Positions 1 to 64,000 of a stretch of DNA of 64,000 nt are shown piece after piece (within the stretch, counting starts at the first letter, position 1; each line of letters opens with the position of its first letter). The notes beneath the pieces were generated by a model, which was not told the origin of the DNA, did not search any database, and saw only the letters and a list, made by a program, of their open reading frames with translations. Made by a program: the position numbers and the translations under genes. Source of the DNA: Candidatus Lightella neohaematopini (GTDB taxonomy: Bacteria > Pseudomonadota > Gammaproteobacteria > Enterobacterales > Enterobacteriaceae); the NCBI GenBank assembly GCA_025728535.1, contig JAOBJO010000002.1:31635-95634 (forward strand). The letters run 5' to 3'.

Positions 1-991
1 CTACTGTATTATTACCTTTAAGAATAATACTTGGATATTTCCAAGTTATTGCTGATCCAGTTTCTGATTGAATCCAGGACATTTTTGAATTATCACCTAC
101 ACATAATGCACGCTTAGTTACAAAATTTAATATCCCACTTACATTATTCATGCCTGCAAACCAATTTTGAATAGTAGAATATTTTACCACTGCATTATCT
201 AACACAATTATTTCTACCACTGCTGCATGTAATTGATAATTTTTTCTTATTGGTGCTGAACATCCTTCAATATAACTAACATAACTATCTTTATCTGCTA
301 TAATAATAGTGCGTTCAAATTGTCCTGTATTTATAGAGTTAATACGAAAATATGTAGACAGTTCTATTGGACATTTAACTCCTTTAGGGATATATATAAA
401 AGTACCATCTGACAATACCGCAGAATTAAGAGCTGAAAAAAAATTATCATTAATAGGAACAACACTACTTAAATATTTACGAACTAATTCTGGATAATTA
501 ATTATTGCAAAACTTAATGAACAAAAAATAATACCGTAACTCAACAATTCTTTTTGATAAGTAGTAGATACTGATACAGAATCAAATACTGCATCAATAG
601 CAATATTATTAATTTCTTCAGTAGGAATACCTAATTTATCAAATGTTTGTTTTACTTCATCAGTAAGATAATAGTTATTACTTTCTTTACTATTTAATAC
701 ATCACTATTATATTTTGGTGCAGAATAATAACTATAATTGTTATAATTAATATTAGGGTAATAAGCATTTAACCAGTGCGGTTCTCGCATACCTAACCAG
801 GTATGATAAGCTCGAAGACGAAATTCTAACATCCAATTTGGTTCATGTTTTTTTTTAGAAATAGTACGTATTACTTGCTCATTTAATCCATTACTTAATT
901 CATCACTAACTAATTTAGTATAAAATCCTTCTTTATATCCAACATTTGTTTTTACTAAATTAATTATATCTTTTTCATTTTTATTTATCAT
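1..991 (-). CDS. sufB: Fe-S cluster assembly protein SufB, N-terminal ~330 codons; the 3' end lies beyond the left window edge
   Basis: Absent from the ORF track because no stop codon falls inside the window. Minus-strand translation from the ATG at 991-989 reads MINKNEKDIINLVKTNVGYKEGFY..EPNWMLEFRLRAYHTWLGMREPHW..GQFERTIIIADKDSYVSYIEGCSAP..YQLHAAVVE..ILNFVTKRALC..SWIQSETGSAITWKYPSIILKG. This is colinear with E. coli SufB and open to position 1. Confidence 0.9.
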   Translation of the reverse strand, partial: MINKNEKDIINLVKTNVGYKEGFYTKLVSDELSNGLNEQVIRTISKKKHEPNWMLEFRLRAYHTWLGMREPHWLNAYYPNINYNNYSYYSAPKYNSDVLNSKESNNYYLTDEVKQTFDKLGIPTEEINNIAIDAVFDSVSVSTTYQKELLSYGIIFCSLSFAIINYPELVRKYLSSVVPINDNFFSALNSAVLSDGTFIYIPKGVKCPIELSTYFRINSINTGQFERTIIIADKDSYVSYIEGCSAPIRKNYQLHAAVVEIIVLDNAVVKYSTIQNWFAGMNNVSGILNFVTKRALCVGDNSKMSWIQSETGSAITWKYPSIILKGNNTV

Positions 992-1152
992 TATATGTAC
1001 TTATTAATATTAATAAATCTTTATCTTAAAATATTAATAATTTTTTTAATAAATTATCTAAAAAAATCAACCAAAGAAGACTAAATATAACATTATAATT
1101 ACTAATAAATAATTATCAATATAAAAAATATTTCTTAACCAAAAAAATTAAT

Positions 1153-3522
1153 TTATCTTAAACAGGCACCAAATTTCTGTTTTAATTTTAAAAAACATTC
1201 ATTAACAATATTAGATATTTCACTTTCTTTTAAATTACAGTAATAATTTTGTATTTTTATACTAATAGTAATACTTTTATAACCTTTAGAAATGTTACCA
1301 CCTTTGTACACATCAAATATTTTAACATTAATTAATCTAGTATCAATACATTTTTTACATTCTTTAATAATATCAATAGATAATATACTATCTGATACTA
1401 TAATAGATAATTCCCTATAGCTTACTGGATACTTAGATAATAAATTAAATTTTTTATTTTCATTAAATTTATTAATATTATTCCATAATAGTTCAAAAAC
1501 TAATATTTTATTTGGTAAAGATAATTTGTTTTGTATTAATGGATGTATAGTTCCAACTAAACCTATATAAATATTTTTAAAAAAAATATATGCACTTTGT
1601 CCGGGATGTAGTATTTGGTTGTTACAAATTCTAAATTCTATACTATCTACTATACCAATCAAATTAAATATCGATTCTAAATCACCCTTAATATCATAAA
1701 AATCTAATAATCTATTTGATAAGTTCCAACACTTATACGAATAATTACCGTATATTAATCCTGATAACATAAAATATTGTGTAATATAATTATTATTTGT
1801 ACAATTTTCATTATAAGAAAAACAAAATCCTGATTCGAATAAACGAATACATTGTAGTTGCCTATTTTTATTGTAAATTAATGCTTGAATTAATCCTGGT
1901 AACAAAGATAATCTCATAGATGACATATTAGTATTTATCGGATTGGTTAATGTAATTAATTTTTTATTTGGATATAATAAATTTTGTAATTGCTTATCAG
2001 TAAAACTATAACTAATAATTTCTTGGTATCCTCTATCTACCAATAGTATCTTAACACGATCTAATAATGTTAATAACTTATGCTCAGATAATATTATCTG
2101 CTTTTTACTATTTAATGTATTGTTATAAATATTATTAAAGCCATATATACGTATTAATTCTTCAATTAAGTCTTCTTCTTGTAATAAATCACAACGCCAA
2201 CTAGGAGCATAAACACGCCAAGAATATTTATTTTTATTAACTGAACAACCAATATTATTTAGTATATTATCTATATTAGAATCTGATATCTTAACTCCAG
2301 TAACCTTATAAAATTTACTTTTTTTTAACACTATTTGTTTATTTTTTGGTAATAGCCTATCATGGGTTATATTTATAACTGGTCCTGGAACACCACCATA
2401 TATTTTTACTAATAACTCAGTAGTTTTTTCTATAACAACTGTTACTAAACGATAATCTAATTTATTCATGATAATATTAAAATTATTATGTTTAGTAAAT
2501 TTATTAATATAAGTAATACTATCTAAAGTATTAAAGAAAGCACAACCAATAACTATATCAACATTATCATTTGTGTTACTAGATAATTCTAAATAAGATA
2601 ATATTTTTCTATAATTAGAAATTACTATATTCTTAGGTAAGAAATCTAATTTATTATATTTCACATTATCAGTTGATTGTAATTCACGAATTATAATTCC
2701 ATTACTAACAATATTTTTACTAAAAATCATTACTACATAACCTAATTCCAAAAAAATATAATTAATAATATCTAAAATAGAAAATGTTAATTTTATACCT
2801 ACTCTGCGTAATTTTTCTAATAACCATATAGGTAATGGATTATTAATGCTAATATTTTTAATTATTCTTGATAAATAAATTGGACATATACAAGGAACTT
2901 TTATAGTAATTTTAATAATATCTTTTATTTTTGGTGGTATTAATTGATAATAATTAGATAAATTAAACTTAACATTATTAAGTACTAGTATCTCCCTAGC
3001 TAATCCTAGAACGTTATAACAATCAACTCGATTAAACGGAATATTAACATTAATAATATTATCATTTAAATTTAAATATTTCTTTACATCATAACCTATT
3101 GGAGCATTATGTGGTAATATTATAATATTATTACCATATTCACTTATACCTAAGTCTAAAAATGAGCATAAAATACCTTCTGATATTATACCGTTTGTTT
3201 TAATACATGTTATATGTTTATTAGCTAAAGTAGTGGTACCTACTGGAGCAACTACTACTTTAGTATTCAAGTTAACTATTACATTATCTAAAATAATATT
3301 AATAATTTTGTAACCAACATTAATTTTTAGTAAAAATAAGTTATTTAACTTTGATAAATATTTAATTTCTATAATACTACCAATTATTAATCCAGAAATA
3401 TTATTATCTAGTGAATTTATACTATCTATTTCAAATCCTGCTATAGTTAATTTATTAACTAAATAATTTATGTTGATATCTAAATTTACAATTTCGCGTA
3501 ACCAAAATTCACTAAATATCAT
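1153..3522 (-). CDS. pheT: Phenylalanine--tRNA ligase beta subunit
   Basis: 789-aa ORF directly downstream of pheS. The N-terminus MIFSEFWLREIVN matches E. coli PheT MKFSELWLREWVN, and the length is close to the E. coli protein (795 aa). Confidence 0.95.
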   Translation of the reverse strand: MIFSEFWLREIVNLDININYLVNKLTIAGFEIDSINSLDNNISGLIIGSIIEIKYLSKLNNLFLLKINVGYKIINIILDNVIVNLNTKVVVAPVGTTTLANKHITCIKTNGIISEGILCSFLDLGISEYGNNIIILPHNAPIGYDVKKYLNLNDNIINVNIPFNRVDCYNVLGLAREILVLNNVKFNLSNYYQLIPPKIKDIIKITIKVPCICPIYLSRIIKNISINNPLPIWLLEKLRRVGIKLTFSILDIINYIFLELGYVVMIFSKNIVSNGIIIRELQSTDNVKYNKLDFLPKNIVISNYRKILSYLELSSNTNDNVDIVIGCAFFNTLDSITYINKFTKHNNFNIIMNKLDYRLVTVVIEKTTELLVKIYGGVPGPVINITHDRLLPKNKQIVLKKSKFYKVTGVKISDSNIDNILNNIGCSVNKNKYSWRVYAPSWRCDLLQEEDLIEELIRIYGFNNIYNNTLNSKKQIILSEHKLLTLLDRVKILLVDRGYQEIISYSFTDKQLQNLLYPNKKLITLTNPINTNMSSMRLSLLPGLIQALIYNKNRQLQCIRLFESGFCFSYNENCTNNNYITQYFMLSGLIYGNYSYKCWNLSNRLLDFYDIKGDLESIFNLIGIVDSIEFRICNNQILHPGQSAYIFFKNIYIGLVGTIHPLIQNKLSLPNKILVFELLWNNINKFNENKKFNLLSKYPVSYRELSIIVSDSILSIDIIKECKKCIDTRLINVKIFDVYKGGNISKGYKSITISIKIQNYYCNLKESEISNIVNECFLKLKQKFGACLR

Positions 3523-3533
3523 TTAGTATCTCA

Positions 3534-4514
3534 TTATTTAAATTGTTTAAGAAAACGTAAATCATTTTTAAAAAAATACCTTATATCATCAATATTATAA
3601 CGTATCATAACTAATCGTTCTATTCCTAATCCAAATGCAAAACCAGAAAAAATTTTTGTATTTATATTTAAATTTTTTAATACTTTTGGATGAACCATAC
3701 CACAACCAATAACCTCTAACCATCTATTATTAATCATTATATCAACTTCCATTGAAGGTTCAGTAAATGGAAAATAGGACATACGAAAACGAATTGTTAT
3801 TTTCTTATTAAAGAAAGAACTTAAAAATTCACATATCATATCTTTTAAATGAAGTAAATTTATATTATAATCAATAACTAATCCTTCCATTTGATGGAAC
3901 ATTGGTGTGTGAGTAGCATTATAATCTTTTCTATAAACTTTGCCAAAAGAAATAATACGTGTTGGTGGCTTATTATGCTTCATATGTCTGATTTGCATAC
4001 TAGATGTTTGTGTACGTAATAATATTTCTTTATTTAACCAAAAAGTATCTTTAGGATTTCTTGATGGATGATTAACTGGTATATTTAATGCATCAAAATT
4101 ATGATAATTATCCTCTATTTCTAATCCAGGAACATTAATAAAATTTAATTTACAAAAAAAATAACTAATATCTATTATTGCAGATGTAATTGGATGTAAT
4201 CCACCAATACTAATAGTTCTTCCGGGAAGAGAAATATCTATTTTTTCATTAATTACTGATTCTTCTAATATTTTTTTTTCTAAATATATTCTATGTTTTG
4301 ATATTATATTTATAATATCACACTTAGTTTTATTAATTAATTTACCTGCATAAGATCTATCTTTTATATTTATTAAATGTATTTTTTTTGTTAATTTACT
4401 TAGGTAACTATTCTTACCTAAGAATTTACTGTAAATTAAGTTTAAATCATAAATATTCTTTGATAAGAATAACTCTTTTTTTACCTTGTTAAGTAAATTT
4501 TTAATGTTAGACAT
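3534..4514 (-). CDS. pheS: Phenylalanine--tRNA ligase alpha subunit
   Basis: 326-aa ORF with class II synthetase motifs (FRMSYFPFTEPS, GFAFGLGIERLVM). It sits in the conserved rplT-pheS-pheT order. Confidence 0.95.
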   Translation of the reverse strand: MSNIKNLLNKVKKELFLSKNIYDLNLIYSKFLGKNSYLSKLTKKIHLINIKDRSYAGKLINKTKCDIINIISKHRIYLEKKILEESVINEKIDISLPGRTISIGGLHPITSAIIDISYFFCKLNFINVPGLEIEDNYHNFDALNIPVNHPSRNPKDTFWLNKEILLRTQTSSMQIRHMKHNKPPTRIISFGKVYRKDYNATHTPMFHQMEGLVIDYNINLLHLKDMICEFLSSFFNKKITIRFRMSYFPFTEPSMEVDIMINNRWLEVIGCGMVHPKVLKNLNINTKIFSGFAFGLGIERLVMIRYNIDDIRYFFKNDLRFLKQFK

Positions 4515-4546
4515 ATTAATAAAAAAAATTAAATAATGAATAAAAT

Positions 4547-4894
4547 TTATTGTTTTATTTGTTTAATTAAATTTTCAAATATTTTTGGATTATTTATAAC
4601 TATATTAGCAATTATTTTTCTATTTATCAGAATAGATAATTTTCTTAACTTATATATTAATTGACTATATTTTAGTCCGTATAATCTAGAAGCTGCATTT
4701 ATTTTAATAATCCATGATTTACGAAATTGTCTTTTTCTATTTCTACGATCTCTATAACTATATTGGTGAGATTTAATAACTGCTTGAAAAGCAGAACGAT
4801 ATGTTCTTGATCTAGCTCCATAGTAACCACTAGCTTGCTTTAATATTTTTTTATGTCTTCGATGAGCAGTTACCCCTCTTTTTACACGAGTCAT
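4547..4894 (-). CDS. rplT: 50S ribosomal protein L20
   Basis: [30 protein letters not shown] matches the E. coli L20 N-terminus. I use the ATG at 4894, which follows a GGAGG Shine-Dalgarno; the ORF-track start at 4906 is an upstream TTG that adds 4 residues. Confidence 0.93.
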
Positions 4895-4915
4895 ATAATC
4901 CTCCAAAAATTACCA

Positions 4916-5113
4916 TTACAAATAAGGTAAACATTTATTAATTATTTTTAAGTTACTTCTTGTTACCATTGCTTTAGATCTTAACTGTCTTTTTTGTTTT
5001 GATGTTTTTTTTATTAAAATATGACGCATGTTAGATTTTTTATACTTAATTTTACCAGATGATAGTTTTCTAAACCTCTTTGCGAAACTACGTATTGTTT
5101 TTATTTTTAACAT
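4916..5113 (-). CDS. rpmI: 50S ribosomal protein L35
   Basis: MLKIKTIRSFAKRF...RHILIKK...CLPYL matches E. coli L35 (MPKIKTVRGAAKRF..RHILTKK..CLPYA). It lies between infC and rplT. Confidence 0.95.
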   Translation of the reverse strand: MLKIKTIRSFAKRFRKLSSGKIKYKKSNMRHILIKKTSKQKRQLRSKAMVTRSNLKIINKCLPYL

Positions 5114-5133
5114 ATTTGCTACTCTTTGTAATT

Positions 5134-5682
5134 TTATGTTTTATCTATATTTTTTTGTGGGGTTAACATAACACTAATTTGTTTACCTTCAATTTTTAAT
5201 AATGAATTATCCATAATTATTAATTTATGTAAATCATTTTTCATACATTTTAGTATATTAATACCAATTTGTTGATGTATAATTTCTCTACCTCTAAATT
5301 TTATAGTTACCTTTACTTTATTACCCTTATTTAGAAATCTAATAATATTACGTAATTTAATATTGTAATCATTTTTTTGTGTATTTGGTCTAAACTTAAT
5401 TTCTTTAACATGTAAAGATTTTTGTTTCTTTTTTTGTTCTTTAATTAATTTACTCTTTTCATATAAAAACTTACCATAATTTATTATTTTACAAATAGGA
5501 GGGATAATATTAGAATTAATTTCTATTAAATCGGCATTTAACTTACTTGCTCTAAGTAAAGCATCTTGTAGGGTAACAATACCAATTTGTTTTGAATCTA
5601 TATTAATTAAACGTACTTTATCTGCTCTTATCTCTTCATTAATTCTGTTTTTAAATTTAATTAATTTTGACCTTATGTTAAT
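5134..5682 (-). CDS. infC: Translation initiation factor IF-3, with a non-canonical ATT start codon
   Basis: Not in the ORF track. Minus-strand translation from the ATT at 5682-5680 gives (M)NIRSKLIKFKNRINEEIRADKVRLINIDSKQIGIVTLQDALLRASKLNADLIEINSNIIPPICKIINYGKFLYEKSK..EIKFRPNTQKNDYNIKLRNIIRFL..FRGREIIHQQIG..TPQKNIDKT, then TAA at 5136-5134. This is colinear with E. coli IF3. An in-frame TAA lies 2 codons upstream of the ATT, and GGGAG lies 10 nt upstream. The length is 549 nt, divisible by 3. Confidence 0.9.
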   Translation of the reverse strand: MNIRSKLIKFKNRINEEIRADKVRLINIDSKQIGIVTLQDALLRASKLNADLIEINSNIIPPICKIINYGKFLYEKSKLIKEQKKKQKSLHVKEIKFRPNTQKNDYNIKLRNIIRFLNKGNKVKVTIKFRGREIIHQQIGINILKCMKNDLHKLIIMDNSLLKIEGKQISVMLTPQKNIDKT

Positions 5683-5706
5683 TTTAGTTTAACTCCCATA
5701 TTAATT

Positions 5707-6942
5707 TTAAATTAAATAATTATTTATTTCGTATTTAATCTTTTCTATAAATTCATTAATACTTACAATGTAAAAATCTTTATTTTTACTAGTCCTAACT
5801 GATAATTTTTTTGAAGATATTTCTTCATTACCGCAAACAATTATGTATGGTATTCTATGAATAATATATTCTCTAATCTTAAAACCCAATTTTTTATTTC
5901 TAGTATCTATTTTAGTTCTTATATCTAATGATATAAGGATTTTCCCAACTTTGTTAACATAATCATATTGATTAATGCTTATATTTGTGATAACTACCTG
6001 TATTGGTGCTAACCATATTGGATAATATCCGGCATATTCTTCTGTAATTATTCCTATAAAACGCTCTATTGATCCTAAAATAGAACGATGTATCATAATT
6101 GGGGTACTACGTGAATTATTTTTATTAATATAAAAAGAATTTAAACGATTCGGAAGAAAAAAGTCTAATTGTATAGTACCACATTGCCAAAATCTTCCTA
6201 ATGAATCTAGTAACACAAATTCTATTTTTGGTCCATAAAAAGCACCATCACCTAATTGATAATCAAAAACTATATTGTTTACTTTTAATGAGTTAATTAA
6301 CTTTTCCTCAGCCCAATTCCAAGTATCATCATCACCAATTCTATACTTTGGTCTAGTTGATAATTTAACTTTAATATTTTTAAAACCAAATATACTATAA
6401 ATATGATATATCATATTTATACAATTATTGATTTCGTTATATATTTGTTCTTCTGTACAAAATATATGTGCATCATCCTGAGTAAAATTACGTATACGCA
6501 TTAATCCATATAAAGATCCAGATGGTTCATTTCTGTGACAACTACCAAATTCTGCTATTCTTAGTGGTAAATTACGATAAGATCTTATTGTTTGATTAAA
6601 TATTTGTATATGTCCAGGACAATTCATTGGTTTAATACAATATTCTCTATTTTCTGAGTTAGTAGTAAATATATGATCTGAATAATTATCCCAATGACCT
6701 GTAACTTTCCATATATTTTTATCCATCATGGATGGGCACTTAACTTCTTGATAACAAAAATTATTTAGTTGTAATCTAATAAATTTTTCTAATTCTTTAA
6801 ATATAACTAAACCATTATTATGCCAAAATATCATTCCTGGTGCTTCTTCTTGTATATGATACAAATCTAGTTGCTTAGCAATTTTTCGATGATCACAAAA
6901 GACATTATTTTTATAGTTATCCTGATACATTAAATTTTTCAA
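5707..6942 (-). CDS. thrS: Threonine--tRNA ligase, catalytic and anticodon-binding domains only (N-terminal TGS and editing domains absent)
   Basis: 411-aa [49 protein letters not shown] and [13 protein letters not shown] align to E. coli ThrRS from about residue 240 to the C-terminus. The ORF-track start is a TTG at 6942 and the first ATG is at 6930. An in-frame TAA lies 2 codons upstream of the TTG. Confidence 0.9.
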
Positions 6943-7131
6943 AATTAATTAATTAAATTATTAAAATTATATTATCTTAACAAGATATCATTCTTGTAAA
7001 AAAACTGCAATATATCTGTATTTAATTTTCTTAAACTAAATATATTAGTTGTAATTTGTCATAAATTGTTAATATACTATACCATTTTGTATAGTATTAA
7101 TTTTAATAAATTAAAATAATTATTTATAATT

Positions 7132-7611
7132 ATGACAGCTGAAGGACATATTTATTTTGCTATATCTAACATAATTTTAATAAAAAAAACTAAGTTGATA
7201 CAATCAATGGCTAATAGTGATTGGTATCATATTATTTTAGGGGGTTTAATAACTTGTTTACTACCAGATATAGATCATCCTAAATCATTTATAGGAAAAA
7301 GACTTAAGTGGTTATCTATACCAATTTATAAAATTTTTGGACATAGAAGTGTTACTCATAGTTTATTATTAATAATTATAATAATAATTTGTATAAATAT
7401 TAAACAAATTAATATTCCCATAGATGTAATCTATGCAATGATTATAGGATATATTAGTCATATAATTGCTGACATATTAACTCCTGCAGGAATTCCTTTA
7501 TTGTGGCCATACAATAAAAAATTTAGTATACCAATAATGAAAAAATCTAATATTAGAATAGAAAGATTAATATCAATAATTATTATTATTTATTCAGTAA
7601 TACTAAATTAG
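7132..7611 (+). CDS. ydjM: Inner-membrane metal-dependent hydrolase, YdjM family (DUF457)
   Basis: MTAEGHIYFAIS..DWYHI..LLPDIDHPKSFIGKRLKWLS..FGHRSVTHSLL..ISHIIADILTPAGIPLLWP closely matches E. coli YdjM (MTAEGHLLFSIA..LLPDIDHPKSFLGQRLKW..FGHRGFTHSLL..LSHILADMLTPAGVPLLWP). Confidence 0.85.
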   Translation: MTAEGHIYFAISNIILIKKTKLIQSMANSDWYHIILGGLITCLLPDIDHPKSFIGKRLKWLSIPIYKIFGHRSVTHSLLLIIIIIICINIKQINIPIDVIYAMIIGYISHIIADILTPAGIPLLWPYNKKFSIPIMKKSNIRIERLISIIIIIYSVILN

Positions 7612-7626
7612 ATTATTAAAATTATA

Positions 7627-8724
7627 TTAACTATATCTAGTAGAAAAATTATACATAAATTTAGCAAGTTTCTTTACTCCTATTAATGGCATGCTATTAT
7701 ATAAAGATATCCTGATACCACCAACTGCTTTATGACCAGATAAATTTAAAAAACCGGCATGATGAGATTCTTTTAGAAATAATTTATGTAAATTAATATT
7801 AGATAATGTAAATGTTATATTAGTGTATGATCGATACTTAGGTGAAATATTATTATGATATAAATTACTATTATCTATTATCTTATATAAGATATTAGAT
7901 TTAGTCTTATTTATTTTTTCAACTTTAGATAATCCTCCTTGTTTTGTTAACCATTTAAGCATTAAATTAGTAACATACCAAATAAAAGTAGGTGGAGTAC
8001 TAAACATAGAATTATACTTTACTAAGTATTGATAATTAAAAGTTGATGGTATTGTGTTGCTTTTATTTATATTTATTAAGTCATCTCTTATTATTAATAA
8101 AGTTAATCCAGATAAACCAATATTTTTTTGAGTACTTGCATATATTAAACCAAATTTACTTATATCTAATACACGAGATAATATTATAGATGAACAATCA
8201 GCAACAACAACATGATTATGAAAATTAGGTAATTCATCAATATATATACCATCTACTGTTTCGTTAGGACAGTAATGTAAATATAAACTATTATTTGAAA
8301 TTAACCAATTATTCATAGGATGAACTTTTATCAATCCATTTTCTTTATATAACACATCTATTCTATTAACAATACAATATTTTTTTGCTTCATTTATAGC
8401 AATATTGGACCAATACCCGCTATTTATATAATCAGTAGAATTAAATTTACTTTTTATAAAATTAATTGGAATAATAGAAAATTGTACTCTTGCTCCACCA
8501 AAACAAAATATTATTTTATAATTTAATGGTATGTTTAATAACTTACGTAAATATTTTTTAGTACTTTCTACTATATAAACAAAATAATCACTACGATGGT
8601 TAATTTCCATTACAGATATTTTTGTATTATTCCAATCTAATAAATCTTTTTTTATTTGTTTTAATACAGGATAAGGAATCATTGCTTGACTAGCACTAAA
8701 GTTAAATACTTTTTTGTGTAACAT
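7627..8724 (-). CDS. serC: Phosphoserine aminotransferase
   Basis: 365-aa ORF. VFNFSASQAMIPYPVLKQ..VMEINHRS..NYKIIFCFGGARVQF matches E. coli SerC (IFNFSSGPAMLPAEVLKQ..VMEVSHRG..NYKVLFCHGGGRGQF). Confidence 0.93.
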   Translation of the reverse strand: MLHKKVFNFSASQAMIPYPVLKQIKKDLLDWNNTKISVMEINHRSDYFVYIVESTKKYLRKLLNIPLNYKIIFCFGGARVQFSIIPINFIKSKFNSTDYINSGYWSNIAINEAKKYCIVNRIDVLYKENGLIKVHPMNNWLISNNSLYLHYCPNETVDGIYIDELPNFHNHVVVADCSSIILSRVLDISKFGLIYASTQKNIGLSGLTLLIIRDDLININKSNTIPSTFNYQYLVKYNSMFSTPPTFIWYVTNLMLKWLTKQGGLSKVEKINKTKSNILYKIIDNSNLYHNNISPKYRSYTNITFTLSNINLHKLFLKESHHAGFLNLSGHKAVGGIRISLYNSMPLIGVKKLAKFMYNFSTRYS

Positions 8725-8743
8725 AATATAAATTTATGTCTAC

Positions 8744-9133
8744 TTAACGTTTAGAAAATTGTGGGCGACAACGTGATTTTTTTAATCCAACCTTTTTTCT
8801 TTCTACAATACGAGAATCTCTAGTAATAAATCCTGACTCACGTAATTTACGATATAATTTATTATTATAAGTTATTAAAGCACGAGAAATACCATGTTTA
8901 ATTGCATTTGCTTGACCCAAAATACCACCACCTTTAACTGTTATGTATATGTTAAATTTATTTAATAAATTAACTACACTTAATACTTGATTAATTTTAA
9001 AAATAATTATTTTTTTATTATAATACTTATTAATATCAATATTATTAATTATTATTTTATTATTTCCTTCTTTTAAAAAAATCCTAGCAATAGAACTTTT
9101 TCTACGTCCAGTACCATAATAACATAAAGACAT
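8744..9133 (-). CDS. rpsI: 30S ribosomal protein S9
   Basis: 129-aa ORF with [36 protein letters not shown] and a C-terminal [12 protein letters not shown]. It follows rplM as in E. coli. Confidence 0.95.
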
Positions 9134-9145
9134 GATATATTCCGT

Positions 9146-9550
9146 TTATAAATTAAATACTTTTGGTTTTTGTGATATATATTTATGATCACAATTTAAA
9201 TGAATTCTTAATTTCTTAATTATTATCTTCTTCAAAGAATTACGGGGCAACATACCATTAACAGCATGTAATATAACATATCTTGGATCTTTTATAAAAA
9301 GATCTTTAAACGATAATTTTTTTAAATTACCAATATAACCAGTATGTTTATAGTATATTTTATCTCTATACTTATTACCAGTTACAATTATTTTACTAGC
9401 ATTGATTACTATAACATAATCACCAGTAACTAAATTAGGTAGATAATTAATTTTATGTTTGCCAATTAATAAATTAGCAACATTACTAGCAAGGCGCCCC
9501 AATACTTGATTTTCTGCATTAACTATATGCCAACAACAATTATTACTCAT
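9146..9550 (-). CDS. rplM: 50S ribosomal protein L13
   Basis: WHIVNAENQVLGRLAS..GKHK..TGDYVIVINASKIIVTGNK..YYKHTGYIG..GMLPRN matches E. coli L13. It is about 8 residues shorter at the N-terminus than the E. coli protein, so the start is somewhat uncertain. Confidence 0.92.
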   Translation of the reverse strand: MSNNCCWHIVNAENQVLGRLASNVANLLIGKHKINYLPNLVTGDYVIVINASKIIVTGNKYRDKIYYKHTGYIGNLKKLSFKDLFIKDPRYVILHAVNGMLPRNSLKKIIIKKLRIHLNCDHKYISQKPKVFNL

Positions 9551-9753
9551 AGTAAATCGTCGATAAAATAAAATATTAAATTAATCAGATTATTATATTA
9601 TTAACTTTATTTAATATCAACAAATTAAAATATTATATTTTAATTTTATTAATTTTTAATTTGTATGTATATAATGTATATTTAGTTGTTATAAAGCTGC
9701 AATTTAATTTGAAGAAAAACTTAATATAAACATTAATTAAAAGGTAATTATGC

Positions 9754-11127
9754 ATGAATATAATATTTTCATTACTTAAAGTATTTGTACTTATTATTAT
9801 TTTATTTAATAACATTAATATTTATGCATCGTTTCCATTAACATATATAAATAATTCTAACAATGTTCCTAGTTTATCTTCTATGATTAATAAAGTATTA
9901 CCAGCAGTAGTGAATATGCATATAGAAGGCACACAAATTGTTAGACAGTCAATTTTACCTAAAGAATTTAGGTATTTTTTTGGTCCTAATATACCAAACA
10001 ATAATAGTATCCGTCAATTTGAAGGATTAGGTTCTGGTGTAATTATAGATGCTAATAATGGTTATATTATTACTAATAATCATGTAATACATAACGCAGA
10101 CAAAATTAAAATTCAATTACACGATGGAAGAGAATTTTATGCTAAATTAGTTGGATGTGATGACAAAACTGATTTAGCATTATTAAAAATATCTAATCCA
10201 AGTAATTTAATAGAAATTAAAATAGCTGATTCTGATAATTTAAAAGTTGGTGACTTTGTTATTGCAATTGGTAATCCTTTTGGTTTAGGACAAACCGTAA
10301 CATCAGGAATTGTATCTGCTCTTAGCAGAAGTGGATTAAATTTAGAAGGATTAGAAAATTTTATACAGACTGATGCTTCAATAAATAGAGGAAATTCTGG
10401 TGGTGCTTTAATTAATTTAAATGGTGAATTAGTTGGTATTAATACAGCAATTTTAGCTCCCAATGGAGGTAATATAGGTATTGGATTTGCTATTCCTAGT
10501 AATATAGTAAAAAGTTTAAGTGAACAATTAATTAAGTATGGTGAAATTAGACGGGGTCAATTAGGAATTAAGGGTACAGAATTAACAGCTGATATTGCAA
10601 ATGCTTTACAAATTAATGCTCAACATGGTGCTTTTGTTAGTGAAGTTATGGTGAATTCAGCAGCTTATAAAGCTGGTATTAAGGCAGGGGATATAATTAT
10701 TTCAATTAATGGTAGAAAAATTAAAAGTTTTGCTGAATTAAGAGTAAAAATTAGTATTACTAATCCCGGAGATACTATTACTATTGGCATATTAAGAGAT
10801 AATAAAATCAGTAATATTTCCGTTACATTAGAAGATAGTAATATTAAATATATTAATGATAGTACGGAAGAAATTATTAGTATACCTATTTTACAAGGAG
10901 CTTTATTAAGTAATAATTATAAAGTAAAAGGGGTATTGGTTAATAGTGTTGTTAAAAATTCTCCAGCATTTAGTATTGGTTTACAACAGAATGATATAAT
11001 AGTTGGTGTTAATAAAGAAGATGTTAGTAATATTACACAACTAAAGAAAATTCTAAATAAAAAACTAAATATTATAGTATTCCATATCATTAGGGGAAAA
11101 ACTAATATGTTTTTATTAGTTAACTAA
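9754..11127 (+). CDS. degQ: Periplasmic serine endoprotease, DegQ type (trypsin-like domain plus two PDZ domains, no DegP Q-linker)
   Basis: 457-aa ORF with a signal-like N-terminus. FEGLGSGVII..TNNHV, DLALLKI and GNSGGALINLNGELVGINTAILAP form the catalytic triad context, and the match to E. coli DegQ is almost colinear. The position next to rplM-rpsI matches the E. coli degQ neighbourhood. Confidence 0.92.
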   Translation: MNIIFSLLKVFVLIIILFNNINIYASFPLTYINNSNNVPSLSSMINKVLPAVVNMHIEGTQIVRQSILPKEFRYFFGPNIPNNNSIRQFEGLGSGVIIDANNGYIITNNHVIHNADKIKIQLHDGREFYAKLVGCDDKTDLALLKISNPSNLIEIKIADSDNLKVGDFVIAIGNPFGLGQTVTSGIVSALSRSGLNLEGLENFIQTDASINRGNSGGALINLNGELVGINTAILAPNGGNIGIGFAIPSNIVKSLSEQLIKYGEIRRGQLGIKGTELTADIANALQINAQHGAFVSEVMVNSAAYKAGIKAGDIIISINGRKIKSFAELRVKISITNPGDTITIGILRDNKISNISVTLEDSNIKYINDSTEEIISIPILQGALLSNNYKVKGVLVNSVVKNSPAFSIGLQQNDIIVGVNKEDVSNITQLKKILNKKLNIIVFHIIRGKTNMFLLVN

Positions 11128-11133
11128 ATATAA

Positions 11134-12387
11134 TTAATTATCGACAGATTTAATATTTGCGCCAATTAGTTTTAACTTTTTTTCTATAGAATCATAACCT
11201 CTATGTACATAATGTATATTATGTACAGTGGTAACTCCTTGAGCAATACAACCAGCTAGTATTAAACTAATCGATGATCTTAAATCAGTAGCTACAACAT
11301 CTGTTCCAAATAATTTTTCAACTCCATAACAAAATACAGTGTTACCTATTATTTTTGCCTTTGCACCCATTTTAATTAATTCAATAATATGTTTAAAGCG
11401 ATTTTCAAATATTGTTTCAGTAATTTTACTAACACCATTAGCAACTAAATTTAGTAAACTAAATTGAGCTTGCATATCAGTAGGAAACCCTGGATATGGA
11501 GATGTTTTTATTATAACACCATTAGGTCTTTGTCCATGCATATTTAAACTTATCCAATTTTTTCCAGTTTTAATATCAGCTCCTGCTTCATTTAATTTAA
11601 TTAATACTTCATTTAATAAATTAGGATATGTTGAATAACAAGTAATATGTCCTCTGGAAATGGCAGCAGCTACTAAAAAAGTACCAGTTTCTATTCTATC
11701 TGGTAGTATTTTATATACACCACCATTAAGGTAGTTAACCCCACTTACTATAATCTTATTAGTACCTGCTCCATATATTTCTGCTCCTAAAGTAATTAAG
11801 AAATTAGCAGTATCAGTTATTTCTGGTTCTTTAGCTGCATTATCTATTACTGTAGTACCAATAGCTAATGTTGCAGCAATCATTATAGTTAATGTTGCTC
11901 CAACACTAATTTTTTTCATATTTATATAGACCCCTTTTAATTTTCCTGATACTGATGCTTTAATATATTTATCGTTTACAGTTATATTAGCTCCTAATTT
12001 TCTTAATCCAGATAAATGAAGATCTATAGGTCTTTTACCAATAACACATCCACCAGGTAATGGTATTGTACCGTAACCAAATCTAGCTAATAATGGACTC
12101 AGCATCCATATAGATGCTCTTATATTATTTGATAGATAATATGGACAACATATATTTATATTTTTTGGGTTAATATATATTGATTTGTTTTGTTTTATTT
12201 TTACGCCTAATCTATCTAATAATTTTATTGCTATATCAATATCTTTTAATTTAGGTAAGTTTTTTATTTCTACAATATTTTCCGTTAATAGTGTAGCAAA
12301 TAATATTGGTAAAGCAGAATTTTTTGCACCAGAAATATTTACTTTTCCACTTAATTTAGTTGGACCATAAATACATAGTTTACTCAT
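11134..12387 (-). CDS. murA: UDP-N-acetylglucosamine 1-carboxyvinyltransferase
   Basis: 417-aa ORF with [18 protein letters not shown] and [12 protein letters not shown] motifs. It lies in murA-ibaG synteny. Confidence 0.95.
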
Positions 12388-12408
12388 TAAAAAATTTTGA
12401 TATGTTAA

Positions 12409-12657
12409 TTATTTTTTATTATTATAATTTTTCCATTCTTCTGTAGTGTATGTTGTAATAGATACAGAATGAATAATTTTATTTTTTATATATTTAGCTA
12501 ATGGTTTATAAACTTCTTGTTGCCTTTCTAATATGCTCAAATTAATAAAACTGTCTTTTATAATCACAATAAATAAATGATTATCATGATTTTTAATATA
12601 ACACTTATTTGGAGATAAATAATCTAATAAATCTTGTTTTATTTTTTTTATATCCAT
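12409..12657 (-). CDS. ibaG: BolA-family protein IbaG (YrbA)
   Basis: 82-aa ORF. HLFIVIIKDSF..SILERQQEVYKPLAKYI..IHSVSITTYTTEEW resembles E. coli IbaG (HFQVIAVGELF..KKQQTVYGPLMEYI..IHAVSIKAYTPAEW). It sits immediately upstream of murA as in E. coli. Confidence 0.85.
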   Translation of the reverse strand: MDIKKIKQDLLDYLSPNKCYIKNHDNHLFIVIIKDSFINLSILERQQEVYKPLAKYIKNKIIHSVSITTYTTEEWKNYNNKK

Positions 12658-12866
12658 AACTAATTAATCAGGTTGTATTAATACATAAAATAATTCATAC
12701 TGGTGTTAGATTATACTATATTTGATATTGTAAATAAAATATTACTTAACTTAATAAATATACCAATTGATAATAGTTTATAATATTATTATCATAGTTA
12801 TGTATTTATTTCAGAATTATTAGAATTAAATTTTGTTAATTTTTACCATAAAGTATTGGAATTTGT

Positions 12867-13838
12867 ATGTCTCTTAACAAAATATCAATATTTGATGATT
12901 TTATATCTACTGGTAAATCTATTTTAAAAAAGGAAATAGATTACTTAAAAAAATTATATAAATGCATCGATGTTAATTTCCATAATGCATGTAAGTTAAT
13001 ATTATACTGTACAGGAAAAGTAATTACAATGGGTGTTGGTAAATCTGGACATATAGCTAAAAAAATAGCAGCTACTTTTTCTAGTACTGGTACTCCATCA
13101 TTTTTTATTCATCCTAGTGATGCTGGTCATGGTGATTTAGGTATGATATCTAGTAATGATATTATTGTAATATTATCTAATTCTGGAGAATCTAGAGAAT
13201 TATTAGTTTTAATTCCAACATTAAAATATCTAAAAGTTAATATTATTAGCATAACAAGAAGTATTGGTAGTACAATTAGTAAAATATCCCAAGTTAATAT
13301 TTGCACTAATATTATGCAAGAAGTTTGCATGTTTGGACTAGCACCAACTACTAGTGCTGTTGCTATGTTAATAATCGGAGATACTTTAGCAATTACTTTG
13401 TCTAAAGTAAAAAATTTTACTTTAAGTAAGTTTATTTTATCACATCCAGAAGGTACAATAAAAAATACTAATTTAATTAAGGTTAGTGATGTTATGCGTA
13501 ATGTTAAAGATGTACCTATTGTTTATCATGATACTTCATTATATGAAGTAATGAAAAAAATAAATAATTATTTAGGTATAGTTATCATTTTTAATAAAAA
13601 TAATAATGTTATTGGTATAGTAACAAATAAAGATATAAAAAATTTTCTATTTAAAAATAGTAATTTAAAACAAACGAATATTTCGTTAGTAATGAAGACT
13701 AATTTAATTAGTATTGAATCTAATCAACCACTGATTAATGCTATTAATTTAATTAAATTAAATAGAATAAAAAATTTAATTGTAATAGATAATTATAAAT
13801 TAATCGGTATAATTAACATATATGATATTTTTATATAA
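12867..13838 (+). CDS. kdsD: Arabinose-5-phosphate isomerase (SIS plus CBS domains)
   Basis: GKVITMGVGKSGHIAKKIAATFSSTGTPSFFIHPSDAGHGDLGMI..SNSGES..GLAPTTS matches E. coli KdsD. It is followed by kdsC. Confidence 0.93.
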   Translation: MSLNKISIFDDFISTGKSILKKEIDYLKKLYKCIDVNFHNACKLILYCTGKVITMGVGKSGHIAKKIAATFSSTGTPSFFIHPSDAGHGDLGMISSNDIIVILSNSGESRELLVLIPTLKYLKVNIISITRSIGSTISKISQVNICTNIMQEVCMFGLAPTTSAVAMLIIGDTLAITLSKVKNFTLSKFILSHPEGTIKNTNLIKVSDVMRNVKDVPIVYHDTSLYEVMKKINNYLGIVIIFNKNNNVIGIVTNKDIKNFLFKNSNLKQTNISLVMKTNLISIESNQPLINAINLIKLNRIKNLIVIDNYKLIGIINIYDIFI

Positions 13839-13847
13839 ATTAAACTA

Positions 13848-14393
13848 ATGAATGAGAAAAACATAAAAAATATTAATAATAATTTAATAACAAGAAAAAT
13901 ATTAAATCTTGTCAAGAATATTAAATTATTGGTTTGTGATATAGATGGTGTTATGACTAATAACATTATTTATGTTGATCATAATGGTGAAGAATTAAGA
14001 TCATTTAATGTTCGTGATAGCTATGGTATTTTTTGTTTAAAAAAATTTAATATAGAGGTTGCAGTAATTAGCGGTAGATATTCTAAAGTAGTAAATTACT
14101 ATTGTAATACTTTAAATATTAAGTATATATATCAAAATAAATTAGATAAAGTTCCAGTATTACATGAAATTTTAAATCAGTTAAATTTAACTGTTGATGA
14201 TACTGCTTATATCGGTGATGATTTAATAGATATTCCTGTTATGAAATTAGTAAAGTTTAGTGTAGCTGTATTTGATGCTCATCCAGCTCTATTTAAAATA
14301 GCTAACTATGTAACTAATTATGTGGGTGGTAATGGAGCAGTAAGAGAAGTATGTGATCTATTACTTATTGCGCAAAATAAATTAACTTATTAA
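13848..14393 (+). CDS. kdsC: KDO-8-phosphate phosphatase (HAD superfamily)
   Basis: 181-aa ORF with the HAD motif LLVCDIDGVMT and GDDLIDIPVM..AV. It lies in the order kdsD-kdsC-lptA. Confidence 0.9.
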   Translation: MNEKNIKNINNNLITRKILNLVKNIKLLVCDIDGVMTNNIIYVDHNGEELRSFNVRDSYGIFCLKKFNIEVAVISGRYSKVVNYYCNTLNIKYIYQNKLDKVPVLHEILNQLNLTVDDTAYIGDDLIDIPVMKLVKFSVAVFDAHPALFKIANYVTNYVGGNGAVREVCDLLLIAQNKLTY

Positions 14394-14487
14394 TTTAATA
14401 ATTAAAATACTGTTATATATTCAATAATTTTAATATTTTAATTATTACTATTAATAAAATATGTTAATATAGTTAGATAGATTAGTT

Positions 14488-14985
14488 ATGTTTTCTTTTT
14501 ATCAAAATTATCTAAAAATAATTAATTTTTTATTATATATATTATTAATTTTAACTACTAAATGTAGTATTTTAGCAAATATAATAAATAATATTTCAAT
14601 ATCATCAGATAATCAAATAATTAATTTATTTAATAATACTATTAAATTTAGTAATAATGTTAAAATTAAGTATTCTAATATAATAATTAATGCCAATAAA
14701 GTTATTGGTAATATTAATCATAATAATAATATTATTATTTATGGATATGGTAGCCCGCTAATACATATTAGAATATGTAATAATAATATTAATTTTTTAG
14801 GTGAATCTAATCAATTTTACTTTAACAAAAATAAAAATATTATTCTCTTAATAAATAATGTTAATATTTATTATAAAAATATTCATATTTATAGTAAATA
14901 TATAGTATATACAATTAATAAAAAACAAATACTACTATTTAATAGTAGTAAAAAGCAGGTACATATTCTAATTAAATATTTTTAG
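14488..14985 (+). CDS. lptA: Periplasmic LPS transport protein LptA (OstA-like fold)
   Basis: 165-aa ORF with an N-terminal hydrophobic signal. ISISSDNQIINLFNNTIKFSNNVKIKYSNIIINANKVIG..GYGSPLIHI aligns with E. coli LptA IHIESDQQSLDMQGNVVTFTGNVIVTQGTIKINADKVVV..GYGKPATFY. It sits directly upstream of lptB. Confidence 0.8.
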   Translation: MFSFYQNYLKIINFLLYILLILTTKCSILANIINNISISSDNQIINLFNNTIKFSNNVKIKYSNIIINANKVIGNINHNNNIIIYGYGSPLIHIRICNNNINFLGESNQFYFNKNKNIILLINNVNIYYKNIHIYSKYIVYTINKKQILLFNSSKKQVHILIKYF

Positions 14986-14986
14986 A

Positions 14987-15711
14987 ATGAGTTTTTTAAT
15001 TATAAAAAATCTTATTAAGAAATATAATAATAAATTAATAATTAATAATATTAATTTAAGCTTTAGTTCAAAAAAAATAATAGGTATACTAGGACCTAAT
15101 GGTTCTGGTAAAACTACTATATTTTATACAATTATTGGTATTATTAAAAATGATTATGGAGATATAATAATTGATAATATTAATATAACTAAATTTTCTA
15201 TACATAAAAGAGTATACTATGGTATTAATTTTTTACCTCAAAAAACTTCCATCTTTCGTAACTTAAGTGTTTTCGATAATATTATGATTGTATTAGAAAA
15301 TAAAAAGTTTTTGTCGTATAAAAAAAAAATGAATTAGTATTATCATTAATGAAAAAATTTAATATAGAACATTTAATTAATAGTATTGGATATACATTAT
15401 CTGGAGGTGAATGTAGGAAAGTAGAAATAGCTCGTGTTATAGCAACTAATCCAAAATTTATATTGTTCGATGAGCCATTTTTAGGTATAGATCCAGTATC
15501 AATATCAAAAATAAAAAGTATTATTAAACAATTAAATAATGATGGTTTAGGGGTAATAATTACTGATCATAATACTAAGGAAATCTTTAATTTATGTGAT
15601 GAATTGTATATCTTATATAAAGGTGAAGTTATAGCTCATGGTACACCTGAAGAAATTAGATCTAACAAGCAAGTAAAATTATTGTATTTAGGAAAAAATT
15701 TTATATGTTAA
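14987..15711 (+). pseudogene. lptB: LPS export ABC transporter ATPase LptB, interrupted by a frameshift inside an A10 run (15320-15329). It is either a pseudogene, a homopolymer sequencing error, or a gene rescued by slippage.
   Basis: Two adjacent ORFs, 14987-15337 (Walker A GPNGSGKTT) and 15349-15711 (LSGGECRKVEIAR, ILFDEPF, ITDHN), together align to the whole of E. coli LptB. A shift of one base in the A run joins ..LSYKKK to NELVLSLMKKFNIEHL.. (E. coli ..ANELMEEFHIEHL..). The joined product is 241 aa. Confidence 0.85.
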
Positions 15712-15790
15712 AAATAAAAAAATGTTAATTATTTTGTTTTTATAGTAATATATTTAATTTAATAATTTTATTAATTAGTATTGATATATT

Positions 15791-16447
15791 ATGTTAAATT
15801 ATAGTATAATATATATTATTTCTGCACCTAGTGGTACTGGGAAATCTAGCTTAATTAAATCATTTATTGGTAATAAATTCCTAAAAAATATAGTAATATC
15901 AACTTCATATACAACAAGAAAGAGAAGAATAGGAGAAAAACATGGAAAACATTATTTTTTTGTTTCGGTAAAAGAATTTAAAGAGATGATTAAGAAAAAA
16001 ATTTTTTTAGAATATGCTATTGTTTTTGGTAATTATTATGGTACCGCATATTCAAATATAGAAAATTTAACAAATAAAAATACTAGTATAATTTTAAATA
16101 TAGATTGGCAAGGAGCAAGACAAGTTAAAAGTAAATTATCAAATGTTTGTAGTATATTTATAATTCCACCGTCTATAGAAGAATTAAATAACAGATTATA
16201 TTTAAGAGGTCAAGACAGTACTTATATTATTAAAAATAGAATCAAACAGTTTTATAATGATATAAAGCATTATAAGGAATATAATTATTTAATAATAAAT
16301 GATAAATTTGATTTAACTCTAAAACAATTAAAAGCTATTATATTAGCTGAACAATTAAGAACTAAATATCAAAAAAATAATTATTTATTAGATCAGGAAT
16401 TTTATGGCAAGGATAACTGTACAGAAAGCAGTAGAAAAAGTAGGTAA
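15791..16447 (+). CDS. gmk: Guanylate kinase
   Basis: 218-aa ORF with P-loop SAPSGTGKSSL, then TTR..R.GE..G..Y.F. The 3' end overlaps rpoZ by 44 nt. Confidence 0.93.
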   Translation: MLNYSIIYIISAPSGTGKSSLIKSFIGNKFLKNIVISTSYTTRKRRIGEKHGKHYFFVSVKEFKEMIKKKIFLEYAIVFGNYYGTAYSNIENLTNKNTSIILNIDWQGARQVKSKLSNVCSIFIIPPSIEELNNRLYLRGQDSTYIIKNRIKQFYNDIKHYKEYNYLIINDKFDLTLKQLKAIILAEQLRTKYQKNNYLLDQEFYGKDNCTESSRKSR

Positions 16448-16601
16448 CGTATTTGATTTAATTTTAATTGCTGCAAGTAAAGCAAGAAATATACAAAACA
16501 ATGAGAGAATGTCTATACTAAATAACAAAATTAATGATAAATGTACAATCGCTGCTCTTAAAGATATTGAAAAAAATTATTCGATTTATGATTATAAATA
16601 A
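16404..16601 (+). CDS. rpoZ: RNA polymerase omega subunit (short, 65 aa)
   Basis: MARITVQKAVEKVGNVFDLILIAASKARNIQ matches E. coli RpoZ [31 protein letters not shown]. It follows gmk as in E. coli. Confidence 0.92.
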   Translation: MARITVQKAVEKVGNVFDLILIAASKARNIQNNERMSILNNKINDKCTIAALKDIEKNYSIYDYK

Positions 16602-16766
16602 TTATAATATTAAGATAGAATAATAATTTCATATTAACTAATGTTTATTAATTATCTAACTTAATTTTTAATTATTAATTATATTATATATAATATTTTG
16701 AATATATATTAATAAATAGTAAATTGTTAATATTTTAAAATTTAAATAATTATTATTTCATACTTT

Positions 16767-17705
16767 ATGTTTAGGTATAATAAATTAATTATATTAGGTT
16801 CTGGTCCTGCTGGATATACCGCTGCTATGTATACAGCTCGTGCTAATTTAAATCCACTTTTAATTACTGGTAATAATATTGGTGGACAATTAGTTAACAC
16901 TATTAGTATAGAAAATTGGCCTGGAGAATATAGTATATCTGGTTATGACTTAATGGATAAATTATTCAAACAAATAAAACAATATAAAATAAGTATTATT
17001 AATGATAGTATTGTGAACACTAATTTTAAAACTAATCCTTTTATTTTGTATAGTAACAATTGTATATATAAATGTGATTTATTAATTATTGCTACTGGAA
17101 CTTATCCTCGTCGTTTGGGTTTACCGTCAGAAAAAATTTATGAAAACAAAGGAATATCTACCTGCGCATTATGTGATGGTAGTTTTTACAAAAATAAGAT
17201 AGTAGCTATTGTTGGTGGTGGTAATACTGCATTAGAAGAAGCTTTATATTTATCAAATATTGTAAAAAAAATATATATTATACATAGAAAAGATAAATTT
17301 AGCGCTGAACCTATAATAGTAGATAAAATTAATTTTTTGGTTAAAAATAGCAAGATTATATTGTATAAGAATAGCATCATTCAAGAAATATTAGGTAATT
17401 ATCATATTTTAACTAGTATTAATATTAAAAATTTAATAAATCAAAATGTCAAAAATATTAATATTGATGGTTTGTTTTTAGCAATAGGTCATATTGCAAA
17501 TACTGATATGTTTAATAAACAGTTAGTATTAAAAAATAATTATATATATACAAATATTAATAAAAATTATAAAACTTCTACTTCTATACCTGGTATTTTT
17601 GCAGCTGGTGATATAGTTTATGGTAATTATAAACAAGCTATAGTAGCTGCTGGTAGTGGTTGTATAGCTGCATTAGATGTTATAGATTACTTAAATAATT
17701 ATTAA
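16767..17705 (+). CDS. trxB: Thioredoxin reductase
   Basis: 312-aa ORF with the FAD motif [12 protein letters not shown], a redox CxxC (STCALCDG), the NADPH motif [14 protein letters not shown], and C-terminal GIFAAGD. Confidence 0.93.
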
Positions 17706-17713
17706 AAATATTT

Positions 17714-17932
17714 ATGAATAAGAAAAATAATATTGAAATGTGGGGGATTGTATTAGATACATTACCTAACACTATGTTTAGAGTTAAATTAGATAATAAT
17801 CATATAGTTACTGCTCATATTTCTGGTAAAATGCGTAAAAATTATATTAGAATTCTTACTGGAGATAAAGTTATTGTTGAGTTAACTCCTTATGATATAA
17901 ATAAAGGCCGAATAATATTTCGTAATCGTTAA
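17714..17932 (+). CDS. infA: Translation initiation factor IF-1
   Basis: 72-aa [55 protein letters not shown] is near-identical in pattern to E. coli IF1. Confidence 0.96.
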
Positions 17933-17943
17933 AAATATAAAAT

Positions 17944-18026
17944 TACCGAAGACCGGACTCGAACCGACAAGTCATTAAGACGGTTAATTTTGAGTTAACT
18001 GCGTTTACCAATTTCGCCACTTCGGT
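17944..18026 (-). tRNA. leuX: tRNA-Leu, anticodon CAA (leuX-like); CCA not encoded
   Basis: The reverse complement is ACCGAAGTGGCGAAATTGGTAAACGCAGTTAACTCAAAATTAACCGTCTTAATGACTTGTCGGTTCGAGTCCGGTCTTCGGTA. It has a 7-bp acceptor stem (ACCGAAG/CTTCGGT), anticodon loop CTCAAAA, a long variable arm, and a TTCGAGT T-loop. It is nearly colinear with E. coli tRNA-Leu(CAA). Confidence 0.9.
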
Positions 18027-18042
18027 TTATAGTAAGTACTCA

Positions 18043-19104
18043 TTATATTATATTTTTATTAATTTTTATACAGTATATTAATACTATTAAATGTGTTAAT
18101 ATTATTAATGGTAGTGTTTTATGCGCAATAAAACTTATATATAATGTAAATTGATGTATAATATAAAACAAGACATTTACTATTATACCATTTATTATGT
18201 TTTTTGTAGATGATATATTTATTTTACGAAAACTTAATGAAGTTATAATAAGTATAATAATAGTAATATTGATTGGTAATAATAATTTATTCCACATATA
18301 TAATTGATAATAATAATAATCTATATTATTTTTTTTAAAATAATTAATTTGATGATATAATTGTTTAATAGATAATAATTCTGGAGCTACAGTAAGAATA
18401 TATAATTCATATGGTGTTAAATCAGTATGCCATATATAAGTTGACACATAATAATATAATACAGGTTTAGTTAATCTTAAATATCTTACTTGATATAATA
18501 CCCAGTAATTTTTAATAAACTTTGCCATTTTAGCATAATAAATAATGGATAACTTATTTTTTACAATACAAAATATATTTATATTATATATTTTATTGTT
18601 ATATATATTACCTATTAAGATTAATTTTTTATTATTTGTAATATAAATATTATAGTTAGTAATATTTTTTTTTGTATTAAAATTAAATAAAAGATAATTA
18701 AAAGATAGAATAACTTCTAAGATTATTAGAAAAAGTATTGATACAGTAATACTAGTTTTAACTAATAGTGTCACAAAATTATAATACTTTTTTTTTAATG
18801 TTAGAATTACTATAAATTCGTTCTTTATTTTTAAATAGATTATACTAAATAATACAGATAAAGAAATTATTATTGGTAAAAATAATTCTATATCTTTAAC
18901 AAGATTAAAGAAAATTATTAATATAATATAAGTAATAGAGTAATTATATAACTTATGTAATAATTCAATTAACTTATTAATACAAGACAAAAAACTTATA
19001 ATAAACGAAATTTGTATAGCATAAATAAAAATAATTCTTATAATATATAAATTTAGTATACCAAAAAGTAGTTTTATATATTTATTAATACTATTTAATA
19101 TCAT
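18043..19104 (-). CDS. lptG: LPS export ABC transporter permease LptG
   Basis: 353-aa polytopic membrane ORF. WHTDLTPYELYILTVAPELLSIKQLYHQINYFKKNNIDYYYYQLYMWNKLLLP aligns with E. coli LptG WKTNLTPDKLGVVALDPDALSISGLHNYVKYLKSSGQDAGRYQLNMWSKIFQP. There is an ATGA overlap with the lptF stop. Confidence 0.88.
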   Translation of the reverse strand: MILNSINKYIKLLFGILNLYIIRIIFIYAIQISFIISFLSCINKLIELLHKLYNYSITYIILIIFFNLVKDIELFLPIIISLSVLFSIIYLKIKNEFIVILTLKKKYYNFVTLLVKTSITVSILFLIILEVILSFNYLLFNFNTKKNITNYNIYITNNKKLILIGNIYNNKIYNINIFCIVKNKLSIIYYAKMAKFIKNYWVLYQVRYLRLTKPVLYYYVSTYIWHTDLTPYELYILTVAPELLSIKQLYHQINYFKKNNIDYYYYQLYMWNKLLLPINITIIILIITSLSFRKINISSTKNIINGIIVNVLFYIIHQFTLYISFIAHKTLPLIILTHLIVLIYCIKINKNII

Positions 19105-20123
19105 AGTAATAATTTATCAGTTAAATATTTTATTAATATTGTAATAACTAAATAACATACATATATTAACCAAATTAATAAATATGAATAGCTAACTGTA
19201 CTAATACGTAGTAAATGTTGTATAATAAAAAAAAGTGCATATAATATCATTATAAATGAAGTGCTTAATATTTTTTTGATATTACTAATTAACATAGTTG
19301 TAGATAGTAAATAAAATAACGGTATAGATAATAACAAACTACATCTCCAATGTAATTCATTTATAGTTATATTATTGATGTTAGATATTAATTGATTTAA
19401 ACTTAACTGATTAACTAACAAATTATGCTTTTTATTTTTTTTAATATCGAAGAATAAATAATATTTCTTAAATTTTGCTGTTATTAGATTATGATTAAAT
19501 AGATCATAATAGTAGTTATTACCATCATGTAATATAATTAATTTATAATTTTTATTATAAATAAAACTATAAATATTACCAGTACTTGCTAGGTAATATT
19601 TATTTTTTTTAATCTTTATTAAAAAAATATTATTTGATATTCTATTAGTGATAATATTATTATTTTGAATATTATTATTTAAATTATTTATTATTAACTG
19701 ATTAATATTATTTTGTTTACTATTAAATAATAATTGACAATAATATCTATTAGATATTGGTACAATCCACATACTATTAATAATAGTAAAAAACATAACA
19801 AAAATACTTATAATTAACAACACTAAGTGTATTATATTTTTATTATATCCACAGCTATATATAGCTAATAATTCGTTATTATTACGCATATGTTGTATAA
19901 TAATAAATACACTTATTATAATACTTATAGGTGTTACGATTTGTATTATTTCGGGAATTTTTAAAATTATTAAAATAATAGCTAAATTTTTACTAACATA
20001 TCCAATAGTAATTAATTTTAATATTCGTATTATTTTATGAAAAAAAAATATTAATACTAAAATTAGTATTACTAAAGTTTGAACTTTACACATTTTTCTA
20101 AATATATACTTAATGATAATCAT
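19101..20123 (-). CDS. lptF: LPS export ABC transporter permease LptF
   Basis: 340-aa membrane ORF. MIIIKYIFRKMCKVQTLVILILVLIFFFHKIIRIL matches E. coli LptF MIIIRYLVRETLKSQLAILFILLLIFFCQKLVRIL. It is the first gene of the lptFG pair and is divergent from valS, as in E. coli but without pepA and holC. Confidence 0.88.
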   Translation of the reverse strand: MIIIKYIFRKMCKVQTLVILILVLIFFFHKIIRILKLITIGYVSKNLAIILIILKIPEIIQIVTPISIIISVFIIIQHMRNNNELLAIYSCGYNKNIIHLVLLIISIFVMFFTIINSMWIVPISNRYYCQLLFNSKQNNINQLIINNLNNNIQNNNIITNRISNNIFLIKIKKNKYYLASTGNIYSFIYNKNYKLIILHDGNNYYYDLFNHNLITAKFKKYYLFFDIKKNKKHNLLVNQLSLNQLISNINNITINELHWRCSLLLSIPLFYLLSTTMLISNIKKILSTSFIMILYALFFIIQHLLRISTVSYSYLLIWLIYVCYLVITILIKYLTDKLLL

Positions 20124-20274
20124 AATAATATATATTAATGTAATTCAAAACTATTACACTGAATAAATTAATAACTAATTTTAGATATACTTATTACAAT
20201 TTAAATATTTTGATTTTATTTAATAAAATTTAGTATAATAAATAAATGTTGATATTAAATTATAGGTGTAATTA

Positions 20275-23133
20275 ATGAATAATCATTATAATCCAAAAAA
20301 TATAGAACAATTAATATACAAATATTGGGAAATAAATAATCTATTTCATCCTACTAAAGATAACAGTAAAGAAAATTACTGTATTGTTATACCACCTCCT
20401 AATATTACAGGGAAACTACATATTGGTCATGCTTATCAATATACTTTAATGGATATATTAATTAGATACAATAAAATGCAGGGAAAAAATACTCTATGGC
20501 AAATGGGTACTGATCATGCTGGTATTGCTATGCAAATTACAGCAGAAAAAATATTAAAAAATAAATATAATAAAACTAGGATAAACTATAATCGTAAAGA
20601 TTTTATTAAAGAAGTATGGAAAATAAAGGATAAATTTAGTGATTATATTCATTACCAAATTAAAAGATTAGGTAATTCTGTATATTGGGATAATAATCGT
20701 TTTACTTTAGATAATAATATGTCGTCTTCAGTAAAATTAGCATTCATAAAACTATATAATGATAATCTAATATATAGAGGAAAAAAATTAGTAAATTGGG
20801 ATTTTAAATTACAAACTGCTATTTCTGATCTAGAAGTGACTAATAGAGAATGTATTGGTGATATGTGGTATTTAAGATATCCGTTAGCTAATAATCAATT
20901 TACTATAAATAATTTAAATTATTTAGTTGTAGCTACTACTCGTCCTGAAACAATGTTGGGTGATGTTGCAATTGCTGTTAATCCTAGTGATGATCGTTAT
21001 CAAAATTTAATTGGTAAATATGTTATATTACCAATACTGAATAAACAGTTACCAATTATAGCAGATGAACATATAGATGTTAAAAAAGGTACTGGTTGTG
21101 TAAAAATTACTCCAGCTCATGATTTCAATGATTACCAAATTGGAAAAAAACATAATTTATTAATTATTAATATTTTCTCAAAAAATGGAACTATACTTAA
21201 TAAACCTGAAATAATTAGTAATTATGGAATAATAGATAACAAAAATATTTATAATATACCTTATTATTTACAAGGATTAGATAGATTAGAAGCTCGTAAT
21301 GTTATTTTAGATAAACTAAAAGAATTAAATTTAATTGATAATATCAAACCCCACAAATTAATTATTTCTTATAATATTCGTAATAATGAAATTATTGAAC
21401 CATTATTAACTAATCAATGGTATATGCGAACTAGTAAATTATCAAAATTAGCTATTAATCTTGTTAAAAATGAACATATTAAATTCATTCCAAAATGTTA
21501 TGAAAATTTATATTTTAACTGGATGGAAAATATACAAGATTGGTGTATTTCAAGACAAATATGGTGGGGTCATCGTATTCCGGCTTGGTATGATATTAAA
21601 AATAACATATATGTTGGTAATAATGAACAAGAAATAAGATTATTAAATAACTTAAATAAAGATATTATACTTTATCAAGATAATGATGTATTAGATACAT
21701 GGTTTTCTTCTTCCTTGTGGACTTTTGCTTCTTTAGGATGGCCTAAAAATACTATTCTACTAAAAATGTTTCATCCAACTAATTTAGTAATAAGTGGATT
21801 TGACATAATATTTTTTTGGATTGCTAGAATGATTATGTTAACATCTTATTTAATTAAGGATAATAACTTAATTAATATACCATTTAAAACAGTATATATT
21901 ACCGGATTAATATGTGATGAACATGGACAAAAAATGTCAAAGTCGAAAGGTAATATTATTGACCCTATAGATATAATAGATGGTATACCATTAAAAAATT
22001 TAATTCATACACGTATTAAAGAGATAAATAATTTTACTACAATTAAAAATATTATAAAATGCACTAAAGATAAATTTCCTAATGGAATTAATGCTTGTGG
22101 CGCTGATGCTTTACGTTTTGCTTTAATAGCTATGTCTTCATCACATAGAAATATTAATTATAATATTAATCAAGTATATTGTTACTATAGTTTTTGTAAT
22201 AAATTATGGCAGGTTAGTAGATTTGTTTTATTGAATAGTGAAAATTTTTGTAATTATCAAATGTCATCTTTATCTTTAATAGATAAATGGATATTAATAA
22301 AATTAAATAAAGTAATAAAGAAATTTAAGTATGCATTAGATCATTATAGATTTGATTTAGCTGCTAGTACATTATATTCATTTATATGGTACCAATTTTG
22401 TGATTGGTATATTGAATTAGCAAAAGTTAATATTAAGTATGGTTCACTATTGGAAATTAAGTATACTAAGAATACACTACTATTAGTTTTGAAGCAAATA
22501 CTATTGCTAACTCATCCAATTATTCCATTTATTACGGAGCATATATGGCAATGTATTAGTAAAAAATTTAATAGTGATAAATCTATTATGCTACAACCAT
22601 TTCCAAATTATCAATCGTATAATAATATTAATTATATAGTTAATAGTATTGATTTAATAAAAAATATTATTTATACAATTAGAAAGATGAGATCAGAAAT
22701 AAATATAAATAATAATGCATTAGTAGAAATTATTTTTAGTAATCTTACTGTTGAAGAAGAATTATTAATATTAAATAATGATAAGTATATTAGAAATATA
22801 GCTAAATTAAATTCTATTAATATATTAAAAAATAACAAAAAATTTAATTATATTTGTATTTTTGAAAAGATAAATAATATTCAATTAATGATGCCATTGG
22901 ATAATTTAGATAAAAATCTACTATATATTAGATTAAAAAAGATTAAGACTAATTTAATTAAAATAGAAAAAAAAATATACATATTAGATCAAAAATTATC
23001 TAATAATAAATTTATTAGATATGCACCTAGAACAATTATAAATAATGTAAAAGATAAACTAAAAAAATATAATGAAATGAAACTAACTTTAACACAACAA
23101 CAATTTTCAATATTAGATATAGTAAATAAATAA
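20275..23133 (+). CDS. valS: Valine--tRNA ligase
   Basis: 952-aa ORF with class I HIGH (PPPNITGKLHIGHA) and KMSKS (QKMSKSKGN) motifs and a coiled-coil C-terminus. The length matches E. coli ValRS. Confidence 0.96.
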   Translation: MNNHYNPKNIEQLIYKYWEINNLFHPTKDNSKENYCIVIPPPNITGKLHIGHAYQYTLMDILIRYNKMQGKNTLWQMGTDHAGIAMQITAEKILKNKYNKTRINYNRKDFIKEVWKIKDKFSDYIHYQIKRLGNSVYWDNNRFTLDNNMSSSVKLAFIKLYNDNLIYRGKKLVNWDFKLQTAISDLEVTNRECIGDMWYLRYPLANNQFTINNLNYLVVATTRPETMLGDVAIAVNPSDDRYQNLIGKYVILPILNKQLPIIADEHIDVKKGTGCVKITPAHDFNDYQIGKKHNLLIINIFSKNGTILNKPEIISNYGIIDNKNIYNIPYYLQGLDRLEARNVILDKLKELNLIDNIKPHKLIISYNIRNNEIIEPLLTNQWYMRTSKLSKLAINLVKNEHIKFIPKCYENLYFNWMENIQDWCISRQIWWGHRIPAWYDIKNNIYVGNNEQEIRLLNNLNKDIILYQDNDVLDTWFSSSLWTFASLGWPKNTILLKMFHPTNLVISGFDIIFFWIARMIMLTSYLIKDNNLINIPFKTVYITGLICDEHGQKMSKSKGNIIDPIDIIDGIPLKNLIHTRIKEINNFTTIKNIIKCTKDKFPNGINACGADALRFALIAMSSSHRNINYNINQVYCYYSFCNKLWQVSRFVLLNSENFCNYQMSSLSLIDKWILIKLNKVIKKFKYALDHYRFDLAASTLYSFIWYQFCDWYIELAKVNIKYGSLLEIKYTKNTLLLVLKQILLLTHPIIPFITEHIWQCISKKFNSDKSIMLQPFPNYQSYNNINYIVNSIDLIKNIIYTIRKMRSEININNNALVEIIFSNLTVEEELLILNNDKYIRNIAKLNSINILKNNKKFNYICIFEKINNIQLMMPLDNLDKNLLYIRLKKIKTNLIKIEKKIYILDQKLSNNKFIRYAPRTIINNVKDKLKKYNEMKLTLTQQQFSILDIVNK

Positions 23134-23138
23134 ATTAT

Positions 23139-23675
23139 TTACTGTTTAAAGCAAATTAGTTTTTTAAATAGTCCAACCTTTAAATTATTAGCAGTATAAA
23201 TTAGTTTATTATCACACATTAACTCACCATCTGCGATACCGACTATTAATTTATTATTAATAATACGTCGTAAGTGAATACGATAGATAATTTGTTTTGA
23301 TGTTGGTAACACCTGACCTATAAATTTTACTTCTTTTACTCCTAATGCTCTACCTCTACCTTTTCCACCTAACCAACCAAGATAAAAACCAACTAATTGC
23401 CACATAGCATCTAAACCTAAACATCCAGGCATAACAGGGTCATTTATAAAATGACAAGAAAAAAACCACATATTAGGATTAATATCAAACTCAGCTTCTA
23501 TAAAACCATTTTTATAATTACCATAATTTTTACTAATATTTGTTATTCTATCTATCATTAGCATATTTAATAATGGTAGTTTAGGACCATCTATACCGAA
23601 TAATTTACCATATCCAGATGCTATTAAATCTTTTTTTGAAAAAAAATTTTGTCCACTCAACATAGAATTATACAA
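23139..23675 (-). CDS. fabA: 3-hydroxydecanoyl-ACP dehydratase/isomerase
   Basis: [54 protein letters not shown] is almost identical to the E. coli FabA active-site region. Confidence 0.95.
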
Positions 23676-23922
23676 AATAAAGCACTATACACTAAACTAT
23701 AGATTGTTAATTAAAGTATAAGAAATAAAAGTTAATTTTATAATATAACATATACTACATATTAATAAATATTAAATTCCATTAATAACATAAAAAACAT
23801 AATTTAGAAGTATTAATAAGTAATTTAATAATTTTTTATAATTATTATGATAAACTAAAAAACATAAGTCTATTAAGTTTTTAAAATTTAATTATAATAA
23901 AATATTATAATTAATCTTTTTT

Positions 23923-24579
23923 TTATCTACGTAGTAAACTGATACTACTTATTAAATTAACAAATATATTATATAATGAAACATATAAACTAATTGTTGC
24001 TCTAATGTAGTTAGTTTCACCTCCATAAACTATATTGCTTATTTCCCACAATATAGAAATAGAAGAACAAATAATAAATACAGCGCTAATTGTTAATGAT
24101 ATTATAGATAAGTTAAAAAAGCTATTTAAAATACTCAATATAATTAATGATAAAAATCCACTAGTTATCGTGCTTATTAAAAATGACATATTTTTTTTAG
24201 TTATAAAAACATAAAAAGAACAAAATAATAATATTAACGCAGTACCAATTAAAGACAAAATTATTATATTATTAGCTCCGGTAAATAATATTTTACTTAA
24301 AGTAGGACCTAATGTATAACCCATAAATCCAGTTAAAGCAAATGTAGAAAAAATACCAAACACACTATTAGATAATCTTTGTGTTAGAAACAATAAACTA
24401 TAAAATCCAACTATTACAATTAATAAACCAGGACTAGGTAAACAATATATTGTACTAATAGTAGCTATAAATCCAGAAAATAACAATGTTAAAAATAATA
24501 AAAAATAAGTATTGCGTAAAACTTTATTAGTATTTAGAATAGGCTTATTAATTAAAATATCCTTAACTAATTGATTCAT
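23923..24579 (-). CDS. yccA: BAX-inhibitor-1 family inner-membrane protein YccA (FtsH modulator)
   Basis: 218-aa ORF with 7 predicted TM segments. The N-terminus ..VLRNTYFLLFLTLLFSGFIATIS is typical of YccA/YbhL. It is adjacent to tRNA-Ser(UGA), like E. coli yccA-serT. Confidence 0.85.
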   Translation of the reverse strand: MNQLVKDILINKPILNTNKVLRNTYFLLFLTLLFSGFIATISTIYCLPSPGLLIVIVGFYSLLFLTQRLSNSVFGIFSTFALTGFMGYTLGPTLSKILFTGANNIIILSLIGTALILLFCSFYVFITKKNMSFLISTITSGFLSLIILSILNSFFNLSIISLTISAVFIICSSISILWEISNIVYGGETNYIRATISLYVSLYNIFVNLISSISLLRR

Positions 24580-24736
24580 AACGACTCCTACTGTATAGTA
24601 TATGTTGATAAAATTACTTTATGTATTATAATTTATAATATAAAATATGCTAATATTATATAATTGTAGCATAAATTTTTAGCATTGTAAATTAATTAAG
24701 TAATACTAATATTATAGATATTACTAGTAATAACTT

Positions 24737-24819
24737 GGAGGAGTGGCTGAGTGGTTTAAAGCACCGGTCTTGAAAATCGGTAGTAGAAATACTCTAGAGT
24801 TCGAATCTCTACTCCTCCG
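24737..24819 (+). tRNA. serT: tRNA-Ser, anticodon UGA; CCA not encoded
   Basis: GGAGGAGTGGCTGAGTGGTTTAAAGCACCGGTCTTGAAAATCGGTAGTAGAAATACTCTAGAGTTCGAATCTCTACTCCTCCG. It has acceptor stem GGAGGAG/CTCCTCC, anticodon loop CTTGAAA, and a long variable arm. It is colinear with E. coli serT. Confidence 0.92.
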
Positions 24820-24832
24820 TTGTAGTTATAAC

Positions 24833-24905
24833 GGGTCGTTAGCTCAGTTGGTAGAGCAATTGACTCTTAATCAATTGGTCGTAGGTTCGAATCCTACACG
24901 ACCCA
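24833..24905 (+). tRNA. tRNA-Lys, anticodon CUU; CCA not encoded
   Basis: GGGTCGTTAGCTCAGTTGGTAGAGCAATTGACTCTTAATCAATTGGTCGTAGGTTCGAATCCTACACGACCCA. It is colinear with E. coli tRNA-Lys, but the anticodon loop reads CTCTTAA (positions 34-36 = CTT) where E. coli has CTTTTAA (TTT). Confidence 0.88.
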
Positions 24906-24985
24906 AATTATTATAATATTTTTAAATAGATTAAATTTACTAATATACTATGTTTTTTGACACTTAAATTAATCAATATTATATT

Positions 24986-25540
24986 ATGCAATTTAATATA
25001 CCAACTTGGTTAACCATTTTCCGAGTAGTAGTAATACCATTATTTATTTTTGTATTTTATTTACCATTTAATTGGTCTAGATTATGCTGTATTATAATAT
25101 TTGTTTTAGCTTCAATTACTGATTGGTTTGATGGTTTTTTAGCTCGTCGTTGGAAACAAACAAGTGATTTTGGTGCTTTTCTTGATCCAGTAGCTGATAA
25201 AGTAATGATTTCAGTAATATTAGTACTAATATCTGATCAATTGCATTATTGGTTAATTACATTACCTTCGTCAATAATTATTGCAAGAGAAATTATTATT
25301 TCAGCATTAAGAGAGTGGTTAGCTAGATTAGGTAAAAATATTAATATTTCTGTTACTTTAATTAGTAAAATAAAAACTACAATTCAAATTATTGCTATTA
25401 CTACGTTATTATATCAATCAGATAATTACGTTATACTAACAATTGGTATAATCTTTTTATATATTGCTTTAGTACTAACTTTTTATTCTATGCTAAAATA
25501 TTTATATATCATTAGGCATGAATTTTATAAAAAATTTTAA
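24986..25540 (+). CDS. pgsA: CDP-diacylglycerol--glycerol-3-phosphate 3-phosphatidyltransferase
   Basis: 184-aa ORF with the CDP-alcohol phosphotransferase motif DWFDGFLARRW...GAFLDPVADK. It is followed by tRNA-Cys and tRNA-Leu as in E. coli (pgsA-glyW-cysT-leuZ, here without glyW). Confidence 0.94.
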   Translation: MQFNIPTWLTIFRVVVIPLFIFVFYLPFNWSRLCCIIIFVLASITDWFDGFLARRWKQTSDFGAFLDPVADKVMISVILVLISDQLHYWLITLPSSIIIAREIIISALREWLARLGKNINISVTLISKIKTTIQIIAITTLLYQSDNYVILTIGIIFLYIALVLTFYSMLKYLYIIRHEFYKKF

Positions 25541-25592
25541 TGTTGTTAAAACATAAAATATATTATATATTAGTTAATACCTTTAGTACTTT

Positions 25593-25664
25593 GGCGTGTT
25601 GACAGAATGGTTTATGTAGCGGATTGCAAATCCGTTTATCCCAGTTCGATTCTGGGACACGTCT
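25593..25664 (+). tRNA. cysT: tRNA-Cys, anticodon GCA
   Basis: GGCGTGTTGACAGAATGGTTTATGTAGCGGATTGCAAATCCGTTTATCCCAGTTCGATTCTGGGACACGTCT is colinear with E. coli tRNA-Cys, with anticodon loop TTGCAAA. Confidence 0.9.
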
Positions 25665-25678
25665 TTTTTTTATTGTAT

Positions 25679-25762
25679 ACCCGGGTGGTGAAATTTGGTA
25701 GACACAAGGGACTTAAAATCCCTCAGCTAAAAGCTATACGAGTTCAAATCTCGTCCCGGGTA
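25679..25762 (+). tRNA. leuZ: tRNA-Leu, anticodon UAA
   Basis: ACCCGGGTGGTGAAATTTGGTAGACACAAGGGACTTAAAATCCCTCAGCTAAAAGCTATACGAGTTCAAATCTCGTCCCGGGTA. It has acceptor stem ACCCGGG/CCCGGGT, anticodon loop CTTAAAA, and a long variable arm. It is colinear with E. coli leuZ. Confidence 0.9.
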
Positions 25763-25780
25763 TTTAGTCCTAATTTTAGA

Positions 25781-26704
25781 TTAATTAATTATTACTGGTA
25801 TACCAGATCTTCTATTTAATTCATTATTAAATTTCTTTATGTTTACATTATTATTTATGATAAATTGTTTAATATAATTATTTACTTTAATTGGTAATAT
25901 TTTTTTTGACATAAATTCTTCTTTATTGGAAGATAGAGGTTGGTGTACTTCTAAATATATGATATTATCTGGTTCTTTAGTAATTTTTATTGGTTCGTTA
26001 ATAAATTGCACCCTAGTTCCTACCGGAACATTTTCAAATAAAAACTTAATATCATCATCTCTTAAACGTACACAACCATGACTAATTCTTAACCCAATTC
26101 CAAATTTACTATTAGTTCCATGTATAGCAAAATAATTACCTAGATATAGAGCAAATAATCCCATTGGATTATTTGGACCAGCAGGAAATATTTTTGGTAT
26201 ACATTGTCCATTACGTATATATTCATCTCTAATATTTTTTGTTGGAATCCAAATAGGATTACTTTTTTTATATTTAACGGAGGTAATCCAATTTTTAGGA
26301 GTTTCATTACCTATTTCTCCAATTCCAATAGGAAATACAATAACTTTATTTTTTTTTAAAAAAAAATACAAACGCATTTCTGCGCTGTTAATAATAATTC
26401 CCCTATGTAAAGTATTTGGTAGTATCATTTTTTTAGGTACAATTATTTTGGTACAAGATGTAGGTAAATAAACATCTAGATTTGGGTTCGCTTCTAACAT
26501 ATTGGTGATACCTACTTGAAATTTAGCAGAAAAATACTCTAATGAACATTTATTATTTAACGGAATAATAAAACTAATATTTTTACCTATAATTCTACTA
26601 TTTGAATCAAATATCCGATAAACTGTAGCATATAAATTATTATTAAATAATACTAATTTAATAATTAGTACAATAATTGATAATACTTTAAATAAATGTA
26701 ACAT
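25781..26704 (-). CDS. Periplasmic L,D-transpeptidase (YkuD domain; ErfK/YbiS/YcfS family)
   Basis: 307-aa ORF with a signal peptide. GITNMLEANPNLDVYLP..INSAEMRLYFF..FPIGIGE..NPMGLFALYLG..YAIHGTN..GIGLRISHGCVRLRDDDIKFLFENVPVGTRVQ is colinear with E. coli YbiS/ErfK and includes the catalytic SHGC(V/I)RL motif. Confidence 0.88.
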   Translation of the reverse strand: MLHLFKVLSIIVLIIKLVLFNNNLYATVYRIFDSNSRIIGKNISFIIPLNNKCSLEYFSAKFQVGITNMLEANPNLDVYLPTSCTKIIVPKKMILPNTLHRGIIINSAEMRLYFFLKKNKVIVFPIGIGEIGNETPKNWITSVKYKKSNPIWIPTKNIRDEYIRNGQCIPKIFPAGPNNPMGLFALYLGNYFAIHGTNSKFGIGLRISHGCVRLRDDDIKFLFENVPVGTRVQFINEPIKITKEPDNIIYLEVHQPLSSNKEEFMSKKILPIKVNNYIKQFIINNNVNIKKFNNELNRRSGIPVIIN

Positions 26705-26761
26705 AAAATATTTTTAATAATATTATTAAAGATTCTAAGTTATTTTAAAGTTTATAATAAT

Positions 26762-26790
26762 AAAAAACCTTACTAAGATATAGTAAGGTT
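26762..26790 (-). terminator. Rho-independent terminator candidate downstream of ahpC
   Basis: A perfect 10-bp inverted repeat, AACCTTACTA (26766-26775) and TAGTAAGGTT (26781-26790), flanks a 5-nt loop. On the minus-strand transcript the hairpin is followed by a U-rich tract (TTTTTATTATT), from the plus-strand A run at 26762-26767. It contains 3 G:C pairs, which is unusual in this AT-rich spacer. Confidence 0.6.
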
Positions 26791-26846
26791 TAAAATTAGA
26801 AAATAAATAATCTTATAATTCTAGCTAATTTTTTAATTAAAATAAA

Positions 26847-27446
26847 CTATAAATCATTAGTATTATTACTTAAATAAGTAGCAATACCGTCTTTAGTTGG
26901 TTTAATTGTATCTTTTCCTATTTGCCATTGCGCTGGACAAACCTGACCATTGATTTCATGACATTTAAAAGCATCTATAAGTCTTATTATTTCATCTATA
27001 TTTCTACCTACAGGTAAATCATTAATAGACTGATGACGTATAATACTGTCTTTATCTAATATAAAAGTTGCTCTTAATGCTACACCAAGTTCTGGATGTT
27101 CTACTTTATAAGATTTTATGATATCTCTCTTTATATCAGAAATCATTGGGTAATTAATATTAAATATTCCACCATTATTAATAGAAGTTGAACGCCATGC
27201 ATTATGTGTAAATACAGAATCTATAGATATACCAATTACTTTAACATCACGTTGTTTAAATTCTACATAACGTTTATTAAACGAAATTATTTCAGATGGA
27301 CAAACAAAAGTAAAATCCATTGGCCAAAAAAATATAACAGCGTATCTATTACTAATATATTCATATAAATTAAAATTATCAATTATAGTTCCATCTTTTA
27401 ATACAGCTGGAGCTGTAAAATTAGGTGCTACTTTTGTAACTAACAT
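26847..27446 (-). CDS. ahpC: Typical 2-Cys peroxiredoxin (AhpC/TsaA type)
   Basis: MLVTKVAPNFTAPAV..VIFFWPMDFTFVCPSEI (peroxidatic Cys) and ..GQVCPAQW (resolving Cys). I use the ATG at 27446, which follows AGGAG; the ORF-track start at 27527 is an upstream TTG that adds 27 non-homologous residues. Confidence 0.9.
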   Translation of the reverse strand: MLVTKVAPNFTAPAVLKDGTIIDNFNLYEYISNRYAVIFFWPMDFTFVCPSEIISFNKRYVEFKQRDVKVIGISIDSVFTHNAWRSTSINNGGIFNINYPMISDIKRDIIKSYKVEHPELGVALRATFILDKDSIIRHQSINDLPVGRNIDEIIRLIDAFKCHEINGQVCPAQWQIGKDTIKPTKDGIATYLSNNTNDL

Positions 27447-27635
27447 AATATATCTCCTATAAAATATTTTAATTAAATTAAATTTTAATATATATATTAC
27501 TATATAAAATAATAAATTATCATTCAATATATTGTTTTATATTATCTATAATAGTATACTATTTAAATTATTAACTTAGTTTAAAATTTTAAATTTTTTT
27601 GATGTAGAATTTTAATTAATTAACAAAATATTTAA

Positions 27636-28028
27636 ATGAATAATTTTATTAATGGAATGTTGATTAACTATAATAACTATTCACAATCATCAGGTAATCC
27701 TTATTCAATTTTGTTAATGCTGTTTATTTTTATATTAATATTTTATTTTATGATTATAAGACCTCAACAAAAACGTATGAAATCACATAAATTATTAATT
27801 AATAATATTAAAAACGGTGATGAGATTATGACTAATGGTGGTTTAATAGGAATAGTTTTAGAAAAAACAAATAACGGATACGCGTTACTACTACTCGTGG
27901 ATAATAATAAAATAATTATTAAATTAGATTATATTTCTATTGTCTTACCCAAAGGTACAATAAATTTACTTAATAATGATTTAACAAAAAATATAGTTAA
28001 TAATACATCAAAATTAAATAAAAAATAA
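27636..28028 (+). CDS. yajC: Sec translocon accessory protein YajC
   Basis: PYSILLMLFIFILIFYFMIIRPQQKRMKSHKLLINNIKNGDEIMTNGGLIGIV matches E. coli YajC PMSLILMLVVFGLIFYFMILRPQQKRTKEHKKLMDSIAKGDEVLTNGGLVGRV. Confidence 0.92.
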   Translation: MNNFINGMLINYNNYSQSSGNPYSILLMLFIFILIFYFMIIRPQQKRMKSHKLLINNIKNGDEIMTNGGLIGIVLEKTNNGYALLLLVDNNKIIIKLDYISIVLPKGTINLLNNDLTKNIVNNTSKLNKK

Positions 28029-28036
28029 TATTTATT

Positions 28037-29167
28037 ATGAACAGTCAAGATAGAATGTATCTCTCTCGTGCATTTAAACTAGCTAAATTAGGTAAATTTG
28101 CTACATTTTCTAATCCGAATGTTGGATGTGTCATAGTAAAAGATAATAATATAGTTGGTGAAGGTTATTATCAATATTATGGTGGTCATCATGCAGAGAT
28201 AAACGCACTAATGATGGCTGGTAAGTATGCATATGGTTCTACTGTTTATATTACTTTAGAACCATGTAATTACCATGGTAAAACTCCACCTTGTACTGAT
28301 GCTCTAATAAAAAGTAAGGTATTTAAAGTAATAGCTGCTACTATAGATCCTAATCCAAAAGTATCTGGTAAAGGATTTAGTAAATTAAAAAAACATGGAA
28401 TTCTGGTAGAATATGGTTATATGTTAGATGAAGCAGAAAAATTAAATTACGATTTTTTTAAAAGAATTCGTACTGGTATTCCTTGGATAAGTTTAAAATT
28501 AGCATCATCATTGGATGGACGTATTAATTATGCTATTAATAATAACAAATGGATTACTTCTACTAAATCGAGACAGGATGTACAAATTTTTAGGGCAAAA
28601 AGTGATGTAATTTTATCTACTTCATCAACTATTATATCTGATAATCCACGATTAACAGTACGTAAATCATTATTACCAAAATATACAAAAAATCTTTATT
28701 CTACTAAATATATTAGAGACCCTATTAGAGTAATAATTGATGTTAATAATCGTATAAACAAAGATTTTAATATAATTCAAGATAATAAAACAACTTGGTT
28801 AATAAGATCTATTATTAATGATGATCTACTAAAATTACCACAAATTAAGCAAATTATTTTACCTACATATTTAAAAAATAATAAAGTATGTTTAGATTTA
28901 CTTAAGTTATTTTCTTATTTAGGTAAAAATGAAATAAATAAAGTTTTTGTAGAAGCTGGATCAATACTATCCAGTATTTTAATTAAAAAAAATTTAATAG
29001 ATGAGTTTATATTATATCAATCACCTAAAATAATAGGTACAAACGCTAATCTATTATTTAATATAAATTTAAAACCTAATAATAGAACAATAAAGTTTAA
29101 AATTTTAGATGTAAAAAAGATCGGGATAGATATTAGAATCCGTTTAATACCTAATAAATTATTATAA
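28037..29167 (+). CDS. ribD: Bifunctional riboflavin biosynthesis deaminase/reductase
   Basis: 376-aa ORF with the deaminase zinc motifs HAEINAL and LEPCNYHGKTPPC, followed by a reductase domain (LASSLDGRI). Confidence 0.94.
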   Translation: MNSQDRMYLSRAFKLAKLGKFATFSNPNVGCVIVKDNNIVGEGYYQYYGGHHAEINALMMAGKYAYGSTVYITLEPCNYHGKTPPCTDALIKSKVFKVIAATIDPNPKVSGKGFSKLKKHGILVEYGYMLDEAEKLNYDFFKRIRTGIPWISLKLASSLDGRINYAINNNKWITSTKSRQDVQIFRAKSDVILSTSSTIISDNPRLTVRKSLLPKYTKNLYSTKYIRDPIRVIIDVNNRINKDFNIIQDNKTTWLIRSIINDDLLKLPQIKQIILPTYLKNNKVCLDLLKLFSYLGKNEINKVFVEAGSILSSILIKKNLIDEFILYQSPKIIGTNANLLFNINLKPNNRTIKFKILDVKKIGIDIRIRLIPNKLL

Positions 29168-29182
29168 AATATGAAAGAGAAA

Positions 29183-29653
29183 ATGAATATAATAGAAGCT
29201 AAAACTGTAATTAGTAATAATACTAATATAGCCATAATTGTATCACGTTTTAATAAATCTATAAATAAAAACTTATTAGATGGGGTAACTGATACACTAA
29301 TACGTATAGGTAATATAAAAGAAGAATGTATTACTATTATTTGGGTACCTGGAGTATATGAAATACCCATAACTGCTAATAAATTAATACATATAAATAA
29401 ATATAAAGCTATAATAACATTAGGAACAGTAATAAAAGGTGAAACTGATCATCATTATTATGTTGCTAACGAATGTGCATCTAGATTATCTGAAATATCA
29501 GTAAGTAATGTTATACCAATAATTTTTGGTATATTAACTACTAATAATATAGAACAAGCTGTTAAAAGATCTGGTATAAAACTAAATAATAAAGGTGTAG
29601 AAATTGCAATAACAACACTAGAAATGATAAACTTAATGTGTAAAATAAGGTAG
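29183..29653 (+). CDS. ribH: 6,7-dimethyl-8-ribityllumazine synthase
   Basis: MNIIEAK...IAIIVSRFN..I..LLDG..IWVPGVYEIP..LGTVIKGETDHHYYV..FGILTT matches E. coli RibE/RibH (MNIIEAN..IARFN..VWVPGAYELP..LGTVIRGGTAHFEYV..FGVLTT). The ORF-track start at 29171 adds 4 residues. Confidence 0.93.
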   Translation: MNIIEAKTVISNNTNIAIIVSRFNKSINKNLLDGVTDTLIRIGNIKEECITIIWVPGVYEIPITANKLIHINKYKAIITLGTVIKGETDHHYYVANECASRLSEISVSNVIPIIFGILTTNNIEQAVKRSGIKLNNKGVEIAITTLEMINLMCKIR

Positions 29654-29655
29654 TT

Positions 29656-30057
29656 TTGAAACACAATCGTCGTAAAGCAAGAATACGAGCATTACAAGCG
29701 TTATACTCTTCAAGAATAATAAAAAACGTAAATAATAATTTTATTTTTAAATTAAATAAATCAATTATTGATGTGTCTTATTTTTATAAATTATATTTAG
29801 GAGTTTTAACCAATTATGATAAATTAGATAGTGTCATGTTACCTTATTTATCACGTAGTATTAATAAATTAGATCATATAGAACATACAATATTAAGAAT
29901 TGCTGTATTTGAGTTAACATATCATGATTATATACCATATAAGGTAGTGATTAATGAGGCTATTGAATTAGCTAAAATGTTTGGTTCTTGTAGTAGTTAT
30001 AAATTTATTAACGGTGTATTAGATAAAATTATTAATAAAATTAATATAAAAAAATAA
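29656..30057 (+). CDS. nusB: Transcription antitermination factor NusB
   Basis: 133-aa ORF starting at a TTG. RRKARIRALQALYS..LRIAVFEL.....IPYKVVINEAIELAKMFG...SYKFINGVLDK matches E. coli NusB. Confidence 0.93.
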   Translation: MKHNRRKARIRALQALYSSRIIKNVNNNFIFKLNKSIIDVSYFYKLYLGVLTNYDKLDSVMLPYLSRSINKLDHIEHTILRIAVFELTYHDYIPYKVVINEAIELAKMFGSCSSYKFINGVLDKIINKINIKK

Positions 30058-30064
30058 TTATATT

Positions 30065-31027
30065 ATGAATGAATTTTATATTATAAATCGTTTTTTTAAA
30101 AAAAAAATAAACGATAGTTGTGTAAAACTTGGTATCGGAGACGATTGTGCATTACTGTCAATTGACAGCAGTAAATACTTTATAACATTAAGTACTAACT
30201 CATTAGTATCTGGAGTACATTTCTTACCTAATGTTAATCCAAGTAATTTAGGATATAAAATAGTAGCTGTTAATGTAAGTGATATAGCAGCTATGGGAGG
30301 TGTTCCAAAATGGATTACTATATCTTTAATATTACCAAAGTATGATGAGTACTGGTTATCTTTATTTAGTGATGGATTATTTAAACAATTAAATTATTAT
30401 AATATTAGTTTAATAGGTGGTGATCTTAGTAAAGGTAAATTATTAAGTATTACGGCAACTATATATGGAGTGATACAAATAAATAAACAGTTAACTAAAT
30501 CTGGAATGAATATAAATGATATGATTTACGTTACTGGAACACTTGGAGATAGTGCTTATGGATTAGAAATTTTAAAAAAAAATATTCAAGTTTCTGATAA
30601 AAAACATAAATTATACTTCATAAGTAAACATCTAAGACCTAGGCCACCAGTTAAATTTAGTCAAAGAATTAGAATTATTGCTAACTCTGCTACTGATATT
30701 TCTGATGGAATTTTAAAAGAAATATATAATATGTTAAGTAGTACTAAATATAGTGCCAAAATATATTTAAATTATATTCCGTTATCTAAAAATTTAAGAA
30801 AGTATGTTAATTATTATGATGCATTAAATTTAGTGTGTAATAGTGAAGATTATGAGTTATGTTTTACTATCAAAAAAAACAATATTTATTTCTTAAATAA
30901 ATTAAAAAAAAATACTAAAATTACTTGTATTGGTAAAATTATTCCTTATATAGGGAGAAGATTATTGTTATTAAATTACAATAGTAAATTTTTAAAAAAT
31001 CCATTAGGATACGATCATTTTAATTAA
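30065..31027 (+). CDS. thiL: Thiamine-monophosphate kinase
   Basis: 320-aa ORF with LGIGDDCALL..VSGVHF and VNVSDIAAMGG (AIR synthase-like fold). It lies in nusB-thiL-pgpA synteny and contains an intact in-frame A10 run at 30098-30107. Confidence 0.9.
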   Translation: MNEFYIINRFFKKKINDSCVKLGIGDDCALLSIDSSKYFITLSTNSLVSGVHFLPNVNPSNLGYKIVAVNVSDIAAMGGVPKWITISLILPKYDEYWLSLFSDGLFKQLNYYNISLIGGDLSKGKLLSITATIYGVIQINKQLTKSGMNINDMIYVTGTLGDSAYGLEILKKNIQVSDKKHKLYFISKHLRPRPPVKFSQRIRIIANSATDISDGILKEIYNMLSSTKYSAKIYLNYIPLSKNLRKYVNYYDALNLVCNSEDYELCFTIKKNNIYFLNKLKKNTKITCIGKIIPYIGRRLLLLNYNSKFLKNPLGYDHFN

Positions 31028-31052
31028 AAATTAATTCTAGATAAATTATAAA

Positions 31053-31502
31053 ATGATTTATAACTTAATACATATTATAGTTATTGGTTTTGGTATAGGA
31101 TACTTACCTTGTTCTGGTACTATAGCTAGTATTATTGGTGCCATAATTGGATATTATATTATATCGCCATCTATCATATATTTTCCTATATTACTAGTAA
31201 TAATTATATTAAGCACATTATTTTGCCATATTATTAATATGCATTCTAGTATTAACGATCATTATTCAATAGTATTAGATGAATTTATCGGGACTTGGAT
31301 AATAATTTTATTATTACCTAATAAAAAATCATGTACAGAAATAATATTAAGTATATTTTTATTTAGGATATTAGATATTATTAAACCATGGCCATTAAGT
31401 TATCTAAATAATATAAATAATGGTTTTGGTATTATGATTGATGATATATCAGCGGCACTAATAACTGTAGGTATTGTTACTTTATTAAAAAACTTTATTT
31501 AA
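31053..31502 (+). CDS. pgpA: Phosphatidylglycerophosphatase A
   Basis: [47 protein letters not shown] matches E. coli PgpA (IVWDEFIGMWITLMALP..FRILDMWKPWP..GMGIMIDDIVAGVISAGIL). Confidence 0.9.
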
Positions 31503-33317
31503 CCAATTGTAAATTCTTTTATATATACCTATACTATCTAATCCTAGATTAATATGTATTTGTTTTTGATTACCATGACTAATAAATAAATCTGGTAATC
31601 CTATATTTAATACTTTTACAGATAATTGATTGTACATAATGAATTCGTTAACAGCACTACCAGCACCACCAACAATACTATTTTCTTCAATAGTAACAAA
31701 AATTTTATGATTAAAAGATAATTTTTTAATTAGTGAAGTATCTAATGGTTTTACAAATCTCATATCTACCAAAGTACTGTTAAGTTTATTAGCAACAACT
31801 AACGCAGATTTTAGCAGTGTACCAAAATTTAATATCGCTATATTAACTCCATAACGATGGATTACTCCTTTTCCTAAAGAAATTTTGTGTAATTTGGTTA
31901 TTTTATTTATTCCAGTAACTAATTTTTTTGGGTAACGTACTACGCTAGGGCAGGTTTCATTTTGATAACCAGTATATAACATTAGTCTACATTCATCCTC
32001 ATTACTTGGAGTCATGATAATAATGTTAGGTATACATCGTAAATACGATAAGTCAAATGATCCTTGATGAGTTTTTCCATCAGGTCCTACTATTCCACCA
32101 CGATCAATAACAAATAAAATAGGAATATTTTGCAGTGCTACATCATGAATAATCTGATCATAAGCTCGTTGTAGAAAAGTAGAATAAATAGATACTACTG
32201 GTTTATAACCACCAATTGATAGTCCTACTGCAAAAGTTATAGCGTGTTGTTCAGCAATAGCTACATCAAAAAATTGTTTTGGATATTGGCAGGAGAAATT
32301 ATTCATACCAGATCCATAACTCATAGCAGGAGTAATAGCAACTAATTTACTATCTTTTTTTGCAGTATTACATAACCAATCACCAAAAATACTAGAATAC
32401 GTAATATTATTATTTAATAATAAACTATTATCAGATATACTATATTTAGGTATTGAATGCCAACTAATTGGATCTTGTTCTGCTGGTAGATAACCATAAC
32501 CCTTAATTGTTACCAAATGTAATAATTGTGGTCCAGATTTTAGTTTTAAGATACTTAGTATTTTAATTAATTCTTTTATATTATGGCCATTAATAGGACC
32601 AACATAATTAAATCCTAAATATCGAAACAAATTAATTGTTTTGTCAGTATATATATTTTTTGATATATCAATTATTTGTTTTGTTACTTTGTTTGATTTT
32701 TTTAAAGGATTATATTTTTTAATATTAGATAAGTATTTGTTAAGGGCTCCTGTATTATTAGAAATAGATATACCATTATCATTTAAAATTATTAGTATAT
32801 TTGGTTTAGTATAACCTGTATGGTTAATTGCTTCAAAAGCTATTCCTGCTGTTATTGCCCCATCTCCAATAACACAAACTACATGTCTATTTTTATATTG
32901 TTTTTTCATTGCTATTGCTATTCCAGAACCAACACTAATAGAAGTTGATGAATGACCAACTGTTAGCACATCATATTCACTTTCTTCTCTTGAAGGAAAT
33001 GGATGTAATCCATTAATTTGTCTAATAGTATTCATAAAATTACGTCTATTAGTTATTATTTTATGAGGATAAGTTTGATGACCAGTATCCCAAATTAAGA
33101 AATCTGTAGGAGTGTTATAAACATAATGTAAAGCAATAGTTAATTCTACTACACCAAGACCAGATGCTAAATGACCACTTGATTGATTAACAGTATCTAA
33201 TAAAAATTCTCGTAATTCATAACACATAATATCAAGATCTTGAATTGATAATTTACGTAATTCTATAGGATTATTAATGGTAGTTAATATTTTATATTTA
33301 TTTTTTTTTATTATCAT
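31485..33317 (-). CDS. dxs: 1-deoxy-D-xylulose-5-phosphate synthase
   Basis: 610-aa ORF with [32 protein letters not shown] and the ThDP motif [19 protein letters not shown]. The 3' end overlaps pgpA by 18 nt (convergent). Confidence 0.95.
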
Positions 33318-33376
33318 AATATTTTTATCATCATATATTAGATATTTTAAAGTTCTAATAATTAATCGTTGTAATA

Positions 33377-34276
33377 TTAATTATCACAGCTAATAATATT
33401 AAACTCTTTATGTTTTATTATATTAAATAATTTTATATTTTCGTAAACATATATATTATGTAGTTTTGCATATTTTATAATGTAACCATTTATATAATCT
33501 ATTTCTGAATACTTATTATTTTTTATATCTTGTAGCATAGAAGATAAATTATTTTTAGTATTACTTATAACATTTTTAGTTATCACTACTAAATTAGTAG
33601 TACTAATAAATATACCCATATGTCTTAATATATAAGATAATTCTTTACATATTAAGAAAATACTTTTATTATATTTTAATAATTCACCATTTTTACAATT
33701 GTATATTGTTGTTAATGGATTAACAACGCAGTTAACTGCTAGTTTTTTTAATTTACTAGCATATATATCTTTACACCAAACAACATTTGGTAATGATAAA
33801 TTTAATATTTTTATTAAAAAATCATATTGAATATTTGTTATGTGTTTATTTATTTTACCAATTTCTGTTAATCCTTGGTAATTATGATAAACAATCTCAT
33901 CGTTTTTATATGCGGCGTGATTAGTTACTCCAATTAATAATGGTTGTTTAATAAAAGATAATTTTTTTTCTATACCTATACCATTATATATTAATAATAT
34001 AATACAATTATTGTTAATAAATTTTATTATTTTTTTTAAAGCATAAATAATATGATTAATTTTTAATGTTACTATTAATAAATTACTATTACTTAAATGT
34101 AGTATATTATTTGTTGGTAATACAATACTATTTTTTACATTGTGAGTATTTATGATATTAATGTTTATATTATTTTTTTTATTTTTTAGCCATCCTTGAA
34201 CATCATTACCATTTTTAGCTAAAAAATACGCCCATAGCCTACCTAATGCTCCACAACCTAATATCGTAATTTTCAT
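33377..34276 (-). CDS. panE: 2-dehydropantoate 2-reductase
   Basis: [30 protein letters not shown] matches E. coli PanE [30 protein letters not shown], as do [22 protein letters not shown] and SSMLQDI...[10 protein letters not shown]. Confidence 0.92.
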
Positions 34277-34284
34277 ATTTCTAA

Positions 34285-35457
34285 TTAATTATTTTCTTTT
34301 AACTTATTAAAGTTTTTAATAATTATGAACAACCACAATATTAATATTATTATATTAATAAACAATACAAATTTTATTGATTTAGTGATATTTAACACTA
34401 ATCCACTAATTAATCCACCAGTAGCACTACCCAAAAATTGATTAGTAGAATATACACCTAATAATGTACCATTATAAATTGGTACAGTATTTGTTATGTT
34501 TCTTAAAAATTGTGGTAATATTGCTTCTATTATACTAAATGATATAAAAAATAACTGTATACTAATTATTAGTAACAGTTTATTAATAATAATTATCTTT
34601 AATAAGATTGATATTAAAAATATTATTATAAAATTAACTAATATGTATAGTTTTTTATATTGATATTTATTAAAAATATTAATTAATGTGAATGTTATTA
34701 TAAAAGATAGTGTACTATATAAGTATATTTTCCAATGATTAGAATAATTTATACCGACGTTAATCAAATTATATGGTATAGTAACAAAATTTGATACTAG
34801 TAGTATATGTAAACAAAATATACTAAAGTTCACTAAAATTAAATTCTTATTTAGTATTATACTAATTATATTAATTGTAGGTTTATCTTTTGTTGTTTTA
34901 TTTAATTCTATACTTGGTATAATAAAATAAGCAATGATAATTCCTAATATTGATAATACAACTACAAATGTAAATAATGCGTTAAAACTAACTAATTCAG
35001 ATATTATTGGTCCAAATATAATTGAAATAATAAAAGATATTAAAAAACTAATTCCTAGACACATCATAGCTGTGGTATAATATTTATTATTAATAGAGTC
35101 ATATATTATGCTCATAATAACTGGACTAATAGCACTTATTCCTTGTACAGCCCTACCTATAATTAAACCATAAATATTATTTAATTTAATAATTATTAAA
35201 CTACCAAATAAAAATATTAATAATCCTAATATAATTAAATTTTTACGATTAAATTTATCAGCGGCAATTCCGAATGGAATTTGACATATTATTTGCATAA
35301 TACCATATATACTAATGGATATCCCTATCAGTAAATCATTGATACTAAATAATTTACCATAATTAGTAATTACTGGTATTAGTATAAATGTACTAACTAC
35401 TCTTATAATAAACAAAACACATGTACCAATAATGATACGTATTGCTTTAATATTCAT
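34285..35457 (-). CDS. yajR: MFS transporter, YajR-like (lacks the C-terminal YAM domain of E. coli YajR)
   Basis: 390-aa 12-TM ORF. SIYGIMQIICQIPFGIAADKFNRKNLI..GRAVQG..NFSIFCLHILLV..HWKIYL..LGVYSTNQFLG is colinear with E. coli YajR. Its position between panE and cyoE matches E. coli. Confidence 0.8.
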   Translation of the reverse strand: MNIKAIRIIIGTCVLFIIRVVSTFILIPVITNYGKLFSINDLLIGISISIYGIMQIICQIPFGIAADKFNRKNLIILGLLIFLFGSLIIIKLNNIYGLIIGRAVQGISAISPVIMSIIYDSINNKYYTTAMMCLGISFLISFIISIIFGPIISELVSFNALFTFVVVLSILGIIIAYFIIPSIELNKTTKDKPTINIISIILNKNLILVNFSIFCLHILLVSNFVTIPYNLINVGINYSNHWKIYLYSTLSFIITFTLINIFNKYQYKKLYILVNFIIIFLISILLKIIIINKLLLIISIQLFFISFSIIEAILPQFLRNITNTVPIYNGTLLGVYSTNQFLGSATGGLISGLVLNITKSIKFVLFINIIILILWLFIIIKNFNKLKENN

Positions 35458-35500
35458 ATATGTTATAAATATTTGTGATTTTATATAAATGAAATGTATA

Positions 35501-36352
35501 TTATATCTTATAAAAACTTAGTATAGATAAATTAAATACATTAATATTTATAATAGACAAAATAAATATCTTTTTAGCCCAAATATATATATTATGATTT
35601 ATTAATGATGTATATAACCATGTTATCATAACAGGAATATTAATAATAATAAAATATAAACTATTATTAGTTATAACACTTAGTAAAAATATTAGTAATA
35701 TATATAGGATAATAAAAATAATAATATATTTTTTAGTAATTAAACAACCATAATATAAAGGTAATACTGGAATATTAGCTTTTTTATAATCATCAACATG
35801 TATAATTGATAATGAATAAGAGTGTGGTATTTGCCAAATTATGAATATTAACATTAATATTAGTGATTCATAATTAAAATTTAGTACGCTACAATATCCA
35901 ATTACTGGTGGCATAGCCCCTGATAAACTACCTATTAATATACTATGTGAGGAACGTCTTTTAAGATAAAGACTATAGAATATTATATATATTATAGTAG
36001 CAAAGATAGATAAAATAAAAACTAGTAAATTATTAGTAATAAATAATATTGATAATCCTAATATAGCTAATATAATAGATATTAATAATATTAATAATGA
36101 TAATATTTTACTATTATTCATTGGTAATCTATTTTTAGTTCTATTCATAATCATATCAATATCTCTATCAATATAATTATTCAACAAACAATTAGATATT
36201 AATAAAAAAAACATTCCTAATACTGTATAACTTAATAAATTAATATCTACTGTTTTTATAACTTTGGAAGATAATAAAAAACCACTGATTAAAGATAATA
36301 AATTACCAATAATAATTTTAAGTTTTATACTTCTTATATACTTTATTATCAT
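35501..36352 (-). CDS. cyoE: Heme O synthase (protoheme IX farnesyltransferase)
   Basis: 283-aa polytopic ORF with UbiA-family motifs (NNYIDRDIDMIMNRTKNRLP). It is the last gene of the cyoABCDE operon. Confidence 0.92.
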   Translation of the reverse strand: MIIKYIRSIKLKIIIGNLLSLISGFLLSSKVIKTVDINLLSYTVLGMFFLLISNCLLNNYIDRDIDMIMNRTKNRLPMNNSKILSLLILLISIILAILGLSILFITNNLLVFILSIFATIIYIIFYSLYLKRRSSHSILIGSLSGAMPPVIGYCSVLNFNYESLILMLIFIIWQIPHSYSLSIIHVDDYKKANIPVLPLYYGCLITKKYIIIFIILYILLIFLLSVITNNSLYFIIINIPVMITWLYTSLINHNIYIWAKKIFILSIININVFNLSILSFYKI

Positions 36353-36381
36353 TTATATACTAAATATTTAGCAATAAATTT

Positions 36382-36642
36382 TTATATATGATACATAATC
36401 CATATTGAACCAGTAATTAATATAATAATAATAATTAAAGTGAATAATATAGATATAAGATACCATTTATTTCTTAAATACAAGTTAAAATTTAGAAAAT
36501 AAATAAAATGTACTATAATTTGTAATATACCACAAACAATTAATATTAATAATGCTATCTGATTTTTTAATATTAATGAAACAAATGGAATTATTGTTAA
36601 TATTACAGAGTATAAAAACCCAAATAAGTATCTACTTTTCAT
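36382..36642 (-). CDS. cyoD: Cytochrome bo3 ubiquinol oxidase subunit IV (short, 86 aa)
   Basis: YLFGFLYSVILTIIPF..ILQIIVHFIYFLNF..IIIIILITGSIWIMYHI resembles E. coli CyoD (YMTGFILSIILTVIPF..VVQVLVHLVCFLHM..IIAILVVGSIWIMWNL). It lies in operon order. Confidence 0.88.
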   Translation of the reverse strand: MKSRYLFGFLYSVILTIIPFVSLILKNQIALLILIVCGILQIIVHFIYFLNFNLYLRNKWYLISILFTLIIIIILITGSIWIMYHI

Positions 36643-36653
36643 TATTAATGATC

Positions 36654-37256
36654 TTACTTTTTAAGAAAACTAAAACTAAATAAATAAACGATTGTAAATA
36701 TAAAAATCCATACTATATCTAAAAAATGCCAAAATAAACTTAAACAATATAAGTTATTTTTTACTTTATCAAATTTATTTAAGTAAATTTGTAATAGTAA
36801 TATTATAAACCAGATTAACCCAACTATTATATGTATTCCGTGTACCCCTAATAATGTAAAAAAACTAGAAAGAAAATAATTTTTATCTGGGCCTAAATTA
36901 TTATTAATTAAATGAATAAATTCATATATTTCCATATATATAAAACATATCCCAAGAGTAAAAGTTATTGATAAGTAGTAAACTACATGTTTTATTTTAT
37001 TAATACTAAAATAGTAACTTACTAAAGAATAAGTATAGCTACTAGTAAGTAAAATTAATGTTTCTATTAAGACAAATGGAATATTATAAAAATTAATATT
37101 AATAATATTTAACATATTTTTATATGACAGAATATAATTAATAAATAACACTGAAAAAAATACACAGTCACTCATTAAATATATCCAAAGACCAAACATA
37201 TTATTGTTTATATTAATATGATTATCTTGCAAAGATTTATTAAAAAGATTTAACAT
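36654..37256 (-). CDS. cyoC: Cytochrome bo3 ubiquinol oxidase subunit III
   Basis: 200-aa, 5-TM ORF with FGLWIYLMSDCVFFS..GVHGIHIIVGLIW..LFWHFLDIVWIFIF, typical of CyoC. Confidence 0.92.
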   Translation of the reverse strand: MLNLFNKSLQDNHININNNMFGLWIYLMSDCVFFSVLFINYILSYKNMLNIININFYNIPFVLIETLILLTSSYTYSLVSYYFSINKIKHVVYYLSITFTLGICFIYMEIYEFIHLINNNLGPDKNYFLSSFFTLLGVHGIHIIVGLIWFIILLLQIYLNKFDKVKNNLYCLSLFWHFLDIVWIFIFTIVYLFSFSFLKK

Positions 37257-37279
37257 AATTTTAATTATTTCTAATATAT

Positions 37280-39232
37280 TTATTTATTATTTTCAATAGA
37301 CTTAATTTTATTAACTGAAAAATAGTAATATTCCTTATTTTTAACACTATACGCTATAATAGCAACAATCGTTGATAATAAACTAATACATGATAACCAC
37401 CAAATATACCAAATCATGGAAAAGCTAAGTAATAATATAAATATAGCAATTATTATACTAAAACTTGTATTTTTAGGTAAACTAATTGATTGATATTTTA
37501 ATTTTTTATTATTATTAATATTTTTCTTTATATACCAAAAGGCATCAATCGTGTCTCTTATTTGAGGTACAATTGCGAAATTATATGCTGGTGGTGGTGA
37601 TGATGTAAGCCATTCTAAAGTTCTTCCATTCCATGGATCATTATGAGAAATGTTATTATTTCTATTAATTATGCTAATTATTACTTGTATTACTTGAGAT
37701 ATTATTCCAAACATTATAACTAATGCTCCAATAAAAGATATAGTTAACAAATTATGAAAATCTAAATCTATGGATTGACTTAAGCGACGAGTCATGCCCA
37801 TAAATCCTAGTATATATAAAGGCATAAATGCTATATAAAAACCAGTAATCCAAAGAAAAAAAGATATTTTACCCCATCTATCATTTAAAATAAAACCAAA
37901 AATTTTAGGAAACCAGTAAGTAGCACCGGCAAAACAACCAAATAAAACTCCACCAATAATAACATTATGAAAATGAGCAACTACAAATAAACTATTATGT
38001 AAAACATAATTAGCAGTTGGTAAAGATAATAATACGCCAGCTGCTCCACCAATTACAAAAGTAATAATGAATCCAGTAGTCCATAACATAATTGAATTAA
38101 CAATTATTTTTCCTTTATACATAGTAAATAACCAATTAAATACTTTTACACCAGTAGGTATAGCAATTATCATCGTCATAATACCAAAAAATGAATTAAC
38201 ATTTGATCCAGCCCCCATAGTAAAAAAGTGATGTAACCAAACACAAAATGCTAATATTGTGATAGCTATAGTAGCAAAAATTAATGTTTTATAATTAAAT
38301 AAACTTTTTTGTGAAAAAGTAGCAACTACCTCAGAAAAAATACCAAATACTGGTAACACCAGTATATAAACTTCAGGATGTCCCCAAGACCAAAATAAAT
38401 TAATATACATCATTGGATTACCACCTAAATCTTGAGTAAAAAAATGCATTCCTAAATAACGATCTAAAGTCAATAACATTATAGTTACAGCTAATATTGG
38501 AAATGCTATAACAATTAGTACATTTGTACATAATGTTGTCCAAGTAAATACTGGCATATTCATTATACTCATATTTGGAGTACGCATGAATAATATAGTG
38601 ACAATAAAATTTATTCCGGTGATAGTTGTACTAATCCCAGATACTTGAATACTCCAAATCCAGTAATCTACTCCAACTCCTGGACTATAAGTTTTTTCTG
38701 ATAATGGTGGATAAGCTGTCCATCCTGTTTGCGCAAATTCACCAACTCCCAAAGATAAATTTATTAATATAACTCCAACTATAAATAACCAAAAACTTAA
38801 GGAATTTAAAAATGGAAAGGCTAAATCACGAGAACCTATTTGTAAAGGAATAATAATATTCATCAAACCAATTATAAATGGAGTAGCCATAAATATTATC
38901 ATGATAACTCCATGAACAGTAATAATTTGATTGTAGTGATGTGATGATAAAAATCCTTCGTGCATACTAGAAGATGCTAACATTTGTTGAGTTCTCATCA
39001 TAATAGCATCAATAAAACCTCTTAATAACATTACCATTGATGTTATTATATACATTATACCAATCTTTTTATGATCTAATGAAGTTAACCAGTTATACCA
39101 TAAATATTTCCACTTACCGAAATAACTAATAGTAGATACTGTAATTATACTAACTAATGCAATAAACACAAAAGTGAATATAATAATTGGTTCATTGTAT
39201 GGAATATCACTTATTTTCAATCTACCAAACAT
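37280..39232 (-). CDS. cyoB: Cytochrome bo3 ubiquinol oxidase subunit I
   Basis: 650-aa heme-copper oxidase subunit I with [22 protein letters not shown] and [12 protein letters not shown]. Confidence 0.96.
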
Positions 39233-39302
39233 TTCTTTTTCCTATAGAACAAAGTAACATCTTTTATATATCTATAAATCGTGTAGTATTAACAAAATAA
39301 TA

Positions 39303-40148
39303 TCATTTATTTAGATGATTTTTATTTATAACATAATAGAAAATTTTATTATCTACGTCAGAAAAATATTTTACTGGATTAAATTTACTAGGTAAAGATA
39401 ATTTTTTATAATCCGCAAAATTAATTAATTTAGATTTACAAGATTTAATCTTATTAATCCATAAATTAAACTCATTATTATTTACGACAAAGACATTAAA
39501 TTTCATACCAGAAAATCCATTACCACTAAAATTAGATGATATACCTTTGTAAGTACCTATTTTATTAGCAATCAAATTTAATGTTGAACACATATTATTC
39601 ATAGCATAAATCTGACTTCCTAACTGTGGTATAAAAAATGAATTCATAACAGAATCGGAAGTAATATTAAAAATTATTGATCTATTTACTGGAATATATA
39701 TTTCATTAACTGAAGCAATTTTAAAATCGGGATATATAAATAACCATTTCCAATTTAGTGATATAACATTTATCTTAACCGATTTATTATCTAAAGTTAA
39801 TATTAATTTATGGGGATCTAATTTTTTAGTGCTGTCTATTGTAATATTGGATAATACTAATACAATAATAAATGGTATAATCCAAACGAATAATTCTATA
39901 ACTTTTGATTTACACCACTCCGGTTTATATACTGCTGTAACATTAGATGATCTATATTTAATAATAAAAAATAAGGTCATTATTATTACTGGTACAATAA
40001 TTATCAACATAAGTTTTATTGCTGTTACTATAATTAATTTTTCTTCTAAACCTATTTGTCCAGCTGGATTTAATATCACTAATTTAGAATTACAACCAAG
40101 TAATATGACAGTAGTCAAGAATAAAAAAATTTTTTTTATAATATTCAT
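39303..40148 (-). CDS. cyoA: Cytochrome bo3 ubiquinol oxidase subunit II (lipoprotein)
   Basis: 281-aa ORF with the lipobox VILLGC, two TM segments and a cupredoxin-like domain (SDSVMNSFFIPQLGSQIYAM). It is the first gene of the cyo operon. Confidence 0.92.
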   Translation of the reverse strand: MNIIKKIFLFLTTVILLGCNSKLVILNPAGQIGLEEKLIIVTAIKLMLIIIVPVIIMTLFFIIKYRSSNVTAVYKPEWCKSKVIELFVWIIPFIIVLVLSNITIDSTKKLDPHKLILTLDNKSVKINVISLNWKWLFIYPDFKIASVNEIYIPVNRSIIFNITSDSVMNSFFIPQLGSQIYAMNNMCSTLNLIANKIGTYKGISSNFSGNGFSGMKFNVFVVNNNEFNLWINKIKSCKSKLINFADYKKLSLPSKFNPVKYFSDVDNKIFYYVINKNHLNK

Positions 40149-40595
40149 GTTAATTTAGTAAAAATTAATATTTTTTATTAAAACCAAGATACTAGAATTA
40201 ATAATAATTAATCAAAAAAACAAATCAATAAACAACTATTTATGTAAATAGTTTAGTTTTGATTAAATCTACACAGATACTAATTTAGTATATCATCATA
40301 TATAAATATATGCAGCAAATATTTTTAATAAAAACTATTATCTTTATTCACGTAAATAATTAAAACATAAAGTTTTTCGATAAAAAACTACTTAATACTG
40401 ATTTAATTAGATATTATTAAATAATTTGATTGGCTTTAAACTACTTACTACTAATTAATTAGTTAAACTAATTATTATGATGTAACTCAATTTTAGTGTA
40501 ATATTGTATCTTTAATTAATCTACTGTAGTTTGTATAGGATTAATAACAATATTAAAGAAACTTAAAATTCTTAGCTGTTTAAGGAAATAAATTA

Positions 40596-41222
40596 ATGTT
40601 CAATAAGATAATTTCATGTACTAATAAAGTAAGTCATAATAATAACTTAGTTCCTATTGTAGTTGAAAAATTATCATATAGTGAACGAGCGTACGATATA
40701 TTTTCCCGTTTATTAAAAGAAAGAATAATATTTATAACTGGACAGATAGAAGATTATATGGCAAGCACGATAGTTGCCCAAATAATATTTTTAGAAGCAG
40801 AAGATCCTGAAAAAGATATATATTTATATATTAATTCTCCAGGTGGAGTAATTAATGCAGGTATGGCTATTTATGATGTAATACAATTTGTGAAACCAGA
40901 TATTAGTACATTGTGTATAGGCCAAGCAGCTTCTATGGGAGCATTATTATTAATGGCCGGAACTAAAGGTAAAAGATTTTGTTTACCTAATTCTAGAATT
41001 ATGATTCATCAACCAATTGGTGGATTTAATGGCCAAGCATCTGACATAGAAATACAAACAAAAGAAATATTAAATATTAAGGTTAAAATTAATAAATTAA
41101 TATCAAAACATACTAATAAACCTTTTGATAAAATATCTAAAGATACTGAAAGAGATTATTTTTTATCTGCTAATGAAGCATTAGAATATGGTATAATAGA
41201 TTCAATAATAACAAATCGTTAG
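40596..41222 (+). CDS. clpP: ATP-dependent Clp protease proteolytic subunit
   Basis: [46 protein letters not shown] is near-identical in pattern to E. coli ClpP. AAGGA lies upstream of the ATG. Confidence 0.96.
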
Positions 41223-41257
41223 ACTATATTATTTTTTAATATACACGAGAGATATAT

Positions 41258-42493
41258 ATGATAGATAAAGAAAATAATAAATTGAAAAAATTATTATACT
41301 GTTCATTTTGTGGTAAAAGTCAAAAGGAAGTTAAAAAATTAATTGCTGGATCGTCCGTATATATTTGTAATGAATGTATTAACTTATGTAATAAAATAAT
41401 AAATGAAGGGAAAAAAGATAGTGAATATTATAATAATAATCTATCGATTAGTCCTCGTCAAATAAAAAATTGCCTAGATGACTATGTAATTGGACAAGAA
41501 CAGGCAAAAAAGATTTTATCTGTTGCTGTTTGTAATCATTATAAAAGGATTTGCGTAAATAAAAATAATAATGTGAAATTAGGTAAAAGTAATATTTTAC
41601 TAATAGGACCAACTGGTAGTGGTAAAACTCTTCTTGCGGAAACATTAGCAAATTCAGTTAATGTACCATTTGCCATAGCAGATGCTACTACATTAACTGA
41701 AGCTGGTTATGTCGGAGAAGATGTAGAAAATATAATACAAAAATTATTACAAAAATGTGATTTTAACGTCAAAAAAGCACAGAATGGTATAATATATATT
41801 GATGAAATTGATAAAATTTCTAGAAAAATAGATAATCCATCTATTACTAGAGATGTTTCTGGAGAAGGAGTACAGCAAGCTTTATTAAAATTAATAGAAG
41901 GTACTACTGCATTAGTACCTCCAAAAGGAGGAAGAAAACATCCTCAACAAGATTTTATACAAGTAGAAACATCTAATATTTTATTTATTTGTGGTGGAGC
42001 GTTTTCTGGTCTAAAAAATATAATAAAAAGAAGAGTAGAAACTAATTATGGTATTGGATTTTGTGCTAAAATTAAGAATAATAAGGCATCAGATAATAAT
42101 ATTTTATTAAAAACAAAACCAGAAGACTTAATTAAATTTGGATTAATACCAGAATTTGTTGGGCGTTTACCAATTATAGCTGTATTAGAAGAACCAAATG
42201 TAGATATGTTAGTACAGATTCTCTGTAAACCAAAAAATTCATTAGTTAAACAATATCAAACTATTTTTGATTTAGACAATATTAAATTGGAATTTTGTAA
42301 TGAAGCTCTTTTAGCTATTGCTAATAAAGCAGTTAAATATAAAATTGGTGCTAGGGGATTACGTTCTATTATAGAAAACATACTACTAGAAACTATGTAT
42401 AACTTACCGTCAAAAAATATGATAAATAAGATATTAATTAATGAATCAGTAATTAATAAATCATTAGATCCAATATTAATATTTAATAAGTAA
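41258..42493 (+). CDS. clpX: ATP-dependent Clp protease ATP-binding subunit ClpX
   Basis: 411-aa ORF with zinc finger [30 protein letters not shown], Walker [12 protein letters not shown], Walker [10 protein letters not shown] and GARGLRSI. Confidence 0.96.
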
Positions 42494-42609
42494 AAATAAA
42501 AATTTTAATTAGTATAATTTATTTTGTTTAAAATTTTTAATAAATTAGTTAACATTAAAGTTACTTAAATAGATTAATATAATTTATCTTGTTTCCTAAG
42601 AGAGATTAA

Positions 42610-44928
42610 ATGACTAATCATGATGCTACAAATGAAATTGTTCCAGTGCTACCACTAAGAGATATAGTGGTATATCCGAATATAGTAGTACCATTATTTA
42701 TTGGTCGAGAAAAATCTATTAAATGTTTAGAGATGGCTATGAATAAAGATAAACAAATTATGTTGGTTACTCAAAAAGAATCATCTAATGATGATCCTAA
42801 TATTAATGATTTATTTTTAGTAGGTACTGTAGCTTATATATTACAAATGATGAAATTAGCTGATGGAACTATCAAAATACTAGTAAAAGGTCATACTAGA
42901 GCTCACATAAAAAAATTAGAAGATCATGATAATTATTTCGCAGCTGAAATATCATATTTTTCTAATTCAGATGTGTGTAAAAAAGAACATACTACTTTAG
43001 TACGGGTTATTATTAATCAGTTTAATAATTATACAAAATTAAGTAATAAAATTATTCCTGAAGTAATAAAATTGATAAATAATATAGAAGATGCAGATAC
43101 TTTAATTAATACTGTAGCAACTCATATGCCATTAAAAATAATTGATAAACAATTATTATTAGAGATAAACAATATCTCTAAGAGATTAGAAAAATTAGCT
43201 ATTATTATAGAATCAGAAATTAACTTATTAAAATTAGATAGAAGTATACATAATAGAATAAAAAAACAAATTGAAAAAAGTCAAAAGGAATACTATTTAA
43301 ATGAACAAATTAAAGCTATACAAAAAGAACTAGGCGAAATAGATAATATTTCTGATGAATATAATACCTTGTTAAATAAAATAAAATTGTCCAAAATGCC
43401 AAAGATAGCTAAAGATAAAACTAAAAATGAATTATATAAATTAAAAATGATGTCACCGATATCAGCAGAAGCTACTGTTGTAAGAAGTTATATAGATTGG
43501 ATGTTAACAATACCATGGTATAAGCGTAGTAAAATAAAAAAAGATTTACTTAAAGCTAAAAATATTCTAGATAGCTATCATTATGGTTTAGATCAAGTAA
43601 AAGAATGTATATTAGAATATTTAGCTGTACAAAATAGAAGTAATAAATTAAATGGATTAATATTATGTTTAATAGGGCCACCGGGTGTGGGTAAAACTTC
43701 ATTAGGTAAATCAATAGCAAAAGCTACCGGAAGAAAATATATACATATGTCTCTTGGTGGGATGAGAGATGAAGCAGAGATACGTGGTCATCGTAGAACA
43801 TATATTGGATCTATGCCAGGAAAATTAATACAAAAAATTTCCAAGAGTAAAGTCATTAACCCTGTATTTTTATTAGACGAAATTGATAAAATATCATTTG
43901 ATATGAGGGGTGATCCTGCAGCAGCTTTACTAGAAGCATTAGATCCAGAACAAAATAAAACATTTAATGATAATTATTTGGAAGTTGATTATGACTTATC
44001 TAATGTTATGTTTATTGCAACTGCTAATTCTGCTAATATACTACCACCATTACTAGATCGAATGGAAATAATTAGAATTTCTGGATACTCTGAAGAAGAA
44101 AAACTAAATATTGCGAAAAAATATTTAATACCAAAACAAATTAAAAAAAATGCTTTGAAAAATCAGGAATTGTATATAGATGATAATGCAATACTAGATA
44201 TTATTAAATATTATACAAGAGAAGCAGGAGTTCGTAGTTTAGAACGAGAAATATCAAAAATATGTAGAAAAACAGTTAAATTAATATTAATAGATAATAA
44301 TATTAGTAATATTGAAATTAACAATAATAATTTAGGTAATTTTATTGGCATAAAAAAATTTAATTTTAAATACATAAATAACAAAAATGTAATAGGACAA
44401 GTTAATGGATTAGCTTGGACTGATTCTGGTGGTGATTTATTAATTATTGAAACTACTTGTGTATCTGGTAACGGAAAATTAGTTTATACTGGATCTTTAG
44501 GAAAGATTATGCAAGAATCAATAAAAATTGCTCTTACCGTTGTTAGAGCAAATGTTGATAAATTTAGGATAAATCCAATTTTCTATAAAACAACAGATAT
44601 TCATGTACATGTTCCGGAAGGAGCTATACCAAAAGATGGGCCTAGTGCAGGCATAGCTATATGTACCGCTTTAATATCTTCATTATCAAAAAAACCTATT
44701 AAAAATAATATAGCTATGACTGGAGAAATCACATTAAACGGAAACGTGTTACCTATCGGTGGTTTAAAAGAAAAATTACTAGCTGCTCATAGAAGTGGTA
44801 TTGAAACAGTTTTAATACCTTATGGTAACCAACATAATTTAAAAAACATACCAAAAAATGTTTTAAGTAAAATTAGCATAAAGTTAGTTAATTCTATTTA
44901 CGATGTAACTAGTTTGGCGTTAGTATAA
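42610..44928 (+). CDS. lon: Lon protease
   Basis: 772-aa ORF with N-terminal LPLRDIVVYP, Walker A GPPGVGKTS, Walker B FLLDEIDK, and the protease Ser in KDGPSAGIA. Confidence 0.96.
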   Translation: MTNHDATNEIVPVLPLRDIVVYPNIVVPLFIGREKSIKCLEMAMNKDKQIMLVTQKESSNDDPNINDLFLVGTVAYILQMMKLADGTIKILVKGHTRAHIKKLEDHDNYFAAEISYFSNSDVCKKEHTTLVRVIINQFNNYTKLSNKIIPEVIKLINNIEDADTLINTVATHMPLKIIDKQLLLEINNISKRLEKLAIIIESEINLLKLDRSIHNRIKKQIEKSQKEYYLNEQIKAIQKELGEIDNISDEYNTLLNKIKLSKMPKIAKDKTKNELYKLKMMSPISAEATVVRSYIDWMLTIPWYKRSKIKKDLLKAKNILDSYHYGLDQVKECILEYLAVQNRSNKLNGLILCLIGPPGVGKTSLGKSIAKATGRKYIHMSLGGMRDEAEIRGHRRTYIGSMPGKLIQKISKSKVINPVFLLDEIDKISFDMRGDPAAALLEALDPEQNKTFNDNYLEVDYDLSNVMFIATANSANILPPLLDRMEIIRISGYSEEEKLNIAKKYLIPKQIKKNALKNQELYIDDNAILDIIKYYTREAGVRSLEREISKICRKTVKLILIDNNISNIEINNNNLGNFIGIKKFNFKYINNKNVIGQVNGLAWTDSGGDLLIIETTCVSGNGKLVYTGSLGKIMQESIKIALTVVRANVDKFRINPIFYKTTDIHVHVPEGAIPKDGPSAGIAICTALISSLSKKPIKNNIAMTGEITLNGNVLPIGGLKEKLLAAHRSGIETVLIPYGNQHNLKNIPKNVLSKISIKLVNSIYDVTSLALV

Positions 44929-44938
44929 TTTATAATAG

Positions 44939-44972
44939 AAATAACTACATCTTTATTAAAGATAGTTATTTT
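44939..44972 (+). terminator. Weak hairpin plus T-tract downstream of lon (possible intrinsic terminator)
   Basis: AAATAACTA (44939-44947) pairs with TAGTTATTT (44963-44971), and TCTT (44950-44953) pairs with AAGA (44959-44962). There is a 2-nt bulge and a 5-nt loop, and the 3' arm runs into TTTT. Only 2 G:C pairs are present, so the prediction is weak in this AT-rich context. Confidence 0.3.
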
Positions 44973-45075
44973 AATATGTTAATTTTTGTTTTGGATAATT
45001 TAAAATACAAATTAATATAAAAATTTTTAGTGTTAATTTATTAAAATTATATATCTCTTTATTTTTTTATAAGTA

Positions 45076-46827
45076 TTGGATAATACAGTGAGATTATTTA
45101 AGCAACTAAAATGGTTTTTTTATCGTGAATGGAGACATTATACAGGAGCTGTAATAATACTATTTTTAATAGCTTTATTACAATTAATACCTCCCATTAT
45201 GGTTGGTAATATTGTTGATACCGTATTATCAAAATCTTATAGTCGGTTACATATAATATACATTATAACAGCAATGATAATTATTGCTATTATTGCTTAT
45301 TGGTTACGTTATTCATGGAGGATATTGTTATTTGGATCAGCTTATAAATTAGCTGTGGAATTACGTAATAAGTTATATTACTTATTAAGTAATCAGTCAC
45401 CAGAATTCTACTCTAATTATAGGACTGGTGATTTAATAGCTAGAGCTACTAATGATGTTGATCGAGTTGTATTTGCAGCTGGTGAAGGAGTACTAACATT
45501 AGTAGATTCTTTAGTAATAGGATGCTCTGTAATATTTATTATGGTATTAAAAATAGATTGGAAGTTAACCTTATTATCATTAACTCCTATGCCAATAATG
45601 GCGTTTATAATTAACAATGATGGTAAAAAACTACATCAATGTTTTCGTTTAGCTCAATCATCATTTTCTTTACTAAATAGTAGAGTTCAAGAAGATTTAA
45701 CTAATATAAGAATGATTAAAATATTTGGTATTGAACAAAGACAACTTAGATATTTTACTGACATAGCAATAAATACCAGTAAAAAAAATATGGATGTTGC
45801 TTTAATTGATTCACGCTTTGATCCAATAATTTACTTAACTATAGGATTATCTAATTTATTAGCTGTTTTTGGAGGTAGTTGGTTAGTAATTAATAAACAA
45901 ATGACATTAGGACAACTTACCAGTTTTATTATGTATTTAGGATTAATGATCTGGCCAATGTTAGCATTAGCTTGGATGTTTAATATTGTAGAACGTGGTA
46001 GCGCAGCTTATACTAGAATTAGTCAAATGTTGAATGAACCTTATAAAATAATTGATGGTAACTTAAATTTACCTAATTATCAAGGAGATATAATTTTAAA
46101 AATTAAAAAATTTGCATATCCAAAAACTAGTAAAATTGTACTAAGTAATATTAATTGTATTATTAAATCAGGAACAATTTTAGGTATATGCGGGCCTACT
46201 GGATCTGGTAAGAGTACTTTATTATCGTTAATTTTAAGAAATTTTGATTTAAAACACGGTAAAATATTATATCATAATATACCATTATGTTCATTAATAT
46301 TAAATGAATGGAGAAATAAATTATCTGTAGTTAATCAAAATAGTTTTTTATTTTCCGATAGTATAATAAATAATATTACTTTAGGTAAATTAAACGTTAA
46401 TTTTAATCATATAAAAAAAGTTACTAATATAGCATGTATACATCAAGAAATTATTAGTTTACCTAATGGTTATTATACTAAAGTAGGAGAAAGAGGAATG
46501 ATGTTATCTGGAGGGCAAAAGCAAAGAATTGCTATAGCCAGATCTTTATTATTAGATTCTGCTGAAATATTAATTTTGGATGATGCATTATCTGCAGTGG
46601 ATACAGAAACAGAAAATCAAATACTTAGTAATATACGTAAATGGAAAGAAAATAAAACATTAATTATTATTGCGCATAAATTAAATTCTATAAAAGATGC
46701 TGATCATATATTAGTATTGAACAATGGTAATATAATGGAACAAGGTACACATTCTTTTTTACTAAAAAAATCTATATGGTATAAAAAAATATATCATTAT
46801 CAACAATTAAAAGTTACCTTTAAATAA
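45076..46827 (+). CDS. mdlA: ABC exporter, fused permease and ATPase, MdlA
   Basis: 583-aa ORF with 6 TM segments plus an NBD (GPTGSGKST, LSGGQKQRIAIARSLL, ILILDDALSAVD). The ORF-track start is a TTG at 45076. A GTG at 45088 gives MRLFKQLKWFFYREWR, which matches E. coli MdlA MRLFAQLSWYFRREWR and may be the true start. Confidence 0.9.
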   Translation: MDNTVRLFKQLKWFFYREWRHYTGAVIILFLIALLQLIPPIMVGNIVDTVLSKSYSRLHIIYIITAMIIIAIIAYWLRYSWRILLFGSAYKLAVELRNKLYYLLSNQSPEFYSNYRTGDLIARATNDVDRVVFAAGEGVLTLVDSLVIGCSVIFIMVLKIDWKLTLLSLTPMPIMAFIINNDGKKLHQCFRLAQSSFSLLNSRVQEDLTNIRMIKIFGIEQRQLRYFTDIAINTSKKNMDVALIDSRFDPIIYLTIGLSNLLAVFGGSWLVINKQMTLGQLTSFIMYLGLMIWPMLALAWMFNIVERGSAAYTRISQMLNEPYKIIDGNLNLPNYQGDIILKIKKFAYPKTSKIVLSNINCIIKSGTILGICGPTGSGKSTLLSLILRNFDLKHGKILYHNIPLCSLILNEWRNKLSVVNQNSFLFSDSIINNITLGKLNVNFNHIKKVTNIACIHQEIISLPNGYYTKVGERGMMLSGGQKQRIAIARSLLLDSAEILILDDALSAVDTETENQILSNIRKWKENKTLIIIAHKLNSIKDADHILVLNNGNIMEQGTHSFLLKKSIWYKKIYHYQQLKVTFK

Positions 46828-46845
46828 AATAGTATTGGAAAGATA

Positions 46846-48576
46846 ATGGATAATTGGAAAAATCTTTGGTTTACTCTAAAAAGACTATTAAATTATAGTA
46901 CAAATCATCAAAAATCAATAATTATTGCTATGTTTATGTTGTGTTTTGCTTCATTAGATGAAGTAACTGGTACAATGATTATTAGTTATTTTATAGATAA
47001 TTTTTTAACTAATCAAAAACTATCTATAATTATTATAATAACATTATTACTAATATTTATTGTATTACAAATTAAATCTGTAATGTTGCGTTATTATCAA
47101 TCATTAAAGTTTAATAAGGCATCTATAGATATCGTTCAACAATTAAGAATTGATTTAATGAATACAATTTTAAAGCAGCCAATTACGGTATTTGATAATA
47201 AATCAGTTGGACAATTAATATCATGTATTACTAATGACACGGAAGTAGTAAAAGATCTATTTCTTACGGTAATATCATCAGTATTACGTAGTGTGGCTTT
47301 AATTATTGCTATGTTAATAGCTATGTTTTTACTAAATTATCAGTTAGCTTGTGTTTCATTATTATTATTTCCATTAGTATTATTAGTAATGCTACTATAT
47401 CAATATTATTGTACTCCAATAGTCAGAAAATTACGTTCTTATGTAGCAAAAATTAACAGTTTTTTTAACGAAACTATTAGTGGTATGTTAATAATACAAC
47501 AGTTTTGTCAACAAAAACGTTTTGCAAATAAATTAAAAAGAGCTAGTAATATACATTTTAGATTACGTATGATAACGCTAAGATTAGATGGTTATTTATT
47601 AAGACCTTTACTCAATCTACTTTTTTCTATACTTTTATGTAGTATTTTACTTATTTTTAGTTTTAACAAACAATTAATTAGTGTTGGTATATTATATGCT
47701 TTTATTAATTATTTAAGTAGGTTAAATGAGCCATTAATAGAGTTAACATCTCAACAATCAATCATTCAGCAAGCTATAGTAGCAGGAGAGCGTATATTTA
47801 AATTAATGGATAGCCCTGCACAAGAGTATGGTTTAGATGATAGAGAATTGAATAATGGTAGTATAACTATAAAAAATTTATATTTTTCGTATAGAAATAA
47901 CATAAATATACTTAGTAATATAAATATCATTATACCTAATAAACATTTTGTTGCTTTAGTTGGTCATACTGGTAGTGGTAAAAGTACATTAGCTAATCTT
48001 ATAATTGGTAATTATCCGGTTAATCAAAATACTATATTTTTAGATAATCGACCAATTGAAACTCTAACTCATAGAGTAATTCATAATGGTGTACTAATGG
48101 TTCAACAAGATCCAGTTATTATGGCTGATACAATATATGAGAATTTATCACTTGGTAGTAATATTAAAGAAGATGATATATGGATTATATTAAAACAAAT
48201 TAAATTAGCTTCATTGATTAATTCTTTACCCAATGGATTATTTACTAAATTAAGTGAATATGGTAGTTCTTTATCTGCTGGACAAAGACAATTATTAACA
48301 TTAGCAAGAGCTTTAATATTACATCCTAAAATATTAATTTTAGATGAAGCAACTTCTAATATTGACTATGGTACAGAATTAGCTATTGCAAAATTAATTA
48401 ATAAAATTCGTAAAAACTTAACGTTAATTGTTATCGCTCATAGATTATCTACTATTATTCATGCTGATAAAATAGTAGTTTTACATAAAGGTAGAATTAT
48501 AGAATGTGGAACTCATGATTTTTTATTAAAAAAACGCAACCATTATTACAAATTATATAAATTACAAAAAATTTAA
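46846..48576 (+). CDS. mdlB: ABC exporter, fused permease and ATPase, MdlB
   Basis: 576-aa ORF with a TM domain plus an NBD (GHTGSGKST, LSAGQRQLLTLARAL, ILILDEATSNID). It follows mdlA as in E. coli. Confidence 0.9.
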   Translation: MDNWKNLWFTLKRLLNYSTNHQKSIIIAMFMLCFASLDEVTGTMIISYFIDNFLTNQKLSIIIIITLLLIFIVLQIKSVMLRYYQSLKFNKASIDIVQQLRIDLMNTILKQPITVFDNKSVGQLISCITNDTEVVKDLFLTVISSVLRSVALIIAMLIAMFLLNYQLACVSLLLFPLVLLVMLLYQYYCTPIVRKLRSYVAKINSFFNETISGMLIIQQFCQQKRFANKLKRASNIHFRLRMITLRLDGYLLRPLLNLLFSILLCSILLIFSFNKQLISVGILYAFINYLSRLNEPLIELTSQQSIIQQAIVAGERIFKLMDSPAQEYGLDDRELNNGSITIKNLYFSYRNNINILSNINIIIPNKHFVALVGHTGSGKSTLANLIIGNYPVNQNTIFLDNRPIETLTHRVIHNGVLMVQQDPVIMADTIYENLSLGSNIKEDDIWIILKQIKLASLINSLPNGLFTKLSEYGSSLSAGQRQLLTLARALILHPKILILDEATSNIDYGTELAIAKLINKIRKNLTLIVIAHRLSTIIHADKIVVLHKGRIIECGTHDFLLKKRNHYYKLYKLQKI

Positions 48577-48643
48577 CAAAATATAAAATCATTAATTTAA
48601 TTAAGCTAATTATTATAGCAAATAAATAATTATTAATAATAAA

Positions 48644-48673
48644 TTGACAGTAATAATAAATTTATTTTAGAAT
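48644..48673 (+). promoter_or_regulatory. Near-consensus sigma70 promoter for ffs
   Basis: A perfect -35 TTGACA lies at 48644-48649, followed by an 18-nt spacer and -10 TAGAAT at 48668-48673. It sits 7 nt upstream of the GGG at 48681 that starts the 4.5S RNA helix. Confidence 0.6.
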
Positions 48674-48680
48674 ACTAGAT

Positions 48681-48785
48681 GGGATAATTGGTGTTATTAT
48701 ATTATCTATTTATATGAACCCGGTCAGGTCTGGAAGGAAGCAGCCGTAGTATATTTATGGTAGTGATAGTAATTACTAATTATCC
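48681..48785 (+). ncRNA. ffs: 4.5S RNA (signal recognition particle RNA)
   Basis: It contains the conserved SRP domain IV core GGTCAGGTCTGGAAGGAAGCAGCC (E. coli CAGGUCAGGUCCGGAAGGAAGCAGCC). The 5' GGGATAATTGGT pairs with the 3' ACTAATTATCC to close a long hairpin. Its position between mdlB and apt matches E. coli ffs. The ends are accurate to within a few nt. Confidence 0.88.
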
Positions 48786-48966
48786 ATAATTAATTATTGT
48801 ATAATAATTACGAACAGTATTTTAAATTAATTAGATTGATAAGTATTTATTTTTAGAAGGTAATATTAAGTTATTAGTTAAACTATTATGGTTAATCATA
48901 ATATGATTTTGTTGTTACTAATAAAATATAATATTATTGTTTATAATAATTTTAATTATCTATATT

Positions 48967-49515
48967 ATGTTCTTAAAGCAAGAAAAACTAACATTAATTA
49001 AAAAAAACATAATATCAGTTCCAAATTATCCTAGACCAGGTTTATTATTTAGAGATATTACTAATTTAGTTAAACATCCGTATGCGTATGCTGCTAGTAT
49101 ATCATTGTTAGCTGATTATTACCGTAAGTATAATTTAAATAAAATTGTTGGTATAGAAGCTAGAGGGTTTTTATTTGGTGCCCCACTAGCATTATCGCTA
49201 GGATTAGGATTTATTCCAGTAAGAAAACCAGGTAAGTTGCCAAGAGCGACAATAAGTGAAAATTATGTATTAGAATACGGTAATAATAAATTAGAAATAC
49301 ATAGAGATTCTATTATTCCTGGTGATAGAATACTAATAGTAGATGATTTGTTAGCTACTGGTGGTACAATATGTGCAGTAGCTAAATTAATAAGAAGACT
49401 TAATGGTGTAGTAGATAATGCTGCCTTTATTATTAATTTAGTTAAATTGGGGGGAGAAAATATATTAAGTAATATAGGTATTAAAAGTTATAGTTTATTA
49501 TTATTTAATAATTAG
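48967..49515 (+). CDS. apt: Adenine phosphoribosyltransferase
   Basis: [61 protein letters not shown] matches E. coli Apt. I use the ATG at 48967; the ORF-track start at 48937 adds 10 non-homologous residues. Confidence 0.93.
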
Positions 49516-49534
49516 TATTTATTTTAATTTATAT

Positions 49535-50611
49535 ATGACTTATAAACCATTAGTATTAAAATGGCGTCCTAAATGTTTTAATGATTTAGTTGGCCAAGAT
49601 CACATAGTTAGTGCTTTTACTAACGCATTTAATTTAAATAGAATACATCATGCTTATATTTTTTCTGGTTCTTATGGTATAGGGAAAACCACAATAGCTA
49701 GATTATTAGCTAAAAGTTTAAATTGTATTAATAATAGTATAAATGTTTGTAATACATGTGATGCATGTTTAGAAATACAAAATAATTGTTTTGTTGATCT
49801 AATAGAATTTGATGCTGCATCATCTTCTGGTATAGATAATATTAAAGAACTAATAGAAAATGCTCAATACTTTCCAGTTAAAGGAAAATTTAAAATTTAT
49901 CTAATTGATGAAGTGCATATGTTATCTCGTAGTAGTTTTAATGCCTTATTAAAAATAATAGAAGAGCCTCCATTACATATTAAGTTTTTACTAGCTACTA
50001 CTGAATATAATAAAATACCAAAAGTAATTACTTCTCGTTGTTTACATTTTAATTTAGTAAAAATAGATATTGATAAAATTATTTTATATTTAAAAGCTAT
50101 TTTAGCTAAAGAACAAATATTTTTTGATGAGCAAGCAATAATTTATATTGCAAATACTGCTAATGGTAGTTTACGTGATGCATTAAATTTGACTGATCAG
50201 GCGATAATTTTTGGTAAAGGGAAAATAGTTTTAAATGTAGTAGTTACTATGCTTGGTATAATAGATAATAATCAATTAATTTTAATTATTGAATTAATAA
50301 TATCAAATAATGTTAATCAATTAATAGATGTTATTGATAGTATATCTAAAAATAATATTAATTGGGAACAATTTCTAATTGATATTTTACTATTATTACA
50401 TAATATTCTATTAATTAAAATTATACCAAATTATAATTTTAATTATAACAAAAATATATTATTTCGTTTAAGTAATATTTCAAAGTCATTATCGACTAGT
50501 ATTATAAAAGATTATATTAATTTAATATTAAATGGTTACAAAGAATTATTAATAGTAAATAATAAAAAACTAGTAGTGGAAATAATATTATTAAAGCTAA
50601 TTAATTATTGA
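49535..50611 (+). CDS. dnaX: DNA polymerase III clamp-loader subunit DnaX, short form (domains I-III only, 358 aa)
   Basis: LVLKWRPKCFNDLVGQDH..HAYIFSGSYGIGKTT (Walker A), zinc module CNTCDACLEIQNN, YLIDEVHMLS (Walker B) and TSRCLHF (SRC motif) are colinear with the N-terminal ~360 aa of E. coli DnaX. Confidence 0.92.
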   Translation: MTYKPLVLKWRPKCFNDLVGQDHIVSAFTNAFNLNRIHHAYIFSGSYGIGKTTIARLLAKSLNCINNSINVCNTCDACLEIQNNCFVDLIEFDAASSSGIDNIKELIENAQYFPVKGKFKIYLIDEVHMLSRSSFNALLKIIEEPPLHIKFLLATTEYNKIPKVITSRCLHFNLVKIDIDKIILYLKAILAKEQIFFDEQAIIYIANTANGSLRDALNLTDQAIIFGKGKIVLNVVVTMLGIIDNNQLILIIELIISNNVNQLIDVIDSISKNNINWEQFLIDILLLLHNILLIKIIPNYNFNYNKNILFRLSNISKSLSTSIIKDYINLILNGYKELLIVNNKKLVVEIILLKLINY

Positions 50612-50698
50612 TTTTTAAATTATAAAATTATACTATATAGTTTATCTGTATTAGAATTTAATATTTATTAATTATAATTATAGACTACTAATAATACA

Positions 50699-51298
50699 AT
50701 GAATAGTAATATAATAGATAATTTAGTAAAAACACTAAAAATCTTACCTGGTATTGGTCCAAAATCAGCACAAAGAATAACATTCTTCTTGTTAAGAAAC
50801 AAACAAATAGGAATAGATTTATATAAATCACTAAATGATGTAATGTTAAAGGTTAATCAATGTGTTATGTGTTTTAATTTTACTACAGAAAGTATTTGTA
50901 GTATTTGTTCTAATCAAGAAAGATTAAATTATGGACAAATTTGTATTGTTGAGAATCCTGCTGATGTGTTTGCTATAGAACAAACCGGTCAATTTTCTGG
51001 AGTATATTTTATATTATTTGGTTGCTTATCACCAATAGATGGTATTAAATCTAGTGATATTAATTTAGACATATTAGAGAATAGGTTAAAGAAAAATATC
51101 ATAAAAGAAGTTATTATTGCTACTAGTTCTACTGTAGAAGGTGAAATTACTAGTAATTATATTGCCGGAATATGTAAGAATCATAATATTATTGTTAGTC
51201 GTATTGCTTATGGTATACCAGTAGGTAGTGAAATAGAATCAATAGATTTTAATACTTTATCTCACTCTATAATTAGAAGATATGAAATTAATTATTAA
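50699..51298 (+). CDS. recR: Recombination protein RecR
   Basis: 199-aa ORF with helix-hairpin-helix LPGIGPKSAQRITFFLL, Cys4 zinc finger CVMCFNFTTESICSICSN, and a Toprim domain (ICIVENPADVFAIEQTG). Confidence 0.94.
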   Translation: MNSNIIDNLVKTLKILPGIGPKSAQRITFFLLRNKQIGIDLYKSLNDVMLKVNQCVMCFNFTTESICSICSNQERLNYGQICIVENPADVFAIEQTGQFSGVYFILFGCLSPIDGIKSSDINLDILENRLKKNIIKEVIIATSSTVEGEITSNYIAGICKNHNIIVSRIAYGIPVGSEIESIDFNTLSHSIIRRYEINY

Positions 51299-51332
51299 TA
51301 AAATAGATTATTTATAAACTTAGGTGATTCAT

Positions 51333-53189
51333 ATGAATAAAAAAGAAGTACGTGGTTTTCAATCGGAAACTAAGCAAATATTAAATATAATGATTAATTC
51401 TTTGTATTCAAATAAAGAGATTTTTTTGCGTGAATTAATATCCAATGCATCAGATGCAATAGATAAACTACGACTTCTTATATTATCTAAACCTGAATTG
51501 TATCAATATGATAGTGATTTTTGTATAATGATTTCCTTTAATAAAAATGATCATTCTATTACTATAGAAGATAATGGTATTGGTATGAGTTATGATGAAG
51601 TAATACACAACCTAGGAACAATTGCTAAATCTGGAACAAAAGAATTTATTAAATTAAAAGAGTTTGAAAATAAATTGAATAGTAATCTTATTGGTCACTT
51701 CGGTGTTGGGTTTTATTCATCATTTATTGTGGCTAGTAAAGTTATTGTACACACTAAATCATTTAATGATAGTAATGGTGTGTTATGGGAATCTGATGGT
51801 AAAGATAAGTATACTATTAATTACTTAGATAAATCTAGTCACGGTACTAAAGTTATACTATACCTAAAAAATAATGAGGAAGAATTTCTTGATTATTGGA
51901 AATTAAAAAATATTATAAATAAGTATTCTGATCATATTCAATTACCGATTAAATTACAAAGTAATAATAAAGATGGTAGTATTTGGAAACAAATTAATCA
52001 GGCTAAAGCTATATGGACTCGCAATAAATTAGACATTAAAGATGATGAATATATAGAATTTTATAAACATATTACTGGTGATCATAATGATCCATTATAT
52101 TGGCAACATAGTTTTATTGAAGGTAAACAAGAATATACTATGTTGTTATATATTCCTAGTAAGTTTATACATAGTCCTTGGCATAATGAGAAAAAAACTG
52201 GTTTAAAATTATACGTTAATCGTGTATTTATTATGGATAATGTTAATAGTTTTTTACCAAACTATTTACGTTTTGTAAGAGGAATTATAGACTCTAATGA
52301 TTTGCCACTTAATGTATCTCGTGAAATTTTACAAGAAAATAAAATAATTAATAAAATAAAAAGTAATATTACAAAAAAAATACTTAATATGTTAGAAAAA
52401 TTATCGCAGACTGATGAAAGTAAGTATAAAATTTTTTGGAGACAGTTTGGATTAATTTTTAAAGAAGGTTTAGCTGAAGATTTTAAAAATAAGAAGTTAC
52501 TATCTAATTTATTAAGATTTGCACATACAGATGGTAAAGATCAGTATGATTATATATCATTAAATGCATATATTAATTATATGAAAAAAGAACAAAATAA
52601 AATATATTATATTGTTGCTAGTAGTTACAATTCAGCTAAATATAGTCCACATATAGAGATCTTAAAGAAAAATAATGTTATAGTATTATTACTATTTGAT
52701 GCAGTTGATGAATGGATGATTAATTGTATTAATGATTTTAATGGTAAAAAGTTTCATTTATCTAGTAAAGAAGATGATTTGATAAATCAATATGCTAATG
52801 ATGAAAATAGAATACATCTAACAGATACGATTGAATCTTCAAATCACCTTCTTTATCGAATAAAGAATTATTTAGGTGATAAAATAGTTGATGTTAAATT
52901 TACAAAAAAATTAGTTACATCCCCAGTAGCATTAATAAATGAAGATAATAGTATGACTACTCAAATGGCTAAATTATTAAAGAATAGTGGTCAGTCAGTA
53001 CCAAAAATAAAATATATTTTATTAGTTAATTACAAACATAAAATAATTAATAAAATATCTTATATAAAGGAAGACAGTAAATTTAATCAATGGATCGAGT
53101 TGTTATTTAATCAAGCATTATTAATGGAAAGTAACTATTTAGATAATCCCGGAATATTTATTAAGATTATTAATCAATTATTAATTTAA
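51333..53189 (+). CDS. htpG: Chaperone HtpG (Hsp90)
   Basis: MNKKEVRGFQSETKQILNIMINSLYSNKEIFLRELISNASDAIDKLR matches the E. coli HtpG N-terminus. I use the ATG at 51333, 6 nt after AGGTGA; the ORF-track start at 51324 is a GTG. Confidence 0.95.
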   Translation: MNKKEVRGFQSETKQILNIMINSLYSNKEIFLRELISNASDAIDKLRLLILSKPELYQYDSDFCIMISFNKNDHSITIEDNGIGMSYDEVIHNLGTIAKSGTKEFIKLKEFENKLNSNLIGHFGVGFYSSFIVASKVIVHTKSFNDSNGVLWESDGKDKYTINYLDKSSHGTKVILYLKNNEEEFLDYWKLKNIINKYSDHIQLPIKLQSNNKDGSIWKQINQAKAIWTRNKLDIKDDEYIEFYKHITGDHNDPLYWQHSFIEGKQEYTMLLYIPSKFIHSPWHNEKKTGLKLYVNRVFIMDNVNSFLPNYLRFVRGIIDSNDLPLNVSREILQENKIINKIKSNITKKILNMLEKLSQTDESKYKIFWRQFGLIFKEGLAEDFKNKKLLSNLLRFAHTDGKDQYDYISLNAYINYMKKEQNKIYYIVASSYNSAKYSPHIEILKKNNVIVLLLFDAVDEWMINCINDFNGKKFHLSSKEDDLINQYANDENRIHLTDTIESSNHLLYRIKNYLGDKIVDVKFTKKLVTSPVALINEDNSMTTQMAKLLKNSGQSVPKIKYILLVNYKHKIINKISYIKEDSKFNQWIELLFNQALLMESNYLDNPGIFIKIINQLLI

Positions 53190-53201
53190 TAATTTAATAT
53201 T

Positions 53202-53858
53202 ATGAATATTTATAAAAATATTCGTGTTATTTTTATTGGTGCTCCAGGAACTGGTAAGGGTACTCAATCTGAGTTACTTACTAAAAAGTATAGAGTACCT
53301 AAAATTTCTGTTGGTGAGTTATTACGTAAATTAGTTAATAATAATATTTCTAATGATATTAATTCAGGTGAATTAATATCAGATAGCATAGTATGCAATA
53401 TAGTTAAAATACGTATTTATAAAAGAGATTGTAATAATGGATTTATATTAGATGGATTTCCTAGAAATATTAATCAGGCTCAATATTTAACTATCAATAA
53501 TATTAAAATTAATTTTGTTTTTAATATTAAATTATCTTATAAAATTATTATAAAACGTTTGTTGGGTAGAAGAATTCATAATTTATCAGGTAGAATATAT
53601 CATATAAAATATAACCCCCCATTAGTTAGCGACTTGGATAATATTACTGGAGAAAAACTATCATCTAGAAAAGATGATAATGTTGATATTATTAAACATA
53701 GGTTAAAAGTTCACGAAAAACAAATTGGTGATATAGTTAACTACTACAAACAAGAAGTTAAATTGGGTAACATTCTTCTTTATAGAGAAATAGATGGGTC
53801 TAAGCCAATTAATTTAGTTCATGCAGAAATAATAAATAGTATTAATCATTTTTCTTAA
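53202..53858 (+). CDS. adk: Adenylate kinase
   Basis: 218-aa ORF with P-loop [20 protein letters not shown], and a LID region RRIH..SGRIYH..NPP. Confidence 0.95.
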
Positions 53859-54750
53859 CTTTATTTAAATTTATTAGTTCAATAACTCCATTAATTGCAC
53901 CAATAAGACTTGTTGTATCCAATGGCATCATAATAACTTTACTATTTTTAGCTATACCTATATTGCTCAGTGCATCAGTATATTTTTGTGCTATAAAATA
54001 ATTTATTGCTTGTATGTTACCAGAAGATATAGCTTCAGAGACAATATGTGTAGCATGTGCTTCAGCTTCAGCGGATCTTTCTCTAGCCTCAGCTTTAAGA
54101 ATTTGTGATTGTTTTTCTCCTTCAGCTTTAAGAATTTGTGATTGTTTTTCTCCTTCAGCTTTAAGAATTTGTGATTGTCTTACACCTTCAGCTTCTAATA
54201 TTTCCGCTCTTTTAGTACGTTCTGCTTTCATTTGAGCATTCATAGCATTTATCATTTCTATTGGTGGTTTTATATCTCTAATTTCTACTCTCGTAATTTT
54301 TACACCCCAATTGCTAGTAGCATCATTAATAATTTTTAGTAATTGTACATTTATATTGTCTCTTTGTGAAAGCATTTCATCTAATTCCATTGCCCCTAAA
54401 ACTGTACGAATATTAGTCATAGTTAAATTTAATATTGCTTGAGTTAAATTACTTACTCTATAAGCAGCCTGTTCTGCGTTAATTACTTGAATAAAACAAA
54501 CAGCATCTATTTTTACATTAGCATTATCTTTAGATATTATTTCTTGTGAAGGAATATCTAATACTTGTTCCATCATATTTATCTTATGACCAATTCTATC
54601 TACAAATGGTATTATTAATTCTAATCCAGGTTTTAGTATTCTAGTAAAACGACCAAATCTTTCTGTTGTCCAATGATAACCTTGAGGAATAATTTTTATG
54701 CCGTTAATAACTATTAATAATAATGTAACAAATATTAATAATAATATCAT
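53842..54750 (-). CDS. qmcA: SPFH/band-7 (stomatin-like) membrane protein QmcA (YbbK)
   Basis: [95 protein letters not shown] is near-identical in pattern to E. coli QmcA. The 3' end overlaps adk by 17 nt (convergent). Confidence 0.92.
54089..54187. repeat. 33-bp tandem repeat x3 inside qmcA (2 perfect copies plus 1 copy with 3 mismatches)
   Basis: The unit TCAGCTTTAAGAATTTGTGATTGTTTTTCTCCT occurs at 54089-54121 and 54122-54154 (identical) and at 54155-54187 (3 substitutions near the end). It is in frame on the minus strand and encodes the repeated 11-aa motif [11 protein letters not shown]. Confidence 0.9.
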
Positions 54751-54814
54751 GATACCTCTTCAATAAAATTAATATATTACAAATCTATTTCCTATTAGGA
54801 TTATATAATATATT

Positions 54815-56107
54815 TTATATATAAGTCAATCCATTCATATATGGTTTTAATACGTTTGGTATTTTAATTTTACCATTAGATTGTTGATAATTTTCCATAA
54901 TAGCTACTAATGTTCTACCAACAGCTAAACCAGAACCATTAATAATATGTACTAATTCTAATTTACTATTTTTTGAATTTCTGTAACGAATTTTCATTCT
55001 TCTAGATTGAAAATCACTTGTATTTGAACAAGAAGATATTTCTTTATATGTTTTACTAACTGGTAGCCATACTTCTAAATCATAAGTTTTACATGAAGTA
55101 AATCCTGTATCACCTGTACATAATAAAACTTTTCTATACGGTAGATCTAATAATCTTAATATTTTCTCAGCATGATTTGTTAATTCTTCCAAAGCTTGAA
55201 ATGAATTTTCTGGTTTTACGAATTGTATCATCTCTACTTTATCAAATTGATGCATACGAATTAACCCCTTAGTATCTTGTCCATAAGCACCTGCTTCTGA
55301 TCTAAAACAAGGAGTGCAAGCAACCATTTTTATTGGTAATTCATTTTCTTCAATAATTTTATTACGCATAATATTTATTAATGGTACCTCAGCTGTTGGT
55401 ATTAAAGCGTAAGATTTATCATGACTAATAGTTTTATTAGTAAAATGAGTATAAAATAAGTCATTACTAAATTTTGGTAGCTGGCCAGCACCATATAATG
55501 ATTCAAAGTTTACTAAATATGGCACATAATATTCTATATAGTTATGTAATGTTGTGTGTGTTTCCAACATAAACTGAGATAATATTCTATATAGACGGGC
55601 AATATTATGTTTCATTACTGCAAATCTAGAACCAGTTATTTTAGTAGCTAATGATAAATCTAAATTACCATTATTTTTACCTAAATCGACATGATTTTTT
55701 AGTAATGTGTTACAATTATTTTTATTTCCCCACTTTAGTATTTCTTTATTAAAATTTTTATTATTTCCAATAGGAACATCATCGTTAGTAATATTCGGTA
55801 TTAATAATTCGTAATTACGAATAGAATTTTTTATTAAATCTAATTCTATTTTAGTATCTTTTAATTTTTTACGAATTTTGACAACTTCTTGACACAGAAA
55901 TGTAATATCTTCTCCATTAGATTTCATAATACTAATTCTTCTTGATTTAGAATTTCTTTCTGCTTGTAATTTTTCTACTTTTAACTGTAAAAATTTTCTA
56001 TATTTTTCTTGTTTCTTAAATGTTTTAATATCTAACTTAAATTGTCTATAATTTAATTTTTTAGCAGTTAAATATATTTTTTCCTTTAATAGTTTTTTAT
56101 CTAACAT
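54815..56107 (-). CDS. serS: Serine--tRNA ligase
   Basis: MLDKKLLKE...FKLD..LQAERNS matches E. coli SerRS MLDPNLLRN..FKLD..LQAERNS, as do PCFRSEAGAYGQDTKGLIRMHQFDKVEM and NGSGLAVGRTLVAIMENYQQ. I use the ATG at 56107; the ORF-track start at 56143 adds 12 residues. Confidence 0.94.
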   Translation of the reverse strand: MLDKKLLKEKIYLTAKKLNYRQFKLDIKTFKKQEKYRKFLQLKVEKLQAERNSKSRRISIMKSNGEDITFLCQEVVKIRKKLKDTKIELDLIKNSIRNYELLIPNITNDDVPIGNNKNFNKEILKWGNKNNCNTLLKNHVDLGKNNGNLDLSLATKITGSRFAVMKHNIARLYRILSQFMLETHTTLHNYIEYYVPYLVNFESLYGAGQLPKFSNDLFYTHFTNKTISHDKSYALIPTAEVPLINIMRNKIIEENELPIKMVACTPCFRSEAGAYGQDTKGLIRMHQFDKVEMIQFVKPENSFQALEELTNHAEKILRLLDLPYRKVLLCTGDTGFTSCKTYDLEVWLPVSKTYKEISSCSNTSDFQSRRMKIRYRNSKNSKLELVHIINGSGLAVGRTLVAIMENYQQSNGKIKIPNVLKPYMNGLTYI

Positions 56108-56334
56108 AATTATATTTACTTTTAAAAAAACAAATAATATCATAAATTAATGATTTGTAATTATCAAAATATCATTAGTACAATTATATGATAATAGTTA
56201 ACTTAATTAAAAATTATTTAGTTATAAATAAAATTTTATCTGAATTAATGTAATATATTAATTAATTATATTATCTTAAGTAAGAATAAATTCTATTAAT
56301 TTAAAATAAAATTCTTCTTTATAAGAAATAAAAA

Positions 56335-57240
56335 ATGAGAAAAATGAAAATTTTTGGTAATATAGTAGCGTTAATTACTCCAATGGATGAATCTGGTAAA
56401 ATAGATAAGTATAGTTTAAAAAATTTAATTGATTATCATTGTAGTAATAAAACTAACGCATTATTAATTACTGGTACCACTGGTGAATTTTTTACTCTTG
56501 ATTATGAAGAACGTAAACAATTATTATTGTGGACTTTAAAATTTAATAAAAATAGATTACCTATCATAGTTGGTATTGGATCTAGTTCTACATATAAAGC
56601 AATAAAAATTATGAAACAATTTCAGCAATATGATATATCATGTTATTTAAGTATTACGCCATATTATATATGTCCAGACCAATATGGCGTTTATCAACAT
56701 TTTAAAACCATCTCTAAACATATTAATATACCTCAATTAATATATAATAATCCTAAGAGGTCTGGTTGTGATATTTTACCAAAAACAATAATTAAACTAT
56801 CTAAAATAAATAATATTATTGGTATCAAAGAAACTACATATGATGTAAATCGGATTAAATTTATTAGTGATACAACTAATAATTTTTCTATATTAAATGG
56901 TAATGATGATAACATATTTACTTTTATGATATCTGGTGGTAATGGAGTTATATCGATATTATCAAATATTGCTTCTAATGAAGTATCTCTGTTAATTAAA
57001 TTAATACTTAATAAAGAATATCAAAAAGCAAAAATTATTTTTAGTAATTTGTTACCATTATGTAAAATTCTGACATCAATAGCACCTAACCCAGTACCAA
57101 TAAAATGGATCTGTAAAAAAATTGGACTAATATCATCAGATACTACTAGATTACCACTAACTAGGTTAACTAATAATAAAAAAAATATCTTATATAATAC
57201 AGTTTTGGAAACTAAATTAGATATACTGAATAATAATTAA
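56335..57240 (+). CDS. dapA: 4-hydroxy-tetrahydrodipicolinate synthase
   Basis: GNIVALITPMDESGKID..TGTTGEF..ITPYY..NIIGIKETT (Schiff-base Lys)..NPVPIKW matches E. coli DapA. An alternative start is the ATG at 56344 (MKIFGN). Confidence 0.93.
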   Translation: MRKMKIFGNIVALITPMDESGKIDKYSLKNLIDYHCSNKTNALLITGTTGEFFTLDYEERKQLLLWTLKFNKNRLPIIVGIGSSSTYKAIKIMKQFQQYDISCYLSITPYYICPDQYGVYQHFKTISKHINIPQLIYNNPKRSGCDILPKTIIKLSKINNIIGIKETTYDVNRIKFISDTTNNFSILNGNDDNIFTFMISGGNGVISILSNIASNEVSLLIKLILNKEYQKAKIIFSNLLPLCKILTSIAPNPVPIKWICKKIGLISSDTTRLPLTRLTNNKKNILYNTVLETKLDILNNN

Positions 57241-57259
57241 ATTTCATAACATAAAAGAA

Positions 57260-57333
<74 letters not shown>

Positions 57334-57430
57334 ATAAAACATACTAGTATAATAAATATCTAACTAAATAATCTAAAATAGAAGAGTAATATTAATACTT
57401 AATTAATAAATGTCAAGTATTATTATTTAA

Positions 57431-58264
57431 CTAATTTCTTAAGATATCATTTAATTTTACTTTTTTTTTAGTTTTATTATTTACTTCCTTTATTATAATA
57501 GCGCAGTAAACATTATATTTTCCATCTTTTGATGGTAAACTACCAGGAACAACTACAGATCTTGCTGGTATTCTACCATAACTAATCATATTAGTACTCT
57601 TATTATATATTTTTGTACTCTTACCTATAAATACTCCCATAGAGATTACTGAAGATTCCTCTACTATTACTCCTTCGACAATTTCTGAACGAGCTCCTAT
57701 AAAACAATTATCTTCTATAATAGTTGGGTGATTGTTAATTGGTTCTAATACTCCTCCTATACCAACTCCACCCGATATATGAACATTTTTACCTATTTGT
57801 GCGCAAGAACCAATAGTAGCCCAAGTATCTATCATAGTTCCTTCATCTATAAAAGCACCTATATTTATGTATGATGGCATAATAATTGTATTTTTAGCAA
57901 TATATGATCCATATCTAACATTAGCTAAAGGAACCACCCGAATATTTAAATTAGAAAACTTACTACAATCCCAATTATTAAACTTCAAAGGTATTTTATC
58001 AAAAAATTTTAGTTTATCTAGATTACTTATATTATTTTTATTTATATAAAAATATAATAGTAATGCTTTTTTTATCCAATCAAAAGTAATCCATTTTTTA
58101 TTATTTAATTTTTTTGATACACGTAATGTTCCTGAATCTAGTAATGATATTACCTTTTTTATTAAATTTTTATCCTTAACACTAAAATTAATAAATTTAT
58201 TTTTTTTATAGTTACAAAAAATACTATTAATTTTATTTTCTAAATATTTTATTGAATTATTCAT
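57431..58264 (-). CDS. dapD: Tetrahydrodipicolinate N-succinyltransferase
   Basis: [57 protein letters not shown]....[24 protein letters not shown] is near-identical in pattern to E. coli DapD. I use the ATG at 58264, which removes the apparent overlap with map; the ORF-track start at 58336 adds 24 residues. Confidence 0.93.
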
Positions 58265-58301
58265 TTGTATAATATAATAACAAATATATTTTTTACTAAT
58301 A

Positions 58302-59099
58302 TTAATAATGACTAATAATTTTTGGAATATTATCATCTGATCTTAATGTAAGTACTTCACATCCGTTACTAGTTACTAGTAATGTATGTTCGTACTGAGC
58401 AGAAAGACTATTATCTTTAGTTTTTACTGTCCAACCATCACTAGTAATATATACATTATGACCACCGATATTTACCATAGGTTCTATTGTAAAAATCATA
58501 CCTGGTTGTAATATACTACTATTATCTTCATTATCATAATGAAGAATTTGTGGTGGTTCATGAAAATTTCTTCCTATACCATGACCACAATAATCTCTAA
58601 CTACAGAAAAATTATTAGATTCTACAAACTTTTGTATTACTTTACCTAGTTCATTTAATTTTAAACCTGGTTTAATCATTTTTATAGCTAAATATAAACT
58701 TTGTTTGGCAACATAGCATAATTTTTTTGATATTTTACTAGTTCTACCTACAATAAACATTTTTGATGTATCACTATAAAAACCATCTTTAATAATAGCT
58801 ACATCTATATTTAAAATATCACCATTTTTTAGTTTTTCTTTATCATTAGGAATTCCATGACATACAACTTCATTAATAGAGACACAAATAGATTTCGGAA
58901 ATCCGTAGTAGTTTAATGTAGCACAAACAGCTTTTTGTTTATGTACTATGTAATCATGACATAAATTATTTAACTGATTTGTACTTATTCCTGGACGAAT
59001 ATGATTTGAAATCATTTCTAATACTTTTGCAGCTATCTTCCCAGCTATACGCATTTTTTTAATTTCATATTTACTTTTAATATAGTTAAAGTTACTCAT
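58302..59099 (-). CDS. map: Methionine aminopeptidase
   Basis: 265-aa ORF with [23 protein letters not shown] and the metal-ligand context FTIEP..EHT. It is divergent from rpsB as in E. coli. Confidence 0.94.
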
Positions 59100-59245
59100 A
59101 TTAATCTTTACTTAGACCTTACTAAATATAATTACATTGATTGGTATTGTATATAAATTTAACTTAAAGTAAAATGATTATAATATTAATCTATAGCATG
59201 GATAAGATTAAAACTTAATTTAATGATAAAATAAAGAGAATAAAT

Positions 59246-59923
59246 ATGATAAATATTTCTTTAAGTGATTTAATGAAAGCTAATGTTCATTTTGGTCATA
59301 AAACTAGATTTTGGAATCCAAAAATGAAACCATTTATATTTACTGTATATAGTGGTATCCATATTATTAATTTAGAAAAAACTGTAATGTTATTTAAAGT
59401 AGCTTTACTAAAATTAAGTGATATTCATAAAAATAATGGAAAAATATTATTTGTTGGTACTAAAAAAGCAGCTAGCTCTCTAATTAAAGAAACTGCTATT
59501 AATTGTAAACAATTTTTTGTACATAAAAGATGGTTAGGTGGTATGTTAACCAATTGGAAAACTGTAAGACAGTCTATTAAATCATTAAAAGATTTAGAAT
59601 CTCAGTTTAATGATGGAACTATCAATAAACTTACTAAAAAAGAAGTTTTGTATAAATCTAGAAAATTAAGTAAATTAGAACATAGTCTGGGTGGAATTAA
59701 AAATATGGGGGGATTACCAGATGCTTTATTTATTATAGATGTTGAACGCGAACGAACAGCTGTTAGAGAAGCTAATAATATTGGTATTCCAGTATTTGGA
59801 ATTGTTGACACAAATGCTAATCCAGATGGTATTAATTTTGTTATTCCAGGAAATGATGATGCTATAAAATCTATTAAACTGTATTTAAAATTAATATCGG
59901 ATACTTTAAATAATTTAAATTAA
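59246..59923 (+). CDS. rpsB: 30S ribosomal protein S2
   Basis: [79 protein letters not shown] matches S2. Confidence 0.96.
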
Positions 59924-59948
59924 ATTGTAATTTTATTTTGGGGTATAT

Positions 59949-60761
59949 ATGTTATTTGTAGATGTTAATTTAATTAAAAAATTACGTAATATTACTGGTG
60001 CTGGTATTTCTATATGTAAAGAAGCTTTAATTAAATCAAATGGTAATATAGAACAAGCTATAGACATAATTCGATTATTAGGAAAATCAATACTAGCTAA
60101 AAAATCTATAAATGATACTAAGTTTGGTGCAATTTTTATTCAGGTTGATAAAACTAAAAAAATTGGTGTAATGTTAGAATTATGTAGCGAAACAGATTTT
60201 GTTAGTAATAATATAAATTTTATAAAATTAGGTAATAAAATTACTGATATAATGTTAGATAATAATACTGATGATATAAATTTAATTAATGAAAAGTCAA
60301 AAAATTATATTAATTCATTAGCAATACAAGTTAATGAAAATATTCTCATTCAAAGAACTAGTATAGTTTATGGTGATATCGTTTCTTATTATTTACATAA
60401 TAATAAGAAAATTGGAGTATTATTATCAATAAAAACTAACAATTTTAGTAACATCAAACTACCAAAAATATTAGCTATGCATATAGCTGCCTATAATCCA
60501 AAGTATATTAGTGATAACGATATTCCAGATAATGTATTAGATAAGGAATATAAAATTCAGTATGATATCGCTAAACAGTGTGATAAATCTAATGATATAA
60601 TAAAAAAAATAGTAGATGGTAGAATATTACAATTTAAAAAAAATATATCTTTATTAGATCAAATTATAATAACTAATAATGGTAAAATTATAAAAGATTT
60701 AATTAATGAAAATAGTTATATAATTAATAAATTTGTTAGATTTGAAATTGTTAACAATTAA
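59949..60761 (+). CDS. tsf: Elongation factor Ts
   Basis: 270-aa ORF with LIKKLRNITGAGISICKEAL (UBA-like N-domain), ELCSETDFVSNN and MHIAAYNPKYI. It follows rpsB. Confidence 0.93.
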   Translation: MLFVDVNLIKKLRNITGAGISICKEALIKSNGNIEQAIDIIRLLGKSILAKKSINDTKFGAIFIQVDKTKKIGVMLELCSETDFVSNNINFIKLGNKITDIMLDNNTDDINLINEKSKNYINSLAIQVNENILIQRTSIVYGDIVSYYLHNNKKIGVLLSIKTNNFSNIKLPKILAMHIAAYNPKYISDNDIPDNVLDKEYKIQYDIAKQCDKSNDIIKKIVDGRILQFKKNISLLDQIIITNNGKIIKDLINENSYIINKFVRFEIVNN

Positions 60762-60811
60762 TTATTTGTACTGTATATTAAATATAATTTATACTTACCA
60801 AGAAGTTATTA

Positions 60812-61516
60812 ATGTATAATAAAATAATAATAAAAATTAGTGGTGAAGTATTAAGGAATAATTCTGATACTAATATAGATATTATCTTAGTAAAAAATAT
60901 AGCTCATGAGATAAAAGAACTAGTTCATATGGGGGTAAAGATTGGTTTAGTTATTGGTGGAGGTAATTTTTATAGAGGTTTAAGTTTAAGTAAAATAGGT
61001 ATTAATATAATTAGTAGTCATTATGTTGGAATGTTATCCACAATTATAAATGGATTAGTATTTTGTGATATCTTAGAGAATATGAATGTTAACACAAAAT
61101 TAATATCAAATATTCCTATTAAAAATATATGTAGTTCGTATAATTATAGAGACATAATAAATTTTTTAGAAAAAAATTATGTGTTAATTTTTGTTGCTGG
61201 AACAGGAAATCCGTTTTTTACTACAGATTCGGCTGCTTGTCTGAGAGGAATAGAAATAGATGCTAATATTATATTAAAAGCTACTAAGGTAGATGGTATC
61301 TTTTCTAAAGATCCAATAAAACATTCCGATGCTGTTATGTACAACCATATTACATATAAAGATATATTAAAAAATAAACTAGAAGTTATGGATTTAACTG
61401 CTTTTACTTTAGCTCAAGAACATCATATGATAATACGTATCTTTAACATTAAAAAAAGTGGTATATTAAAAAAAATTATTACTGGTTCTCAAGAAGGTAC
61501 TTTAATTACGGAATAA
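60812..61516 (+). CDS. pyrH: UMP kinase
   Basis: IIIKISGEVL..VIGGGNFYRG..FVAGTGNPFFTTDSAA.LRG.EI....LKATKVDGIFSKDP matches PyrH. Confidence 0.95.
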   Translation: MYNKIIIKISGEVLRNNSDTNIDIILVKNIAHEIKELVHMGVKIGLVIGGGNFYRGLSLSKIGINIISSHYVGMLSTIINGLVFCDILENMNVNTKLISNIPIKNICSSYNYRDIINFLEKNYVLIFVAGTGNPFFTTDSAACLRGIEIDANIILKATKVDGIFSKDPIKHSDAVMYNHITYKDILKNKLEVMDLTAFTLAQEHHMIIRIFNIKKSGILKKIITGSQEGTLITE

Positions 61517-61520
61517 TACA

Positions 61521-62084
61521 ATGAACGAAGAAATTTTATTAAAAACAGAAAAATTAATGGATGATAGTGTGAAATTATTTATCAATAAAATTAATAAAAT
61601 TAACATTTATTGCATTTCACCTAGTTTAATAAAGAATTTAAAAATTAAATATTGTAATAAAGTAATGCTATTACATACTATATCCAGTATAATCGTTGAA
61701 AATAATAACACAATACTTATTGATGTTTTTGATAAAAAATTATTACCATCAATAAAAAAAGCAATTAGGAATTCTAAATTAGAATTAAATCAATCTTATA
61801 TTAATAATAAAATTCGTATTTCTAATCCTATTCTAACTAACGAAAGAAGGCATAACATACTAAAGATAATTAATAATGAATCAGAAATCGCTCGTATCTC
61901 CATAAGAAATATAAGACATAATTCTTTAAACAAAATTAAATCTTCAAATAAAAAAAATAAATCCTTTAATAAGGATGAGTTTAATTTATTAAATAATAAA
62001 ATTCAAGAAATTACTAATTTTTGGATTAAAAAAATAAATAATCAGTATTTAATAAAAGAAAAAGAAATTTTAAACAATAATTAA
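61521..62084 (+). CDS. frr: Ribosome recycling factor
   Basis: 187-aa ORF in the conserved pyrH-frr-dxr order. LTNERRHNILKIINNESEIARISIRNIRHN matches the Frr pattern [30 protein letters not shown]. Confidence 0.9.
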   Translation: MNEEILLKTEKLMDDSVKLFINKINKINIYCISPSLIKNLKIKYCNKVMLLHTISSIIVENNNTILIDVFDKKLLPSIKKAIRNSKLELNQSYINNKIRISNPILTNERRHNILKIINNESEIARISIRNIRHNSLNKIKSSNKKNKSFNKDEFNLLNNKIQEITNFWIKKINNQYLIKEKEILNNN

Positions 62085-62107
62085 TTAATGTATTATTTAA
62101 AATACTA

Positions 62108-63307
62108 ATGAAATATATCACTTTATTAGGTAGTACTGGATCAATTGGATGTAATGTTTTGAATGTAGTAAAACATAATTTGAATTATTTTAAAATTACA
62201 GCATTAGTAGCAAGGAAAAATATTTCTTTAATCATTAAACAATGCTTATTTTTTAAACCAAAATATGTTTGCATGATTAATAAAAAATCAGCAAAGATTT
62301 TAAAGAATTATCTAAGTTCGATTAACAGTAAAATTATAGTATTATCTGGAATAGATGATGCTTGTAATGTTAGTGTACTAAGTAATATTAATATGGTTAT
62401 ATCAGCAATGTCTGGTATTGCTGGGTTATTACCTACTTTTAGTGCATTAAAAGCAGGAAAACGTATATTGTTAGCTAGTAAAGAAATATTAGTTGTATGT
62501 GGTAAAATTTTTATGCAGGAACTAAAAAATAATAAAATTCAGTTACTACCTTTAGATAGTGAACATAGTTCTATTTTCCAAAGTTTACCAATAAAATTTC
62601 AAAAAAATTTAGGCAGAAATAATTTAAAAGATTTTAATATATCAAAAATTATTATTACTGGTTCTGGTGGTCCATTTAGAAAAATTAAAAAAAGTAATTT
62701 AAATTATATTACCCCAGAACAAGCATACAATCATCCAAATTGGAAAATGGGAAAAAAAATTTCTGTAGATTCAGCCACTATGATAAATAAAGGATTTGAA
62801 TACATTGCAGCACGATATTTATTTAATGCGAATGATAAACAAATAGAATTATTAATTCATCCACAATCTATTATTCATTCTATGATATGTTATAACAATG
62901 GTCATATATCTGCACAACTTAGTTATCCTGATATGAAAATATATATTTCTTATGCTATGTATTACCCAAATTCTGTTACTTCAAAATTAAGATTACTTGA
63001 TTTACATAACTTGAATAAAATAAATTTTGAAAGTATTAATTTTAATAGATATCCTTGTTTAAAATTAGCTATTGAAGCTAATAACACAAATCAGTCATCT
63101 GTTATTATATTAAATGCAGCTAATGAAGTAGCAGTATATGCTTTTATTAATAAATTAATAAAATTTACCGATATAATAATTATTAATAAATTAGTATTGG
63201 AGAAATTAAATTTTTTAGAACCTAAAGATGTACAAGAAGTTATATATATATATAAAATAGTAAAAAGATTTACTAAAAAAATAATATTTACTAAATTCGG
63301 TAAATAG
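62108..63307 (+). CDS. dxr: 1-deoxy-D-xylulose-5-phosphate reductoisomerase
   Basis: ITLLGSTGSIGCNVLNVV (NADPH motif), LASKE, LPLDSEHSSIFQ, TGSGGPFR, NHPNWKMGKKISVDSATMINKGFE and IHPQSIIHSM. Confidence 0.95.
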   Translation: MKYITLLGSTGSIGCNVLNVVKHNLNYFKITALVARKNISLIIKQCLFFKPKYVCMINKKSAKILKNYLSSINSKIIVLSGIDDACNVSVLSNINMVISAMSGIAGLLPTFSALKAGKRILLASKEILVVCGKIFMQELKNNKIQLLPLDSEHSSIFQSLPIKFQKNLGRNNLKDFNISKIIITGSGGPFRKIKKSNLNYITPEQAYNHPNWKMGKKISVDSATMINKGFEYIAARYLFNANDKQIELLIHPQSIIHSMICYNNGHISAQLSYPDMKIYISYAMYYPNSVTSKLRLLDLHNLNKINFESINFNRYPCLKLAIEANNTNQSSVIILNAANEVAVYAFINKLIKFTDIIIINKLVLEKLNFLEPKDVQEVIYIYKIVKRFTKKIIFTKFGK

Positions 63308-63351
63308 TAAGTGTAAATTAGATATCTAATTAATATTAATGAGAAAATAAT

Positions 63352-64000
63352 TTGTTATTATCTAATATAAATATACCAAAACATATTGCTATTATTATGG
63401 ACGGTAATAGACGTTGGGCAAAAATTAAAGGTAAATTAAGTATTTTTGGGCATCAAGAAGGAGTACGATCAGCTGGGCGTGCTATAGAGTTTGCAATAAA
63501 AAATAATCTTAATACGCTAACATTATATGCTTTTAGTAGTGAAAATTGGAATAGATCAATATCAGAAGTAAAATCGTTGATGGAATTATTTCAGTATTCC
63601 CTAAAAAACGGAATATATAATTTACATAACAAAAAAGTTAGATTAAAGATTATTGGTGACACATCTAAATTTGAAAAGTCCTTAAAAAGGCTCATTTTTA
63701 ATTCAGAAGAGTTAACTAAAAATAATCATGGGTTAAATTTAAATATTGCTATAAATTATGGTGGTAGATGGGATATAATTCAAGGTATAAAAAAGATTAT
63801 TAATAAAGTACAAAAAGGATTAATTAATCCAAATCAAATAAATGAACAAACTTTATGTCAAGTCATATCCATGAATGATTTAGATCCTGTAGATTTAGTA
63901 ATACGTACAGGAGGTGAATATAGAATTAGTAATTTTTTATTATGGCAAATAGCATATTCAGAATTATTTTTTACTGATGTGTTGTGGCCAGATTTTAATG
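63352..64000 (+). CDS. uppS: Undecaprenyl-diphosphate synthase, 5' portion; the 3' end lies beyond the right window edge
   Basis: Not in the ORF track because no stop falls in the window. Translation from the TTG at 63352 reads (M)LLSNINIPKHIAIIMDGNRRWAKIKG..FGHQEG..LTLYAFSSENWNRS..ELF..LKIIGDTSKF..LNIAINYGGRWDI..DLVIRTGGEYRISNFLLWQIAYSELFFTDVLWPDF, colinear with E. coli UppS. The start codon is uncertain: an in-frame TGA lies 4 codons upstream of the TTG. Confidence 0.88.
   Translation, partial: MLLSNINIPKHIAIIMDGNRRWAKIKGKLSIFGHQEGVRSAGRAIEFAIKNNLNTLTLYAFSSENWNRSISEVKSLMELFQYSLKNGIYNLHNKKVRLKIIGDTSKFEKSLKRLIFNSEELTKNNHGLNLNIAINYGGRWDIIQGIKKIINKVQKGLINPNQINEQTLCQVISMNDLDPVDLVIRTGGEYRISNFLLWQIAYSELFFTDVLWPDFN

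Follow-up and report, generated by a model that had tools for sequence, protein, structure and literature searches.

Threonyl-tRNA synthetase (ThrRS) of Candidatus Lightella neohaematopini is probably a working enzyme, and the only one of its kind in this symbiont, of which a deletion has left the catalytic core and the anticodon-binding domain, and which is devoid of post-transfer editing. This reading draws on comparison of sequences and on analogy with truncated enzymes that have been characterised. Ca. Lightella neohaematopini, to which a sequence search gave a 100% match, is an obligate louse endosymbiont with a genome of about 463 kb (PMC9376444) and a GC content of 22%. The window, that is to say the whole stretch of DNA analysed (64,000 nucleotides, hereafter 64 kb), ranges from 16 to 28% GC. 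The features concerned are as follows.

5134..5682, minus strand: infC, directly downstream of thrS, with the domains IF3_N and IF3_C
5707..6930, minus strand: thrS as read from the conserved ATG, 407 aa and stop
5707..6942, minus strand: thrS as extended to a TTG by the ORF finder and NCBI, 411 aa
5734..6000, minus strand: anticodon-binding domain (Pfam HGTP_anticodon), aa 315-403, E = 1.7e-17
6034..6669, minus strand: class II catalytic core (Pfam tRNA-synt_2b), aa 92-303, E = 3.5e-58
6619-6621, 6466-6468 and 6088-6090, minus strand: codons of the zinc ligands C108, H159 and H285, respectively
6895..6930, minus strand: leader of 12 residues, non-homologous to ThrRS, the alignment with E. coli ThrRS beginning at D243
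6949..6951, minus strand: in-frame TAA closing the frame upstream of thrS, kept in all strains
6931..7131: AT-rich spacer, from which thrS and ydjM diverge; 189 bp when counted from the TTG, 201 bp from the ATG
7132..7611, plus strand: ydjM, the divergent neighbour at the far end of the presumed deletion (Pfam YdjM, E = 1.2e-32)

A ThrRS core preceded by a short leader

Domain content was indeed clearly reduced. In Lightella ThrRS, Pfam recognised tRNA-synt_2b and HGTP_anticodon only, and found neither TGS (PF02824) nor tRNA_SAD (PF07973). The NCBIfam model TIGR00418 (thrS) scored 536 bits against a cut-off of 383.65, which places the protein among the equivalogs of this family, but the match covered only profile positions 164-564 of 565. 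In line with this, the protein aligned with residues 241-634 of the E. coli structure 1qf6_A, and pairwise alignment with E. coli K-12 ThrRS (642 aa) revealed homology from D243 to residue 634, with 63% identity. Profiles, structure and pairwise alignments thus agree with the original prediction, made from the DNA alone, that the entire N-terminal TGS and editing region is lacking and that homology begins at about E. coli residue 240. In bacterial ThrRS, the N2 editing site consists of H73, H77 and C182.

By contrast with the N-terminal part, the remainder of the enzyme is well preserved. The zinc triad C334/H385/H511 (E. coli numbering) was kept in full in the pairwise alignment, as were D383, R363, R520, Y462 and K465, which include the motif 2 and motif 3 arginines, and the anticodon-contact residues checked (E600, R609, N575, K577 and R583). 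The claim that zinc sites and anticodon-binding domain are intact therefore stands. Of 229 columns with an invariance of 97% or more in the cores of 110 full-length enterobacterial ThrRS, about 204 are retained, and the Lightella core, 63-67% identical to those of Enterobacterales, is a typical enterobacterial one. Lightella ThrRS accordingly has the class II core, the zinc triad and the HGTP-type anticodon-binding domain that define a ThrRS. It departs from the canonical bacterial architecture (N1 TGS, N2 editing, core and anticodon-binding domain) and corresponds to that of a minimalist ThrRS, made of catalytic core and anticodon-binding domain only.

The start of the protein had to be reassigned. 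As predicted, an in-frame TAA (6951-6949) was found two sense codons before the first possible start, the TTG at 6942; counted from the starts, it lies three codons upstream of this TTG and seven upstream of the conserved ATG. The predicted length of 411 aa is correct for the reading frame opened at the TTG. However, this TTG is not conserved, being replaced by TTT or TTA in the other Lightella strains (n = 5), whereas the ATG at 6930-6928, four codons downstream, is invariant in these five strains. Most likely, then, the protein actually made has 407 aa and starts at this ATG, so that only 12 non-homologous residues precede D243.

Conservation, gene order and probable origin by deletion

The same truncated thrS was found in five other Lightella assemblies (L207, L217, L218, L220 and L222), with a stop 2-4 codons upstream of the gene in each of them and an intact frame in all six. 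The ydjM/thrS neighbourhood is common to these five assemblies. Between Lightella strains, dN/dS of thrS was 0.04-0.13, at dS of up to 0.5. On these data, Lightella thrS is intact, under purifying selection and not misassembled: the truncation is not an artefact, since the same gene and neighbours recur in five other assemblies and dN/dS is low.

Breakage of a full-length thrS by misassembly or misannotation, which the original prediction had named as grounds for its own refutation, is in fact almost certainly not the explanation. The genomes are, admittedly, metagenome-assembled drafts (PMC9376444), yet the junction consisting of ydjM, a spacer of about 190-200 bp, stop, ATG and core is shared by six independent assemblies, with 91% identity in the spacer, and thrS is internal to long contigs (52-157 kb). 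The hypothesis of a decaying pseudogene, with tRNA-Thr charged by an enzyme from the host or a co-symbiont, is hardly more credible. It could invoke the Neisseriaceae contigs present in some louse samples (PMC9376444) and the BUSCO analysis of the published L207 draft, in which threonine--tRNA ligase is reported as "Missing". This BUSCO result was rejected as a proof of absence: valS, serS and pheT are likewise reported as "Missing", but are full length in the window strain. Moreover, the low dN/dS across lineages, the intact frame in six assemblies and the conservation of all catalytic residues argue against decay.

The gene order gives a simple account of how the N-terminal part may have been lost. 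In E. coli, the order is pheT-pheS-rplT-rpmI-infC-thrS, then eight genes, then ydjM, with the same orientations as in Lightella. Lightella is collinear with E. coli in this region, and it keeps the operon order thrS-infC-rpmI-rplT-pheST, but a spacer of 189 bp takes the place of the eight genes. This spacer stands where E. coli has about 7.6 kb together with the first ~680 nt of thrS. Because the gene order is that of E. coli, one contiguous deletion reaching into the 5' third of thrS suffices to explain the loss. Such a deletion would have removed non-essential genes between thrS and ydjM along with the first ~230 codons of thrS. The original prediction had held that the 189 bp up to the divergent ydjM leave no room for the missing part; the spacer was confirmed, and no remnant of the N-domain was found in it. 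Strain L220 and Ca. Providencia siddallii likewise have ydjM next to thrS. On the other side of thrS, infC has a start that is none of ATG, GTG or TTG, and is probably initiated at the ATT at 5682-5680.

Identity in the spacer among the six strains is above that of the synonymous sites in thrS, and this high conservation may hide a regulatory element. A regulatory RNA resembling the E. coli thrS operator was considered in the leader of the gene. Rfam gave no match near thrS within the window, the 151-nt thrS leader folded no better than shuffled sequences (z = -1.55), and a promoter scan yielded 7 sites against 4.7 expected. This line was set aside as uninformative in DNA of 12% GC.

Similar truncations in other symbionts

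Comparison with thrS from related symbionts, which had been proposed as a check, extends the finding beyond the six Lightella assemblies, which are truncated alike. ThrRS of Ca. Providencia siddallii, a leech symbiont, has 410 aa and its gene also adjoins ydjM; that of the AT-rich symbiont L001 (Logan SRR27234917) has 430 aa and its gene lies behind a spacer of 1161 bp at 12% GC. Both have the architecture of Lightella ThrRS, a start shortly before the DHR motif and the gene context thrS-infC-rpmI-rplT-pheST. Unlike Lightella, they have kept spacers of about 1 kb and of extreme AT content. The ydjM-thrS spacer of Ca. P. siddallii (1041 bp, 8% GC) contains a collinear, decayed remnant of the N-domain, with a score of 29.6 bits, whereas the best of 200 shuffles reached 20.8. 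The three lineages seem to display successive stages, from a recognisable remnant through a featureless AT-rich spacer to a clean deletion.

The truncations in these three lineages look independent from a comparison of their proteins, since the N-terminal leaders are unrelated in sequence and the cores of Ca. P. siddallii and L001, 61-67% identical to that of Lightella, are no closer to it than those of free-living Enterobacterales. Among the best 150 clusters at 50% identity, about 16 are ThrRS of similar length. One further match of 429 aa (P0005) was discarded as a truncated enzyme, because it starts (MLQRIYGTAW) inside N2 of an ordinary enterobacterial sequence and is probably a gene-call fragment.

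Editing, fidelity and comparison with known systems

The original prediction had put forward two candidate consequences of the truncation, tolerated Thr-to-Ser mistranslation and a trans-acting editing factor, both of which are putative. A split gene would offer another explanation, in which the N1-N2 module, or a Ser-tRNA-Thr deacylase of the ProXp-ST/YbaK family or of AlaX type, is encoded elsewhere in the genome. Free-standing ThrRS editing proteins do exist in Sulfolobus (PMC4267643), and the Lightella genome is heavily rearranged relative to its nearest relative Puchtella (PMC9376444), so that relocation of a fragment is possible in principle. Eight enterobacterial and symbiont ThrRS N-termini were used as tblastn queries, and a profile HMM was built from 110 N-termini; neither gave any N-domain signal in the six frames of the 64-kb window or in the Lightella loci (best E = 0.35). 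No YbaK, AlaX or DTD-type domain was detected among the small ORFs scanned within the window. Among L207 genes 1-230, as listed in the published BLAST table, gene 00224 alone matches ThrRS, over subject residues 243-634 only, and the top matches of these genes include neither an N-domain nor a known trans-editing domain. No match description in the supplementary tables examined contains "editing" or "YbaK". The search for a trans-editor covered the 64-kb window and L207 genes 1-230, about half of the genome, and over that half thrS appears to be the only ThrRS gene of Lightella. Furthermore, a simple deletion suffices in surroundings that are collinear with E. coli, the N-terminal part of Ca. 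P. siddallii decayed in place rather than moving, and a genome of ~463 kb in which the editing pocket of PheRS has itself decayed is unlikely to keep a dedicated trans-editor. Taken with these observations, separate encoding of the editing function seems quite improbable.

From a mechanistic point of view, the preferred reading of a working but truncated enzyme would operate as follows. Translation would begin at the new ATG, from which 12 codons lead up to the catalytic core. The dimeric core would activate threonine at the zinc site and charge tRNA-Thr, as suggested by the conserved residues, by the E. coli ThrRS lacking its N-terminal domains (delta-N) and by yeast mitochondrial ThrRS. Without N2, Ser-tRNA-Thr would not be hydrolysed after transfer, and remaining proofreading, if any, would take place before transfer, by hydrolysis of Ser-AMP in the active site. 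A low level of serine at threonine codons is probably tolerated: serine is a conservative replacement for threonine, and in a tiny population inherited vertically selection acts weakly. The window encodes clpP, lon, htpG and a protease of DegQ/DegP type, the products of which could clear misfolded proteins. Translational autoregulation of the E. coli type has presumably been lost too, because it needs the N-terminal domain.

The closest known counterpart is the delta-N construct of E. coli ThrRS (residues 242-642; PDB 1EVK, 1EVL, 1FYF, 1KOG and many inhibitor complexes), the boundaries of which are near-identical: Lightella residues 17-408 align with positions 2-393 of 1evk_A. Domain content, zinc site and class II motifs are the same. 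However, delta-N is a laboratory construct made from an enzyme that the cell keeps at full length, while the Lightella form occurs naturally, is conserved and carries a new leader of 12 residues instead of the linker. Bacterial ThrRS deprived of its editing domain fully retains activation, but charges less efficiently (PMC4267643). E. coli copes well with a defect of ThrRS editing as long as it has its heat-shock proteases (PMC10057733).

Yeast mitochondrial ThrRS, MST1 (PDB 3UGQ, 3UH0 and 4YYE), which matches Lightella residues 21-402 with E = 4.7e-83, also consists of core and anticodon-binding domain only and serves a reduced, host-dependent genetic system (PMC4267643). It differs from Lightella ThrRS in its independent origin and in being nucleus-encoded and imported. 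Having no editing domain, it performs no post-transfer editing, uses pre-transfer editing and still forms Ser-tRNA-Thr (PMC4267643); pre-transfer editing, demonstrated for MST1, is putative for Lightella ThrRS.

The properties of MST1 bear on an alternative in which the Lightella enzyme is minimalist but accurate, with pre-transfer editing or a tighter, perhaps subtle, discrimination between threonine and serine, so that mistranslation is not raised. Strong purifying selection on the core would fit this view, which nevertheless appears improbable, although less so than an editing function encoded elsewhere. Indeed, the yeast enzyme does make Ser-tRNA-Thr, and the zinc and threonine-binding residues show neither convergent nor Lightella-specific changes. 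Only three positions, G248, L587 and V606, are altered in all three truncated lineages, and none of them is among the active-site residues checked. Compensating or convergent remodelling of the active site was thus left without support.

The archaeal ThrRS editing domain is unrelated in fold to bacterial N2. Among archaeal structures, 3A31 (Aeropyrum ThrRS-1) matches Lightella ThrRS with E = 3.7e-50. Crenarchaeal ThrRS-cat, like Lightella ThrRS, has no editing domain in cis (PMC4267643). In Crenarchaeota, however, editing is provided by a separate gene, ThrRS-ed, of which no equivalent was found in the Lightella 64-kb window or in L207 genes 1-230.

That host-restricted bacteria lose editing by aminoacyl-tRNA synthetases (aaRS), or let it degenerate, is well established, according to reviews of the work of Li (2011) and of the survey by Melnikov (2018); Mycoplasma LeuRS, PheRS and ThrRS, in particular, are described there as editing-deficient (Li et al., 2011). 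Lightella shares with such bacteria a host-restricted life, a reduced genome and a loss of aaRS proofreading; the editing pocket of its PheRS beta subunit is degenerate too. The editing motifs of its ValRS are intact, and alaS, leuS and ileS are full length. The cases covered by these reviews come mainly from Mollicutes and are editing domains with point mutations or internal deletions, whereas in Lightella, a gammaproteobacterial insect symbiont, the whole of ThrRS N1 and N2 is gone.

The unusualness implied by the original prediction was thus overstated, given the established loss of editing in host-restricted bacteria, the minimalist ThrRS of yeast mitochondria and the clusters of similar length among the best 150. 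To our knowledge, complete natural loss of ThrRS editing has been characterised mainly in yeast mitochondria. Judged by its domains and residues, Lightella ThrRS clearly exemplifies a loss of translational proofreading that is already known from host-restricted bacteria. The truncation explains the "missing" ThrRS reported by completeness tools in these genomes, and warns annotators that the label "threonine--tRNA ligase" conceals a loss of function.

Editing by ThrRS is a textbook case of a second sieve directed at a near-cognate amino acid, and three independent natural cases of truncated ThrRS are now available for comparison. That loss of N1 and N2 is a recurrent, convergent end-state in the nutritional symbionts of animals, with either compensated fidelity or a "statistical" Thr/Ser proteome, is a tentative proposal that we regard as rather unlikely. 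If true, it would make these symbionts a natural system in which to test how much proofreading by aaRS cells need, and in which the Thr-to-Ser error tolerated by a reduced proteome could be quantified.

Identity and domain content of the Lightella ThrRS

The following features define the 5' end of thrS.
5707..6942, minus strand: thrS ORF, 411 aa counted from TTG
6951-6949, minus strand: in-frame TAA 5' of thrS
7132-7611, plus strand: ydjM, the divergent neighbour, 189 bp from the thrS TTG

The thrS product, encoded in a window of 16-28% GC, is 100% identical to the annotated threonine--tRNA ligase of Candidatus Lightella neohaematopini, an obligate endosymbiont that lives in chipmunk sucking lice and whose draft genomes measure about 462-464 kb (PMC9376444). 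Pfam assigns its aa 92-303 to the class II core (tRNA-synt_2b) and aa 315-403 to the HGTP anticodon-binding domain, and no Pfam match to TGS or tRNA_SAD was found in the 411 aa. The NCBIfam thrS equivalog model recognised it with 536 bits (cut-off 383.65), over profile positions 164-564 of 565 only. In the PDB comparison, it matched full-length E. coli ThrRS over residues 241-634 and, nearly end to end, the crystallised N-truncated E. coli construct 1evk_A (positions 2-393). Pairwise alignment with the 642-aa E. coli K-12 ThrRS (from NC_000913) placed true homology from D243 on, at 63% identity. The sequence marks the protein unambiguously as a ThrRS, one that lacks the canonical bacterial four-domain architecture.

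The original prediction of a thrS devoid of its N-terminal region, with an intact zinc site and anticodon-binding domain, was thus borne out by this domain content and by the alignment with E. coli. Indeed, in E. coli numbering, the zinc ligands C334, H385 and H511 are kept, as are D383, R363, Q381, Y462, K465, Q479, Q484 and R520 and the anticodon contacts N575, K577, R583, E600 and R609. The predicted in-frame TAA and 189-bp distance to ydjM were confirmed, and the 411-aa ORF is present, but its start has to be revised. The TTG is replaced by TTT or TTA in other strains, while the six Lightella strains compared all share an ATG four codons further on (6930-6928), so that a 407-aa product with a 12-residue non-homologous leader is the most likely one.

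Conservation of the truncation and fate of the N-terminal region

Five other Lightella assemblies (L207, L217, L218, L220 and L222), taken from a species-representative genome collection, encode ThrRS proteins with 89-90% identity to that of the window. In each, the first matched query residue is one of residues 1-4, and a stop lying 2-4 codons upstream shuts the frame. In L220 the gene order is serC, ydjM, then thrS-infC-rpmI-rplT-pheS-pheT-sufB, with neighbours as in the window. Among the strains, the Nei-Gojobori dN/dS of thrS is 0.04-0.13, with dS up to about 0.5. In 110 full-length enterobacterial ThrRS, 229 columns of the core show at least 97% invariance, and the Lightella protein retains about 204 of them. 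Because truncation, spacer and neighbours recur across strains, a misassembly is excluded, and a decaying pseudogene is very unlikely given such dN/dS values and column retention; the core is under purifying selection. In the same genome scan, 17 unrelated bacteria, including candidate-phyla-radiation lineages with small genomes, all had 109-262 residues upstream of the ThrRS core.

In E. coli, pheT-pheS-pheM-rplT-rpmI-infC-thrS (minus) is followed by eight dispensable loci (arpB, yniD, ydiY, pfkB, ydiZ, yniA, yniB and hxpB) and then by ydjM (plus). Order and orientation in Lightella match this, but where E. coli has about 7.6 kb and the first ~680 nt of thrS, Lightella has only the 189-bp spacer. 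The simplest explanation of this collinearity is therefore a contiguous deletion, or a stepwise erosion, reaching into thrS, and no relocation of the 5' part is required, which weakens the possibility of a split gene with the N-terminal part encoded elsewhere in the genome. That possibility is further weakened by searches of the six-frame window and related loci for the N-domain, where neither tblastn with eight N-terminal domains nor a profile HMM built from 110 of them gave anything better than E = 0.35. In the published BLAST table, the L207 gene JDEFPCLO_00224 matches ThrRS subject residues 243-634 only, and no second ThrRS match occurs among L207 genes 1-230, the searches covering about half of the Lightella genome.

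The spacer (6931-7131) is 91% identical across the six strains, beside thrS synonymous sites at which the window strain differs from the others by 31-37%. Conserved divergent promoters or another element may lie in it, although none was recognised, and no structured element was found in the thrS leader.

Truncated ThrRS in other symbionts

A homologue search covered 1.84 billion cluster representatives, and about 16 of the best 150 clusters were ThrRS of ~400-430 aa starting just before the DHR motif. Two further symbiont loci were located.
OZ034688.1 (L029, Ca. Providencia siddallii chromosome), 4960-6039: spacer with N-domain remnant, 1041 bp, 8% GC
L001 (Logan SRR27234917 contig, symbiont of ~26% GC), 4840-7293: third truncated ThrRS (430 aa) with its spacer

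The first belongs to Ca. P. siddallii, an obligate symbiont of Haementeria leeches, whose ThrRS (P0122, among the ~16 clusters above) has 410 aa and 61% identity. Its 755-kb chromosome carries ydjM and thrS as divergent neighbours, as in Lightella. In the spacer, same-strand collinear tblastn matches place N-domain residues ~30-132 at 5414-5749 and residues 166-245 at 5818-6039, continuing into the present ORF, with a best score of 29.6 bits, whereas 200 shuffles reached 20.8 at most. This spacer carries a decayed N-domain remnant and represents an intermediate stage of the same loss. In L001, thrS is preceded by a gene-free spacer of 1161 bp and 12% GC, in which no N-domain remnant was detected, and a SIS-domain gene takes the upstream position that ydjM has in the other two.

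Since the three N-terminal leaders are mutually unrelated, and the cores (61-67% identity) are no closer to each other than to free-living Enterobacterales, the truncations look like independent events. The three cases may be read as steps in a single process: 5' inactivation with re-initiation at the domain boundary, in-place decay, and deletion. Several insect symbionts (P0016, P0062, P0101 and P0105; Mikella, Ecksteinia and others) keep a full-length ThrRS with substituted N2 motifs, RHSCAHLLGHA becoming RNSC.. or RYSC.. (H73N/H73Y) and DMCRGPHV becoming DICNGPQV or DMCLVQPHV. These substitutions, at editing-site residues, are consistent with a decay of editing before domain loss.

ThrRS of ~400-420 aa starting just before DHR were also seen in GC-normal metagenome bacteria (proteins P0134, P0168, P0180, P0194, P0197 and others), one cluster having 18 members on contigs up to 705 kb.

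Proofreading and probable tolerance of its loss in Lightella

The cis editing domain is absent from the Lightella ThrRS, and its synthetic and anticodon-binding sites are intact. Dock-Bregeon and colleagues reportedly found in 2000 that the zinc site excludes valine but discriminates against serine by a factor of only about a thousand, and that E. coli ThrRS engineered without its N-terminal region (delta-N) makes Ser-tRNA-Thr. With N2 gone, low-level serine at Thr codons would thus be expected from established ThrRS work. E. coli-type translational autoregulation of thrS depends on the N-terminal domain, and should also have ended with its loss.

Removal of Ser-tRNA-Thr by bacterial ThrRS is mainly N2 post-transfer editing; E. 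coli ThrRS without the N-terminal region is still a dimer, with full activation and less efficient charging, and yeast mitochondrial ThrRS, which has no such domain and no post-transfer editing, hydrolyses Ser-AMP pre-transfer (PMC4267643). Functionally, the Lightella enzyme would group with this minimalist ThrRS and with delta-N. E. coli with editing-site mutants or oxidised ThrRS has only a small growth defect as long as its heat-shock proteases are present (PMC10057733), and tolerance of a low Thr-to-Ser error in Lightella would fit such data. Genes bearing on the tolerance of mistranslated proteins are kept.
9754-11127, 40596-44928 and 51324-53189: protein quality-control genes (DegQ/DegP-type protease, clpP, lon, htpG)
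A 411-aa ORF adjoining clpP, in the clpX position, is probably ClpX, as assigned by that position.

Other genes of the window showed the following.
20275-23133, plus strand: valS, full length, 952 aa
1153-3522, minus strand: pheT (PheRS beta), full length, 789 aa
5134-5682, minus strand: infC, IF3_N and IF3_C domains, 5' end without ATG, GTG or TTG
14987-15711, plus strand: split ABC ATPase beside an LptA-like gene, two ORFs in different frames (116 + 120 aa)

In B3/B4 of PheRS beta, relative to E. coli, we found H265M, E334G, T354N and A356F and loss of the GGIFGGEH segment. These changes fall in the editing pocket, which looks degenerate, and suggest that proofreading was lost a second time, here through substitutions. 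Proofreading thus appears relaxed in at least two synthetases, in ThrRS by deletion and in PheRS by substitution. This editing loss is selective, not general, since ValRS is full length and, in an alignment with T. thermophilus ValRS, retains TRPET and K..TPAHD..DY in CP1; alaS, leuS and ileS have full-length coordinates in L207. The likely infC start is ATT (5682-5680), 25 nt past the thrS stop, reminiscent of E. coli infC, which starts with AUU. The split ATPase, probably lptB, has ABC_tran halves 1-80 and 90-136, with the break in a run of ten A (15321-15330). Either the gene is a pseudogene, or slippage at the poly(A) tract restores the frame.

BUSCO scored threonine--tRNA ligase, valS, serS and pheT all as Missing in L207 (PMC9376444, supplementary Table 4). 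Since the window strain nevertheless encodes valS, serS and pheT at full length, the low BUSCO completeness published for Lightella stems in part from divergence and truncation and not from missing genes.

The Lightella genome paper (PMC9376444) does not mention thrS, and full-text searches, the primary survey aside, returned no paper naming thrS together with P. siddallii and no description of an insect or leech symbiont ThrRS without the domain. Loss of aminoacyl-tRNA synthetase editing is a documented trend in host-restricted bacteria, as reported by reviews citing Li (2011) and Melnikov (2018), and the Lightella ThrRS belongs evolutionarily to this trend. The main gain over the original finding is that the ThrRS truncation recurs in three symbiont lineages and that intermediate stages are visible.

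Follow-up and report, generated by a model that had tools for sequence, protein, structure and literature searches.

Does a louse endosymbiont still make LptB, the ATPase of lipopolysaccharide (LPS) export, from an lptB gene whose reading frame is broken within a run of A residues? The question is raised by Candidatus Lightella neohaematopini, with a genome of 0.46 Mb and 22.2% GC (PMC9376444), and in particular by the 64,000-nt stretch of it analysed here (the window), which at 22.7% GC is that of an AT-rich, reduced endosymbiont. In the window, lptB is divided over two frames of the forward strand, as set out in the following features.

14987 to 15337, forward strand: 5' part of lptB in the 0 frame (ORF1), codons 1-114 of LptB, with Walker A at 36-43 and the Q-loop at 83-85
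15318 to 15320, forward strand: TAA stop in the -1 frame, directly 5' of the A run
15320 to 15329, forward strand: A10 homopolymer, the frameshift and candidate slippage site, read in the 0 frame as TAT AAA AAA AAA ATG
15330 to 15711, forward strand: 3' part of lptB in the -1 frame, codons 118-241, with LSGGE (138), Walker B (159) and the H-loop (193)
15335 to 15337, forward strand: TAG stop in the 0 frame, the same in all frameshifted strains
15349 to 15351, forward strand: ATG that opens ORF2
15349 to 15711, forward strand: ORF2 of the ORF listing, 120 aa, covering the signature motif, Walker B and the H-loop
15709 to 15711, forward strand: TAA, the stop codon of lptB and the end of its -1-frame 3' part

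Beyond codon 114, ORF1 runs through two out-of-frame codons into the TAG, giving a product of 116 aa with the C-terminus ...SYKKKMN in the ORF listing. The -1 frame is closed upstream by the TAA next to the run (frame-2 translation ...FVV*KKNELV) and the 0 frame is closed downstream by the TAG, so that any change of frame has to take place inside or just 3' of A10. With ten A's where 11 positions are needed, lptB is one A short; the lesion is a single-base indel within a long (about nine or more) A/T homopolymer in coding sequence, and the frame can be restored there by adding one A or removing two in the RNA, or by ribosomes slipping by -1 on A AAA AAA. A first-pass annotation of this DNA had already placed the run and the end of ORF1 at these positions, and its coordinates and counts all hold.

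Adding one A yields an ORF of 726 nt and 241 aa with the junction ...SYKKKNELVLSLMKKFNIEHL..., and here too the first-pass annotation proved right in that the half with Walker A is joined to the half with the signature motif, Walker B and the H-loop in a protein of exactly 241 aa. The repaired protein aligns without gaps to 241-aa LptB chains in the PDB (residues 2-239 to 2-239, E = 5e-79) and reaches 300.5 bits on TIGR04406, the NCBIfam model for LptB, for which the curated cut-off is 240. Each half alone stays under this cut-off (129 and 158 bits), the 5' half matching profile positions 2-112 and the 3' half positions 120-237. The LptB motifs are complete and in the E. coli register: GPNGSGKT (36), LPQ (83), LSGGE (138), ILFDE (159) and TDHN (193). 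At the level of the predicted sequence, the identity of the protein as LptB is settled by these gapless HMM and PDB alignments. An exact-protein look-up of ORF2 returned no record.

The A10 run by itself is no more than chance, as base composition predicts about six runs of ten or more in 64 kb and two are seen. Of the window's 139 A/T runs of at least seven, it is nevertheless the only one at which a broken gene is mended by a 1-nt indel. A second site flagged by the indel scan (30048-30054) was discarded, since an indel there merely fuses a nusB-like ORF with the adjacent thiL and the site does not mark a frameshifted gene. The other 14 runs of nine or more in the window are in frame in 14/14 cases, and the long runs that keep their frame include an A10 at 30098-30107 in thiL and, in four strains, a T10 in lptG.

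The gene is surrounded by further LPS genes, among them its two permease partners.

12867 to 14393, forward strand: kdsD and kdsC, genes for Kdo of the LPS core (NF008141, 316 bits; NF007019, 219 bits)
14488 to 14985, forward strand: lptA, divergent, matched by TIGR03002 and NF008143 (E about 1e-12, both under the curated cut-offs), ending 2 nt before the start of lptB
18043 to 19104, reverse strand: lptG, permease partner of LptB, intact and divergent (TIGR04408, E = 4e-37; dN/dS 0.23-0.41)
19101 to 20123, reverse strand: lptF, permease partner of LptB, intact and divergent (TIGR04407, E = 6e-41)

The kdsD and kdsC genes head the conserved cluster kdsD-kdsC-(lptC)-lptA-lptB, and the profile matches bear out the earlier statement that lptA, lptF and lptG are intact within the window. 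This neighbourhood bears on the first of the explanations to be weighed, namely that lptB is a plain pseudogene, the function of the export ATPase being lost and both ORFs being decaying remnants. Loss of the system could be read from the lack of an lptC in its usual place (the 94-nt gap between kdsC and lptA holds none), from the fast evolution of lptA, lptF and lptG, and from the public annotation of the N-terminal fragment as a separate 'ATP-binding cassette domain-containing protein'; repaired LptB, however, passes its curated family cut-off, unlike lptA, lptF and lptG.

More telling is the same site in related strains, a comparison that the first-pass annotation had proposed. We compared the lptB locus in 11 Lightella assemblies (the window and ten other strains), all of them short-read metagenome assemblies from a single louse each, with the L207 draft used for screening the other assemblies. 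A10 and the same premature TAG are found in six of the ten other strains and thus in seven genomes including the window (the others being GCA_025728425.1, L222, GCA_025728315.1, L220, L218 and L217), which come from separate louse specimens and libraries and form two deep lineages at about 14% DNA divergence (dS about 0.4). The other four of the ten are in frame, and the run is interrupted in 4/4 of these (A8-G-A2 in L207), against a perfect A10 in 7/7 frameshifted genomes. The in-frame L207 sequence, AAA AAA AAG AAT GAG, encodes YKKKNEL, the very peptide expected from the window after repair. In lptB of the seven frameshifted genomes, no other stop or indel was seen, which extends to six other strains the earlier remark that neither half is otherwise decayed; a single correction gives a full-length orthologue in each of them (240-242 aa). 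In L218, the base 3' of A10 is C rather than T, and the resulting change of AAT to AAC is synonymous in the repaired frame only.

These strains also speak to the idea of a split gene, in which the halves would be made as separate polypeptides that assemble into the ATPase. The idea takes its appeal from the ATG at 15349 of the window, which opens an ORF with all three C-terminal motifs. That ATG is unique to the window strain; L207 and the remaining frameshifted strains have ATT (Ile) at this codon. In GCA_025728425.1, L222, L220 and L218, the first ATG, GTG or TTG past the shift lies at least at codon 160, which is past the signature motif and either at Walker B or 3' of it. Constraint nonetheless extends over the entire C-terminal half. 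A two-polypeptide gene is scarcely credible on these grounds, and we reject it, as most frameshifted strains have no start codon for the C-terminal half.

Both halves of lptB are under continued purifying selection in the repaired frame. Between frameshifted strains, dN/dS of repaired lptB is 0.14-0.32, within the range of 20 flanking genes (0.02-0.49), and it is 0.06-0.27 for the C-terminal half 3' of the shift; in Fisher tests that compare non-synonymous with synonymous changes, p ranges from 8e-6 to 8e-14. The pair L222 and GCA_025728315.1, both frameshifted and 97% identical, differ by 11 synonymous and five non-synonymous changes (ratio 0.11, p = 2e-5). The window and GCA_025728425.1 are separated by just three changes of each kind, which leaves room for lost function in that pair and is not decisive alone. 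Under neutral drift, about six stops would be expected on one tip branch (d = 0.10), and the probability of finding none is 0.0016. The decaying pseudogene is therefore rejected, lptB showing neither relaxed constraint nor accumulated stops or indels; we regard it as very improbable, and the recent pseudogenisation that the first-pass annotation had still allowed for falls with it, given seven assemblies in two deep lineages with these ratios. Selection for an uninterrupted tract, on the other hand, is not significant: the probability that all Lys codons in the run are AAA in about five lineages is about 0.08, AAG making up 16% of Lys codons.

If lptB is intact in its protein, the frameshift might lie in the assemblies, the true run being A11, reported as A10 by Illumina sequencing and metaSPAdes, and the gene an ordinary one. 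All inputs are short-read metagenome assemblies of single lice, and normal dN/dS is what an intact gene shows. The simplest sequence history also runs against a real frameshift: A11 in all 'frameshifted' strains requires one A-to-G substitution, in L207, and nothing else, whereas under a real frameshift either a deletion was later compensated by an insertion in L207 or deletions occurred several times in parallel. The tree, with a near-trichotomy of its three deep lineages and a star-like L207 clade (bootstrap 55-66%), does not fix how many indel events there were. Moreover, runs of 11 or more are absent from about 170 kb of Lightella assemblies, where base composition predicts about seven, and the assemblies consequently give no positive control for the correct calling of an 11-mer. 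Set against this are the same A10 from seven independent Illumina libraries and the correct frame of the 14 other runs of nine or more in the window and of T10 in lptG of four strains. In addition, GCA_025728315.1 is probably L469, judging by accession order, and would then come from a separate run (100-nt versus 160-nt reads). The screening draft, L207, is itself in frame, so that reference bias would push towards an in-frame call, and we know of no Illumina and SPAdes behaviour that consistently removes one base from an 11-mer in the consensus. A miscall is thus unlikely, in our view.

Another way to retain an intact protein is a mixture of genome copies. Long homopolymers are hypermutable in repair-poor endosymbionts, and replication slippage could keep a mix of A10 and A11 copies in a polyploid symbiont, the in-frame copies supplying LptB and the assemblies reporting the A10 majority. 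Frequent switching of this kind would fit the varying frame state in a star-like clade of close relatives (L207 as opposed to L220 and L222), and it accounts for purifying selection equally well. Yet an uninterrupted, in-frame A11 is the consensus in 0/11 assemblies, and the protein database, with its incomplete coverage, holds no full-length LptB of any frameshifted strain. Logan (lgn) entries for Lightella lptB are likewise absent from that database, and coverage there is too patchy for this to be informative on A10 versus A11. We give such heterogeneity little credence as the sole explanation; it is compatible with slippage at the RNA level, and both may act together.

We therefore favour, with a probability of roughly 0.65, a real frameshift in an lptB gene that still yields full-length LptB by a change of frame within the run, most likely through RNA polymerase slippage. 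Most genome copies probably carry the frameshift in their DNA, as the independent libraries suggest, and slippage is the likely rescue route, in keeping with the precedents discussed below; given normal purifying selection in seven genomes, lptB is most likely still expressed in this way. In this model, RNA polymerase would slip on the T10 template and produce some transcripts carrying 11 A's, or else 8 or 14, which would read SYKKK-NELVLSL... up to the normal stop, so that a fraction of expression events would change frame within A10 and give the 241-aa LptB. The remaining events would end in the 116-aa truncated product, and the output of LptB is for this reason probably reduced rather than abolished. 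Among the three readings that the first-pass annotation had left side by side, that of a slippage-dependent gene is thus the best supported, and sequencing error is unlikely.

Ribosomes sliding by -1 on A AAA AAA would arrive at the same protein and may play a part too. As the main route in place of transcriptional slippage, ribosomal frameshifting has in its favour a canonical X XXY YYZ heptamer, A AAA AAA, in the 0 frame, at which a -1 shift yields exactly the 241-aa product; the shifting of tRNA-Lys on A-runs is known from E. coli dnaX and IS elements. No stimulatory structure is predicted downstream of A10: 15300-15420 folds with a minimum free energy of -9.9 kcal/mol (z = +0.87 versus shuffles). 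No Shine-Dalgarno-like element is present in the 30 nt upstream, GTATTAGAAAATAAAAAGTTTTTGTCGTAT, and the AAA codons number only three. Corrected transcripts have, furthermore, been found directly in the endosymbiont precedents, according to the relevant passages of PMC5009743. We hold ribosomal frameshifting as the main route to be quite improbable.

A more far-reaching version of the slippage model may also be considered, in which the frameshift is more than tolerated damage: it is a lasting, stable condition of an essential envelope gene, predates the Lightella radiation (dS about 0.4) and has been reverted only in L207, through an insertion which at the same time breaks up the run. In most Lightella, LPS export would then be obligatorily slippage-dependent, and A10 would act as a throttle that holds LptB, and hence surface LPS, low in the louse bacteriocyte. 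This version strikes us as rather doubtful.

Should slippage rescue be confirmed, lptB would offer a clean case from nature in which an essential gene of the cell envelope, encoding the LPS export ATPase, relies on polymerase infidelity for being expressed, with natural controls in the sister strains with an interrupted, in-frame tract and in the in-frame A10 of thiL in the same genome. The phenomenon described in Buchnera and Blochmannia would then reach louse symbionts, although the case opens no new kind of biology. Metabolic reconstructions of Lightella should count lptB as functional, public annotation at present splitting it into fragments. On the favoured reading, the case is a new and apparently unreported member of the class of slippage-rescued homopolymer frameshifts (Tamas 2008, Wernegreen 2010). 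The main text of the Lightella paper does not mention frameshift, lpt or homopolymer, its supplements listing LptB, LptF and LptG in a pathway table, and the Blochmannia passages of PMC4389277 name neither lptB nor yhbG as a frameshifted gene.

How does lptB compare with known systems? With E. coli dnaX and IS911-type sites (A AAA AAG) it shares a slippery, A-rich heptamer in the 0 frame and a product made from the -1 frame, and it differs from them in having neither a downstream hairpin or pseudoknot nor an upstream Shine-Dalgarno stimulator. In Thermus thermophilus dnaX, IS transposases and Citrobacter rodentium tssM (PMC4256274), as predicted for lptB, slippage on a run of about 9-11 A or T gives mRNAs of varied length and a full-length product. 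Those programmed realignment systems make two useful products or are regulated, whereas no use is evident for the 116-aa product of lptB, whose frameshift has the look of damage that is being tolerated. Closer in host are ftsI and ftsW of the head-louse symbiont Riesia (PMC10986857), likewise envelope genes of a louse endosymbiont with a poly(A) indel; there, further indels follow and correction of the tract fails to restore the ORF, so that these are true pseudogenes, whereas Lightella lptB is fully restored by one correction in seven genomes.

The closest likeness is to the poly(A)-tract frameshifts of Buchnera aphidicola and Blochmannia, which are conserved between species without decay (Tamas 2008, Wernegreen 2010, as described in passages of PMC3017870, PMC5009743 and PMC4389277) and in which slippage gives 12-50% corrected transcripts (Tamas 2008, as described in passages of PMC5009743 and PMC3017870). 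The first-pass annotation had cited slippage rescue in these two symbionts, and the same passages do describe the precedent. The host (a sucking louse), the lineage and the gene are different in Lightella, and corrected transcripts, which have been measured in those systems, are a prediction for lptB. The setting is otherwise shared, in that the genome is AT-rich and reduced and belongs to an insect endosymbiont, a single-base indel lies within a run of ten or so A's, the housekeeping or envelope gene around it is otherwise intact, and gain or loss of A's in the RNA can bring back the frame. Where Blochmannia is concerned, the Lightella comparison differs in covering 11 strain-level genomes of a single named species complex. 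The ancient Blochmannia frameshifts (Wernegreen 2010), as described in passages of PMC3017870 by Williams and Wernegreen (2010) and of PMC4389277, are, like that of lptB, common to diverged lineages with no other decay and with normal evolutionary rates; they have relatives in which an interrupted tract is in frame (there dnaX of B. pennsylvanicus), and they carry similar hints of independent events or reversions.

The lptB gene, which encodes the ATPase of LPS export, is split in the window by a one-base frameshift within an A10 run, as the first-pass annotation had claimed, leaving two reading frames (0 frame, that of ORF1; -1 frame, that of ORF2):

14987-15337, lptB ORF1, 116 aa, reading ...TCG TAT AAA AAA AAA ATG AAT TAG
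15318-15320, TAA closing the -1 frame
15320-15329, uninterrupted A10 run in lptB
15335-15337, TAG closing the 0 frame
15349-15711, lptB ORF2, 120 aa, -1 frame

Because of the positions of these TAA and TAG codons, the halves can be joined by a frame change only at the A10 run. Insertion of one A yields a 726-nt ORF of 241 aa, the length also predicted earlier for the joined protein, which aligns without gaps to 241-aa LptB chains in the PDB (2-239 to 2-239, E = 5e-79) and scores 300.5 bits on the NCBIfam LptB model TIGR04406 (cut-off, 240 bits); the separate halves match profile positions 2-112 (ORF1) and 120-237 (ORF2). The repaired protein has the full set of Walker A, Q-loop, LSGGE, Walker B and H-loop motifs at their E. 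coli positions, and the closest protein to the lptB product is LptB of Candidatus Lightella neohaematopini. The site aligns with a variable stretch between the Q-loop and the signature motif (E. coli ...LSAEQREDRA...), where one lysine more or less should presumably be tolerated.

The chipmunk louse Neohaematopinus pacificus has Candidatus Lightella neohaematopini as its obligate symbiont; twelve strain genomes of this symbiont, of ~0.46 Mb and 22.2% GC have been deposited, assembled with metaSPAdes from single-louse Illumina metagenomes with 100- or 160-nt reads (PMC9376444). Six distinct isolates stand as separate species representatives in the genome collection, and their retrieved regions (loci L003-L007 and L016) show between-lineage DNA differences of 7-14%; the name 'L. 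neohaematopini' covers a complex of lineages that are well separated. The comparison with sister strains proposed in the first-pass annotation was made at the lptB locus of ten other assemblies: isolates L201, L207, L217, L218, L220 and L222, and JAOBJP (GCA_025728425.1; a gapless 99.35% match to the window across 4.9 kb), JAOBJQ (GCA_025728405.1), JAOBJW (GCA_025728315.1) and JAOBJU (GCA_025728335.1). Judged by accession order, these four are probably isolates L209, L214, L469 and L221, respectively, and the window is probably from L208.

State of the lptB site in the window and the other Lightella assemblies
Frameshifted: window, JAOBJP, L222, JAOBJW, L220, L217; TAT A10 TGAATTAG
Frameshifted: L218; TAT A10 CGAATTAG
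In frame: L207; TAT AAA AAA AAG AAT GAG (YKKKNE)
In frame: L201, JAOBJU; TAT GAA AAA AGA AAA AAA
In frame: JAOBJQ; TAT AAA AAA AGA ACA AAA

The run is a perfect A10 in 7/7 frameshifted genomes and interrupted in 4/4 in-frame genomes. The peptide at the L207 site is that of repaired window lptB, and the T-to-C change after the run in L218 is synonymous (AAT to AAC) in the repaired frame only.

Both halves are open and, consistent with the earlier view that neither is otherwise decayed, a search for further stops or indels in the seven frameshifted genomes revealed none, the repaired lengths being 240-242 aa. Between frameshifted strains, dN/dS of repaired lptB is 0.14-0.32 (Nei-Gojobori; Fisher p 8e-6 to 8e-14), within the 0.02-0.49 spanned by 20 flanking genes, and that of the half 3' of the shift is 0.06-0.27. 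Between the lptB genes of the sister pair L222 and JAOBJW, both frameshifted and 97% identical, 11 changes are synonymous and 5 non-synonymous (ratio 0.11, p = 2e-5); downstream of the shift there are 6 synonymous changes and one conservative R-to-K. In a neutral simulation using the genome's third-position composition, ~6 new stop codons arose per 0.10 substitutions/site, with P(none) = 0.0016. On these grounds a plain pseudogene was rejected as highly improbable; the recent pseudogenisation offered earlier as one option does not agree with purifying selection on repaired lptB in frameshifted strains. Neighbour-joining trees of 9-15 flanking genes resolve three deep lineages ~14% apart, namely that of the window, that of L201 and a clade uniting L207, L217, L218, L220 and L222 (100% bootstrap vs window and L201), in which JAOBJW joins L222 and branching is star-like, with L207 never basal. 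Either the frameshift is thus older than this clade and was undone in L207, or it originated repeatedly; under either history, tip branches of dS ~0.1 passed frameshifted without decay.

At 22.7% GC an A10 run is by itself no surprise (~6 runs of at least 10 expected in the window, 2 seen); the frameshift is unusual. Among 139 A/T runs of at least 7 scanned in the window, the lptB A10 alone is a place where a 1-nt indel mends a broken gene, and the remaining 14 runs of at least 9 are all in frame, including A10 in thiL. A sequencing artefact, with a true tract of A11 in every 'A10' genome, would reduce the history to a single A-to-G change in L207, and no A/T run longer than 10 occurs across the window and loci L003-L007 and L016 (~170 kb; ~7 runs of at least 11 predicted by base composition), leaving no positive control for 11-mers. 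We nevertheless consider it unlikely, since seven independent libraries concur on A10, one of them (JAOBJW, by accession order probably L469) presumably coming from another run in which the read length differed, the other long runs are in frame, including an lptG T10 common to four strains, and the only other site flagged in the indel scan, 30048-30054, was discarded, an indel there merely fusing two adjoining genes. Runs of at least 10 are also depleted in the ~170 kb (10 seen, ~18 expected); the ceiling of 10 reflects either selection or contraction bias capping tracts, or under-reporting of 11-mers by the assemblies. The in-frame tracts are as follows:

30098-30107, A10 in thiL (30065-31027), ...FFKKKIN..., an internal control for slippage and candidate next frameshift
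L004 13856-13865, L005 13845-13854, L006 13819-13828 and L007 13857-13866, T10 in lptG (A10 on the coding strand), kept in L207, L222, L220 and L218
18788-18796, lptG tract in the window, C+T9 rather than T10

The LPS export machine thus has slippage-prone tracts in two of its genes, lptB and lptG.

Translation as two polypeptides from a split gene was rejected and is scarcely credible: the window's ORF2 start ATG corresponds to ATT (Ile) in L207 and in the remaining frameshifted strains, and in JAOBJP, L222, L220 and L218 no ATG, GTG or TTG follows the shift before codon 160, past the signature motif (138) and level with or beyond Walker B (159). Given the strong constraint on this C-terminal region, its translation must carry on from the N-terminal half. 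The best-supported reading, with a probability of about 0.65, is the first of the earlier options, that lptB is a slippage-dependent essential gene, the support being a frameshift held in seven genomes under purifying selection. The frame would be restored in the mRNA by one added A (or by -2 or +4), or alternatively by ribosomes slipping -1 on A AAA AAA; either route would give SYKKK-NELVLSL... and 241 aa. Transcriptional slippage is the favoured route, to which ribosomal sliding and DNA-level A10/A11 heterogeneity may contribute. That mixed A10 and A11 genome copies are themselves the source of LptB is doubtful. Ribosomal frameshifting as the main route is less probable still, as the region 3' of the run folds no better than shuffled sequence (z = +0.87) and a search upstream found no Shine-Dalgarno-like element; the site is without programmed frameshift stimulators.

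Of the Lpt components, the frameshifted lptB is conserved best, and it alone among lptA, lptB, lptF and lptG scores above its NCBIfam cut-off; lptA (14488-14985) and lptG and lptF (18043-20123) evolve more quickly than the genes around them (dN/dS 0.23-0.49). The kdsC-lptA gap (14394-14487) is only 94 nt, and lptC is absent from its canonical place in kdsD-kdsC-lptC-lptA-lptB; LptC is also listed as missing in the BUSCO tables of the Lightella paper (PMC9376444). The Lpt bridge may lack LptC, or lptC may be located elsewhere. Downstream, the last 44 nt of gmk (15791-16447) are shared with an rpoZ-like ORF (16404-16601), the overlap being 16404-16447, and the called Gmk product is 208 aa in L201 vs 218 aa in the window, indicating a C-terminus variable among strains.

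In four assemblies, public annotation gives the N-terminal lptB fragment an entry of its own, named 'ATP-binding cassette domain-containing protein', and the main text of the Lightella genome paper (PMC9376444) mentions neither lptB nor frameshifts nor homopolymers, so the case appears to be unreported. What is new is the gene, an essential ATPase, the host group, a louse symbiont, and a strain series that includes a natural in-frame 'revertant'; the mechanism is not new, and lptB would add a sound, testable case to a phenomenon already established. In Riesia, also a louse symbiont, poly(A) indels in ftsI and ftsW were followed by further indels, making these, unlike lptB, true pseudogenes (PMC10986857). 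The matching precedent is poly(A) slippage in Buchnera and Blochmannia, for which PMC3017870, PMC5009743 and PMC4389277 (citing Tamas 2008 and Wernegreen 2010) describe polymerase slippage with 12-50% of transcripts frame-corrected, frameshifted genes kept between populations and species without decay, and relatives with interrupted tracts in frame; Lightella lptB is likewise in frame where the tract is interrupted, and probably belongs to this known class.
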